A DNA stretch of 39,839 nt from positions 1 to 39,839 of IMG/VR virus record IMGVR_UViG_3300029825_000021; one strand, given 5' to 3'. Origin of the DNA: a virus. Its lineage: Duplodnaviria > Caudoviricetes. How positions within the stretch are numbered: position 1 is the stretch's first letter; every line of letters starts with the position of its first letter. Below are positions 1-39,839 of this stretch, piece by piece. Position numbers and translations under genes: made by a program. A model generated the notes under the pieces. It was given only the letters and a program-made list of their open reading frames with translations. It was not told the origin of the DNA and made no database searches.

Positions 1-33
1 CCCGCCATAAGCCGAACACACAAAAACGAACAT
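1..33 (-). CDS. 5' start (MFVFVCSAYGG) of the DUF4406/nucleoside-deoxyribosyltransferase-like gene whose body lies at the other end of the window
   Basis: GGAGG RBS then ATG at 33. The peptide resembles the family N-terminus (V/Y-I-C-S-P/A-Y-x-G). The body continues at 39839 (AINYC...PFAPH). Confidence 0.7.
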   Translation of the reverse strand, partial: MFVFVCSAYGG

Positions 34-45
34 AGGCCCCTCCAA

Positions 46-70
46 TAAAATAAGCACCCGTTAAGGTGCT
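46..70 (-). terminator. Probable intrinsic terminator/attenuator in the late leader
   Basis: AGCACC-loop-GGTGCT hairpin followed by TATTTTA on the minus strand. Confidence 0.45.
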
Positions 71-128
71 GGATTGACAAAATGCCCGCCAGTTACGCAT
101 GCCCCGTACTGCCCGGAATGGGCGAGGG

Positions 129-330
129 AGAGGGTATAGGCGCGGCGGTTGACAACTCCCCACGGCTAAAGCCGGGGGATTCCTCCCGAGCCCTAGCGAT
201 GGAATTCCTGCTTCACAAACCGTTGCTGGCCACCCAGTCTTATATAGTCTCCACAGGCTTAAATTCCCGTGTGTCCCACGGTATTTTTAAATGGTTTAGC
301 CCGCGAGTGTTCGCAAGCCTTCCTTTAAAA
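129..330 (-). ncRNA. omegaRNA of TnpB-1; predicted guide CCGCCGCGCCUAUACCCUCU from flank 148-129
   Basis: Located between the tnpB 3' end and the right end, with typical stems (ACCGTGGGACACACGGGAA...). The 5' boundary is approximate. Confidence 0.75.
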
Positions 331-1556
331 TATTGTTCGCAGCGTTTATATCGCGGTCATGTTGTGCTCCACAGCTCGGACAAGTCCATTCCCTTACAGA
401 CAAATCCTTCACGGCAATATTCTTCTCGCCACACGCCCCACACAACTGGCTACTCGGATAGAACTTGTCTATTTTAACAAGCGTTTTCCCATACCAGTCA
501 CATTTGTATTGAAGCTGGCGCGTGAACTCCGACCACGAAACATCGCTGATTGACTTTGCAAGCTTATGATTTTTCACCATGTTTTTTACCTGCAAGTCCT
601 CTATGCAGATTAGATCGTAGTCACGCACTATTTGGGTTGAAAGTTTGTGAAGCGTATCCGTTCGCTGATTGGTGATGTGTTCGTGCAGCCTCGCAGCTTT
701 AATTCTCGCCTTGTTCCTGTTGTTGCTACCCTTTTGTTTTCGGGATAGTTGACGCTGGAGTTTGGCAAGTTTCTTTTGGGATTTAGCGAGGTGTTTGGGG
801 TTCTCAAATTTCTGCCCATCAGAGGTGATGGCAAATTCTTTCAGACCAAGGTCAATTCCGACGAGTGCGCCTGTTGGTTCAAGCGGTTCAATCTCAACGT
901 CTGTACAACACAAAGCCACAAAGTATTTGCCACTTGGGTTTTTACTAACCGTTGCGGATAGAATTCTGCCACGAACCTGCTTTGACACCCTGCATTCTAC
1001 AAAACCAAGCTTAGGCAACTGGATTGCGTTTTCGCTTACCTTAATATTTGTGCCAACGCATTTACTCTTATAACTTTGGCGATTGTTGTGTTTACTTTTG
1101 AATCGCGGATAGCCGGGCTTCTCGCCTTGCTTTACTCTGCGAAAGAAGTTTTGGAACCCGAAATCAAGATTCTGAACCGATGCTTGTAGTGCGGTAGCGT
1201 CTACCTCGCGCAACCATTCTAGTTCACGTTTCATTTGTGTTAGATCAAGCATGCACGCTGCGGCTGAAAGAGTTTTCTTTTCAGATTCATATACCATTGT
1301 GCGCTCCGCGAGATAGTGGTTGTACACATAACGAGCACAGCCAAATGTTTTTTGAATTAAAACCTCTTGCTCTCTTGTTGGATATATACGAAATTTATAG
1401 CTGTATTCCACTATCTCACCTCCTTTGCGATGTTTCTTGATTCTGAATATATTGTTTGATGACTTCAAGTGGCGCTCCACCAACGGTCGAAACAAAATAG
1501 CTGTTCGTCCATAGGGTTGGCAACCTAGTTTTTAATGTTGGGAATTCATTGCGTAA
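149..1556 (-). mobile_element. IS200/IS605-family element (tnpA remnant + tnpB + right end); left end missing
   Basis: Right-end hairpin CCCCCGGCTTTAGCCGTGGGG followed by terminal TCAA at 149-152. Only the 3' part of tnpA is present. No matching left-end hairpin upstream. TTTAT lies immediately 5' of the element (1557-1561). Confidence 0.9.
296..1411 (-). CDS. tnpB: TnpB RNA-guided nuclease (371 aa)
   Basis: YKFRIYPT...[10 protein letters not shown]-terminus. RuvC residues GIDLG / IEDL / HDRDINAA intact. CxxC...CxxC zinc finger. GTG start after AGGAGGTG. Confidence 0.95.
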
Positions 1557-1559
1557 ATA
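1416..1559 (-). pseudogene. tnpA: 3' remnant of IS200-type Y1 transposase TnpA
   Basis: Hand translation [47 protein letters not shown] is a typical TnpA C-terminus with the catalytic Tyr. The HUH half and start are absent. Confidence 0.9.
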
Positions 1560-1645
1560 AAGCCTTTCGGCGTACTATCGCAGGGCGGTTGCCCGCCCCG
1601 CATCAGAAGGAGGTATCCACAACGCCAATGGCGAAAATGGCATAG

Positions 1646-1677
1646 AAAAAGCAGGGGCGTTTCTTTACACTCCTGCT
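1646..1677 (-). terminator. Terminator-like hairpin just downstream of the putative late promoter
   Basis: AGCAGGAGTGT-AAAGAA-ACGCCCCTGCT followed by TTTT. Confidence 0.55.
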
Positions 1678-1685
1678 ATGTTATC

Positions 1686-1714
1686 ATTATACATTGTCAA
1701 GCGTCTTATTGCAA
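1686..1714 (-). promoter_or_regulatory. Putative late promoter
   Basis: TTGCAA-17 bp-TATAAT, directly downstream of the late-activator gene. Confidence 0.6.
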
Positions 1715-1720
1715 GCATAA

Positions 1721-1746
1721 ATTAAGGGCGGGAATTAACCCGCCCC
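1721..1746 (-). terminator. Intrinsic terminator ending the early/middle operon
   Basis: GGGCGGG-TTAATT-CCCGCCC then T/A-rich, 6 nt after the stop codon. Confidence 0.6.
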
Positions 1747-1751
1747 ATAGG

Positions 1752-2240
1752 CTACCGTTTAGCAATATCGGCCAGCGCATCTATTGCGCACCCCTCTAAA
1801 AGCTTCGCATGCTGCACCGAGAGTCCCACCTTGCTTGCTACCTTCTCCCACCCCAGCTGCCGCTTGAACCGCAAAACGATTATGCGCTGCTGATCTGCGG
1901 GCAGGGCGTTTACGGCGCGGGTTATGGCTCTTTCGGTTTTACGCATCCGAACGAGCGCCCTTTCTGCCTTCCTTATGCGACACAGGTATTTTTCCTTAGC
2001 TGCCAAGAATGCCATCCCCGGATCGGAGCATCCCCGGCATGGCGGTGCATGGCTCAACTCTTGCGCCCCCAGCCTGTCCTCCATGGCTACATACCTATCT
2101 TTGCAATCGGCCAATTCCTCCTCCAACCCTCGGCGCAACTCGGGGATCGTCGCCCAGTACCGCAATCGGCGGCGAACGGCCTTGCGCACCTCTGCGGAAA
2201 AGCCGGTAGGATTAATTGATTCAAGCTCTTTTATCGTCAC
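1752..2240 (-). CDS. RinA/ArpU-like late transcriptional activator (sigma70 region-4-like HTH)
   Basis: C-terminal AVNALPADQQRIIVLRF...WEKVA..VGLS motif; last gene before the late region. Confidence 0.75.
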   Translation of the reverse strand: MTIKELESINPTGFSAEVRKAVRRRLRYWATIPELRRGLEEELADCKDRYVAMEDRLGAQELSHAPPCRGCSDPGMAFLAAKEKYLCRIRKAERALVRMRKTERAITRAVNALPADQQRIIVLRFKRQLGWEKVASKVGLSVQHAKLLEGCAIDALADIAKR

Positions 2241-2629
2241 AGCCCTAACCCCCTTTTTCTGCCTCTGTCCGGCGGTGATAAAAATTCTTCCTCGGGCCAG
2301 CCAGCATGAAGCCGGTTGTTAAGCGTTGTGGAACATATCCCCGTAATTTTTGCCCATTCGGCCAGCGTATGGGTTTCGCCGCTGACCGTGACCGTCCGCT
2401 TGCACCCCCGCGACGGCTTTGCCGTGCCCTGCTCTATCTTGCGCATGATGGCGATTGGGTCTAGCTCCCCGCACAATATACCGGCCCAGCGGCCCCCGAA
2501 CCACTTCCGCATGCCCATTTTGCTTTCCCCGGCAACCTTTTTCCCGGAGAGTAGCCGGGAATAATCCTTGCATGCCTTTACGACTATCGCATTAGCCAGG
2601 TTTTCATATGCCCTATCCACACTATCCAT
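2237..2629 (-). CDS. Phage hypothetical protein with C-terminal HTH (GETHTLAEWA...)
   Basis: AYENLANAIV..A.KDY N-terminus, seen in temperate phages of Bacillota; ATG after a G-rich RBS. Confidence 0.65.
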   Translation of the reverse strand: MDSVDRAYENLANAIVVKACKDYSRLLSGKKVAGESKMGMRKWFGGRWAGILCGELDPIAIMRKIEQGTAKPSRGCKRTVTVSGETHTLAEWAKITGICSTTLNNRLHAGWPEEEFLSPPDRGRKRGLGL

Positions 2630-2640
2630 GCAATCCCCCC

Positions 2641-3075
2641 TTAGCCCTGATACGGGCAGTCTCTTTCCCCTGCCGGGATTATCCCGGCCTCCATCATATC
2701 CCGCCTTCGCTGGCACCGGCGCAGCTCCTTGCCCTCTTTGGTGCAAAGCATGCAATCAGCAGTAACATCCCCAAGCAACCGCTCCATTACCTCGGTTGGC
2801 ACAACGTAATACTCCTTTTGCGCTTGCGGGGATGTGCTGGGCATGGCCATCAAAATAGAGGCACTTGCCAGTCGCATTATGCCGCTTATTTGCTCTTGTG
2901 GGACTTGCTCTAGCATAGCGGTCAAAGCCTTTTCTGCGTGGCTCTGGACGGCCTTCAATGACCTCTTGGCCTTTGCGCTGCCCGGAAACGATTCCCCCGC
3001 CAGCTTGTCCGCATATACCATGCATGCAGCGGTGCAGACTATCCTCTGGCGGTCTGCTGCGTTAGCGTAGGTCAT
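2641..3075 (-). CDS. Hypothetical protein with Cys-rich C-terminus
   Basis: GGAGG RBS, ATGA coupling with the upstream gene, CxxC...C...CPY. Confidence 0.65.
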   Translation of the reverse strand: MTYANAADRQRIVCTAACMVYADKLAGESFPGSAKAKRSLKAVQSHAEKALTAMLEQVPQEQISGIMRLASASILMAMPSTSPQAQKEYYVVPTEVMERLLGDVTADCMLCTKEGKELRRCQRRRDMMEAGIIPAGERDCPYQG

Positions 3076-3395
3076 GGCTCACCCTCCATTTTGGCGCCGC
3101 AGTTGGGGCAGAAATAAAGCTCAGCCCCCTTAGGCGTTACCGCATTATCCGCAAGACAAACCTCGCTTTTACAGGCAGAGCAGCGCCAGTCCGCCTCTGT
3201 ATCTTCTACTCGCTCCCACCGCCCGACCACCTCTTTCCTCCACCCCAAGGATTCAGGGGTGATGGTGGGAGCGTTATCGATTAATCTTGCGCACTTCCAT
3301 ACGGCCGCATAGGCTCCCTTCGTTCCTGCCTTGCCCGCCATATCTGTAACCAATTCCCGTAGCGTATTCCCGTCTATCAACCTTACTTCGCTCAT
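3072..3395 (-). CDS. Phage zinc-ribbon protein
   Basis: RLID N-terminus, IDNAPTI, CSAC...CPNCGAKM; start after GGAGG. Confidence 0.75.
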   Translation of the reverse strand: MSEVRLIDGNTLRELVTDMAGKAGTKGAYAAVWKCARLIDNAPTITPESLGWRKEVVGRWERVEDTEADWRCSACKSEVCLADNAVTPKGAELYFCPNCGAKMEGEP

Positions 3396-3426
3396 GCTTC
3401 CTCCACCTTCTCTCGTTTCATTGTGT

Positions 3427-3642
3427 TTACTGGCGAAAATCTTGTTTTTCTTCCAAGTAGGCAATCACTAGGTCTTGCATTTTGCGTTGCCTTTGAATAT
3501 CAAGCGTGGTTACGTCCTCTACATCTTGTAACTGCCGCTTTATCAGCTTGTTCTGCTTGCTTAACTGCATAGCGTTCTGTACGAGCCGAACAACTTGAGT
3601 GATTACAAGCGCAGTTGTAATGATTGTGAGATAGAGTGTCAT
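3427..3642 (-). CDS. Small membrane-anchored hypothetical protein
   Basis: MTLYLTIITTALVITQVVRL hydrophobic N-terminus; ATGA overlap and GGAGG RBS. Confidence 0.65.
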   Translation of the reverse strand: MTLYLTIITTALVITQVVRLVQNAMQLSKQNKLIKRQLQDVEDVTTLDIQRQRKMQDLVIAYLEEKQDFRQ

Positions 3643-4028
3643 ACTTCCTCCTTTGCTGGCTGCTGGAGCCATTTGAGAATTTCGCCGATCACTTCCTCGA
3701 TAGGTACATCTTCCTTGATAGAAACCCCTATGCTTCCAAATGCGTTGTGGATGTACCAGAATAGCGTCTCTGCCAATCCATCGTCGCTCATTGCCCGCAT
3801 GCGCTGTGCGTTGGTGGGGACATTTGTGTCCTTGCCATCGGCGCGGCGGTTCCAGAGGACTAAAACCTCTTCTTGCCCACTTGGCGATGTCATTTCCGCT
3901 CCACATGTCGGGCACTGGATAATTCCCCACGCATCAATATCGGGAGCCGTGTAAATGGGTTCAACGATTACGGCTTCTCCCCCGCAAAACGGACATTCAC
4001 GCAATGGCTGAAAGTCTTTCCACTGCAT
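3639..4028 (-). CDS. Lar-like (restriction-alleviation family) zinc-finger protein
   Basis: LRECPFCGGEA...CPTCGA...WNRR signature. Confidence 0.7.
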   Translation of the reverse strand: MQWKDFQPLRECPFCGGEAVIVEPIYTAPDIDAWGIIQCPTCGAEMTSPSGQEEVLVLWNRRADGKDTNVPTNAQRMRAMSDDGLAETLFWYIHNAFGSIGVSIKEDVPIEEVIGEILKWLQQPAKEEV

Positions 4029-4506
4029 AATCTACCCCCTTCTCCCGAATCCACCAATAAACAGTAAACGGGCTAATGTCGATATTTTCACACCACTCTG
4101 CAACGCTTTTTGTTTCTCCGTTGATAGTGAGTAGTTTTGTGTTCCTTCGATTGCGGCTGTTTTCTTTAGGAGTCACAAACCGGCAGTTGCTCGGCTCATA
4201 ATTCCCGTCATTGTCTATGCGGTCTATTTGCAACCCTGCCCTATAACCATTCGATAGCGCCCACTCCGCAAACACAGCAGCGTCTTGCCACTCGTCGCAA
4301 ATTTCGATTCCGCGCTGTCCGTAATCCTTGTATTTTTTCCTGTTTGGGTTATAGCACCGTTGTTTCATCGAGCACCACACGCTATAAATGCTTGTGTTTG
4401 TAAGTCCGTGCGTTGTTATTTTCGGATTTTTCTTACCCATATGCGCGACGCTTATCTTAGAACGTGTCTGAGCTGAATGCTTAAACCCTTTAGGCCTACC
4501 CGCCAT
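3997..4506 (-). CDS. Free-standing HNH-type endonuclease with NUMOD3 motif and C-terminal HTH
   Basis: KHSAQTRSKIS..HMG (NUMOD3); W.SMKQRC...YG.RGI.IC.EW; QIDRIDNDGNYEPSNCRF...N..N. Confidence 0.8.
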   Translation of the reverse strand: MAGRPKGFKHSAQTRSKISVAHMGKKNPKITTHGLTNTSIYSVWCSMKQRCYNPNRKKYKDYGQRGIEICDEWQDAAVFAEWALSNGYRAGLQIDRIDNDGNYEPSNCRFVTPKENSRNRRNTKLLTINGETKSVAEWCENIDISPFTVYWWIREKGVDYAVERLSAIA

Positions 4507-4765
4507 TCTCAGTCACTCCCTCCCCGGCCTGCGTGGCCACATTAAGCGCACCGTAGTTCACAATCATGTCAATGTTCATTTCAGCGCATAATTCCTTGAG
4601 CTTTTCAAGTTGCGGTTTATTATGCTCTTTCTGGTATTGTATTGTCCTCTGGTACTGTTCGCCCAGCACCTGTAACTGGCGGTACGCCTCAAACTTCTCC
4701 TTTGGCAAACTGAGTTGTGAGAGGTCAAACCATCCCGGGATCGGCTTGTAAGGTGCCGTTTTCAT
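4496..4765 (-). CDS. Hypothetical protein
   Basis: MKTAPYKP start in an ATGA overlap after GAGG. Confidence 0.6.
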   Translation of the reverse strand: MKTAPYKPIPGWFDLSQLSLPKEKFEAYRQLQVLGEQYQRTIQYQKEHNKPQLEKLKELCAEMNIDMIVNYGALNVATQAGEGVTENGG

Positions 4766-5067
4766 TCCGCCTCTCCTTTCCGGGCATCCTGCCCACCTCC
4801 ATCCAGTTCCACCGCTGCCCCTCGCCGCCCATCGTGTTGATCGCAATAATTGCGGCAACAGTATTGGCACTGATACGGCAATTTCCGCGTCGCGGAGCTT
4901 CTGCCACCGCATCCCTCGCATCCCTTCTCCCTCTCTTCCTCGGCGCGGAGGGCGGCAAGGGCCATGTCGATAGCTTCGTTTTCTGCTTTCGCCTCTGCAC
5001 TCGTAGCACACATTGAAACAGTCATAAATCGCCCTTTAAGACGTTCAATCGCTTCTGCGTGTTTCAT
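4762..5067 (-). CDS. Hypothetical phage protein with CxxC motifs
   Basis: EAIERLK...EAIDMALAAL; coupled start/stop codons. Confidence 0.65.
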   Translation of the reverse strand: MKHAEAIERLKGRFMTVSMCATSAEAKAENEAIDMALAALRAEEEREKGCEGCGGRSSATRKLPYQCQYCCRNYCDQHDGRRGAAVELDGGGQDARKGEAE

Positions 5068-5264
5068 TCCTCCTGCCCTCCTTCCTGCCGCTTTTTAGGC
5101 CATATATGATAAATAAAGAGCAGGATTATAATGCTTTTGCTTATGTCGGATATTCCTGCGTTTACAGGGTCTGCGTAGCCTCTTATGATTACGCTGGTTC
5201 CTGCCACAATGCCAATAATCGCGCCAACTGCTATGTATATCAGAAAAGCCTTGCAATACTTCAC
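5064..5264 (-). CDS. Small two-TM membrane protein
   Basis: Two hydrophobic stretches; GTGA coupling. Confidence 0.6.
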   Translation of the reverse strand: MKYCKAFLIYIAVGAIIGIVAGTSVIIRGYADPVNAGISDISKSIIILLFIYHIWPKKRQEGGQEE

Positions 5265-5788
5265 GGTTGCCCTCCTTCCTGCGCAAGAGCAGCTTCCGCT
5301 TCGGCGCGGGTTAGGAATACGGTTTTGCCGAAATCAGATGCCTCAACATCAATATAATTCGTACACCAGTCAGTCGGGTCGGTGTCGTGTTCAGCATCCC
5401 CTTCGCGGTATGGGAAAATCTTGTCGTCTGCGGCGAGGGCAATGTATGGTTTCCCGCTAACGGGGCATATCGAAAGGCCGCAATGTATCATTTCGACAAT
5501 TTCTCCACCATAAATCAGATGCACGGTATTCCCCGCCTCCGAAAAGCACTCATTACACGGCAGCACCACGCAGCGACCGTCGCGCTCGGCGTTGCAGATT
5601 TCGCGGAGGCGGTCAAGGGGGATATTTATGTGTTCTGCGTCCTCGTAAATATCCTCAAATGTGACATATGGCAAGGTTGAAAACGTTACTTCGTCCCCCT
5701 CTATGTCATAGTGCTCTTTTCTGTGGTTAGCCAGCCATTCTGCATCAACAATATATATCCCTTCATAGTTTTTAGGCTCCATCCTCAT
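5261..5788 (-). CDS. Hypothetical phage protein
   Basis: DRLREI..AERDGR.VVLPC and GKTVFLTRAEAEAAL motifs common in Clostridia phages. Confidence 0.75.
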   Translation of the reverse strand: MRMEPKNYEGIYIVDAEWLANHRKEHYDIEGDEVTFSTLPYVTFEDIYEDAEHINIPLDRLREICNAERDGRCVVLPCNECFSEAGNTVHLIYGGEIVEMIHCGLSICPVSGKPYIALAADDKIFPYREGDAEHDTDPTDWCTNYIDVEASDFGKTVFLTRAEAEAALAQEGGQP

Positions 5789-6186
5789 TCTCCTTTCTCT
5801 GGCGCGGCGGGAAGCGTCCGAATACGCACAGAATCAAGGCCAACCCTGTAAAACGTCCCGTGCTCAAACGCGAGAATATTGTCTGCTTCATCGTGTTCGC
5901 AGGAACACTTTTCGCCATACTTAGGGATGTAGGCTGTTCGCACGCCATCATCGAGAAACTGCACAAAACTACCGCCCCACACGGTTTCTCCATTGTCCAA
6001 GCGTTTTCCCTCGAAAATCGGACACCTCTGCGCCTCCCGCAGCCGCTCTATCTCCGCATCCTTGGCGGCAAGCAGGGAGAGTAAATATTCAACATGAGAA
6101 ACAGGGATCATATACCCTTTCGCACCATAGGCTTTTGCTTCGCTGTACTCTGCCTCTATCTCCGCTATGCGTTGTTGGTCAGTCAT
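5785..6186 (-). CDS. Hypothetical protein with YopX-like second half
   Basis: FEGKRLDNGETVWG resembles the YopX N-terminus. Confidence 0.6.
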   Translation of the reverse strand: MTDQQRIAEIEAEYSEAKAYGAKGYMIPVSHVEYLLSLLAAKDAEIERLREAQRCPIFEGKRLDNGETVWGGSFVQFLDDGVRTAYIPKYGEKCSCEHDEADNILAFEHGTFYRVGLDSVRIRTLPAAPEKGE

Positions 6187-6610
6187 GGTGCACCTCCAAT
6201 AGCTCGGGGTTGTCGTAGATGTTGCCGATGATTTCAGTTTCGTATCCCGAGTGGATATAATCGCTTATGAATGTCACGCTGCTGCCATCAATATCAATGG
6301 CGGATAAACAAGCCTTGACAGGTACCCATGCAATGCGAAACCGAATCGCAATGCGCTTGGTAGGCAATATTCTACGCTCCAGGATATCCCCCTCAAAAAT
6401 CCGTTTGCCGCCTTTGTCCGTCAGGCCGGTGTACTGGCCTACGGTGGCGGGGTCAACCTCATAGGCGATATCAAAAATCCTTTGCTGCTCGGATACGCCG
6501 TTATCGCCCGTATCGTAATCAAGGATATAGGCCTTGCCATCAACTTGGCGCAAATCCCCCTGCACCCATATCCCATCCAACCGCTTTGCGCGGAAAAGTA
6601 TTTCTCGCAT
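6179..6610 (-). CDS. yopX: YopX-family protein
   Basis: MREILFRAKR...VGQYTGLTDK.GKRIFEGDI...IIGNIYDNPELL. Confidence 0.9.
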   Translation of the reverse strand: MREILFRAKRLDGIWVQGDLRQVDGKAYILDYDTGDNGVSEQQRIFDIAYEVDPATVGQYTGLTDKGGKRIFEGDILERRILPTKRIAIRFRIAWVPVKACLSAIDIDGSSVTFISDYIHSGYETEIIGNIYDNPELLEVHHD

Positions 6611-6612
6611 GG

Positions 6613-6819
6613 TTACGCTCCTTTCTTTTGCATCAGCCTGTCAGCCTCCGTGATTGTAAGTTCCTGTCCGTCTACCCGTAACCCCGGGTTGTGCCCCAGC
6701 GCCCGGTGCAGGTGATAGCTTCTTCGCGCCTTCTCTTTTTCGAAGGTGGTGCAATGCATGTTCTCCGTTTCGCCCTTACGGGTAAATACTTCATAGCAGG
6801 GTAAGGTTTGTTTTCTCAT
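6613..6819 (-). CDS. Hypothetical protein
   Basis: GGAGGTG RBS; fits operon packing. Confidence 0.6.
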   Translation of the reverse strand: MRKQTLPCYEVFTRKGETENMHCTTFEKEKARRSYHLHRALGHNPGLRVDGQELTITEADRLMQKKGA

Positions 6820-6852
6820 TCCGCACCTCCATATCCATCCAGGTTACGCCGG

Positions 6853-7290
6853 TCATGGCTCGTCCCCGAGCATGTCGCAGGGGATTACGTTGCTTATCCG
6901 CACGTCCACGGATGCCAGCTCCCCGTAATATTTGTTAACGATCATGCTGGCAATCTGCGAATCGTCCTTATACGCCACGCCGTTGAGGCTGTCCGCAATG
7001 ATCTTGGCGATATTATCCGCATCGGGCTTTTTCAGCGGCAGGACTTCATCATGCAGCATGAGCGCCCTTGTTTTCTTTGGCGCCGACTTCGGCGGCTCAA
7101 AGATTGCGTCAATCTCCATCCGCAGGGGCACATCCTCCTTGAAGCGGAATCCGTCGCATTGGCGGAGGTACTCCATTTTCACAAGATTCTCATAGAGCAC
7201 CGTTTGCTCCGGGGTGTATGTGCGGCCTTTCCCCGTCCGGGCGCGGGCCTTGCCCTGCGGCTTGCCGATGATATCAAAGCTAACGGTCAT
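6853..7290 (-). CDS. rusA: RusA Holliday junction resolvase
   Basis: GKPQGKARAR...TYTP; KKPDADNIAK...DSLNG..YKDD. Confidence 0.92.
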   Translation of the reverse strand: MTVSFDIIGKPQGKARARTGKGRTYTPEQTVLYENLVKMEYLRQCDGFRFKEDVPLRMEIDAIFEPPKSAPKKTRALMLHDEVLPLKKPDADNIAKIIADSLNGVAYKDDSQIASMIVNKYYGELASVDVRISNVIPCDMLGDEP

Positions 7291-7391
7291 ATGCCTAAAT
7301 CCTCGCAAATCTGGCGTATTGCAGCCTCGTACTGCTCCGGCGTTAAATCAGGCGGCAATTCTTTTTTACGCCGCTCGTATTCAATCCACAT
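7287..7391 (-). CDS. 34-aa phage protein MWIEYERRKKELPPDLTPEQYEAAIRQICEDLGI (not in ORF track)
   Basis: Fills the dnaB-rusA gap exactly, with overlapping start/stop codons at both ends. Confidence 0.65.
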   Translation of the reverse strand: MWIEYERRKKELPPDLTPEQYEAAIRQICEDLGI

Positions 7392-8616
7392 CAAACGGTG
7401 TTGCACCTTTTTCCTCCTTGTCGCTATATTTAAAATGCGGGCCATCCCAAGATAGTTCTATTGCCCCTGCTTGCCCGTTGCGGTGCTTGGCGATATCCAG
7501 CACGGCGGCTTTCTGGTCGGCTTTCTCGTCATACTTGCCGGGCCGGTGCAAAAACATCACAATATCCGCATCTTGCTCGATTGATCCGCTTTCCCTCAGA
7601 TCAGACAAAACGGGCTTTTTGTCTGCGCGGTTATCCACGCCCCTGTTAAGCTGGGCCAGCAGCAGCACAACGCATTTGCATTCTTTGGCCAGCACCTTCA
7701 AGGCCCGGGTGGTGGCGCTTACCTCGTTTTCTCGCGTGCCGCCCTTGCGCTGCCGCATATCCATCAGCCCCAAGTAGTCGATCACGATCAAGGCGGGTTT
7801 GATCCGGTGGCATTGGGCCTTGATGTATTCCACCGTAGCCCCGCCCTTGTCGTCGATGTACATATCCAGCGCCTTGAAAGCCTTTCCTGCGGCCCGTATG
7901 GCTTCTGCGGCCTCCCGCGCTTGCCCCATTTCGCTTTCATTCACGTTCGCCAGCGATACGATTGCCCGGCCTATCAGTTCCTCCCGCGTCATTTCCAAGC
8001 TGAACACGGCCACGCGCTTTTTCTTTGCCACGTTCATGGCCACATTCATGGCGAATGATGTCTTGCCCATGCCCGTTGTGCCAGCTATCACCACCAGCTG
8101 CCCCGGCCGCAGCCCTTTCAGCTTCAAATCGACCATCACAAACCCGGTCGGTATCCCTACCTTGCGCGGCTTGCCTAGCTGCTCTATTACCGCGTCCACA
8201 TATTCCCCGGCGGGCAGGATATCCTTTGAACCGATTGCGATAATGCCGCTTAGCACATCCTCTGCCGCTGCGATAAACTCCCCGCCATCCGCCGCCGCCT
8301 GGATTACCCCGCTCATGCCGCCAGTAAATTCCCGGCGCTGCCTGGCCTGCCGAACAATGCGGATATAATGCTCCACGTTCGCCGCGCTTGGCGTTCCCAT
8401 CGTCAATCCCGTAAGCCACGGCACATCCACGCCAGGCATAGCACTGATTACCGTCACCGTGTCCACGCTGGAACCGCTGGCATATAACGCGATCATGTTT
8501 TCAAAGAGCGCCTTGTTTTGCGGTGTGGTGAAGTCTGCGCTATCGAGGTCGCATGCAAGCTCTACTGCCCGTTGGCTTATCAGCATTGAACCAAGTACGC
8601 TTTCTTCTGCTGTCAT
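7381..8616 (-). CDS. dnaB: DnaB-like replicative helicase
   Basis: AEESVLGSML; Walker A GTTGMGKT; FSLEM; IDYL; AQLNR; DLRESGSIEQDAD; AKHRNG. Confidence 0.95.
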   Translation of the reverse strand: MTAEESVLGSMLISQRAVELACDLDSADFTTPQNKALFENMIALYASGSSVDTVTVISAMPGVDVPWLTGLTMGTPSAANVEHYIRIVRQARQRREFTGGMSGVIQAAADGGEFIAAAEDVLSGIIAIGSKDILPAGEYVDAVIEQLGKPRKVGIPTGFVMVDLKLKGLRPGQLVVIAGTTGMGKTSFAMNVAMNVAKKKRVAVFSLEMTREELIGRAIVSLANVNESEMGQAREAAEAIRAAGKAFKALDMYIDDKGGATVEYIKAQCHRIKPALIVIDYLGLMDMRQRKGGTRENEVSATTRALKVLAKECKCVVLLLAQLNRGVDNRADKKPVLSDLRESGSIEQDADIVMFLHRPGKYDEKADQKAAVLDIAKHRNGQAGAIELSWDGPHFKYSDKEEKGATPFDVD

Positions 8617-8618
8617 AT

Positions 8619-9305
8619 CTAGCCCCCATCATAAAACTTGAAAGCCTTGCGCCAATCTTCCGGCGGCTTGTCCTTTGGCGCGGCATTGAGATACCCCTCG
8701 AATTTTGAAGGGGCAAAGAGCGTAGAGGGCCGTAGGTATTGCTCCCACTTCGTGCCCGTCCACTCCTTTACGCGATCATCAATAACGCGCTTGCAATCCT
8801 CCACCGTGAATCCGTCTTTGAGGCGGGCCTGTATTTGGCTCCTTGTGCTTTGCGTTGAAGTGCTGAATTTTCCCCCCGTTTTTTCGTTGAGGTAAGCTAT
8901 GATTTCGTCAACCTCCCGAGGGAGGATATAGGAGGGTATATTATTATCTATAGTATTATCTATAGTATGGGGGTCAGTTTTGGCACCCCCCCCCCTCCCA
9001 TTTTGGAACCCCCCGGTCAATTCTGGAACGGCCTTATAATTACACAAGGTAACGCCGTTATTTGTTATCGTGCGCTTGGTTATCAGCCCTTTTTCTTCCA
9101 GCGATGCCAGCGCCCGCCTTACTGTGTTTTTGCTGGCCCCAGTCCAATCCGTGAGATATCTTAGGCTCCCGGTAAATTCGCCCTCGCCATCCTGGGAAAA
9201 GCCATAAATGATTGCATACACAAGCAGTTCATTCCCGCTTAGCCCAAGCTCGGATACCATCCAGCCCTGAATGTTTACATAACTCTTGCAGTTAACCGTA
9301 CTCAT
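8619..9305 (-). CDS. Phage replication initiator (N-terminal HTH + conserved phage C-terminal domain)
   Basis: LSGNELLVYAIIYGFSQDG HTH; YLN.KTG..F; YLRPSTLF..KFEGYLN. Confidence 0.85.
   Translation of the reverse strand: MSTVNCKSYVNIQGWMVSELGLSGNELLVYAIIYGFSQDGEGEFTGSLRYLTDWTGASKNTVRRALASLEEKGLITKRTITNNGVTLCNYKAVPELTGGFQNGRGGGAKTDPHTIDNTIDNNIPSYILPREVDEIIAYLNEKTGGKFSTSTQSTRSQIQARLKDGFTVEDCKRVIDDRVKEWTGTKWEQYLRPSTLFAPSKFEGYLNAAPKDKPPEDWRKAFKFYDGG
8942..9014. repeat. Putative replication origin iterons in the initiator linker
   Basis: Tandem TATTATCTATAG x2 (8942-8965); TTTTGG(C/A)ACCCCCC x2 (8978, 9001); C10 run at 8986-8995. Confidence 0.55.
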
Positions 9306-9315
9306 GCATCCCCCT

Positions 9316-10200
9316 TTAAAACAGGCTTATTTGCTCCGATTCAACAACGCTACGGCAGTTTTTAACCGCTTGATCGTAGTACGATTCTTTCAGCTCTATG
9401 CCGATTGCGCGGCGCTTTAGTTCAAGGGCCACATACGCCTCGGAACCGATGCCAAGAAACGGGGTTAGGACGATATCGCCGGGGTTCGTCCAAAGCAGGA
9501 TGGCCCGCTTTATCACATCAAGCTGCAAAGGGCATATGTGCCGTTCGTCCTTTTCCTCCCTTGCGCTGCGATGCTGGAGCGTGTCGGATTGGTTGATATC
9601 CATCCACACCGGGGAGGCGTACCGTTGCCATGCATCGACCGGGAAGCTCTCGTTTGTGTGCGTCACTGGCTCCGGGTTATCGCCGGGCTTACGCATGGTT
9701 ACAAGATAGTCCGGTATGCCTTGCCGCGACATGCACGAATCCTTTTTGATCTGCTTGTGGAGTAGCCCTAGCGCCTTTGTGCGTTGCATGGCGGTAACGG
9801 GGTCTTTCCAGATGCAAACCTCGGAATGGAAGATGAATCCCTGCTTTTGGAATATCCGAATCAGCTCCCCGCGAAAGTCGGTTATCCCGATCACGCCATC
9901 ACGTTCCTTGCTGGTTGGGAGGTTCATGCAATGGAATGACATGTTCCTGCCCGGCATAAGCGTCCTATAAAGCTCTCTTGCGATAAACTCAAACTGTGCG
10001 TAAAATTCTGACCGGCTACGGCAGTTCCCCAAATCCCGGTCGCTATTTGAGTAGGTATACAACGATGCAAACGGTGGCGAATATACCATGAAATGCACAG
10101 AATTATCCGGGATACCATTTAGTACTTCGCATGAATCGCCGTTATACAGCGCGTATTTGTCCGTTACCTCCTGCTGTTTCACGCTATACTTTTCAACCAT
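9316..10200 (-). CDS. Amino-DNA methyltransferase, beta class (N4-C/N6-A)
   Basis: SPPF catalytic motif before the TPFLGIGS SAM-binding motif; HICPLQ; GIELK..Y. Confidence 0.9.
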   Translation of the reverse strand: MVEKYSVKQQEVTDKYALYNGDSCEVLNGIPDNSVHFMVYSPPFASLYTYSNSDRDLGNCRSRSEFYAQFEFIARELYRTLMPGRNMSFHCMNLPTSKERDGVIGITDFRGELIRIFQKQGFIFHSEVCIWKDPVTAMQRTKALGLLHKQIKKDSCMSRQGIPDYLVTMRKPGDNPEPVTHTNESFPVDAWQRYASPVWMDINQSDTLQHRSAREEKDERHICPLQLDVIKRAILLWTNPGDIVLTPFLGIGSEAYVALELKRRAIGIELKESYYDQAVKNCRSVVESEQISLF

Positions 10201-11570
10201 CCCGGCACCTCCATTCTGTCAAAAGCGTAGTAGTCCTCTGACATTCTGACGGTCGAATGAATTTCAGCCGCCAGAATATCTTTAGTGAATTTCACCAACT
10301 CGGAGGTCATGCGCTCCGCATCGGCCTGCTTGCGCTCAATGTTATCCTTGACGCATCCTTCCGCGTCAGAAATGACAATGTACACATCCACCGGGCTTTC
10401 CTGCCCGAATCGCCAGCAGCGCCGCACCGCCTGATAATAGGCCTCGAAGCTGTCAGAAAGCCCAACGAAGATGATTTTGTGGCAGTTCTGCCAGTTCATG
10501 CCCCATCCTGCGATCTTCGGCTTGCTCACAAGCACCCGCCGCTCCCCATTGGTGAACCCAGCCATTGCAGATTCTTTGAACGATAGCGAATCGCTCCCGC
10601 TTACCTCTACCGCGCCAGTAATTGAATCCGCAAGCGCCGAGCTCTCTGCGTTCAAGTCGCACCATACAAGCACTTGCTCTGCCGTATTGTTCGCAATCCG
10701 CGCCGCCGCCTTTACCCTGTCGCCCAAGCTTTCCCGCCTTGCCTCGCGCCGCTCGTTTAGCGTTTGGCTAGTGGCAGCCACAAGCAGCATTTGCCCCGTG
10801 GAATCAATCAGATTATTTGAGTGCGTCTGGATCTCATGGATACGCAATTCGGGAAGGTCGTACCCGTCCTGCGCATATCCCAGGTCGTGGGGCCGGGTAA
10901 GGCAACATGCCCACCCTGCAACCCATTCGAAAAACTTGCTCTCTGCGTGGCCCTTTAGCCGCCATTTGGCAGTATCGCCGCCATCGTGAATGAAGAACGT
11001 TGCAAGCATCTCCGTGTGCGACATTATGCCGAGAAATTCCGAATGGCTCCCAAGCTCCATAAAATCGTTCGGCGCGGGTGTTGCCGTGCAGCACAATTTA
11101 TACTGCGTATCTCTAAACGATTCCGTCAACAGCGCCCGCGTCTTGCTGTCTTGGTGTTTCAGAATGCTGCTTTCATCTAGCACAATCCCGGCGAATGCGT
11201 CCGCATTGAAGTGGGCAAGCATCTCGTAGTTTGTAACGTTCACGCCCGGCTTTACATCGTCCTGGCTCCTGCAAACTGTAACATCCACACCAAACTTCAC
11301 GCCCTCGCGCTGGGTCTGCTTACCAACCGCAAGCGGGGCAAGAATCAGCACGGGATTCCCTTCGCGGTCTGCCACTTGCTGCGCCCATTCAAGCTGCATG
11401 GGTGTCTTGCCAAGCCCACAATCTGCGAAGATTGCGCATTTGCCCTTGCGTAGCGCCCACTTCACAATGTCTGACTGCCATTCAAACAGGGCCGGGTTGC
11501 GTTTGTCGCTGTCAAACCCCGATGCCGCGACTGACAAGCGCTTCCCCTGTAAAAACTCGTGATAGTCCAT
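10179..11570 (-). CDS. SNF2-like SF2 helicase
   Basis: DCGLGKT, LDESS, TATPAPN, GMNWQ, QAVRRCWRFGQ; start MDYHEF. Confidence 0.9.
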   Translation of the reverse strand: MDYHEFLQGKRLSVAASGFDSDKRNPALFEWQSDIVKWALRKGKCAIFADCGLGKTPMQLEWAQQVADREGNPVLILAPLAVGKQTQREGVKFGVDVTVCRSQDDVKPGVNVTNYEMLAHFNADAFAGIVLDESSILKHQDSKTRALLTESFRDTQYKLCCTATPAPNDFMELGSHSEFLGIMSHTEMLATFFIHDGGDTAKWRLKGHAESKFFEWVAGWACCLTRPHDLGYAQDGYDLPELRIHEIQTHSNNLIDSTGQMLLVAATSQTLNERREARRESLGDRVKAAARIANNTAEQVLVWCDLNAESSALADSITGAVEVSGSDSLSFKESAMAGFTNGERRVLVSKPKIAGWGMNWQNCHKIIFVGLSDSFEAYYQAVRRCWRFGQESPVDVYIVISDAEGCVKDNIERKQADAERMTSELVKFTKDILAAEIHSTVRMSEDYYAFDRMEVPGWLKSIA

Positions 11571-11580
11571 GCTGGCCCCC

Positions 11581-11976
11581 TTAGAACGGCAGATCGGAAT
11601 CTTCGATATCCGTAAACCCATCATCCACCGGCGCATCCACCGGCGCATCCGCGTTGGCCTTTTTCGGGGAAAGGAACTCCACTTCATCCGCGACGATCTC
11701 GGTAACGTACCGCTTGGAACCGTCTTTAGCATCGTAGGAGCGGGTTTGCAACTCACCCACCACAGCAACCTTACTGCCCTTAGAGAGGTACTTGCCGCAG
11801 TTATCAGCCAGGGTGCGCCAGGCAACGACATCGAAGAAATCAGATACCTTCTGACCATCCTGCCCGGTAAAGCGACGCTGTACCGCGATACGGAAGGTAC
11901 AGACGGATATACCGCTGCCTGTGGAACGGACTTCCGGGTCTTTGGTGAGGTTGCCTGTCATAAAACACTTATTCAA
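11581..11976 (-). CDS. ssb: Single-stranded DNA-binding protein
   Basis: GNLTKDPE, OB-fold motifs, acidic tail DLPF. Confidence 0.95.
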   Translation of the reverse strand: MNKCFMTGNLTKDPEVRSTGSGISVCTFRIAVQRRFTGQDGQKVSDFFDVVAWRTLADNCGKYLSKGSKVAVVGELQTRSYDAKDGSKRYVTEIVADEVEFLSPKKANADAPVDAPVDDGFTDIEDSDLPF

Positions 11977-12253
11977 GATAATTCCTCCCGAATATTTTTA
12001 TAAAATCTAAATCAGGGTATTTCTCCTGGAATGCCTTTTGTCCGGCCTGTTCGAGCATGCGCCGTGTTCGTTTGCAATGATGCGCTCCATAAGGCGGTTC
12101 ATTGTGCAGGTCGTGTCTAAGCCATACCGTTAGGCCGTATTTATCGCTCAACTTCCTGCGCCCGGCTCCGTAGAATACGTGATGCATTTCCAGGTCTATA
12201 GGTGAACCGCTGATGTAGCAAACCTTTTCATCCTGCATGATGGACTTACTCAT
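11969..12253 (-). CDS. Conserved phage protein with His/Cys metal-binding motif (HNH-like)
   Basis: MSKSIMQ..K.CY...HHVF.G..RRKLS.KYGL.V.L..H...F...FGRNYL. Confidence 0.75.
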   Translation of the reverse strand: MSKSIMQDEKVCYISGSPIDLEMHHVFYGAGRRKLSDKYGLTVWLRHDLHNEPPYGAHHCKRTRRMLEQAGQKAFQEKYPDLDFIKIFGRNYLE

Positions 12254-12326
12254 TTTCCATCACCGCCGCCATGCCCAGCAGGAGAAAGGGTAATACAAAC
12301 GTGAAAAACAATCCCCACCAGTTCAT
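12246..12326 (-). CDS. 26-aa membrane peptide MNWWGLFFTFVLPFLLLGMAAVMENE (not in ORF track)
   Basis: ATGA overlap with the upstream gene, AGGAG RBS, stop overlaps the next start. Confidence 0.55.
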   Translation of the reverse strand: MNWWGLFFTFVLPFLLLGMAAVMENE

Positions 12327-12859
12327 TTCAGGCTCCTTTCTTGGCGTTCCATTTCCTCTTTCATCCGGGCGATTTCGGCGGGCGTGGCCGTGTCTATGCC
12401 CAGCTCCTTTGCCTCCGATATGGCCCCGTCCAGGAGGCGGCTAAACTCATTGCTAGGCATGTCTCGCGTCCGCTTGTATACCAGATAGCAATGAAAACTT
12501 TTACCGCCTTCCTCAACCGTCTTGAATGATTTTGCGTAGTCATAGATTGTGTTCACATCGACCGATACCGGCAGCTTAAACCCGATCACAACGCCATCAT
12601 CATCCCTTGCCAACGTGCCGTATCCCAGCACAAGGTTCCTCTTGACTTCATCGTTGCCCAGCCGCATTGCGGCGGCAATCTCGCCAACCAGAACATGGAA
12701 ATAGGCGTTTGCATCCAGTGACCGCTTCTTTCGGGGCCGCTTGATATCGAGGTCTAGGGGTTCATCCTTGTCAAAGGCCAGTTCCGGGATTTCCCCCAGC
12801 ACCTCGAAAGCAAGTATCTTCCCGGCCATGATTACCGGGTTCTTTACCCGGATGCCCAT
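12323..12859 (-). CDS. NinB/Orf-like recombination protein
   Basis: KKRSLDANAYFHVL...F.RLLDG.I.EAKELGI.T. Confidence 0.75.
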   Translation of the reverse strand: MGIRVKNPVIMAGKILAFEVLGEIPELAFDKDEPLDLDIKRPRKKRSLDANAYFHVLVGEIAAAMRLGNDEVKRNLVLGYGTLARDDDGVVIGFKLPVSVDVNTIYDYAKSFKTVEEGGKSFHCYLVYKRTRDMPSNEFSRLLDGAISEAKELGIDTATPAEIARMKEEMERQERSLK

Positions 12860-13587
12860 TACAGCCTATCTCCGGCTTCTTCGTGGCTGGTGTCCATCCG
12901 GGCCGCTCGGTTGATCTCCTTTACCTCTGCGTTAGCCGTTACCTTTGCGGCCACTTCCTGCAACTCGACAAGCGAAAGGTCGTAAAAGTTTTTCTTGTAC
13001 CTGGCATTAGCCGCCTTGTCCGCAATCGCAAGATTCTGTTTCAGTTCCGCAAGGATGATGCCGCGCAGCCGGTTCACTTCCGGGTTCTCGCTCACGCTGG
13101 GCATGGTGGTTTGGGGTTCCGTCTTGGGCTTGTCCTGCTTCGGGGGCTCGGGGGCCGCATCGTACTTTGTGCGGTCGGCGGCGAAGTAAATATCAGCACC
13201 CACACCCAGCGCCTTTGCCGCAACGGAGATTGCATCGGTGAGGGCCTTCTTAAAGCACTCGTCATCCGTGTACAGGCCCCGATCTTCCTTTGCAACGAAC
13301 ATGGAGCCGCCCGTGCCGGGGATGCCCGCACCCCATTCCTCGCATTCCTTGCAGTACAGCAGGATGTCCACGAATGCGGCTACTGTACCGTCCGCGCCGG
13401 GGCTTAGCTGCTTGTCCACAACCTCATACCGCCAGCCCACGCCACACGGCCCAAACTGCTCTGTAAGCGCCTTTATGCGCCACATGGGGTTGATGTCGGT
13501 CATGCCCTTTAAGCGCCCGCCGCCGATCTTCTTCTGCGCCTCCAGGGGCACCGCCCGAACCTTTTCATAAATGCGAAGATTGCTCAT
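12859..13587 (-). CDS. Sak/Rad52-like single-strand annealing protein
   Basis: TDINPMWRIK.LTE.FGPCG.GW; DECFKKA.TDAISVA.K.LG.GADIY. Confidence 0.8.
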   Translation of the reverse strand: MSNLRIYEKVRAVPLEAQKKIGGGRLKGMTDINPMWRIKALTEQFGPCGVGWRYEVVDKQLSPGADGTVAAFVDILLYCKECEEWGAGIPGTGGSMFVAKEDRGLYTDDECFKKALTDAISVAAKALGVGADIYFAADRTKYDAAPEPPKQDKPKTEPQTTMPSVSENPEVNRLRGIILAELKQNLAIADKAANARYKKNFYDLSLVELQEVAAKVTANAEVKEINRAARMDTSHEEAGDRL

Positions 13588-14090
13588 TTGATGTACAGCC
13601 TTTCCTCCGTCTGCAAGCTCACGCCGGGAATCTCCGTGCCATCCTGCACCAGCTTCTTGATCTCTGACTTTTTCGGCGTGGCCTCATACTTCACAAGGTA
13701 GTCCATGTCTCTTTCCTGTAGATACTTTACGAGTTCAGCATCATCCTCAATGACACAAGCGGCAGGGGTTTTCTTGATCGTGAGCTTGTTCCGGGCGCTT
13801 TCAAGCCCCGCCTTGCCCATTGCCTTCATCTGTGCGAAAAGGTACCGATGAAGCTTGTCTGCGTGGGCCTTCTTGGTCTTTGCCCGTTCGTTGAGCGCGT
13901 CAACCTCTGCTTTGATTGCCTCGGCCTCTGACAGCAGTTCTTTTATCACGCAAGCGGTATTGTCTGCCTTATCCTCAAACGCCCCGTCTAGGGCCTCCAG
14001 CGTGTCGGTAATGGCATCCTCCGGGATATCCCCGGCCTCTACCGCCGCAAGGAAAGCGCGGTATTCTTCGCCTATCTCATAAAGCTTCAT
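13584..14090 (-). CDS. Siphovirus Gp157-family protein
   Basis: MKLYEI...DTLEAL...E.KA.N...IPGV.L. Confidence 0.85.
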   Translation of the reverse strand: MKLYEIGEEYRAFLAAVEAGDIPEDAITDTLEALDGAFEDKADNTACVIKELLSEAEAIKAEVDALNERAKTKKAHADKLHRYLFAQMKAMGKAGLESARNKLTIKKTPAACVIEDDAELVKYLQERDMDYLVKYEATPKKSEIKKLVQDGTEIPGVSLQTEERLYIK

Positions 14091-14272
14091 TAAAATTCAT
14101 CCTCCTTCACAAGATCGCCGGGCTTTGCCGTCAGCGCATCCAGCGCAAGCCGCTTTTCGTTGTACCAATCCCGGTACATTTCGGCCTTGTGCCGTTCCTG
14201 CTGTAGCTGGATTACAAGCTCCGCCGCATGGGCAATCATGGCCGCTTCCTGTTGTTCGGTTAAAATGTGCAT
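14090..14272 (-). CDS. Hypothetical protein
   Basis: AGGAGG RBS; TAATG coupling. Confidence 0.6.
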   Translation of the reverse strand: MHILTEQQEAAMIAHAAELVIQLQQERHKAEMYRDWYNEKRLALDALTAKPGDLVKEDEF

Positions 14273-14357
14273 TGACTGATTCCCCTCCTTCTGATATGCT
14301 GTTTGTAGATAAATTCTCGTTTGCGTTGGTTGGGATGGCACTCCCGCCAGCGCTTTT

Positions 14358-14519
14358 TTATTTGCCGATTTTCTCCCGCAGGGCCTTTGCCCGTCCATCC
14401 CGGGAGTAGTCGATGATCTCCCGATGTTTGGCAAAATACCGTTGCCGCGCCCGGCGTTGTTTCTGCCACGGGTCGAGTGCATCACGCAAGAGCTTGTCCC
14501 GAGACACTATCCGTTCCAT
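14358..14519 (-). CDS. 53-aa basic protein MERIVSRDKLLRDALDPWQKQRRARQRYF... (not in ORF track)
   Basis: GGAGGTG RBS just before the ATG; open to TAA at 14358. Confidence 0.55.
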   Translation of the reverse strand: MERIVSRDKLLRDALDPWQKQRRARQRYFAKHREIIDYSRDGRAKALREKIGK

Positions 14520-14546
14520 GCATCACCTCCGTTTCCTGCTTGACGG

Positions 14547-15312
14547 TCAGCCTTGCGCCAGCATCCCGGTATCCATATTGGCGTAGATGCCGTAGTCGTT
14601 CAGAACCTTGTTAATCATCAGCCGCCCTTTTTGCGTCCAGCGGGTGAACATTTTCGTGTCGGGCCGCCCGTCCGATCTGGAGATTGGGATGGTTTCAGAC
14701 TTGGTGTAGCCCTTGCCCATGTGCGCCGTGTAGAGTATCCATTGATCGCCTACCTTGCGCTGGATTCCTGCCTCATGTAGGAACCTGTTGAGGCGGTGTG
14801 CAGACAAGGAATAATCTGCCGCAATCTGCGAGGTGGCCATAGTGCCGCTGCTGGATAGGATGTAGTCCACGTAATCCGCTTTGGGCTTTAGTTCCCCGAT
14901 CACTTGATCTTTCTGCACATTCGCAAGGGAAAGGGCCGCATTCTCGCTTTGCAGGGCCTTTAGCTGCTTGTCCGCAAACTGCAATGCCCGCGCCATGATC
15001 GCCTCGGGGCGGTTCCATTGCTTTTCTATGGCAATGAAATACTCCCGGCACATTTTCCCCTTCTCGCTCCGCTGCAACATGCAGATTTCTTTTGCCATGT
15101 CGATGGTGAGCTGGTGGTCGTTGCGCGGCTTCCCGGGAAGTCCATCAGACCTATCGCTCAAAATTGAGCAATAGTCCGCGCCCTCCGTAAAGCCATATTC
15201 GGTCATGCGCGGGAACCAGTCTTTGTACGCCGTTGCTACTTCCAGCATCGCGTGAAGGTCGCGCCCTAAAACCGTGGGGCGGTCTGATTCGTAGTTGACT
15301 GTGATAAGTTCG
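14547..15312 (-). CDS. AntA/AntB + ANT(KilAC) antirepressor; native start codon displaced by the IS
   Basis: ELITVNYESDRPTV.GRDLH..LEV.T.YKDWFPRM.EYGF; EKQWN.PE.IMARAL; KPKADY.D; TRWTQKGR. Confidence 0.85.
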
Positions 15313-15430
15313 GTGACGCACCCCATGCCTAAAGGCAGGGGCTTCTCGCTCGATAACCCTACTGGATTAAGCATAAACGAGCTATCCCCGTGCGCCCCAC
15401 GGTTCTTTATTTTATTGGACAAGCTTTATA
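15293..15430 (-). ncRNA. omegaRNA of TnpB-2; predicted guide CGAACUUAUCACAGUCAACU
   Basis: ACCGTGGGGCGCACGGGGATAGC...GAAGCCCCTGCCTTTAGGCATGGGG scaffold ending in TCAC; 5' boundary approximate. Confidence 0.75.
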
Positions 15431-16596
15431 CCCTCGTTCCTAATATTTATAGCCGCGTTTAGGTCGCGGTTATGATGCGTACCGCACTCACAGTCCCACT
15501 CTCGGTCTGCAAGTGTAAGCATAGAGTTTATCGCTCCGCAAACAGAACACATTTTGCTTGATGGAAACCATTTGTCTATCTTGATAAATGCTTTGCCTTG
15601 CTCTGCGAGCTTATAGGCCATGAATGTTTTGAACATACCAAAACCGTTATCGTTTGTAGATTTACCAAGCTTTAACGAGCCGGCCATTCCTCGCAGATTA
15701 ATATCCTCAACACAGACAATATCCCACTCGTTTGCGAGCGTTCTACTTTGCTTATGAAGCCAGTCTTTGCGGCAGTTCGCAACTCTTTCGTGCATTACCG
15801 CAATGCGCTTCTTCTGCTTTTTGTAGTTGTTACTACCGCGCACCATGCGGCTAAGTTTGTGTTGTTCCCTGCCCAAGTTTTCTTCAGCTTCTCGGTAGAA
15901 ATGGGGCATGTCCGCTTCTATGCCTTGACTATCAACATAGAAGTGGGGACTGCTGTAATCTAATCCAAGGGCTTTATCTGGGCTTAGGTGGCGTTGCGGA
16001 ATTTCGTGTTCGTATTCGGTAAGAATTGACACGAAATACCTACCGCTCGGCGACAGAGAAATGGTACACGATTTAATTGTGTGGCCTTCTGGAATTTGAC
16101 GATGTTGCTTTACACGCACAAGACCAATTTTGGGCAACTTGATATATTTACCATCAATGCGAATGTTGTTACCTTGGTTATTGGTTGTGTACGAATTCTT
16201 GCCACTATGTTTACTTCTGAATCTTGGAAAGCCAACAGACTTATCTCGAAAGAAGTTATTGTACGCCGTTTGTAGTTGTATTTGCGCATTGGCAAGAGCA
16301 AGGTTATCAATTTCGTAAAGCCACTCGTATTCTAGTTTCCATTGCGAATATGTTTTAGGTTTGTTTGATTTGAGTGCATCTTTGTCGTCTTTGTATTGCT
16401 CGTACAGGCTGATTCGCTCGGCAAGCATATGGTTATAAATGAAGCGCACAGAGCCAAACGCTTTTGCGAAATATTCTTTTTGAGTTTTGTTGGGTTCTAA
16501 TTTAAATTTGTACGCTTTGTTTGGCACTGTATCACCTCCTTTTATTGCTCGCCCTTGACCCCATAACTAAAGTTAGGGGATTGCGGGCGAGATCTG
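15313..16596 (-). mobile_element. IS1341-type (tnpB-only) IS200/IS605 element with both ends; putative TAM TTGAA
   Basis: Left-end hairpin CTCGCCC..CCCCTAACTTTAGTTATGGGG..GGGCGAG (16548-16591). Right-end hairpin at 15321-15341 with terminal TCAC. TTGAA at 16601-16597. Confidence 0.9.
15412..16527 (-). CDS. tnpB: TnpB RNA-guided nuclease (371 aa)
   Basis: KAYKFKLEP...FGSVRFIYN; RuvC GLDYSS / VEDI / HNRDLNAA; CSVC..CEC; AGGAGGTG RBS. Confidence 0.95.
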   Translation of the reverse strand: MPNKAYKFKLEPNKTQKEYFAKAFGSVRFIYNHMLAERISLYEQYKDDKDALKSNKPKTYSQWKLEYEWLYEIDNLALANAQIQLQTAYNNFFRDKSVGFPRFRSKHSGKNSYTTNNQGNNIRIDGKYIKLPKIGLVRVKQHRQIPEGHTIKSCTISLSPSGRYFVSILTEYEHEIPQRHLSPDKALGLDYSSPHFYVDSQGIEADMPHFYREAEENLGREQHKLSRMVRGSNNYKKQKKRIAVMHERVANCRKDWLHKQSRTLANEWDIVCVEDINLRGMAGSLKLGKSTNDNGFGMFKTFMAYKLAEQGKAFIKIDKWFPSSKMCSVCGAINSMLTLADREWDCECGTHHNRDLNAAINIRNEGIKLVQ

Positions 16597-16641
16597 TTCA
16601 ACAAAGCGGATATTGTGGCCGTTCCAGGTTTCGGTTTTCAT
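16597..16641 (-). pseudogene. First 15 codons of a BRO-N-type antirepressor (MKTETWNGHNIRFVE), cut by the IS
   Basis: AAAGGAG RBS + ATG; the E.WNGH.IRFVE start is typical of phage BRO proteins; the frame stops inside the IS left end. Confidence 0.65.
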
Positions 16642-16671
16642 ATGGTCTCCTTTCTTTAATGAATTTGTCGC

Positions 16672-16881
16672 CTATTGCGCTACAGAATCGGTAAAAAAAA
16701 TATGCAACGGGTCTTTAATCTCAAGCAGATTTATCATTGCGGAAATCTCCAGATTGCTAAATACGCCTATTTTCATCTTCCTATAGAAGGTTTCGGGCGT
16801 AACACCTAGCTTCTTGGCGACATCTGCCTGTGATAAGCCGCGCGATGCGATTATGCCGCGCAATTCGTTTCTCAAAATCAT
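16672..16881 (-). CDS. Cro-like XRE HTH regulator
   Basis: LRGII..RGLSQADVAKKLGVTPETFYRKM...F...EI; first gene of the lytic operon. Confidence 0.85.
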   Translation of the reverse strand: MILRNELRGIIASRGLSQADVAKKLGVTPETFYRKMKIGVFSNLEISAMINLLEIKDPLHIFFTDSVAQ

Positions 16882-16916
16882 TTAATCACCTCCCGCCTGT
16901 CGCTTTCTATGCTACA

Positions 16917-16946
16917 ATGATAACACGTGCACTTGTAGCCTGTCAA
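16917..16946 (-). promoter_or_regulatory. Early lytic promoter
   Basis: TTGACA-18 bp-TATCAT with an extended -10 TG, upstream of cro. Confidence 0.7.
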
Positions 16947-17000
16947 GCGATTTTCGACACGAAAACCAAAAAATATTTCGTCTGTCATGCGATTCTTGCT

Positions 17001-17630
17001 TGCGCCCCCCTGATTGACATAAGCACATTTGAGATCGCGCAAGCCGCCATTGCAGAACGTGCCCAGCGAAATAGCCACATAAGGACGGATAGAGTATACC
17101 TTTTCACCAGCCTAGTATATTGTGCGGAATGCGGCAACCGGCTTTGCGCTCATACCGTGGATAGCAAATATATATACTACCGCTGCTCTCGATATGATAA
17201 GCTGCATCTATGCACCCATAAAAAGCGCACCAGTGAACTAATGCTAGAGGAATGGCTGTTAGAAAATATATTGTCTCAATTCAGAAAATTCAACGCGCAA
17301 ACAGAGAAAGCCAGGAATGCCCGGCCAGAGTTTGACGCGCCAAAAATAAAGCGGAAGATGGAGAAGCTGAAAGACTTGTACCTAAATGATCTGATTGATC
17401 GGGTGGCATATGAAACGGACTATACCGCACTTCGTGATGAATTGGCGGGGGATAACGATATCCAGCCGCCCCAGCCCGTTGATTTATCCGCGGTGCGCGA
17501 TGCACTAAGCGAATACAAGCTGTTTACAAGAGAAGAACAAAAGGAATTTTGGAGCCGAACGGTCAAAAAGATCATCATCACAAATGACGAGACTATTTCT
17601 GTTATCCCGGTTTCACCATATAAACACTAG
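17001..17630 (+). pseudogene. C-terminal half of a large serine integrase (end of recombinase domain, zinc ribbon, coiled coil)
   Basis: CAPLID..TFE.AQ...YLFTSLVYCAECG...YYRC...C...LKDLYL..LI...Y...VKKIII; no catalytic YxRxS domain and no RBS/start. Confidence 0.85.
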
Positions 17631-17653
17631 CCGACGGGCTAATTGCAATATGG
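17616..17653. other. Candidate attP site
   Basis: Imperfect palindrome CCATAT-6-TAGCC-GACG-GGCTA-6-ATATGG over the integrase stop codon. Confidence 0.55.
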
Positions 17654-17667
17654 CTAACTAAAAAGCA

Positions 17668-17700
17668 TAAAAAAAGAAGGGGCCAAACGGCCCCCCTTTC
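17668..17700. terminator. Bidirectional terminator between integrase and holin
   Basis: A7-GAAGGGGCC-AAAC-GGCCCC-CCTTTC between convergent genes. Confidence 0.7.
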
Positions 17701-17714
17701 ATTATATATAATAG

Positions 17715-17978
17715 TTACTCTTTCGTCACCGCATCAAACCCGCCGTTAGCCGCGAGGGATACGATGACCGCATTAAATAGGCACAGCGCCCCGTCAGCCA
17801 GCGTGAGAGCGTTGTTAAAGGCGGCGGCAAGCAAGAGCACCACCAGCGCGATAACATAGCTCACGATGCGCGTGGGAATGGATTTCAGCCACTCCTTAAC
17901 AAGCTGGGTGATAAGGGTGGTAGCCAGTACCGCCCCCGCATAGGTGCCCAGCATGGCCCAAGTGAAAAATTCCTGCAT
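17715..17978 (-). CDS. Holin
   Basis: Three TM segments; EFFTW..L.TYAGA...TQ..K; last gene of the lysis cassette. Confidence 0.8.
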   Translation of the reverse strand: MQEFFTWAMLGTYAGAVLATTLITQLVKEWLKSIPTRIVSYVIALVVLLLAAAFNNALTLADGALCLFNAVIVSLAANGGFDAVTKE

Positions 17979-17992
17979 GATAATTTCCTCCT

Positions 17993-18211
17993 TTATATTT
18001 TGTCCGCAAGTTCATCCAGCCTGTGGTGGGCACTTTTTACGCTACCCTCCACCGCCACCATCCGTTCTACAAGGTGGTTATGCTTATCCACCTTGCCTTC
18101 GAGTTGAAGAAGCCGAAATTCCACCAGCTTGTTGGCCTGCCGAACTCCCATCCAGGAGCCGCCCAGCGTGCCCAACAGGGCGAGAATGGCCACAACAATG
18201 GTCTCTGTCAT
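17993..18211 (-). CDS. Small membrane protein of the lysis cassette (XhlA/holin-like)
   Basis: N-terminal TM, then LE.KVDKHN.LVERM..VE...KSAHHRLD. Confidence 0.7.
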   Translation of the reverse strand: MTETIVVAILALLGTLGGSWMGVRQANKLVEFRLLQLEGKVDKHNHLVERMVAVEGSVKSAHHRLDELADKI

Positions 18212-18227
18212 ACGCTATCCCCCGCTT

Positions 18228-18965
18228 TTACTTGATCGCGTCCCCGCGATAAACCACGCCGCCAACCTCTATGGTTACGGTCAAACCCTCCGGCAGGGCC
18301 GGGCTGTGCGCCAAGACCATTGCATCATGCGCCGCTTGGGACTTAGGCCCCCATATGCCATCCACTTTGCCGCAATCGTACCCAGCGGCATTTAGTGCGG
18401 TCTGCATGGCTTCATATGCCGGGCCGCGCTGATAGGGACTTGTGAGTTCAAATACCATGGGCTTGTCCTCCTGTACATATTTCACATCCCGCAAGCGGCC
18501 CCAATGGGTAAAGTTACGGGATTTAAGTTCGGTTCTTACGGCCCCGTAGTCCGTGCCGCGAAACTCCAACACGTTGCCGTTGCCCTCGTAAATGCCGATG
18601 TGCCCATCGCGCCATACGCAGAGGCCGGGGATTTCGGGGATGGTGGATATATCGCCTTTTTCTGGGCATCGGCTATAGAAGGTGTTTGCGCTTTGGTCTT
18701 GGTATGCGGGGTCAAGCGTACGGTGCGCTCCCACAATGCCGCCCGAACAATCCGCCGCCATTCTCCCGATCCATTTTGCGCAGTCCTGTAGCCAATAGGT
18801 GGCCGGATTGCGGTGCTTACTGGTTTTGCGCTTGGCATCGTGATACTTTTGCGCAAGGGCCTGCGTGTAAATCTCGCCGTTCAGCGACCACACATAACCC
18901 CAGCTCTCGGCCACGGCCCGCTGGAAGTAGGCCACCAATTGGGCAGAAGTGATTACCTTATCCAT
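18228..18965 (-). CDS. Endolysin: NlpC/P60-CHAP-type peptidase + peptidoglycan-binding domain
   Basis: GYVW; ADCSG; GHIGIY; Q.ALN..GYD.GKVDGIWGPKS. Confidence 0.85.
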   Translation of the reverse strand: MDKVITSAQLVAYFQRAVAESWGYVWSLNGEIYTQALAQKYHDAKRKTSKHRNPATYWLQDCAKWIGRMAADCSGGIVGAHRTLDPAYQDQSANTFYSRCPEKGDISTIPEIPGLCVWRDGHIGIYEGNGNVLEFRGTDYGAVRTELKSRNFTHWGRLRDVKYVQEDKPMVFELTSPYQRGPAYEAMQTALNAAGYDCGKVDGIWGPKSQAAHDAMVLAHSPALPEGLTVTIEVGGVVYRGDAIK

Positions 18966-19893
18966 ACAGCACCCCCAGCGTCTTTTTCCCGGCTATGCCG
19001 TCCACGGTCAGCCCCTTGGCCTTTTGGAACGCTTCCACGGCCCGCTTCGTGGCGCTGCCAAAGTCACCATCCGCTCCGTATTTGCCCAAGTCGTAGCCAA
19101 GGTTGATAAGGGCCTCTTGGAGCTGCTTTACATCCTCGCCCTTCATGCCTTTGCGCAGGGTGCGGACGATTACGCTTTCCTTTTCGCTGCCATCATCCTT
19201 TTTAGCATCTTTGAAATCCAATACCAGCACATCGTTTAGCCGCAGAATATCCGCGCCCGGAACATAGCAAAAGCCCTTTTTGCCGAATGACTTACCCCAC
19301 GATTGGGCGCAATAGAACATGGAACCATCGTAGTCGCAGACTGCCATTTCGTGGTATCCGTAGGTTGGCGTGCGCATGCGGTAAAGGCCGTTCTTGTCGG
19401 TCTTAAAACTCTCGCACGCACCACAAAAGATAACGCCATGCCCAGCAATCAGGCCGGTCTTTATGTCCGCCTCGCTGTATGCCCGGCCGTATGCTTCCAG
19501 CTTGTTTTCGGCCGCCAGCAGCCGTAAGGTGGCCTCCCGGGCCCTAACGTGTTGCTGCGCAGACATAACCTCAAATTCGTATGGATAATCAGCCAGCAGC
19601 ACGTTTCCGCGTTTAAGCATTGTGTCTGCAACTTCTCTGGAATAGCGCCCCTCGCCTTGGTAATGTTCAGGCTCCCGCTCTCCGTACAGATACCCCTTGG
19701 AGAATCGCTTTCCCGTACACATTTCGTAGGCGTAGCTTGATGCCCAGTTTGTGCAGCTTTGAGCAGACTGCTTTCCGATTATTGGATATCGGCTGCGTTT
19801 CCATCGTTCCGGCAACGCCCCCGGCGCTTGCGCCTTTATCGAGTAATCCCGCGCATCAGGCGGGGAAGGGATTGCGCCGCGTTTGTATTGCAT
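18958..19893 (-). CDS. Papain-like (C1) cysteine peptidase + peptidoglycan-binding domain
   Basis: D.RDY; Q...SCT.WA (Cys); HEM...YD (His); QSWG..FG..G; LRKGMKGEDVKQLQ..L..LGY...DGDFG..T..AV..FQ...GL.VDGIAG. Confidence 0.8.
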   Translation of the reverse strand: MQYKRGAIPSPPDARDYSIKAQAPGALPERWKRSRYPIIGKQSAQSCTNWASSYAYEMCTGKRFSKGYLYGEREPEHYQGEGRYSREVADTMLKRGNVLLADYPYEFEVMSAQQHVRAREATLRLLAAENKLEAYGRAYSEADIKTGLIAGHGVIFCGACESFKTDKNGLYRMRTPTYGYHEMAVCDYDGSMFYCAQSWGKSFGKKGFCYVPGADILRLNDVLVLDFKDAKKDDGSEKESVIVRTLRKGMKGEDVKQLQEALINLGYDLGKYGADGDFGSATKRAVEAFQKAKGLTVDGIAGKKTLGVLYG

Positions 19894-19938
19894 GTCTGAT
19901 CTCCTTTCTGCATTAAAAAAGAGCCTTTCGGATCCACA

Positions 19939-20142
19939 TCAAACGGTATTGGGTTCTTCCGGATATACGACATCTTCCGATTCATTAAAATTCTGCGGTA
20001 TATCCCTAAGCGCTTGCCTATAAGTCGCCCATGATTGCTTTTGCTCATCCGTTAATTGAGCATCGGGTAATTGTGTCCAATCGCTTTGCGCCAGCAATAA
20101 GTTTCTTTTTCCTCTTGCCCCTATCCATGTTTCATATTGCAT
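19939..20142 (-). CDS. Tail fibre assembly chaperone
   Basis: RN.LL..SDWTQLPD..L...W..YRQALRDIPQ. Confidence 0.85.
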   Translation of the reverse strand: MQYETWIGARGKRNLLLAQSDWTQLPDAQLTDEQKQSWATYRQALRDIPQNFNESEDVVYPEEPNTV

Positions 20143-20144
20143 AT

Positions 20145-20987
20145 TTACACCTCCTGAATTGCCTTCCATGCGGACCATTCTGTTGCGGATGTCGCGTAGC
20201 GCCGATACATCACTTGTGCGCTTGTTCCGGTGAATATCTGCCAACAGTATCTGTAGCTGTTAGCCTGGTTTTTGTAACCATATATGCCACCGTAGCGTGC
20301 AGGATAGCCGGTTTTGTCGTCTATGAATCCTACGTAAACAGATGGATTGGGGACGAGACCCAAATCAGCCTCCGGGCTAGTAGAATTAGGCAGATTTAGA
20401 TCAATCGCGTTCAGTGTATTGTTGACTGGAACCCCGCCCGGAGAAAGCTGAAAGAATGTACCCGTTTTTATATGTCCGAATTGTGTATTAGATGCGGGTA
20501 GCGTTTCATGTGTTGTTATCCGCACATCCAAACTTTCTAATTGCTCATTCACGTCAGCGTGGATATGATCTACCGCTGAAAAGTCCTCACCCGGCACCCC
20601 CTCGCGCACAAGTCCAGCTTCGCCTACCAGTACGCCGGATAGGGGTGTCGCTGTGGCGGTGGTTATTTCGTTCGGGCCGGGCACGCCTTGCAGATTGCCT
20701 GCGGGTATCCAGTCGGCTTGATCTACGTCCCATACGTACAATTCGGGTTGCGAGCCAACGCCGACAAGATAAGCCTGCCCCGCCTCACCGGCTGGGTGGG
20801 CTGCTGCAAGTAGTTCGTATGTATCGTATCTCCCACGCGGGGGCGCTAGGGCCGCACGGATGTTTTTCACCTCTTCCAGCGCATCGTTGGTGCGCTTACA
20901 ATCTTCGTTCCAATCCGGCATGCCGGGACTGTCCCCTGATACAAACTGGCTCAACCCCCACGGGACTGTTTTGTTTGTACTTGGCAT
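20145..20987 (-). CDS. Tail fibre / receptor-binding protein with C-terminal knob-like domain
   Basis: T..GLSQF N-terminus, G..QG.PGP linker, AS..QFGHIK, ...Y.R....WSAWK end; followed by a chaperone gene. Confidence 0.8.
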   Translation of the reverse strand: MPSTNKTVPWGLSQFVSGDSPGMPDWNEDCKRTNDALEEVKNIRAALAPPRGRYDTYELLAAAHPAGEAGQAYLVGVGSQPELYVWDVDQADWIPAGNLQGVPGPNEITTATATPLSGVLVGEAGLVREGVPGEDFSAVDHIHADVNEQLESLDVRITTHETLPASNTQFGHIKTGTFFQLSPGGVPVNNTLNAIDLNLPNSTSPEADLGLVPNPSVYVGFIDDKTGYPARYGGIYGYKNQANSYRYCWQIFTGTSAQVMYRRYATSATEWSAWKAIQEV

Positions 20988-21239
20988 TTACACTACCCTC
21001 CCCAGCACCACAAAGGTGCTACTGATTTTTGCTATGAGTACCCGGTGCCCAACAGCCGGGGCATAGGATGCAAGGCACTTTAGAGATATGGCCCGCGGTA
21101 TTTTTTCGATCTGCGCATATAGACCGTTGGTTGTTGAGGTTATCACGCCCATGGCAAACGCGCCGGGCGTAGCCTGCATGGCCTCTTGTATTGCCCGCTC
21201 CATGTCTTCCGGCTGCTGCAAAAAAGGGTTATAACTCAC
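20988..21239 (-). CDS. Small tail tip protein
   Basis: LASY.P.VG.RVL......TFVVLG.V. Confidence 0.7.
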   Translation of the reverse strand: MSYNPFLQQPEDMERAIQEAMQATPGAFAMGVITSTTNGLYAQIEKIPRAISLKCLASYAPAVGHRVLIAKISSTFVVLGRVV

Positions 21240-22471
21240 ATGATCACCGTCCTTTTTGCGATGTGCTCCATGTCCTTATCGGCGTCGAGGTATATTGTCC
21301 AGCCAACTTCCCGATACACCCCGGATGCGTCCGGGTGCTGCAACTCCACATCCTCCGCCCGGCCATGCACCGGCATGGGGGTCGTGGAGAACGTTACCGT
21401 TTCACTGGCGGCTAAGCTCCGCTCAAAGGCCATGCGCCGGGCATAAGCATCTAAATCCGATTGGGACGCGATTTGGTCAGGCCGGTATATCTCGCTGATA
21501 ATGCGCCTGCCCCTGCGCACCGTGGATAGCGGGGAAACGGGGTTATCGTTGATATATACGCTCCTGTAGTCCTCATTCAGGTCGGGGTTAGAGCATACCG
21601 CGATAAACACATTGGGCACCTTGTAATAGTCCGTTTCGGTAGCCGTATCTCGCCCGATGATGGATAGCGCATCGGCTCTGTAGGTGATATCCGCTGCCGC
21701 CGCCGTTGGCTCTTGGTACGCCTGTATCACGAAGCGGCCATCCGCATCACAAAAGATGGGATTATAGTTGATTTCGCCCAGGAGGGTGTTGCATACCTCT
21801 TGCTTGGTTTTTCCCACCTCGAACTCACGGTCTGCCGGGATTGCAGTATCTACATAATCCGCGATCATCACGTTTGTAATCCCGGCCCCGGCCAGTACAG
21901 AAAGTACCGCATCAAGGTACTTGGTTCCCGCCGCGACAAAAAGCGGCTCATCCAAGCCGTCCTCCGCAAGAATCTGGGTGCGGTCATACGCCTCAATCTT
22001 CCATGTATCCAATCCGTTCGCGCTGCTTCGCGCGGGTGTGGAAGGGATGAACACGCCCAGCGGAAACTCGGCGTATTGAGGTTTTGATACATCATCTTGC
22101 AATGTAAAACGGCCCAGCGCATCAAATGCCAAGTCGCGTTCATGTAGTTCCGCCCATGTATAGCCTTTGCGGTTAAACTCGTATACCATCGTTGCACGGT
22201 ACACCCCGTCTTCCATGCGCAAAAGCATGTAGGGCTTGATTTCCTCGGTTAGCGGGTCTACTGCACCATACAGATTAAAACTCCCGGCCCGCAGGATTAC
22301 ATCCTCGGTGCTTAGGGTTACGCTCCCCCCGGGGGCCAAAGATACCGCCCTGTCTCTGGCCCCGCCGCGAAGCACATCCGCCCGGTAGCGGATCTCCTGA
22401 GCACCATCCTTTCCGTGCAACGCATCCAAGATTTCTTGATCGCTCCACGGCCCTCTTGCATATCTGCCCAT
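21236..22471 (-). CDS. Tail tip/baseplate hub protein
   Basis: Position in the tail module; PLGVF; IEAYD; N.LL.EINY; VPNVF. Confidence 0.7.
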   Translation of the reverse strand: MGRYARGPWSDQEILDALHGKDGAQEIRYRADVLRGGARDRAVSLAPGGSVTLSTEDVILRAGSFNLYGAVDPLTEEIKPYMLLRMEDGVYRATMVYEFNRKGYTWAELHERDLAFDALGRFTLQDDVSKPQYAEFPLGVFIPSTPARSSANGLDTWKIEAYDRTQILAEDGLDEPLFVAAGTKYLDAVLSVLAGAGITNVMIADYVDTAIPADREFEVGKTKQEVCNTLLGEINYNPIFCDADGRFVIQAYQEPTAAAADITYRADALSIIGRDTATETDYYKVPNVFIAVCSNPDLNEDYRSVYINDNPVSPLSTVRRGRRIISEIYRPDQIASQSDLDAYARRMAFERSLAASETVTFSTTPMPVHGRAEDVELQHPDASGVYREVGWTIYLDADKDMEHIAKRTVIM

Positions 22472-22473
22472 GG

Positions 22474-24651
22474 CTACACCTCGTAATCGATTTGCTCAAT
22501 GTAATCCACCCGCATGATTGCAAGGGCAAACTCATACATATAGTTTTCCTGCGTATGCGTGATCCCGGTGATTACGCCATAATACTTGTTGCCAAGGTTG
22601 TCCCGGTACAAGATAGTGAGCCGCTTATCGATCAATGCTTCTAGCCGCGCAAAGTCTGTGCTGGTTGTGTAATAGAAGGCCGGTGAATACTGTTCGCCTA
22701 CAAATCCGCTGAACCTGTAGACCGGGCGCGTGCGCCCTGCGTAATAATGCGCGCTTCCCATGACATCCTTTTGGCGAGACACTCCGGGCTGGTCGTTTTT
22801 CTTCATATGCATCTGTACGATTTCAGTCAACGCATCCACCGCCGCCATCATTACGCAAGGCACGGCTACGGTAACGCCCACAGGGTCGCTATCGGTGTAG
22901 TTGTCGCTTGCATCCACCGCCCGCAGAACATAAACGGTGCTACCCAGCGCCGCATAGTCTGTATATTCGGTTTTGCCCGTTACATTGGCGATTGGCACGC
23001 CGCCCCGCAAGAGGTATATCTTTGCCGCATCCAGCGCGGAAAAGACCAGGAGCGCCGCAGCCGTGGCCGCCTGGGCCGTAATCGTGGGCTTGGCCGGGCC
23101 GGTAACATCAATGGTAAAATCCTGCTCCGCCCAATTCGACCAAAGCATAGAAGCGTTGACGATGCGCACCCTTGCCTTATAATCCCCGTTGGCAAGGTAT
23201 GTGGGCACCTTGCGCGTTTGTGCAGCTCCGGCTGTTTCGAGGCTATCCCACGCGACGGCATCGCCCTGCGTGATTTGCATGTGGTAGCCTTGTTGTCCAG
23301 CCGCAGACCACAGAACAATAGGCCGCGAGGTATTTGCAACATCCATGATAAGCGGCGCTGCGGGCGTGCCTACCGCCATAAATGCGGCAGGATCTGACCA
23401 TTCGCCCATATATCCGTCTTGGTTATACGTGCGCACGCGCCATTGATATGCGCCGGGCGTAAGCGTATCGGCGGGAACAGTTACGCTTTGGCCTGGGCCT
23501 TCTACCGTTATAAGGGGCTGCCATTCGCCGCCCGGTGTCTTGTATTGCACATCGGCTTTGCCCTGCGGCGTATGCGATGCAATATTATGTGTCCATGAAA
23601 ATTCCACATCGCTGTTTGCGTACACATATGCATCGTTTGGGCTTAGACCGCTCGGCTTAGATGGCAATATGTCGGCATCTGTTGCAAACCCTTTGATGTA
23701 CGGCGAGGCTGGCAACCCCACCGCCAAGACCGCCCCATCGGGAGAAAATTTGCAATTGCTTATCGCGCTTAGCCCTAATTGCTCTATGCCGAAACTCTCC
23801 GTGCTTATGTTGGTGCCTTCCCGGTTGTGAATTTCAAGCCCTCGCACCCCATAAGTAGTATTGTTCAAAATATTTCTTGCAAAATATCGTCCATCCCCGG
23901 AAAACGAGAGCCTTCCTGATGCCCGTTCAAGCGTTTTAGAATGCAAAAATGAATCGCCGCTGCGCAGATACAGCCTTGTTTCTGCGGTAGTCGTTCCTAC
24001 CCATACGCCGGTAGCAAGCATCTCTGCCCCGGCTGGCATATCTACCGCCCAACTATATAGGTCGTTCACTTGTGCAGGCGTTGGTAGCCGTGAAAAACTG
24101 TCCCCGCTCCGCTTGTACGCGGCAGCACCCTTAGATGTTGTCACGGCCAAATATGTACCGTCAAGGCTAAACGAACAATCACCCTGCCCATAACTATCCA
24201 TCGTCAGATTAGCTATCTGCGCAAATGTCTCACCGCTACGTTTATAAACAAACAGGCCCGGCCAGTCGGTTGCAACTGCTAAATAGATACCATCGCCCGA
24301 AAAAGCGCACCCACCACCAAGTCGCGGCTGCCCGTTTGGCGCGCCAGTCGGATCATCCAGCTTTGTGAAACTATCGCCGTTGCGCTTAAAAATGCTGATA
24401 TATGGCAGGGCATCCGCATGAGTTACAACTAAGTAGTTCCCGCTTGCAGAAAACGCACAACCCCTGCTAGTAGCTGGCAGCCCGCTTATCGGTGGCATTA
24501 TGCTGAAGCTATCTCCACTTCTCTTGTATATCAGAACCGATGGCGCACCATCCTGCGCAACAGCAAAATAAAGACCATCATCTGAAAACGAAAAATTGTT
24601 TGCATATCCTGTCGGCAGCGAATCAAAAGTGCATTCTCTCCAAAAAGCCAT
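22474..24651 (-). CDS. Tail protein: 7-bladed beta-propeller + FN3/Ig-like domains + distal-tail-like C-terminus
   Basis: Seven FSxDGxYLAV-like repeats; YQWRVRTYN...GEWS; ATG at 24651 after AGGAGG. Confidence 0.8.
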   Translation of the reverse strand: MAFWRECTFDSLPTGYANNFSFSDDGLYFAVAQDGAPSVLIYKRSGDSFSIMPPISGLPATSRGCAFSASGNYLVVTHADALPYISIFKRNGDSFTKLDDPTGAPNGQPRLGGGCAFSGDGIYLAVATDWPGLFVYKRSGETFAQIANLTMDSYGQGDCSFSLDGTYLAVTTSKGAAAYKRSGDSFSRLPTPAQVNDLYSWAVDMPAGAEMLATGVWVGTTTAETRLYLRSGDSFLHSKTLERASGRLSFSGDGRYFARNILNNTTYGVRGLEIHNREGTNISTESFGIEQLGLSAISNCKFSPDGAVLAVGLPASPYIKGFATDADILPSKPSGLSPNDAYVYANSDVEFSWTHNIASHTPQGKADVQYKTPGGEWQPLITVEGPGQSVTVPADTLTPGAYQWRVRTYNQDGYMGEWSDPAAFMAVGTPAAPLIMDVANTSRPIVLWSAAGQQGYHMQITQGDAVAWDSLETAGAAQTRKVPTYLANGDYKARVRIVNASMLWSNWAEQDFTIDVTGPAKPTITAQAATAAALLVFSALDAAKIYLLRGGVPIANVTGKTEYTDYAALGSTVYVLRAVDASDNYTDSDPVGVTVAVPCVMMAAVDALTEIVQMHMKKNDQPGVSRQKDVMGSAHYYAGRTRPVYRFSGFVGEQYSPAFYYTTSTDFARLEALIDKRLTILYRDNLGNKYYGVITGITHTQENYMYEFALAIMRVDYIEQIDYEV

Positions 24652-24655
24652 CCCC

Positions 24656-26587
24656 TTACCTCCTTCTGCTGCTCTGGCGGGCGCTGTCAGCATATTCTAA
24701 TAATTTCAGTATCCGCAGATAGTCAGCACTATTAGGATATACGTTAATCGTACCGATGCTTTGTGTACTAGACAATCCCCCCGTGTCGGGCATGGATGAA
24801 AGCATGCGTGCAGTAACATCAGCGGGAAAGATGCGCGTACTGGTTGGCAGGTCTACGAGCTCCGGCCCTTCTTCACCAACCAAAGTGCTCCCGCCACGCC
24901 AGAATGATGTGCCGCGTGCGTTTTTAGGCACAGAGGATACGCTTACTATCTTTCTTCCGCTTGCATCGATACGCGTGCCGGTCACCGCATGGTTTGATAC
25001 CCCCGCCGTAACCCCGGCCTGTGCCGTTGCGCCATCGCTTGTAAATGGGGATTTAATCATGTTGAGATATGTTTTAAAGTCCCCGCCTTTACCAAGCAGC
25101 CACTTAATGCCCTCGATAATTAGCCCTATCAATCCCACAACGATGGATAGCGCATCCGCAATCAAGCCCAATGCGATTGCAAGCGGCCCTTCAAGCTGAC
25201 TGATCAATGGGCTAAGTAGGTCAAGGAGCATCGTAATAAGCACTACGGCAGAATCAATGATGGGCATAATAGCGTCCACCAGGGCAAGCAATGGCGGCAG
25301 GAGCGCCCTTACAAGATCCATGATCGGCGGCAATAGCTTATTAATCAGATCAACCAATATAGGCAAAATACCGATTAACGCATCGCCTATTACGCTTGCG
25401 ATATCGCCCAGCGACTTCCCGAACTCTTCAAGCGCGCCAGATTCCTCCATAGCCTTAAACATGCCTGACACGCCATCAAGCACGCCAGATAACGCAGGGC
25501 GCATCTGGTCGTAAAGACTAATAGCAATGGCAGAAACCTGGGTTTTCAGCATTGCCCAGCGGGATTCTAGCGTTGCATAACGCTGCTCTGCCTCGGTGGT
25601 GAGGGCTGTATTTTCTTCCCACGCTTGGTTTGCCATGCCTAGCGATTCTATAAGCAGATCCCCAGCGCCGGACGCACGCAACAGCGCATCCCGCATCCTG
25701 ATTTCCCTGATTCCTAAATCCTCTAGGGTGAGGATCGCGCTGCCGCCCTTTTCCTCCATGCGGCCAAGACCGGCAACAAACGATGCAACGGCCCCCGCTG
25801 CGTCTGTCTGGAACGCTTGCGCGAATTGTTGCGCACTCATCCCGGCAACATCGGCAAACTTTTCTAAGTCCTCATTGCCGGTTTGGACTGCAATATTAAT
25901 GTCAGTAATGACCTTGCTAAATGCAGACCCGCCCGCCTCGGCTTCAATGCCTACAGATGACAGCGCCGCCGCAATGCCCATGATATCCGATTCGGACATG
26001 TTGGCTTGTTTGCCCGCACCAGCCAGCCGCATACCCATTGCAACGATTTCGGCTTCCGTCGTGGCGAAGTTATTGCCCAGCGCAACGATTGTACTGCCAA
26101 GCTTGTCAAACTCCGTTTGCGGCATTTGCATGATGTTTGCGAATCGGGCAAGCTGTGTCGCTGCTTCCTCGGCGGTAAGGTTCGTAGCCTCGCCAAGATC
26201 AATCATGGCGCGGGTAAACCCTAAGATATTATCGGTTTCAATGCCTAACTGCCCAGCCGCTTCCGCAACACCTGCAATTTCCGATGCAGACGCAGGGAGC
26301 ACGGTAGACATATCAAGGATGCCTTCGCGCAGCTTTGCAAGCTGCTCGTCCGTAGCGTCAACCGTCTTTATAACGCCTGCGAATGCGCTCTCAAAGTCCG
26401 CGCCGATTTTTACAATGGCGGTTCCTGCCGCAACAGCCGCCGCTCCAATCGCGGCAGCCGCTTTGATTCCGATAGAGCCAAGCTTAGACCCCAGCCCCTT
26501 TACCTTGCCCTCCGCTTCTTGGTTGGCCTGGTCTATGCCGGATGTGTCACCGACATACTTAAATACAACTTTTCCGTCCTCGGCCAT
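24656..26587 (-). CDS. Tail tape measure protein
   Basis: FESAFAGV.KTVD; AGQLGI; LGNNFATTE.EI; amphipathic repeats; A.GT...GG...VGEEGPELV.LP. Confidence 0.92.
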   Translation of the reverse strand: MAEDGKVVFKYVGDTSGIDQANQEAEGKVKGLGSKLGSIGIKAAAAIGAAAVAAGTAIVKIGADFESAFAGVIKTVDATDEQLAKLREGILDMSTVLPASASEIAGVAEAAGQLGIETDNILGFTRAMIDLGEATNLTAEEAATQLARFANIMQMPQTEFDKLGSTIVALGNNFATTEAEIVAMGMRLAGAGKQANMSESDIMGIAAALSSVGIEAEAGGSAFSKVITDINIAVQTGNEDLEKFADVAGMSAQQFAQAFQTDAAGAVASFVAGLGRMEEKGGSAILTLEDLGIREIRMRDALLRASGAGDLLIESLGMANQAWEENTALTTEAEQRYATLESRWAMLKTQVSAIAISLYDQMRPALSGVLDGVSGMFKAMEESGALEEFGKSLGDIASVIGDALIGILPILVDLINKLLPPIMDLVRALLPPLLALVDAIMPIIDSAVVLITMLLDLLSPLISQLEGPLAIALGLIADALSIVVGLIGLIIEGIKWLLGKGGDFKTYLNMIKSPFTSDGATAQAGVTAGVSNHAVTGTRIDASGRKIVSVSSVPKNARGTSFWRGGSTLVGEEGPELVDLPTSTRIFPADVTARMLSSMPDTGGLSSTQSIGTINVYPNSADYLRILKLLEYADSARQSSRRR

Positions 26588-26590
26588 GCT

Positions 26591-27187
26591 TTACCCACCA
26601 CCTTTTGCCCGCGCCGCCAATGACGAAGCCAGCCGGTCAACCCCGCGCTGGAATTGCGCCTCGGCCTCCGCTTCGCTGATTTTTAACGCATAAAATGCTT
26701 TTGCTTCGATAAGATGTTGAATTTCTTCCCGGTTGTACTTGGTTTGGGCCGGGATTTTCCGTTTCCGTATGCTGATTATTTCCTTTATTTTCGTGTTGTC
26801 TGGCAAGCCTTGAAACAATGCCACGAATTGCCGCCAATCCAGCTTTTGATTGTGCAAGTCCATGCCATACGCTGCATAAAACGATGCATAAATATAAGCC
26901 GCGTCCTGCGCAAAATCAAAAACCTTCTCGCCGGGCGGTTTGTCGCGTTCGCCTATGAGCAAATCCAGAACCGCATCGAAAAAGCGTATTTTATCCTGCG
27001 GATTCATCCGGGCCACGCGCCTACCGCCGAATATTTCAGCCGCCAGCATTACCCGCTGCTCTGGCGTGAAAAGCTCATCGCCCTGCAATTCGAACACGCG
27101 CAGAACGGTATCAAACGCGCAATCGACTTTATACCGCCGCCCATCCATTTCCACGAATCGCGGCAGCTCCCGCGAAAGCGTGAACAT
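26591..27187 (-). CDS. Gp15-like tail assembly protein
   Basis: FDF.QDA.YIYASF..AYG.DL...L.W..F.ALF.GLP..T....II.IR. Confidence 0.85.
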   Translation of the reverse strand: MFTLSRELPRFVEMDGRRYKVDCAFDTVLRVFELQGDELFTPEQRVMLAAEIFGGRRVARMNPQDKIRFFDAVLDLLIGERDKPPGEKVFDFAQDAAYIYASFYAAYGMDLHNQKLDWRQFVALFQGLPDNTKIKEIISIRKRKIPAQTKYNREEIQHLIEAKAFYALKISEAEAEAQFQRGVDRLASSLAARAKGGG

Positions 27188-27188
27188 A

Positions 27189-27599
27189 TTACCGCCGCCA
27201 TTTCTTGCCGTACTTGCCTTTTTTGTATACATCCTTTGCCGCGTTGCGCAAGTCTGCCGTGCCCGCCTCGATTTGCGGCACGATTACCTCCAAGACAAAC
27301 GGCATGACCTGTAAAAGCATCTCCGTATAATTGCCCTCGAAGAACGCAAGCAGCTTTTCCGCGTTCTCTTTGCCTAGAGTAACCCCCAGGAACGCCACAA
27401 CGGCCTCTCCCAGCGTTTCCACAACCTCCGGGCCAGGATTACCACCTGCCGCCTTTACCGCGTCCTGTGCCTTTACAACCGCAACAGAAGCGGTCTGATA
27501 TTCCCGCACGATTGCATCCGGGGCAACCTCGATTTTCAAAACCTCGTCCCCGATCTTCATTTCTTCCCTGATAAACGCCCTGCGCTTGATTTCGTACAT
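27189..27599 (-). CDS. Tail assembly chaperone
   Basis: Position between the major tail protein and Gp15/TMP; AGGAGG RBS. Confidence 0.7.
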   Translation of the reverse strand: MYEIKRRAFIREEMKIGDEVLKIEVAPDAIVREYQTASVAVVKAQDAVKAAGGNPGPEVVETLGEAVVAFLGVTLGKENAEKLLAFFEGNYTEMLLQVMPFVLEVIVPQIEAGTADLRNAAKDVYKKGKYGKKWRR

Positions 27600-27613
27600 G
27601 AATAATACCTCCT

Positions 27614-27642
27614 AAAAAGAGAAGGGCGGGGATTACCCGCCC
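27614..27642 (-). terminator. Intrinsic terminator after the major tail gene
   Basis: GGGCGGG-TAATC-CCCGCCC-TTCTCTTTTT. Confidence 0.75.
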
Positions 27643-27647
27643 AATTG

Positions 27648-28367
27648 TCAACCTACACTTACAGCAGCCGTTCCAGCCTTTGCCGCCGCATTGGTCGCAG
27701 TAACAACCTCCGCAACGGTGATGATCTGGCCCGCCGTGGCCGCAATCGTGGCGGTGCCGTTCCATGCAGTCCAGCCGGTGGTTAAAATCGCGCCCTTTGC
27801 GGGAATCGCGGACTGTGTGCCTAGCTGGTACTTATAGCTGTGCGCCGCCTCAATCAGCGGGTTTACATAGATATTGGTGTTGCCAGCCGTGCCGGGAAGG
27901 CTCACAACGGTCAGCGGGTCTAAATAAGTGTCGGTGATGATCTCCGGCGCACCGTTGCCGTGGATGGCTACGCTGATCGCCGCCGGTTGGTTTGCATCGC
28001 CGCCGCTAATCGTGATGTTGGCCAGCGTCACCTCCCACAGGATGATGGTGCCATCCTGCCTGGTGATGCGCAGCCGGGTTTTACGCGATTCACCAAAGTT
28101 ATGCATGACAGCATCCGAAAAGATGAAGTCCTGCACCTGATCGGCAAAATACCGAACCCCGGTAAGCGTGCAAATGTACTGCCCGCCCGTTACCTCCGTG
28201 CTTCCCCAGCCCTGATCGCAAATGTAAGAGGCTTGGTAAAGCACCTCGTTCAACGCCTCCGCAAGGTTTGCAAAGCCCTTGCACAACCGCGCCCATGTAG
28301 GCGAACCCGCCCCCGGCGTGATGTCCATTTCTAGCGTGTTCTTATAGTTCAAACTAATTTCAGGCAT
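27648..28367 (-). CDS. Major tail protein with C-terminal accessory domain
   Basis: TWARL..G..N....NE......Y.....G.T.VTG.Q......G.R...D..QDFI; G.P; TAATG coupling. Confidence 0.85.
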   Translation of the reverse strand: MPEISLNYKNTLEMDITPGAGSPTWARLCKGFANLAEALNEVLYQASYICDQGWGSTEVTGGQYICTLTGVRYFADQVQDFIFSDAVMHNFGESRKTRLRITRQDGTIILWEVTLANITISGGDANQPAAISVAIHGNGAPEIITDTYLDPLTVVSLPGTAGNTNIYVNPLIEAAHSYKYQLGTQSAIPAKGAILTTGWTAWNGTATIAATAGQIITVAEVVTATNAAAKAGTAAVSVG

Positions 28368-28771
28368 TATATACACTCTCCTTTTGTGTAAAATGTCACT
28401 CGCAACAGACTGCCATATAGCCATTGCCGCGTTCCGCTTGCCTCGCGGTCAAGGTAGTTGGGCGGTGTTGCCGTTTCGATGTCCACAATCTCCCAGCCCG
28501 TCCCGCGTGGGTAGCTGCGCATAAGCATAAGCCCGGAATGAATTGCGGACAACGCGCCTATGACTGTGCTTAGCTGCTCGTGCTTGCCGTTTAAGGCCAC
28601 TGTGAGCGATTGTAAGCCGCCTTTGTCTATGTGCCGCTGATCTATCGTGCCCGGCCCTAAATACATGGCTAAGCCGTTGTTGGGCGGCATTGCGCCGTGT
28701 TCTATCGTGGTGTATGGCGTTGCAAGCGAGATTGCCAGCGTTCGCACGGCTTGCAGGATTTCAGCGTACAT
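28367..28771 (-). CDS. Tail terminator (minor capsid 3-like)
   Basis: Position in the neck module; TATPPNY...W.Y. Confidence 0.7.
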   Translation of the reverse strand: MYAEILQAVRTLAISLATPYTTIEHGAMPPNNGLAMYLGPGTIDQRHIDKGGLQSLTVALNGKHEQLSTVIGALSAIHSGLMLMRSYPRGTGWEIVDIETATPPNYLDREASGTRQWLYGSLLRVTFYTKGECI

Positions 28772-29124
28772 TATAGCGCCCCCTTTGCAACGGTTTCCAG
28801 GATGCGAAGGTACTTGTCTTTGTTTTCGGCATAGCCTTTGTGCGCCCATAGCAATGATGCGTTTGGGTTTCGGTCTTTCGATGGATGCCCGGCATAATAA
28901 ACACGCTTGGCATAAGGCGTATTCCATACAAGCTCTCCTTTTTCGGGAGAACTTGCGCGGATGGATGAGCGTATCAATTCGCCTGAATCCTGCCGGGCGT
29001 AGAAATTAGCATCTTTCAGCGCCTCGTTGCACACTACCGCGATGCCTTTTTCGCTTGCCGCTTGAAATTTGGCCTTTAGCGCAGATGCATTGAATTGCAC
29101 ATCAACGGTAAATCCTTTTGTCAC
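28771..29124 (-). CDS. Neck/tail-completion protein (minor capsid 2-like)
   Basis: DSGEL.RS...WNTPYAKRVYY...NPNA...W. Confidence 0.8.
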   Translation of the reverse strand: MTKGFTVDVQFNASALKAKFQAASEKGIAVVCNEALKDANFYARQDSGELIRSSIRASSPEKGELVWNTPYAKRVYYAGHPSKDRNPNASLLWAHKGYAENKDKYLRILETVAKGAL

Positions 29125-29149
29125 TAATCAGTCACCACCTTCCTTTCGC

Positions 29150-29178
29150 TTGACTGTTGCACCATTATGTGATATACT
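29150..29178 (+). promoter_or_regulatory. Promoter of the HNH-AP2 gene
   Basis: TTGACT-17 bp-TATACT with an extended TG; AAGGAG RBS at 29185. Confidence 0.65.
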
Positions 29179-29195
29179 AACATAAAGGAGTGATT

Positions 29196-29897
29196 ATGAT
29201 GCACAATCGACCCTATGATCTTGCAAGCATGCGCTTTGGCCGTCTATTGGCGGTCGAACGTGTTCAGTCTCTAAATGGCCGCGACCGCTGGCGCTGCCTG
29301 TGTGACTGCGGGAACGAGAAGCTCGTATTAAGCCAGAATCTGCGCAATGGTCATGTGCAGTCATGCGGCTGTCTATCTTCCGAAAAAAAACGCGAAAGAT
29401 TCATCACCTACAATGCAAGCATTGGCAGAGAGATTCACGGCGAAACCTTAACCCGCCTTTACAAGATCTATATTGGCATTAAGTCTCGCTGTTGTGATAA
29501 AAATCACCGCACATTCTCTCAATATGGTGGCCGCGGCATATCCATCTGCGCCGAATGGCTTGATAGTTACATAACTTTCAGAGACTGGTCTATTGCCAAT
29601 GGTTACAGCGATAAATTATCCATCGATAGAATTGACCCGGACGGAGACTATTCACCTCAAAACTGTCGCTGGGCTTCCAGTTCGACGCAAAACTACAATA
29701 AGCGGCGTCTCGCGCGAAACACATCTGGTCACGTCGGCGTTTCTTACAACAAAAAAGAGGGAAAATACGTCGCCTATATTTCAAAAGACCATAAACGTCA
29801 CTGGTTAGGCACTTTTGAAACATACGATTTGGCTGTTGATGCAAGAAAGCGCGCTGAACTCGATTTATGGGGTCAACAGAGCCCTATTTCAAGGTGA
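29196..29897 (+). CDS. HNH-AP2 free-standing homing-type endonuclease
   Basis: G/RFGRL...W.C.CDCG...SCGC; YGGRGI.IC.EW; SIDRID..GDYSP.NCRWA; NTSG..GV...Y.AYI...LG.F....A..AR..AE (AP2). Confidence 0.85.
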   Translation: MMHNRPYDLASMRFGRLLAVERVQSLNGRDRWRCLCDCGNEKLVLSQNLRNGHVQSCGCLSSEKKRERFITYNASIGREIHGETLTRLYKIYIGIKSRCCDKNHRTFSQYGGRGISICAEWLDSYITFRDWSIANGYSDKLSIDRIDPDGDYSPQNCRWASSSTQNYNKRRLARNTSGHVGVSYNKKEGKYVAYISKDHKRHWLGTFETYDLAVDARKRAELDLWGQQSPISR

Positions 29898-30214
29898 TGA
29901 AAGGCCATACCGTCATACAGCTTGTCGATGCTTGCAACCCTGTACTGCTGCCCATCAAATGTAACCTTATCGCCGTAAGCAAAGGCCACACCCTGCGGGG
30001 AGCTGTTTACAGCATCGTAAAACATCAGCGCGGAAAGCCTGATCTCCGTGTTTGCGTCCGTGCTGCGGTCAAGCACAACCCGGCCCGAAGGCTCTAGCCG
30101 CACCCGCGTAAGCGTCCTGGTGTTTGGCCATGTAGGATTCCCCCAATCGTCATTCACCGGGGGGCCGTACTGATGCGTTACGCTGTGAATTAAAAGATGC
30201 TTGGGAATTTGCAC
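29873..30214 (-). CDS. Head closure protein (minor capsid 1-like)
   Basis: IPK.LL.HS......D.WG; LF/MFYD.VNS; HHLEI.L; GTG start inferred. Confidence 0.75.
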   Translation of the reverse strand: MQIPKHLLIHSVTHQYGPPVNDDWGNPTWPNTRTLTRVRLEPSGRVVLDRSTDANTEIRLSALMFYDAVNSSPQGVAFAYGDKVTFDGQQYRVASIDKLYDGMAFHHLEIGLC

Positions 30215-30215
30215 A

Positions 30216-30617
30216 TCAGCACCCCCGATCAATCCCGGCGTACATCAGCCCGGTACAGCCTAAATAGCCCGAAACAAGGGGGGAGAGGGGAATGCCGTTG
30301 ATGCTTCCACCGCTCCACTCCGAACGTGAATAGCTGAATTTTCCTATGGTCGCGCTGTTTGGGTTCGATGCCGCGCCAGCCGTGGCCATTGCCCCGCCGA
30401 ACAAGTCCAGCGTTTCCACCTGTGCCGCCGTTGCCTTCTTTACCGCGTCCTGGATGGAGGAAGGGAGGGCAGAAAGCCCTCCCGCCTCTTTAATCCTGCA
30501 AAAGGTGAGCATGTCAATCACATCGCTGGCCCGCTCCGCAAGGGCGGGGAACTCCGTAGCGGTAACACTGCTCCCCGGCGCATAGGCTTGGAAATAAGCC
30601 CAGTCAATGTATGCCAT
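30216..30617 (-). CDS. Head-tail adaptor
   Basis: MAYID..YF...F..L..RAS..ID..T; VKKA..AQ; S..IG.FSYS; L..TGL.Y.G. Confidence 0.8.
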   Translation of the reverse strand: MAYIDWAYFQAYAPGSSVTATEFPALAERASDVIDMLTFCRIKEAGGLSALPSSIQDAVKKATAAQVETLDLFGGAMATAGAASNPNSATIGKFSYSRSEWSGGSINGIPLSPLVSGYLGCTGLMYAGIDRGC

Positions 30618-30633
30618 GCTTTACCCCCTATTC

Positions 30634-30972
30634 CTATGCCATAATCCCGGCAGCGCGAAGCTTTGCCAGCAGTGCGTTGAAGTCACCCGCTAGACCCTCG
30701 GCAGTCGTAGCTTCGCTGTCAGCTTGCGCAGCGGCCACAGGAATTGCTTCCGCGATTGCCTCCGTGATTTTCCCGCCTGCGCCTAACTCGGTGTCAATCG
30801 CATCACCTATGGCAACTGTAATGACGCCGGTCGGGCCCAGCGCGGCAGCAACCGCCGCCGCACCAGCCGAAACGACAAGACCTTCAAGATTCCCGATGGC
30901 CTCTGCAACACTCCCCGAGGGCGTTGCCGCCCCCGAAAGAGTATCCAGCGCCTTTACTACGCTGTTATCCAT
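30634..30972 (-). CDS. Head fibre/decoration protein
   Basis: AAAQADS.AT....L..DFNALLAKLRAAG.M C-terminus; directly after the MCP. Confidence 0.7.
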   Translation of the reverse strand: MDNSVVKALDTLSGAATPSGSVAEAIGNLEGLVVSAGAAAVAAALGPTGVITVAIGDAIDTELGAGGKITEAIAEAIPVAAAQADSEATTAEGLAGDFNALLAKLRAAGIMA

Positions 30973-30982
30973 GCTTGCCTCC

Positions 30983-32155
30983 TTACTGCGCCAAGAGCGT
31001 GATAGCCTTGGTCACAGCCTGCGCCGCAACGGTTACGCTCTCCTGCACGGTCGTAAAGCCCTTTTTCATGACCTTCATGCCGTAAGTGCCAGCGCGGAGG
31101 TTGAACACGGCCACGCCGCTGGCGTTGGTCTTGAGACGCACCCCTTCAACCTCTACAGTCGCGCCAGCCACAGCCGCCGGGACGGTTTCACCGTCAGTAA
31201 CGGTTACGGTCACGGTCTGCGTGGTGACAGCGGAGGCGGGTTCAAGATACGCGAACGGGCAGGAAGTGCGGTTAGCATCCAGCCGGGTGGCGGGATTGGG
31301 CAGCGCCCAGCCCATGCGGAACACAACGCGAAGAGCTATCAGGTCCTGCTGGGCCAAATTGTACACAATCGCCTTGGTGCTGGGGTCTTGGATAACGCCC
31401 TGGTCAAGAATCTTGACGGTGATATCCTGCCGGATTGCATAAACCGCCTTACTCCAATCGCCCGCGACAAGAGAAGCAACGGTGGTTTCAAACGCGCCGT
31501 TTTCAGGGAAGGTTACGGGCGTGCCGTCAAGTGTGTACTGGCCGGGCTGCTGTACGTTCGCGAGGAACATGGAGCGGCCCACCTCGTCACGCATGCCGCG
31601 AAGCTGCGCCCTAAAGCCGGGTTTCGCAATCGCGCCGTTTACGGAATAGCCGTTGGATTCCACCTTGTCCCATACGCCGTTAGGCTCGTACAGCGCCGCG
31701 AAAAGGTCAGTACCGGGGGCCACGTTGTTACCGGCCTGCCGGGCGGTGGTGATGATGTCGGCACGCCAGCCAGCGGGGCGGTTGATGCCAAAGATGGCCG
31801 CACCGTCAACCCTCGCGCCGATGGCCTCGGTTACGCGGGGCGTGACCTGGCCAAAGATGTCAAACTCCGCATCGCTAAACACGGCCTCGGGAATGGGCAC
31901 GATTACGGCCAATTCCTCCGCGTTGAGGAATACGTTATCCCATGCCTGTTCGCTGGTCTGCTTAAAGCCGGTATCGCCCGTCACCCAATAGGCGGTGGGC
32001 AGGAAGTCCAGCACCCGGATGCGGGTCTGGTTGCTGGTCATGTTGGGAAGTTTCCGCGCCAAGCTCAAAAACGTGGAAGATTTGGGCGCGTCCTGCTCGA
32101 TGGCCTGTACTACTTGCTGGCGAATAATCGCCTCGGCTTGCTCTCGGGTAATCAT
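30983..32155 (-). CDS. Major capsid protein (HK97 fold) with C-terminal Ig-like domain
   Basis: AYWV.GDTG.KQT; AEELAVIVPIPE; GDWS; NLAQQD.IALR...R.GW; beta-rich extension with T.A.G.A.F.L..GTY...V.K.G. Confidence 0.92.
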   Translation of the reverse strand: MITREQAEAIIRQQVVQAIEQDAPKSSTFLSLARKLPNMTSNQTRIRVLDFLPTAYWVTGDTGFKQTSEQAWDNVFLNAEELAVIVPIPEAVFSDAEFDIFGQVTPRVTEAIGARVDGAAIFGINRPAGWRADIITTARQAGNNVAPGTDLFAALYEPNGVWDKVESNGYSVNGAIAKPGFRAQLRGMRDEVGRSMFLANVQQPGQYTLDGTPVTFPENGAFETTVASLVAGDWSKAVYAIRQDITVKILDQGVIQDPSTKAIVYNLAQQDLIALRVVFRMGWALPNPATRLDANRTSCPFAYLEPASAVTTQTVTVTVTDGETVPAAVAGATVEVEGVRLKTNASGVAVFNLRAGTYGMKVMKKGFTTVQESVTVAAQAVTKAITLLAQ

Positions 32156-32161
32156 AATTTT

Positions 32162-32695
32162 TTATTCTCCTTTTCCAAACAAACTGCGCAGGGCCGCATT
32201 GGCCTCTGCTGTGCTGCCCTTTTCGGGCGGGGGATTCTGCGGGCCGGGCGTGGGGCCGGTGAAGCGTGAAGCGGATTCAAACAAATAGTCATTGTCCTTC
32301 TTCACGGCTTCGAGCGCCGCCGCAATGTCGGCCTGCTGGTTTTTGCTGTTTTGAAGCGTTGCGGTGTCTAAAAGTGCCATAACGGCCTTTGCATTGCGCG
32401 GCTTCATTCCTGCAACGGCGGTTTCCAGTGTGCGGGAAAACTCGATTTCCGCAAGTTTCCTCTGATACTCCGTGTCCTTTGTGGTCAGGTCGGCGGTAAG
32501 TTGGGCAACCTTAGTTTTAAGATCGCTTACATCCACACCCTCAAAAGCCTTTAGTTTTTCCTGCACCTCGCTAAGCTGCGACTGTGCCGCCTCTGCTTTC
32601 GCCTTCTCCGCGTTTACATCCTTGCCGTTTTCGGCCATGATCTGGTCAATTACGCTTTGATCCAGGCCCAGCCCCTTTAGAAACTCGGTTTTCAT
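32162..32695 (-). CDS. Scaffolding protein (Phage_GP20-like)
   Basis: MK.EFLK.LGL....ID.IMAENGKD; N.KAV.ALLD; YLF. Confidence 0.9.
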   Translation of the reverse strand: MKTEFLKGLGLDQSVIDQIMAENGKDVNAEKAKAEAAQSQLSEVQEKLKAFEGVDVSDLKTKVAQLTADLTTKDTEYQRKLAEIEFSRTLETAVAGMKPRNAKAVMALLDTATLQNSKNQQADIAAALEAVKKDNDYLFESASRFTGPTPGPQNPPPEKGSTAEANAALRSLFGKGE

Positions 32696-32713
32696 TCTTT
32701 GCTCCTTTCGATA

Positions 32714-32772
32714 GGCGTTTTAGGTGTCTGCCATCACCGTGTCGATGCCGCACATTAGGCTTGCGACTGGCC
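32714..32772 (-). promoter_or_regulatory. Structured 5' leader of the scaffold gene (two tandem H-type pseudoknots)
   Basis: GGC-CAGTCGCAA-GCC..TGCGGC and GGTG-ATGGCAGA-CACC-TAAAAC-GCC, just 5' of the RBS. Confidence 0.45.
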
Positions 32773-32775
32773 GAA

Positions 32776-32795
32776 TAAAAAAAGCGCCCCGCGCC
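32776..32795 (-). terminator. Possible terminator after the minor capsid gene
   Basis: Short GC stem GGCGC-GGG-GCGCT followed by a T-run. Confidence 0.4.
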
Positions 32796-32798
32796 TTG

Positions 32799-33974
32799 TT
32801 AACCGTTCTTTCTTTGCGCCCATACCGCTTTCATGGCTTCGCTGTGCCCAAAGCCCATGACTTGCTGCCGGTTTGTGCGCTGTGTCCTGCCGGTGTCGCG
32901 GATGAATTGCTTTAACTCCGCTTCTTTGGCCTTTAGCTTGAGCTGTGCGGCGGTTTTTCCGTCCGCGTCTCCGATGCTGTCAGCGGCTAAAATGCGCCGC
33001 TTCTGTTCGCGTATAGCTCGCTCTATCTTGCGCTGCTCTTGGGATTCTTCGTATACCTTCGCATTTTCTTCGAGGTTGTACGGTTTGTACGTTTGTTCAC
33101 TCAACCCCTCAAAGAAAGGGTAAAAATCATGGCCACAGTTAGCGCCCTTTAGCCCCGTAACTGTTCCGTAGCCGGTGGAATCAACCAGATTCGGATATTG
33201 CAGCGTCCCGCCGTTGATGCTAAAAATCCTGCCCTGCCATACCGCATGAGAGGGCCTAGCGCCCATGTGGCTTGTTACCTCTACCAGATTAGAACCCCAC
33301 TCCCGCGCCCGCTGAATCTGCATCGTGCCAGCCGTTTGGGAAGTGCTGGTCACAATGGCCCGGCGTACAGCCACATCAATATGATTGCGCGTGCGTTTCC
33401 CCGTTGCGCTGATGTAGTCGGCCCCGGTTATGCCTTTGTCGGCCAGGTTGCGAACCGCCTTTTTAACGGCGGTATTGTAGTCCGTAACGCCTAGCGAGGT
33501 TTCGAGGTATGTTTGGTTGATGATACCTAAAAAGCCCTCCTGCGCGGACTGTAGCGCCGTGGTGTTGATGAGGTTGAAATAGTGCCTTGTGTTGTCCACG
33601 GCCCCGGTAATGATCTGTTGCAGCATAGGTGAGGCCATCAGCGGGATAGGTGCATACGGCAGATACCCTTGCGAGAATGCCGCTTGGTATATCCGCTCGT
33701 CAAGCTCCAGCGCTTTGTATCCAGCGTCATGCAGGATTTTCTCTATCTCTTGCATGGTCTTGCCTGAATGCTTTTGAATCGTGCGCAAGTTATCTTTGTT
33801 CAGTGCCCCAAGTTGTTGCAGCTTTTCCACTTGCCAATCCAGCACCGAATCCGGCGTGATTTCATCGGCAATAGAAAACCGCTTCGCCACGTTCACAAGC
33901 AAATCGTCCTCGATTGCTATGTAAACCCTGATTAGCTCCTCGCTCATGGCCTGGATTTCGCCGGGCGACATCAT
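32799..33974 (-). CDS. Minor capsid protein (phage minor capsid 2 family)
   Basis: VAVRRA..T; VEVTSH.GARPSHA.WQG..; GL.GANC.H.FYPF..G; QR.IER.IR..K. Confidence 0.9.
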   Translation of the reverse strand: MMSPGEIQAMSEELIRVYIAIEDDLLVNVAKRFSIADEITPDSVLDWQVEKLQQLGALNKDNLRTIQKHSGKTMQEIEKILHDAGYKALELDERIYQAAFSQGYLPYAPIPLMASPMLQQIITGAVDNTRHYFNLINTTALQSAQEGFLGIINQTYLETSLGVTDYNTAVKKAVRNLADKGITGADYISATGKRTRNHIDVAVRRAIVTSTSQTAGTMQIQRAREWGSNLVEVTSHMGARPSHAVWQGRIFSINGGTLQYPNLVDSTGYGTVTGLKGANCGHDFYPFFEGLSEQTYKPYNLEENAKVYEESQEQRKIERAIREQKRRILAADSIGDADGKTAAQLKLKAKEAELKQFIRDTGRTQRTNRQQVMGFGHSEAMKAVWAQRKNG

Positions 33975-35347
33975 GCGCCATCACCGTCCGCGAAAAAGTC
34001 AGTGGATGCAGGAGCGCGGGACGCAATGTCAGTGGCTAGTTTTTCGGCGGCTTCCTCGCTCAATCCATAAACCCGCTTGTAATACTCCACATTATCGATG
34101 ATGCCCGCCTGAACCTCTAGAAGCGCCTGACGCGCCGCCGCTTCGCTGTCGGTCATAACGCTATCGCCCCAATCGAAAGACATCTGCGGGGCCGCTCTGC
34201 CAATCCACATGGCTATTGCTGCCGCCATATCGGTTAGCGCGGTTTCCAGCGCCCTTTGAATGTCCGTTACCGTCACATACAGGCGTTGCTTGCTGATGCG
34301 CACCTCCGTGGCGGTCTTGTCCGATACTGCCGGGTCGCTGATCGTGCCGTATGCCAGCCCGCAAACAAACTCGATCATTTTAAGCTGGTTTTGATAGCCC
34401 TTGTAAAGATCGTCCGCTCGAATTTCCGGGCTGAACGTATCCAGCAGCGGTTTGTCGGTTGCGCCGGTGTTGTACTCCATTGTGCGGTATAGCCGCTCGT
34501 TGCCGCCGGGATACTCAAAGTTGCCGGTGCCTTCGTTGCGCTTTAACATGCTTGCCGCGACATGCACCGCCGCTTGCTTGGCTTCGTACTCCCAGCAGAT
34601 GTTAGAATATTTCTTGTCGGCTTCTTTAATAAGTTTCGCGGCCCGGCCATAAACAGATATGCCCAAAGGTGAATCAGGGTCTATGGTGTTGGCCAGCGGC
34701 ACCCGGAAATAGCCGAACGGCAGTTTATCGCCCTGAATTGGCGCGGCTTCCTGCATGGTTGCCCATTGCGGCACGGTTGCCAGCGCAATAGACTGCCCCA
34801 GCGATACGCCCGCATTGTCATTTTGGAATGCCAGGTTGATGATCTGCCTTTGCGGGAGCGAGTAATATTCCAGCCGGGTGAAAACCACCTTGCCAGAATA
34901 AAGCTGTTCCACAAGCACACACTCCGAAATGTGCCCGGAACTATCGAACGCAAGCGGGAAAAACCGGTCAGCCCGGATGTATTGCGTGGCAATTTCACCG
35001 TCCGCGCCGATGTACGGTTTCATCAGCGCACCGCCAAGAGCACAGCCATATTCCACCGGTACGCGGATTTCAGCCAATACCCGCTGGTAAACTTCATCCA
35101 CGGCAGGATCACCCGCCGATGATTTTAACTCACAAGTGGAAAGCCGGGCCAGCTCCATCGCGATTGCGCCGGGAATGCCCGCACTTTCAATGCCTTTCTT
35201 ACAGGATATCCACGGCGGCGCATCTTCGTACATTGCCGCCCATAGCTCAATGGCCTTGCTCATATCCGCGTTCATACAGGAGTTAACATCAAGCCCAACG
35301 CCCTTTAGCGCCTTGATGATTGCTTGCATCATCGTTGTATAGGTCAT
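33971..35347 (-). CDS. Portal protein
   Basis: ALGG...KPY; FFP; TRLEY; P.AN.ID..SPLG.S.Y; FSPEIR; IEF.CGLAYGT.S; TATE. Confidence 0.9.
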   Translation of the reverse strand: MTYTTMMQAIIKALKGVGLDVNSCMNADMSKAIELWAAMYEDAPPWISCKKGIESAGIPGAIAMELARLSTCELKSSAGDPAVDEVYQRVLAEIRVPVEYGCALGGALMKPYIGADGEIATQYIRADRFFPLAFDSSGHISECVLVEQLYSGKVVFTRLEYYSLPQRQIINLAFQNDNAGVSLGQSIALATVPQWATMQEAAPIQGDKLPFGYFRVPLANTIDPDSPLGISVYGRAAKLIKEADKKYSNICWEYEAKQAAVHVAASMLKRNEGTGNFEYPGGNERLYRTMEYNTGATDKPLLDTFSPEIRADDLYKGYQNQLKMIEFVCGLAYGTISDPAVSDKTATEVRISKQRLYVTVTDIQRALETALTDMAAAIAMWIGRAAPQMSFDWGDSVMTDSEAAARQALLEVQAGIIDNVEYYKRVYGLSEEAAEKLATDIASRAPASTDFFADGDGA

Positions 35348-35350
35348 GCT

Positions 35351-36649
35351 TTACCTCTCGTTTCTAACAAGCTGCGAGATTAGCCGCTCGAATGTGTATT
35401 CAAACGCATCTAGCGTGTCAATATCGCTTGTGCCGTTGTCCAGCCGCTCATCGTCCGTTGTGTTTTTCGGATTCCACACAGCCCCCGAAAACGCATCGTC
35501 CAGCGTTTGGCATTCCTCCGGGATATAAAAAAATCGCCCCTGCGCCATTAGCCTAAGCGTTGCCCTGATTCGGTCGTTGATCGTGGTCTTTAGCGCATTC
35601 CCGATTGCCGGGGCCAGCCACGCCATGCCCGCCTTTCGTGCCGCCGTTCGTAATCCCGCTATAAGCGTTTGCTCCGCGCTATCGCAATACACATGATGGA
35701 TAACGCCGTAACGGTCTATGATCTTGCGGCAGAAGTCTATGAACAGATCCCCCAGCTTGTCCGGGTCTATTTCCTCTCGCTGATCGCCGCGCATGTGCCG
35801 CTCCGATGCAAGAGCAATCAAATGATTGTATCCTCGCGTGATGCCCGATGCAACGAACGCATGCCCGGAATTGCCGCCGCCAAAGTCCACGCCGATATTG
35901 ATCTCCATGAGGTCTTTGACATCTTCGGGCTTAATCTTATATTTCTCGCGGTTGTTGGCGAACACTTGATATATTGCGCCATCAGCCGTTACCCACAGGC
36001 CCCTAACATATCGGTCGAAGAATACCCCGGTAAAGCTCGCCTTTGCCTTCTCTAGCGCCTTTTCGGTCAGTGAAGGGTTATCCTCCATAAGAAAGTGAAG
36101 ATGCTTTGCGTTGTGCTCTGCGGGCTTTAAAACCCATTCCTTGTAAAACCAGTGGTTAGGGTTTTCCGGGTTGCAGTTAAACCATAGCTTGGAATTGTCA
36201 ATGGATAGCGTTCTGGCGATTGCCTGATCTACAAACGATTGCGGCATAAGCGCCACTTCGTCAAACAGAACCCCGGCCAGCGTGATGCCCTGAATCAGCA
36301 TGTAGCTGCTCTCATCCTTGCCGCCGAACACATAGAAATAGTTGGTCTTGCAGCCGCGCCTGACGGTCAGCAGGGAAGTGGAGCGCGAATAGCTCATGGC
36401 GTATTTTTTGCGCATGCTCCCAATGCTCATTAGCGGCGCGATGATGTTCCGCTCCGCGCTTCGTACCGTCTTGCCGCTTATGCCAAAGCTGGCCCCGTCA
36501 AAGATTGCCATTGCCCACTCGATGAAGGCAATAACCATGATCGTGGTTTTCCCGCTTCGTACAGCGCCATCACATATCAAAGCATCGTATGGCTCGGCCA
36601 TGAACTTGAATATCTCCGCTTGTTTCGGTGAAATGGAATCAAACCTCAT
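35351..36649 (-). CDS. terL: Terminase large subunit (PBSX-like)
   Basis: DGAVRSGKT; IQG.TLAG..FDEVAL; NCNP..P.HWFY; GVDFG; CDSAE; D.LDA.EY. Confidence 0.95.
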   Translation of the reverse strand: MRFDSISPKQAEIFKFMAEPYDALICDGAVRSGKTTIMVIAFIEWAMAIFDGASFGISGKTVRSAERNIIAPLMSIGSMRKKYAMSYSRSTSLLTVRRGCKTNYFYVFGGKDESSYMLIQGITLAGVLFDEVALMPQSFVDQAIARTLSIDNSKLWFNCNPENPNHWFYKEWVLKPAEHNAKHLHFLMEDNPSLTEKALEKAKASFTGVFFDRYVRGLWVTADGAIYQVFANNREKYKIKPEDVKDLMEINIGVDFGGGNSGHAFVASGITRGYNHLIALASERHMRGDQREEIDPDKLGDLFIDFCRKIIDRYGVIHHVYCDSAEQTLIAGLRTAARKAGMAWLAPAIGNALKTTINDRIRATLRLMAQGRFFYIPEECQTLDDAFSGAVWNPKNTTDDERLDNGTSDIDTLDAFEYTFERLISQLVRNER

Positions 36650-37188
36650 TTTTTCACCGCCTCGGAGATGGCCTCAAATAGGTTGTCGCTTTCCGATTCC
36701 TGCGCCTTGCCCTGCGCCTCGATAGATTGCACAGTATCGCGGATGTTTTTGAGCGCCGCCGTTACTTGCTGTAATCCTTGCCGATCAATCGGCCCCGGCG
36801 CGATGTCCTTTGTCTCGATCTCTGATATGATTTCCTTAACCGGCTTATTCTTGCCGTTGTACTTTACTTCCTTTGTCCGCGTTTTGTTTGTGACGATATG
36901 CGTATCAAGCTGATCTGCCGCCTGTTCAATCCGCGCTAAAAGCGTATCGGCGGTTGAAAGTATGCGGCTAATTCGCCCAGCCTCCTTGTTCGCCACCACA
37001 TCAGCTGTCTTCTGTAACGTTTTCGCCAGCACCTTGTTACGCTGACCTTCTCGTAACGCCGTCCATCCCTCCCTGCTGGCCTTGTCCCGCAACGTTGGGA
37101 ACGACACGCCGTATTTTTCAGCCAGCTTTCGATAGCTGATAGAGCCGCTCACGTACTCGCTTTTGATTTTCAGCCAGTCAGCCATCAC
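36646..37188 (-). CDS. terS: Terminase small subunit
   Basis: DW..IK.EY....SYRKLAEKYGVS..TL...A..EGW HTH; directly upstream of terL. Confidence 0.8.
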   Translation of the reverse strand: MMADWLKIKSEYVSGSISYRKLAEKYGVSFPTLRDKASREGWTALREGQRNKVLAKTLQKTADVVANKEAGRISRILSTADTLLARIEQAADQLDTHIVTNKTRTKEVKYNGKNKPVKEIISEIETKDIAPGPIDRQGLQQVTAALKNIRDTVQSIEAQGKAQESESDNLFEAISEAVKK

Positions 37189-37217
37189 CTCACCTCATCT
37201 CTTTTTGCTTGCCGCCC

Positions 37218-37547
37218 CTAAAGAAGTCTTACTATATACCCGCTATCAAGGCTCCTTCGATTATCAATGATAAATGCGGCGTTGTTGGGCTTCTTCTCAA
37301 TCTCGTTAAGGGCCTTCTCGTAGCTTTCCTTGATCTTATGCCACGTTGCAAGTTCCTTACCCATTCCGCTTTTGGGGCCCCAGCCTATTTCACCCAAAAC
37401 CTTTTCAATGCGGGCTATGTTCTTATCGATTGTGGATTGCGAATCTGCGATAATCTGCTTTGCCCATGCTATCTGCTTTTCGGTGCCGGTTAGTTTGATC
37501 GTCTTCCCTCCGCCGCCGGAACCACCGGAGCCTCCTCTGCCGCCCAT
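37218..37547 (-). CDS. Hypothetical protein starting MGGRGGSGGSGGGG
   Basis: GGAGG RBS; L.GTEKQI.WA..I motif; directly follows DUF4417. Confidence 0.75.
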   Translation of the reverse strand: MGGRGGSGGSGGGGKTIKLTGTEKQIAWAKQIIADSQSTIDKNIARIEKVLGEIGWGPKSGMGKELATWHKIKESYEKALNEIEKKPNNAAFIIDNRRSLDSGYIVRLL

Positions 37548-37549
37548 AA

Positions 37550-38185
37550 TTACGCCCTCCTTTGTTTCGCTTTTCGCTTCGCTGCGATTTGTTCATAATG
37601 CGGTGGGATTTCGATAATGTTGCAAGTCTCAACCTCGGCGGGAACTTTCCCATAAAAGATAATTCCAGACGGCGAAAGAACCTCCATCATTTTTTCGTAT
37701 CCCGCTAAAAATGCCCGTTTGCTCTCGGTGCTATTTTGCGTTCCCACGCTTGATACCGCTACTATACTTTCGTGCGGCTCGCCATCAAAGCACCACTCGA
37801 ACGATGCCGGGGTGCTCCACGAAATTGTAGGGTATACAATTACCCCCATCGCTTGCCAGTACGCCGCCAGCCAGTGCTTGCGATAATGATTATAAATTTG
37901 CATTGCAGCCGGCATGTCCGTATACATCGAAAAATCAGGCGAACACACGCAATCAAACCTGCGCAAGGTGCTTATGTATCTATCGGGGGCGTTCCAAAGC
38001 CGGGCAAACTGATAATCATCTATAAAAAAATGTATACCGGCGTTTCCGTCGGCGCTTGTTTTCGCATAATTGAATGGCATCCAGTCTAGATTCTTATTTA
38101 TTTCGTATTCCGGAAGAATCTCCGGGATATCAAGCGCCCCGATCCCCGTAATTTTTAATTTATCCAGGTTTTCAAAGTTTAGCAT
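37550..38185 (-). CDS. DUF4417-family protein
   Basis: HFFIDDYQF.RLW..P.RY; SPDFS.Y.DMP...QIYNHYR.HW...YWQ..G..V.PT.SW; FDGEP. Confidence 0.85.
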   Translation of the reverse strand: MLNFENLDKLKITGIGALDIPEILPEYEINKNLDWMPFNYAKTSADGNAGIHFFIDDYQFARLWNAPDRYISTLRRFDCVCSPDFSMYTDMPAAMQIYNHYRKHWLAAYWQAMGVIVYPTISWSTPASFEWCFDGEPHESIVAVSSVGTQNSTESKRAFLAGYEKMMEVLSPSGIIFYGKVPAEVETCNIIEIPPHYEQIAAKRKAKQRRA

Positions 38186-38284
38186 AATTTCCCTCCTTTT
38201 GCGCTGACCATCATTAACGTTTGGCCCGGTATCGGCACTCTTGCAGACTTCCAAAATTTTCTCAAATTATTTTTCAAAACCCTG

Positions 38285-38313
38285 TTGACACGCCCCGCAA
38301 TGCGTGGTATAAT
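38285..38313 (+). promoter_or_regulatory. Consensus sigma-A promoter with an operator-like palindrome in the spacer
   Basis: TTGACA-17 bp-TATAAT, extended -10 TG, A/T-rich upstream tract; CACGC-N8-GCGTG and CGCA-A-TGCG inverted repeats. Confidence 0.85.
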
Positions 38314-38371
38314 TAAGTCAAGAAAAGCGATAAGTCCTCACCAACAGGGAGGCGCGCAAGGGAGACAGACA

Positions 38372-38593
38372 ATGAAAAAGCAGTGCTTAACACCAGAACG
38401 CGAGGCCCTGATCCGGCAGTACGATAAGGCAATCGGCAGCTACAACCCTGAAACTAATCAGATTGGTACTTTTGACGACGAAAAGGCAGCCCAGGCATAT
38501 GACGCTTTCATGAGCGACATTGAAACCGAAACCGAAGAAAACAAACGATACTTGCTTGATTGCTGGTTCTGGCATGCGCACCTGACTGACTAA
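38372..38593 (+). CDS. Small acidic protein (73 aa; 15 D/E vs 8 K/R)
   Basis: GGGAG RBS + ATG at 38372; first gene after the promoter. Confidence 0.75.
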   Translation: MKKQCLTPEREALIRQYDKAIGSYNPETNQIGTFDDEKAAQAYDAFMSDIETETEENKRYLLDCWFWHAHLTD

Positions 38594-38594
38594 G

Positions 38595-38642
38595 CCGCAC
38601 TGATGAGCCGTAAACGGCGAAACCCCGATAAGGGGTCTGCGG
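38595..38642 (+). ncRNA. Type I hammerhead ribozyme; cleavage predicted after GUC at 38637
   Basis: Stem I CCGCA/TGCGG; core CTGATGA; stem II GCCG-TAAA-CGGC; GAAA; stem III ACCCC-GATAA-GGGGT; then C. Confidence 0.93.
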
Positions 38643-38682
38643 ATAAGCCCCGACCACATGGCGGGCACCCAGGAGGTGTATT

Positions 38683-38952
38683 ATGACTACAGAACTCTAT
38701 CGCTCTTTCGAAGGCAAGCTTGATGTAGAACATCGAAACGGTTTTATCATTTCTGCGCTCGATAATGGCCGGTTGCGCATCAAAACTTTCTCAGTCTATA
38801 CCGATGAGCCGGAATACACCTACTACATAATGCCAACAGAGCAATACAACGCCGATACCACATTTACACACGAAACCGCACGATCACTGCTTGAACAGAT
38901 CCGGCGCGACACTATCAAACCATACCGGGTACAGATCGACAGAAAGGTATAG
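38683..38952 (+). CDS. Small hypothetical protein (89 aa)
   Basis: AGGAGGTG RBS. Confidence 0.75.
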   Translation: MTTELYRSFEGKLDVEHRNGFIISALDNGRLRIKTFSVYTDEPEYTYYIMPTEQYNADTTFTHETARSLLEQIRRDTIKPYRVQIDRKV

Positions 38953-38961
38953 GGCGCGACC

Positions 38962-39150
38962 ATGACAATACCTGAACGCCTAAAGAACGCCCGCGGCACA
39001 CTCTCACAGGCAGCAGCAGCCGCACAGCTCAACATCCCGCTCCGCACCTGGGAGGACTGGGAGCGAGGGGCCAGAACCCCGCCAGAGTATGTGGTGGCAC
39101 TGATCGAGATGGCACTCACCACGCGCCCCGCCCCAAAAGCCTCCGATTAA
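38962..39150 (+). CDS. XRE-family HTH regulator (62 aa)
   Basis: LK.AR..LSQ...A..L.IP.RTWEDWE.G.RTPPEYV. Confidence 0.88.
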   Translation: MTIPERLKNARGTLSQAAAAAQLNIPLRTWEDWERGARTPPEYVVALIEMALTTRPAPKASD

Positions 39151-39166
39151 CCGGGGGCTTATTTTT
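39137..39166 (+). terminator. Intrinsic (probably bidirectional) terminator
   Basis: AAGCCTCCG-ATTAAC-CGGGGGCTT-ATTTTT. Confidence 0.7.
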
Positions 39167-39174
39167 GCCCGGCA

Positions 39175-39602
39175 CTATCTCCATTCTTTCCGCTCCCCGG
39201 ATAGGGTGACGGTGTCGGGGTGGAAGGCCACAGGCTGCATTAGCTTCTGCTCGGGATACCCGCCCATGTCTAGCCATGCCGTGCAAACAAATATCAGCGT
39301 CTTGGCCCGTGTAACTTTGTTATTGCGCGGATCGTATATTATCCGGCCAGAAGGTGCTTTTGCTCCCGGGGCGTGTATAACTCCGTGTATATGTCCGTTT
39401 TTGATGTTTTGATTCCGTTGTCGATCAGATCCCCGGCCAAGATGATGGCGGCGTTGTCCTGATCCCCGATCATTTTTAGGTAGTCGGAGAAGGCCTTTTC
39501 CATGCATTGCATAGAGCCTAGATGCACATCCGAAATAGGATAAAGGGTAAGCTGCTTTACGTCCTCGCCGTACTCTTTTGTAATAACCTTAATCGTCATC
39601 AC
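39175..39602 (-). pseudogene. Metallophosphoesterase with an internal deletion and frameshift
   Basis: The 5' frame has SDVH and GDLID motifs. The 3' frame has the C-terminal DPRN..V...WLD.GGY...K...P. The GNH and GHxH motifs are absent. Confidence 0.65.
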
Positions 39603-39839
39603 CGCCTGTCATGCATACTACGGGTATACCCGCCGATTCTGCGTATTCTATTTCTCGCCGCATCCCCGGCGATATTGCGCCCCAATAATGCAGTTCGTCG
39701 CACCGGGCCAGGACTTCCAGCCCGTGGGCAAGACCTTCCTCCCGGCCTGTATCTTCGTCTAGCATCTGGGTAAAAAAGGCATGCGGCGCAAACGGCGTAT
39801 TCCCTAGCGCCATTTCCAACAGGCAGTAGTTTATGGCCC
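39589..39839 (-). CDS. DUF4406/nucleoside-deoxyribosyltransferase-like protein (runs off the window end)
   Basis: PFAPH..F.Q.LD...REEG...G..VL.RCDEL..WG.IS.GM..EI..A...GIP. Confidence 0.75.
   Translation of the reverse strand, partial: AINYCLLEMALGNTPFAPHAFFTQMLDEDTGREEGLAHGLEVLARCDELHYWGAISPGMRREIEYAESAGIPVVCMTGGDDD

Follow-up and report, generated by a model that had tools for sequence, protein, structure and literature searches.

The tnpB element and its phage setting

The window, by which we mean the whole stretch of 39,839 nucleotides that was analysed, is a near-complete, circularly permuted siphophage-type genome with terminase, portal, capsid, tail, lysin and replication genes. In the identical assembly L128 its two ends are separated by 19 bases, and the contigs related to it are uncultured Clostridia-type records. 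An IS200/IS605 tnpB element occupies positions 149-1556 on the minus strand (Table 1).

Table 1. Features of the element, its flanks and the phage genes discussed in the text
Feature	Position	Strand	Basis or remark
Predicted 16-nt omegaRNA guide (phage right flank)	133..148	-	Directly after TCAA; homologous to element-free alleles except at positions 6-7
IS right end: GAAT guide 182-179, hairpin 178-158 (21 nt), TCAA cleavage site 152-149	149..182	-	Sequence features; architecture as for the IS608 right end in the available text of PMC3201880
Predicted omegaRNA scaffold, overlapping the tnpB 3' end	149..330	-	Co-linear with relatives
tnpB	296..1411	-	371 aa; RuvC D187/E271/D354, C4 zinc finger, TAM-reading residues A50/M54/A72
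tnpA 3' remnant, without HUH	1416..1552	-	Pfam Y1_Tnp 80-121; tblastn with L001 TnpA 97.8% over 46 aa
TTAC common to phage flank and tnpA: putative TAM, left cleavage site and deletion junction	1553..1556	-	Kept in empty alleles and run joints
Phage leader (left flank), contains TTTAT	1557..1649	-	97% over 99 nt (1553-1649) to L081/L125
Sigma70-like promoter after the regulator gene, putative late promoter	1686..1714	-	10/12 match; motif recurs in L081/L129/L234
Phage transcriptional regulator, sigma70 r4-like	1752..2240	-	PHROG 36/248, Pfam
RusA Holliday junction resolvase	6853..7308	-	Pfam and PHROG annotation
Likely Rad52/Sak-type single-strand annealing protein	12859..13587	-	Lead from Atlas feature matches (0.91-0.95), Rad52_Rad22/SSAP_Sak clusters

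The tnpB product scores above the NCBIfam cut-off for IS200_TnpB (NF038281: 543 versus 425 bits) and combines the HTH, OrfB_IS605 and zinc-ribbon domains of that family. The earlier note had described the RuvC residues, the zinc finger, the omegaRNA and the right end as intact. For the protein residues and the right end this description is confirmed: the D/E/D triad aligns with the catalytic positions of ISDra2 TnpB (phmmer E 2e-104), the finger is formed by C324/C327/C344/C347, and the GAAT guide, the hairpin and the TCAA site are all present. The predicted omegaRNA region is co-linear with that of the full-length relatives L001 and L134 and of more distant relatives; it has no Rfam match and its fold is modestly better than those of shuffled sequences (z -1.86). 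A 25-nt segment of it (179-203), present in L001 and L134, lies between short direct repeats and is missing from the copies X1 and X2 and from the distant relatives.

The loss of the left-end hairpin and of the HUH half of tnpA is likewise borne out. No such hairpin lies upstream of the element, the window containing only three end hairpins, two of which belong to a second tnpB element, and no other tnpA was found in the window. The tnpA remnant together with 1553-1556 corresponds to residues 88-133 of L001 TnpA. With neither an intact Y1 TnpA nor a left-end hairpin and its guide tetranucleotide, the element is immobilised in cis. This condition is common: according to the available text of bioRxiv 2023.03.14.532601, most tnpB genes are without a nearby tnpA and about 25% have one, and immobile TnpB is given as the norm, in 89% of clusters, in that of PMC10691335.

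The position of the element downstream of a putative late promoter, proposed in the earlier note, agrees with the promoter-like site at 1714-1686, whose motif is kept behind different upstream genes in L081, L129 and L234; the window holds 5 promoter-like sites versus 2.4±1.7 in shuffled sequences, an excess that is weak when taken alone. A hairpin and a U-rich tract follow the site at about 1675-1645. Hairpins with a T-rich tail, of differing sequence, are seen after the promoter in the window, L081 and L234. The leader region of the empty allele folds strongly (z -4.09; L081 2390-2640 (-), equivalent to window 1-148 plus 1557-1690), the window leader has no Rfam match, and it is possible that the interrupted leader is an attenuator or a small RNA.

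The note had also credited the phage with its own Sak and RusA. The RusA assignment holds, and Sak is a candidate from the Atlas lead, its gene product being labelled exonuclease by PHROG and having no Pfam or PDB match. The phage may be obligately lytic, since its serine integrase gene (16830-17630 (+)) is reduced to the C-terminal part and no CI-like repressor was seen beside the cro-like gene of the window. Two free-standing HNH endonuclease genes occur at 3997-4506 (-) and 29190-29897 (+), the latter within a stretch missing from the related contig L235.

The junction and the origin of the truncation

The earlier note had the tnpA remnant abut TTTAT, with an empty allele formed by TTTAT and the guide match, and had proposed a search of related phages for this site. 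Empty loci were found, three of them with TTAC and not TTTAT immediately before the guide match. The search with the left flank returned one viral locus and five metagenome loci, the latter comprising one filled locus, two empty loci and two chance matches (L126 and L127). The same truncated element is carried by L128, and the element-free L081, L125 and L129 read TTTAT, then TTAC, then the guide match. Furthermore, contigs from three of the four sequencing runs skip exactly 149-1552, joining 148 to 1553. Because TTAC precedes the guide match in these empty alleles too, the tetranucleotide at 1556-1553 is phage as well as tnpA sequence, and the empty allele reconstructed earlier was 4 nt short. 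In a fourth empty locus, L234, the leader is different and TTGC stands in its place, so that TTAC occupies the TAM position in 3/4 empty loci. The element is thus precisely present or absent at a homologous site, as is expected of a homing gene. None of the four empty loci and three run joints had TTTAT immediately next to the guide match. A scan of viral contigs for the matched guide 16-mer gave 43 loci, none of which aligned to the phage flanks or came from this phage group; the regulator-gene search found no relative, and INPHARED phages and PLSDB plasmids held no close copy of the element.

Could the truncation be an assembly artefact, a collapse at TTAC between phage and IS? The junction does fall on a 4-nt repeat, and the filled junction was seen in 0/4 runs, though no run covered 1654-1914, that is, this haplotype. 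Against such a collapse, the independent assembly L128 has an identical junction at both ends, the identical TnpB protein is encoded on three ENA contigs of up to 39,984 bases, and a 4-nt overlap is far below the assembly word length. We regard an artefact as extremely improbable.

Complete elements with 90.4-90.6% nucleotide identity over 149-1556 lie at another site in L001, L002 and L134, and their TnpB proteins have 91-92% amino acid identity to that of the window. An order-level genome search gave TnpB matches at E<=1e-100 in 4/401 genomes, none closer than L134. Closer copies exist on other contigs: X1 differs from 149-1556 by five letters and one 25-nt gap, X2 and X4 run past 1556 into the 5' part of tnpA as loose ends, and the protein P0129, from a 1723-base contig, differs from the window TnpB by T196A only; three of the four listed differences from the closer copy are silent, the other being T196A. 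Since a full-length copy is nearly identical, one residue apart, the truncation must be judged recent from these comparisons, and the intact catalytic residues are no sign of selection after immobilisation. The two left-end-less copies (window and L128) are identical to each other, and the 74 synonymous and 30 non-synonymous codons that separate the window tnpB from that of L001 reflect selection on the mobile family and not on the truncated copy.

In the sequence of events that we propose, an IS200/IS605 tnpA-tnpB element would have inserted after TTAC in the likely late leader of the phage, and everything from the insertion point to the internal TTAC of tnpA would then have been lost. With L001 as a proxy, the loss amounts to about 359 nt and includes the left-end hairpin and a promoter-like sequence (read by eye). 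The likely agent of the deletion is TnpA itself. By the simplest route, a second copy would insert at the internal TTAC, the outer left end and the inner right end would be excised together, and this peel-and-paste event would leave the flank TTAC joined to the tail of tnpA. Alternatives are a mis-cleavage guided by the left end or a plain 4-nt microhomology deletion, and the latter explains the junction too. In L001, the left end and tnpB are separated by 500 nt with a single TTAC, which falls exactly on the breakpoint. A post hoc count with L001 as proxy gave 172 possible 4-nt microhomology pairs whose use would delete the hairpin, and in one of them the left end coincides with the insertion point.

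In the available text on IS608 (PMC3201880), a Helicobacter element, the left-end guide AAAG pairs with a TTAC cleavage and target site, the right end is TCAA as here, insertion takes place 3' of the tetranucleotide, and the donor joint keeps this TTAC, like the window junction; in contrast, a TTAC-to-TTAC internal deletion is not described in that text. Decayed IS605 copies with a truncated tnpA are on record (PMC7290912, in its available part).

The TAM read by the truncated copy

In the case of ISDra2 TnpB, Y52 and S56 read the T at TAM position -1 and K76 reads the G at -3 (available text of PMC10097598; PDB 8H1J/8BF8). The protein resembles the window TnpB in domain order, D/E/D triad and C4 zinc finger, and the omegaRNA of the ISDra2 type, derived from the right end with the flank as guide, corresponds to the one predicted here, whereas left end and HUH part are deleted in the window. 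The three reading residues differ, Y52/S56/K76 versus A50/M54/A72, and TTAC is predicted here versus TTGAT. The A72 residue fits a T at -3 (PMC13639567, as far as its text was available). L001 has Y50/S54 at the two other positions, and the residues that differ between the two proteins form a block at 49-64.

Whether these residues follow the TAM was surveyed among natural relatives. The 160 loci with a TnpB match included 75 with an upstream left-end hairpin, 43 of them distinct, and 37 were readable for both the tetranucleotide and residue 50; the six dropped were three without a candidate, two ambiguous and one without the residue. Left-end guides without a final G went with TTAT in 25/25 cases and guides ending in G with C at -1 in 10/12. 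Tyr at position 50 went with T at -1 in 25/27 relatives and any other residue with C in 10/10 (Fisher P 1.9e-7, on rows that are not independent). On a tree of the C-terminal residues 125-365 the -1 label changes about eight times and is unclustered, and sister pairs switch both together. As the left end and the REC region are physically linked, the covariation need not be causal.

From A50/M54 in the REC region and this covariation, the TAM of the window TnpB is likely TTAC, which agrees with the natural insertion site. The only relative with a Met-type REC and a readable left end is L031 (S50/M54, left-end guide AAAG, TTTAC); the left end of the near-identical parent was not seen. No more A50/M54-type genes with a readable left end were found in the viral contigs, the 244 loci or the 5+401+401 genomes, and three pattern matches in the genome searches were not TnpB. 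The earlier idea that TAM plus guide define the site survives with TTAC, and TTTAT, which the earlier note had taken as the TAM, is not at the TAM position in the natural empty alleles; a different TAM was among the outcomes that the note itself had named as counting against its proposal. The differences between the window tnpB and that of L001 cluster in the REC region (codons 36-81), a 200-nt block being identical, and it seems that recombination has exchanged TAM specificity between these elements as a unit.

It might be objected that the enzyme reads TTAT or TTTAT like the L001 type and landed off-consensus at TTAC, in which case the matched site would go uncut and the element would be an inert passenger. 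L001, L002 and L134, the nearest full elements for which a left end was available, do have the guide AAAA and TTAT, and GstTnpB2, whose TAM is TTTAT, is highly sensitive to TAM changes (available text of bioRxiv 2023.03.14.532601). However, C at -1 occurs in 0/25 of the relatives whose guide lacks a final G, Tyr occurs in 0/10 of the elements with C at -1, and the window TnpB lacks Tyr and is unlike L001 over residues 49-64. We consider this objection unlikely to hold. Some TnpBs tolerate TAM variants (PMC13639567, in its available part). The Geobacillus ISGst2 TnpB2 is alike in that guide and TAM define the donor joint, and differs in its TAM, TTTAT, which is likely not that of the window; the ISGst non-autonomous copies keep both ends, whereas the window copy, without a left end, cannot be peeled (same source, in its available part).

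The natural relatives thus give a testable residue code, in which Tyr/Ser predicts T at -1, and Arg/Asp or Ala,Ser/Met predicts C. It should be of some use for choosing TnpB orthologs with other TAMs, and the locus is a worked example of how the true position of a TAM can be read from natural empty alleles.

Homing potential and other IS605 traces

For the element to act, TnpB and omegaRNA have to be made. Since the promoter-like sequence of the element itself was in the deleted part, expression would depend on read-through from the phage promoter. A functionally silent copy, making little TnpB or omegaRNA or crippled in TAM binding by A50, is suggested by this deletion (the promoter-like sequence of the parent having been read by eye), by the hairpin and U-tract behind the phage promoter, and by ISDra2 Y52A, which abolishes cleavage (available text of PMC10097598). 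We hold silence to be quite unlikely, for A50/M54 is a natural combination, found in 8 of the best 120 homologs, full-length near-identical copies among them. Late phage transcripts, moreover, commonly read through such hairpin and U-tract leaders.

An obstacle to spread lies in the targets. All four empty loci, representing three haplotypes, mismatch the guide at positions 6-7, and L234 does so also at position 14 and lacks TTAC, so that none of these natural alleles offers the full recognition site. Double mismatches at TAM-proximal positions 1-12 abolish cleavage by ISDra2 TnpB (PMC10097598, in its available part), and some TnpBs bind with limited seed demand (available text of bioRxiv 2023.03.14.532601). 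As the guide is mismatched in 4/4 loci by a change of the kind that abolishes ISDra2 TnpB cleavage, the window TnpB likely cannot cut the element-free relatives found. It may be that an empty allele with a perfect match exists outside the sample. The filled allele was seen in the window and L128 only, which form one haplotype, 100% identical over 5 kb; no spread onto divergent haplotypes is seen in these two filled loci, a small sampling. Homology to the empty relatives covers about 99 nt (97%) to the left, an arm absent in L234, and about 420 nt (88.6%) to the right.

Outside the guide, the right flank of the window differs from all the empty relatives at many positions, and for this reason the guide mismatches look like ordinary lineage divergence; the AA allele of the empty loci as an escape mutation is not supported. 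Folds of two empty-allele sequences show a structured leader and no covariation, and do not settle the age order of AA versus GC.

The earlier note had suggested that the element could spread by cutting element-free relatives during co-infection, and this suggestion is not supported, in view of the seed mismatches, the single filled haplotype and the left arm of about 100 nt. Active TnpA-independent homing would mean that a TnpB with a TTAC TAM cuts such relatives and that the element is copied by repair of the Sak/RusA type, the AA alleles being still cut or resistant survivors. Consistent with it are the intact RuvC and the predicted omegaRNA, TTAC at the TAM position in most empty loci, a guide without self-target in the window, filled and empty phages in records with the same habitat label, RusA and a likely Sak in the phage, and the TnpA-independent TnpB gene drive shown in plasmids (available text of PMC11870625). 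The mismatches in 4/4 loci, the divergence of the right flank beyond the guide, the short left arm and the restriction of the filled allele to one haplotype speak against it, and we find such homing doubtful.

A bolder reading, in our judgement also rather doubtful, is that TnpA, by a TAM-to-TAM self-truncation, turned the copy in the late leader into a homing gene that is RNA-guided, cannot revert and reads TTAC as its TAM. It would drive against matched sister phages, and the empty relatives seen would be resistant alleles, while IS605 elements of this phage group would repeatedly make TAM-bounded deletions, as in the lysogeny genes, at the antirepressor start and in the HNH core.

The reading that we favour, and consider probable, is that of an inserted IS605 copy with a recent left truncation, whose TnpB likely reads TTAC, would cut no empty allele other than one of its own lineage that matches exactly, and likely leaves the empty relatives found uncut. 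The element would be stranded, with residual lineage-restricted restorative or homing potential, and not an evolved homing gene.

The homing concept is already in print. A review proposes 'transposon non-restorative homing' with co-infecting phages or plasmids as its targets (PMC13565253, in its available part), with the same logic as the plasmid drive, namely that an IS-free homologous replicon is cut without TnpA; in contrast to that drive, no matched IS-free phage and no sign of spread were found here. The free-standing T4 Seg/Mob homing endonucleases, as cited in the available text of PMC13565253, are also nuclease genes that stand alone between phage genes and could skew inheritance when phages co-infect, as could the window TnpB, but they are old, conserved nucleases with protein recognition, whereas the window copy is the recent remainder of a transposon and is found in one haplotype. 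Our literature search, within the text available, found no demonstration of TnpB homing between phages, and the locus would be a natural case of it if cleavage and spread were shown.

The second tnpB element, at 15313-16596 (-), is without tnpA and has both end hairpins and the D/E/D motifs. From CAAT, the guide of its left end, TGAA is predicted. On the right, its flank agrees in 16/16 positions after ATGAA with the antirepressor start, which is intact in the related phage L233, and the element is for this reason a better homing candidate than 149-1556. Its left flank (16597-16641), with TTGAA at its end, is the start of another gene, whose frame differs from that of the antirepressor on the right side (from 15312 downward), and a TGAA-to-TGAA deletion or a recombination between two copies likely accounts for these flanks.

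In the pairs L001/L233, L002/L231 and L134/L234, a complete relative of the element under study has the holin terminator on one side and the cro-like gene on the other; no integrase or repressor was found in this interval, and the IS may be where lysogeny genes were lost. Finally, a mini element of about 46 nt with a single hairpin interrupts a NUMOD4-type gene in L081 (about 990-1040) and also in L125, the middle of the gene seeming to be missing; in L081 it joins the start of a left end to a right end of the family to which the second element belongs, with 32 nt identical.

Follow-up and report, generated by a model that had tools for sequence, protein, structure and literature searches.

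An acr-aca-like phage cassette whose mRNA is predicted to be cut by a hammerhead ribozyme between its cargo genes

What is the role of a small transcription unit that runs against nearly every other gene of its phage and carries a putative self-cleaving ribozyme between two of its own? The window analysed here, a virus record of 39,839 nt (39.8 kb) that is complete by CheckV estimate, encodes terminase, an SPP1-type portal, capsid, tape measure, DnaB, an antirepressor and two TnpB proteins, almost all on the minus strand, and the cassette in question lies on the plus strand, upstream of the gene for the terminase small subunit and opposite in direction to the late genes. The initial annotation had read this unit as an acr-aca-like anti-defence operon, and as the best candidate in the window for an undescribed system. 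The antirepressor and a recombinase-type domain suggest that the phage is likely temperate, and genome contigs with the same promoter motif point to a host in the Bacillota, probably in the Clostridia; the source runs of contigs with cassette sequence are wastewater, digester, fermentation and bioreactor metagenomes. We note that a DUF4417 gene (37550–38254, minus strand) starts back-to-back with the cassette promoter, and that the closest relative phage (L001) has no DUF4417 gene in the slot and terS directly next to it instead. The two TnpB/IS605 OrfB genes (296–1495 and 15412–16527, both on the minus strand; PF01385, PF07282 and PF12323 above cut-off) show no link to the cassette.

All of the parts first listed for the self-contained unit are present, on the plus strand. 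The promoter (38285–38313) matches the sigma-70/sigma-A consensus TTGACA-17-TATAAT at 12 of 12 positions and is the only site to do so among the three promoter-like sites of the window (2.6 were found in shuffles). Within its spacer lies the predicted operator of the cassette HTH protein, a 15-bp palindrome (38293–38307) centred on A38300 that has a single mismatch, at 38295, to the family consensus CCACGCANTGCGTGG, and the window holds just this one operator-promoter. The initial annotation had given the palindromic spacer an extent of 38289–38307; a conserved palindrome is indeed found, and its conserved part is the shorter stretch given here. ORF1 (38372–38593) encodes an acidic orphan protein of 73 aa (pI 4.63) and is exchangeable cargo, replaced in X6 and X10 contigs; a start at TTG 38285 (102 aa) was ruled out, as this codon is the −35 box. 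A type I hammerhead (38595–38642), predicted to cut 3′ of C38637, starts 1 nt past the ORF1 stop codon. The Shine-Dalgarno sequence AGGAGG of ORF2 (38671–38676) lies inside the 45-nt leader that the predicted cut would leave, and ORF2 itself (38683–38952) encodes an 89-aa protein of a small unnamed family that is predicted to fold into a four-stranded sheet, a helix and a strand. The last gene (38962–39150) encodes a 62-aa XRE-type HTH protein, a predicted autorepressor with the family motif IPxRTxEDWExGxRxPPxY, which scores 27.0 bits against PF13560, a value equal to the cut-off. The unit closes with an intrinsic terminator (39137–39167; core 39137–39160) that overlaps the HTH stop codon and that, given an A-run before its stem, may also be usable by the converging minus-strand genes.

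The hammerhead has the complete core, with CUGAUGA at 38600–38606, GAAA at 38619–38622 and the cleavage triplet GUC at 38635–38637 (pattern CUGANGA/GAAA/NUH), and its three stems of 5, 4 and 5 bp include an open-ended stem I, the arrangement of type I. It is the minimum free energy fold of its sequence, with which the centroid agrees (z = −2.9; none of 200 shuffles was as good), and it is the only pattern match in the window, where 100 mononucleotide shuffles gave 0.01 loose and 0 strong matches per shuffle. In an Rfam scan it was absent at gathering level and listed only below cut-off, by HH9 (21.2 bits against a cut-off of 52, E = 0.021) and RAGATH-1 (20.9 against 56.3 bits), both of which are models of other hammerhead subfamilies. 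Among nine distinct aligned relatives, 5 of 14 stem pairs are changed on both sides; a pattern spanning the core and stem II had served to select these relatives, so that invariance in those parts is a given. Loop II ends in an invariant A in 10 aligned sequences, and no pseudoknot is visible by eye as a contact between loop II and stem I. The one variant seen within the hammerhead among contigs falls in loop III. We consider the window hammerhead very likely to be active as a ribozyme.

Cleavage after C38637 would fall 44 nt past the ORF1 stop codon and 45 nt before the ORF2 start, and a hairpin is predicted within the resulting 45-nt leader. The predicted unpaired fraction of the ORF2 ribosome-binding site changes little with cleavage (0.57 versus 0.60), a result by which unmasking of this site by the cut was ruled out in the window. 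A ribozyme pair yielding circular RNA was likewise rejected: the window contains one hammerhead only, with no Rfam match of another class, and the further hammerhead trace found in the window search is a core fragment (E = 0.59). No raw RNA reads were found to contain the stretch; one of the runs with related contigs, X20, is labelled as RNA but is probably DNA, and contributed contigs only.

Does the HTH protein control the cassette? A scan of viral contigs for TTGAC-N3-CCNCGCANTGCGNGG-TA gave 122 loci, and a homologous HTH gene lies no more than 2.5 kb downstream in 71 of the 73 whose downstream sequence is 1800 nt or longer (49 shorter loci were left out); the two misses are on one contig. 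The corresponding figure for genome contigs is 17 of 28 motif loci, the 11 misses including imperfect motifs that precede housekeeping genes and, on a single contig, a pair without an HTH gene. When the search was run in reverse, by HTH, about half of 80 metagenome loci proved to have the operator or a close variant of it; many of the others were short, divergent or missed by the 17-nt-spacer rule. In family promoters the palindrome fills the spacer between −35 and −10. On the basis of this association we think it highly likely that the HTH protein autorepresses the cassette promoter through the spacer palindrome. The sequences also indicate that the cassette is one of a wide family found mainly in Clostridia phages. 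Its closest relative, in L001, has an HTH 80% identical to that of the window, an identical promoter spacer and the same slot, with different cargo and no hammerhead.

Several loci show variations on this arrangement. In L001 (3001–3609) the reading frame of the HTH gene runs on into the cargo gene behind it, which codes for about 134 aa and is preceded by a ribosome-binding site of its own; this represents a fusion or a lost stop codon. Fusion to an N- or C-terminal domain, which may be cargo in its own right, is seen in many HTHs of the family. Operator-promoters also stand before operons without an HTH gene of their own, in L097 (minus strand, 2524–2496 and about 1084–1056) and in L157/L179, which suggests that one repressor may act over several operons. 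RAGATH-21 and GP20-b RNAs lie on the strand opposite the operator-promoter, a short distance upstream of it (L053, 1982–2137; L092, 2656–2811). Streptococcal phages carry the same HTH family, and in Streptococcus phage PH15 (L269, 1633–2650) a 12/12 promoter with the near-identical operator GCACGCAATGCGTGC lies behind the lysin gene, followed by two small ORFs and a fused HTH, making this a candidate acr locus. A position behind the lysin gene is a usual one for acr genes.

The cargo of the family is variable. From 75 cassettes we obtained 137 cargo ORFs, automatic calls of which a few are probably spurious, and these fall into 51 clusters and 36 layouts. When about 117 representatives were scanned against Pfam, homologues of AcrIC5 (PF22147, above the cut-off of 27) were found in six loci, of which five (L106, L190, L198, L214 and L223) form one near-identical group and L180 stands apart; the L106 unit consists of promoter, acrIC5, HTH gene and terminator and nothing more. 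AcrIC5 has been described as an inhibitor of type I-C that has been tested and that has orthologues in Firmicutes (PMC7913775), and the AcrIB2 preprint describes AcrIC5-baited loci in clostridial phages. A homologue of ArdC is encoded directly behind a hammerhead in L187 (ArdcN 57.4 bits, MPTase 96.9 bits). Known anti-defence matches thus number 7 among about 117 cargo ORFs, from three lineages, a small minority; the other named matches are HTH domains and one GNAT, and most of the remaining cargo is unnamed. Thus the expectation of the initial annotation that loci with this HTH would show variable small-ORF cargo and known Acrs was borne out and, at the level of the family, so was the acr-aca-like layout, with operator and HTH travelling together, changing cargo and known anti-defence genes in sister cassettes. 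Two further genes are plausible counter-defence leads, one encoding a Cas5-like N-terminus downstream of the HTH (L169, 3246–4244; 21.3 bits, under the cut-off of 23) and the other, a cargo gene, the GNAT acetyltransferase (L194, 1900–2289).

For the cargo of the window itself the picture is different. Neither ORF1 nor ORF2 has an Acr or other family match in Pfam, PHROGs or NCBIfam, ORF2 has no PDB sequence match, and a single-protein scan gave no viral relatives of either. ORF2 has three close homologues and 29 matches among 50%-cluster representatives, two of which are long repeat proteins. Fold searches gave no accepted match, the best hits being KhtT for ORF2 (Z = 6.1, rmsd 2.4, 59 aligned) and a hit with Z = 6.3 for ORF1 (rmsd 3.1, 60 aligned), and a search of BFVD gave none at E ≤ 0.001. 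A DM13 look-alike of ORF2 from the Atlas (0.86) was under the acceptance bar, and an AP2 match on ORF1 (E = 0.029; 15 versus 33 bits) was not accepted. Distant ORF2 homologues (L262–L267) belong to other operons of small ORFs, preceded by strong promoters of which some have a palindromic spacer, and the ribozyme pattern matched in none of these six loci. The anti-defence role that the initial annotation assigned to the operon is therefore supported by association for the family, through AcrIC5 and ArdC in sister cassettes; ORF1 and ORF2 of the window, which lack a family, sequence or fold match, are candidates only. We put the chance that at least one cargo protein of the window cassette is anti-defence at slightly better than even.

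Is the ribozyme part of the system? After the 148 cassette loci were collapsed, 4 of 78 distinct cassettes carry one, two of them hammerheads and two twisters. The twisters, of the P5 type, were found in an Rfam scan of 100 loci (L097, 59.4 bits; L221, 54.6 bits; cut-off 37.6), and the second hammerhead, unrelated to that of the window, was found in L187 by pattern search. All four are in cassettes with two or more cargo genes (4 of 34, as against none of the 44 with fewer), and none was found in 256 kb of cassette flanks. Each lies between cargo genes and starts at a stop codon or no more than about ten bases from one; the predicted cuts fall 18–53 nt past the stop codon and leave leaders of 40–51 nt. 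None stands directly before the HTH gene, the order is ribozyme, ORF, HTH in three of the four, and L221, whose operator is perfect, has exactly the layout of the window cassette (promoter-ORF-ribozyme-ORF-HTH). The nominal chance that the three ribozymes other than the query would all fall inside cassettes, whose sense strand makes up 11% of the searched sequence, is about 0.001, a rough figure in that the twister pattern was written from two matches and the flanks are mostly coding. Hammerhead model R1 missed L187 and is thus insensitive to divergent hammerheads, and pistol, hatchet and HDV types were sought by Rfam only, in the 100 loci.

No ribozyme was detected in the other 74 of the 78 cassettes, L001 included, and an obligatory ribozyme was thereby ruled out; together with the six loci of distant ORF2 homologues, these cassettes indicate that neither the regulon nor ORF2 needs one. 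The hammerheads that the initial annotation expected at sister loci are therefore seen in part: ribozymes do recur at cargo boundaries, but in four cassettes only, and two of these are twisters. Because the ribozyme is non-defining, we do not regard the cassette as an integrated new system, and the suggestion of an undescribed system was not upheld, the ribozyme being an occasional add-on and hammerheads between prophage genes, including ardA, being already published. We note that a near-identical hammerhead occurs in five loci (L018, L019, L021, L027 and L029) in an unrelated small-ORF operon without the cassette operator, where it follows an ORF of 161 aa that contains an HPD motif and looks J-domain-like on visual inspection; these loci have palindromic-spacer promoters, and the ribosome-binding site abuts stem I within a 20-nt leader. 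The downstream promoter of L019 contains the palindrome TATACGCTAATAGCGTATA, which resembles the Aca10 operator and is followed by a gene for a related HTH.

Taken as a whole, we think the cassette is probably an exchangeable, autorepressed early cassette for counter-defence or host manipulation whose mRNA is cut by the hammerhead between its cargo genes. Host polymerase would fire the perfect promoter on DNA entry and express the two small cargo genes and the HTH gene, the cargo providing an early counter-defence or host-manipulation protein, until an HTH dimer occupies the −35/−10 spacer and closes the promoter. The cut would leave an ORF1 message that starts with a 5′-triphosphate and has a cyclic phosphate at its other end, together with a 5′-OH message for ORF2 and the HTH protein with the 45-nt leader. 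RNase J1 is a decay factor for 5′-OH RNA pieces in Bacillota. If the 5′-OH piece decayed faster in a Bacillota host, less ORF2 and repressor would be made per transcript and the ORF1 pulse would be longer, so that the ribozyme would delay shut-off and not sharpen it. We favour this timing, at somewhat less than even chances, by analogy with glmS: in Gram-positives, once this ribozyme has cleaved, the mRNA downstream of it is degraded (reviewed in PMC6765202). The opposite timing, after the burst followed by shut-off that the initial annotation proposed, would have cleavage stabilise the ORF2-repressor message relative to that of ORF1 and give a short ORF1 burst with fast shut-off. 5′-OH ends do resist 5′-monophosphate-dependent decay in some bacteria, the leader has its predicted hairpin and the 3′ piece keeps the terminator, but the glmS precedent and the probable Bacillota host both argue against it, and we consider it unlikely.

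Other readings give the ribozyme, or the cassette, a different purpose. Allele swaps bear on one of these, in which the ribozyme is an insulator or module joint that provides ORF2 and the HTH gene with a fixed 5′ leader whatever the upstream gene, its short shared sequence serving as a crossover point and mRNA stability being secondary. In an X6 contig the promoter region is kept, ORF1 is replaced by 393 other bases and the sequence rejoins at 38591, the hammerhead edge, after which hammerhead, ORF2, HTH gene and terminator follow with 3 differences in 619 nt; X10, from another study, has the same joint. Other contigs in X4, X6 and X20 have the same 33–36 nt of the hammerhead 5′ half with other flanks, and the near-identical hammerhead of the unrelated operon and the similar lengths of post-cut leaders fit this reading too. 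Cargo turnover is, however, just as free in the 74 cassettes without a ribozyme, a second joint in X10 (38361 to 38953) takes out ORF1, the ribozyme and ORF2 at once, and breakpoints at gene ends are expected anyway, and we hold this reading to be rather doubtful. None of the run contigs covers the stretch from end to end; L182 shares promoter, hammerhead and all three proteins with it, and may itself be the source of the window. The observation that cleavage by an engineered twister in a 5′ UTR left expression unchanged in E. coli (PMC5052635) supports either the joint reading or one in which the hammerhead cuts but is merely tolerated, having arrived with the ORF2 module into an mRNA in which each gene has its own ribosome-binding site. 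Such a passenger, with no selected role, would agree with the rarity of ribozymes in the family and with the unaltered predicted accessibility of the ORF2 ribosome-binding site. Against it stand two unrelated ribozyme classes in the same kind of position with none in the flanks, and a core and stems that are intact, with covariation; of the readings considered here we find it the least probable.

The cargo might also serve lysogeny, superinfection exclusion or host modulation in place of counter-defence, as a moron whose dose the HTH protein limits in the prophage. This would accord with the lack of functional matches for ORF1 and ORF2, with a phage that is likely temperate and with a slot that can be empty, as in X9, where 38242 is joined to 39173 with 70 nt between; X9 and X1 both join across the whole slot, with a shorter side of only 29 nt, so that this evidence is weak. 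Yet the cargo matches that do bear counter-defence names are AcrIC5 and ArdC, and PH15 has its near-identical operator behind the lysin gene, and we therefore see the moron reading as possible and on the unlikely side.

On the reading of a counter-defence or host-manipulation cassette, what we describe is an Aca-type regulon, acr-aca-like in its workings, with a ribozyme of a published kind as an occasional add-on, and no new system. A broader proposition, which we advance tentatively, is that a widespread family of Aca-type repressors in Clostridia phages, unnumbered so far and recognised by its operator, marks dozens of uncharacterised counter-defence genes, and that phages repeatedly recruit ribozymes of different classes as a post-transcriptional dial of the cargo-to-repressor ratio. 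What role self-cleaving ribozymes play in bacteria and phages has been reviewed as largely open (PMC6765202), and if this proposition is true bacterial hammerheads and twisters would gain a defined biological job. The family supplies natural controls under one regulator, in the form of cassettes with a hammerhead, a twister or none; alleles that swap the upstream gene alone offer a further matched comparison for ribozyme function, and, in a unit of 0.9 kb that includes a feedback loop, a mutant with an inactive ribozyme would give a clear read-out. The operator, in turn, is a simple DNA bait, with which the viral set by itself yielded the 51 cargo clusters, almost none of them named; since it led to AcrIC5 and ArdC homologues, it offers candidate anti-defence proteins for gut and digester Clostridia.

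How does the cassette compare with known systems? With the acr-aca operons described for Aca1, Aca2, Aca10, Aca11 and Aca12 (PMC13551039, PMC12282945, PMC9410881) it shares a strong promoter with an inverted repeat in or over −35/−10, variable small cargo, an HTH gene in last place or close to it, apparent control over nearby operons without an HTH gene (L097, L157/L179) and, in sister cassettes, a validated Acr family, AcrIC5, among the cargo; the window copy has no known Acr. The tested binding sites of Aca11 and Aca13 are described as inverted repeats between −35 and −10 (PMC12282945), and that of Aca10 as an inverted repeat overlapping both boxes. The cassette HTH matches Aca10 no better than it does generic XRE proteins (7XI5, E = 2.5e-6, below HigA2 and Atu1735), and the Aca10 operator, ATACGCTCATTGAGCGTAT (PMC9410881), differs from that of the cassette; identity with Aca10 was ruled out on both counts. 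Because streptococcal phages carry the HTH family and PH15 has a near-identical operator, the cassette HTH may nonetheless be kin to a numbered Aca family. The operator string was not found in the open-access literature searched, nor was a paper joining ribozymes with acr operons; a 2026 survey of Aca proteins reports RNA motifs between genes, with no mention of ribozymes in its main text (PMC13551039).

The closest published parallel to the ribozyme is that of Perreault et al. 2011 (PMC3088659), who describe hammerheads flanking variable single prophage genes or gene blocks, ardA among them, report cleavage of tandem prophage hammerheads in vitro and, for the ardA-flanking set, also in E. coli, and hypothesise processing into gene-length mRNAs. 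These have in common with the cassette a consensus hammerhead in a phage intergenic gap, inconstant flanking genes, a proposed splitting of the mRNA into gene-length pieces and a link to anti-restriction, whereas the cassette has a single ribozyme inside an operon controlled by an operator and an HTH protein, and that ribozyme is interchangeable with a twister and absent from most family members. With glmS, finally, the cassette would share a self-made cut that lies upstream of a gene in an mRNA of Gram-positives and a 5′-OH downstream fragment; glmS, however, is triggered by a metabolite and lies in a 5′ UTR, whereas the cassette hammerhead is minimal, probably constitutive and situated between genes.
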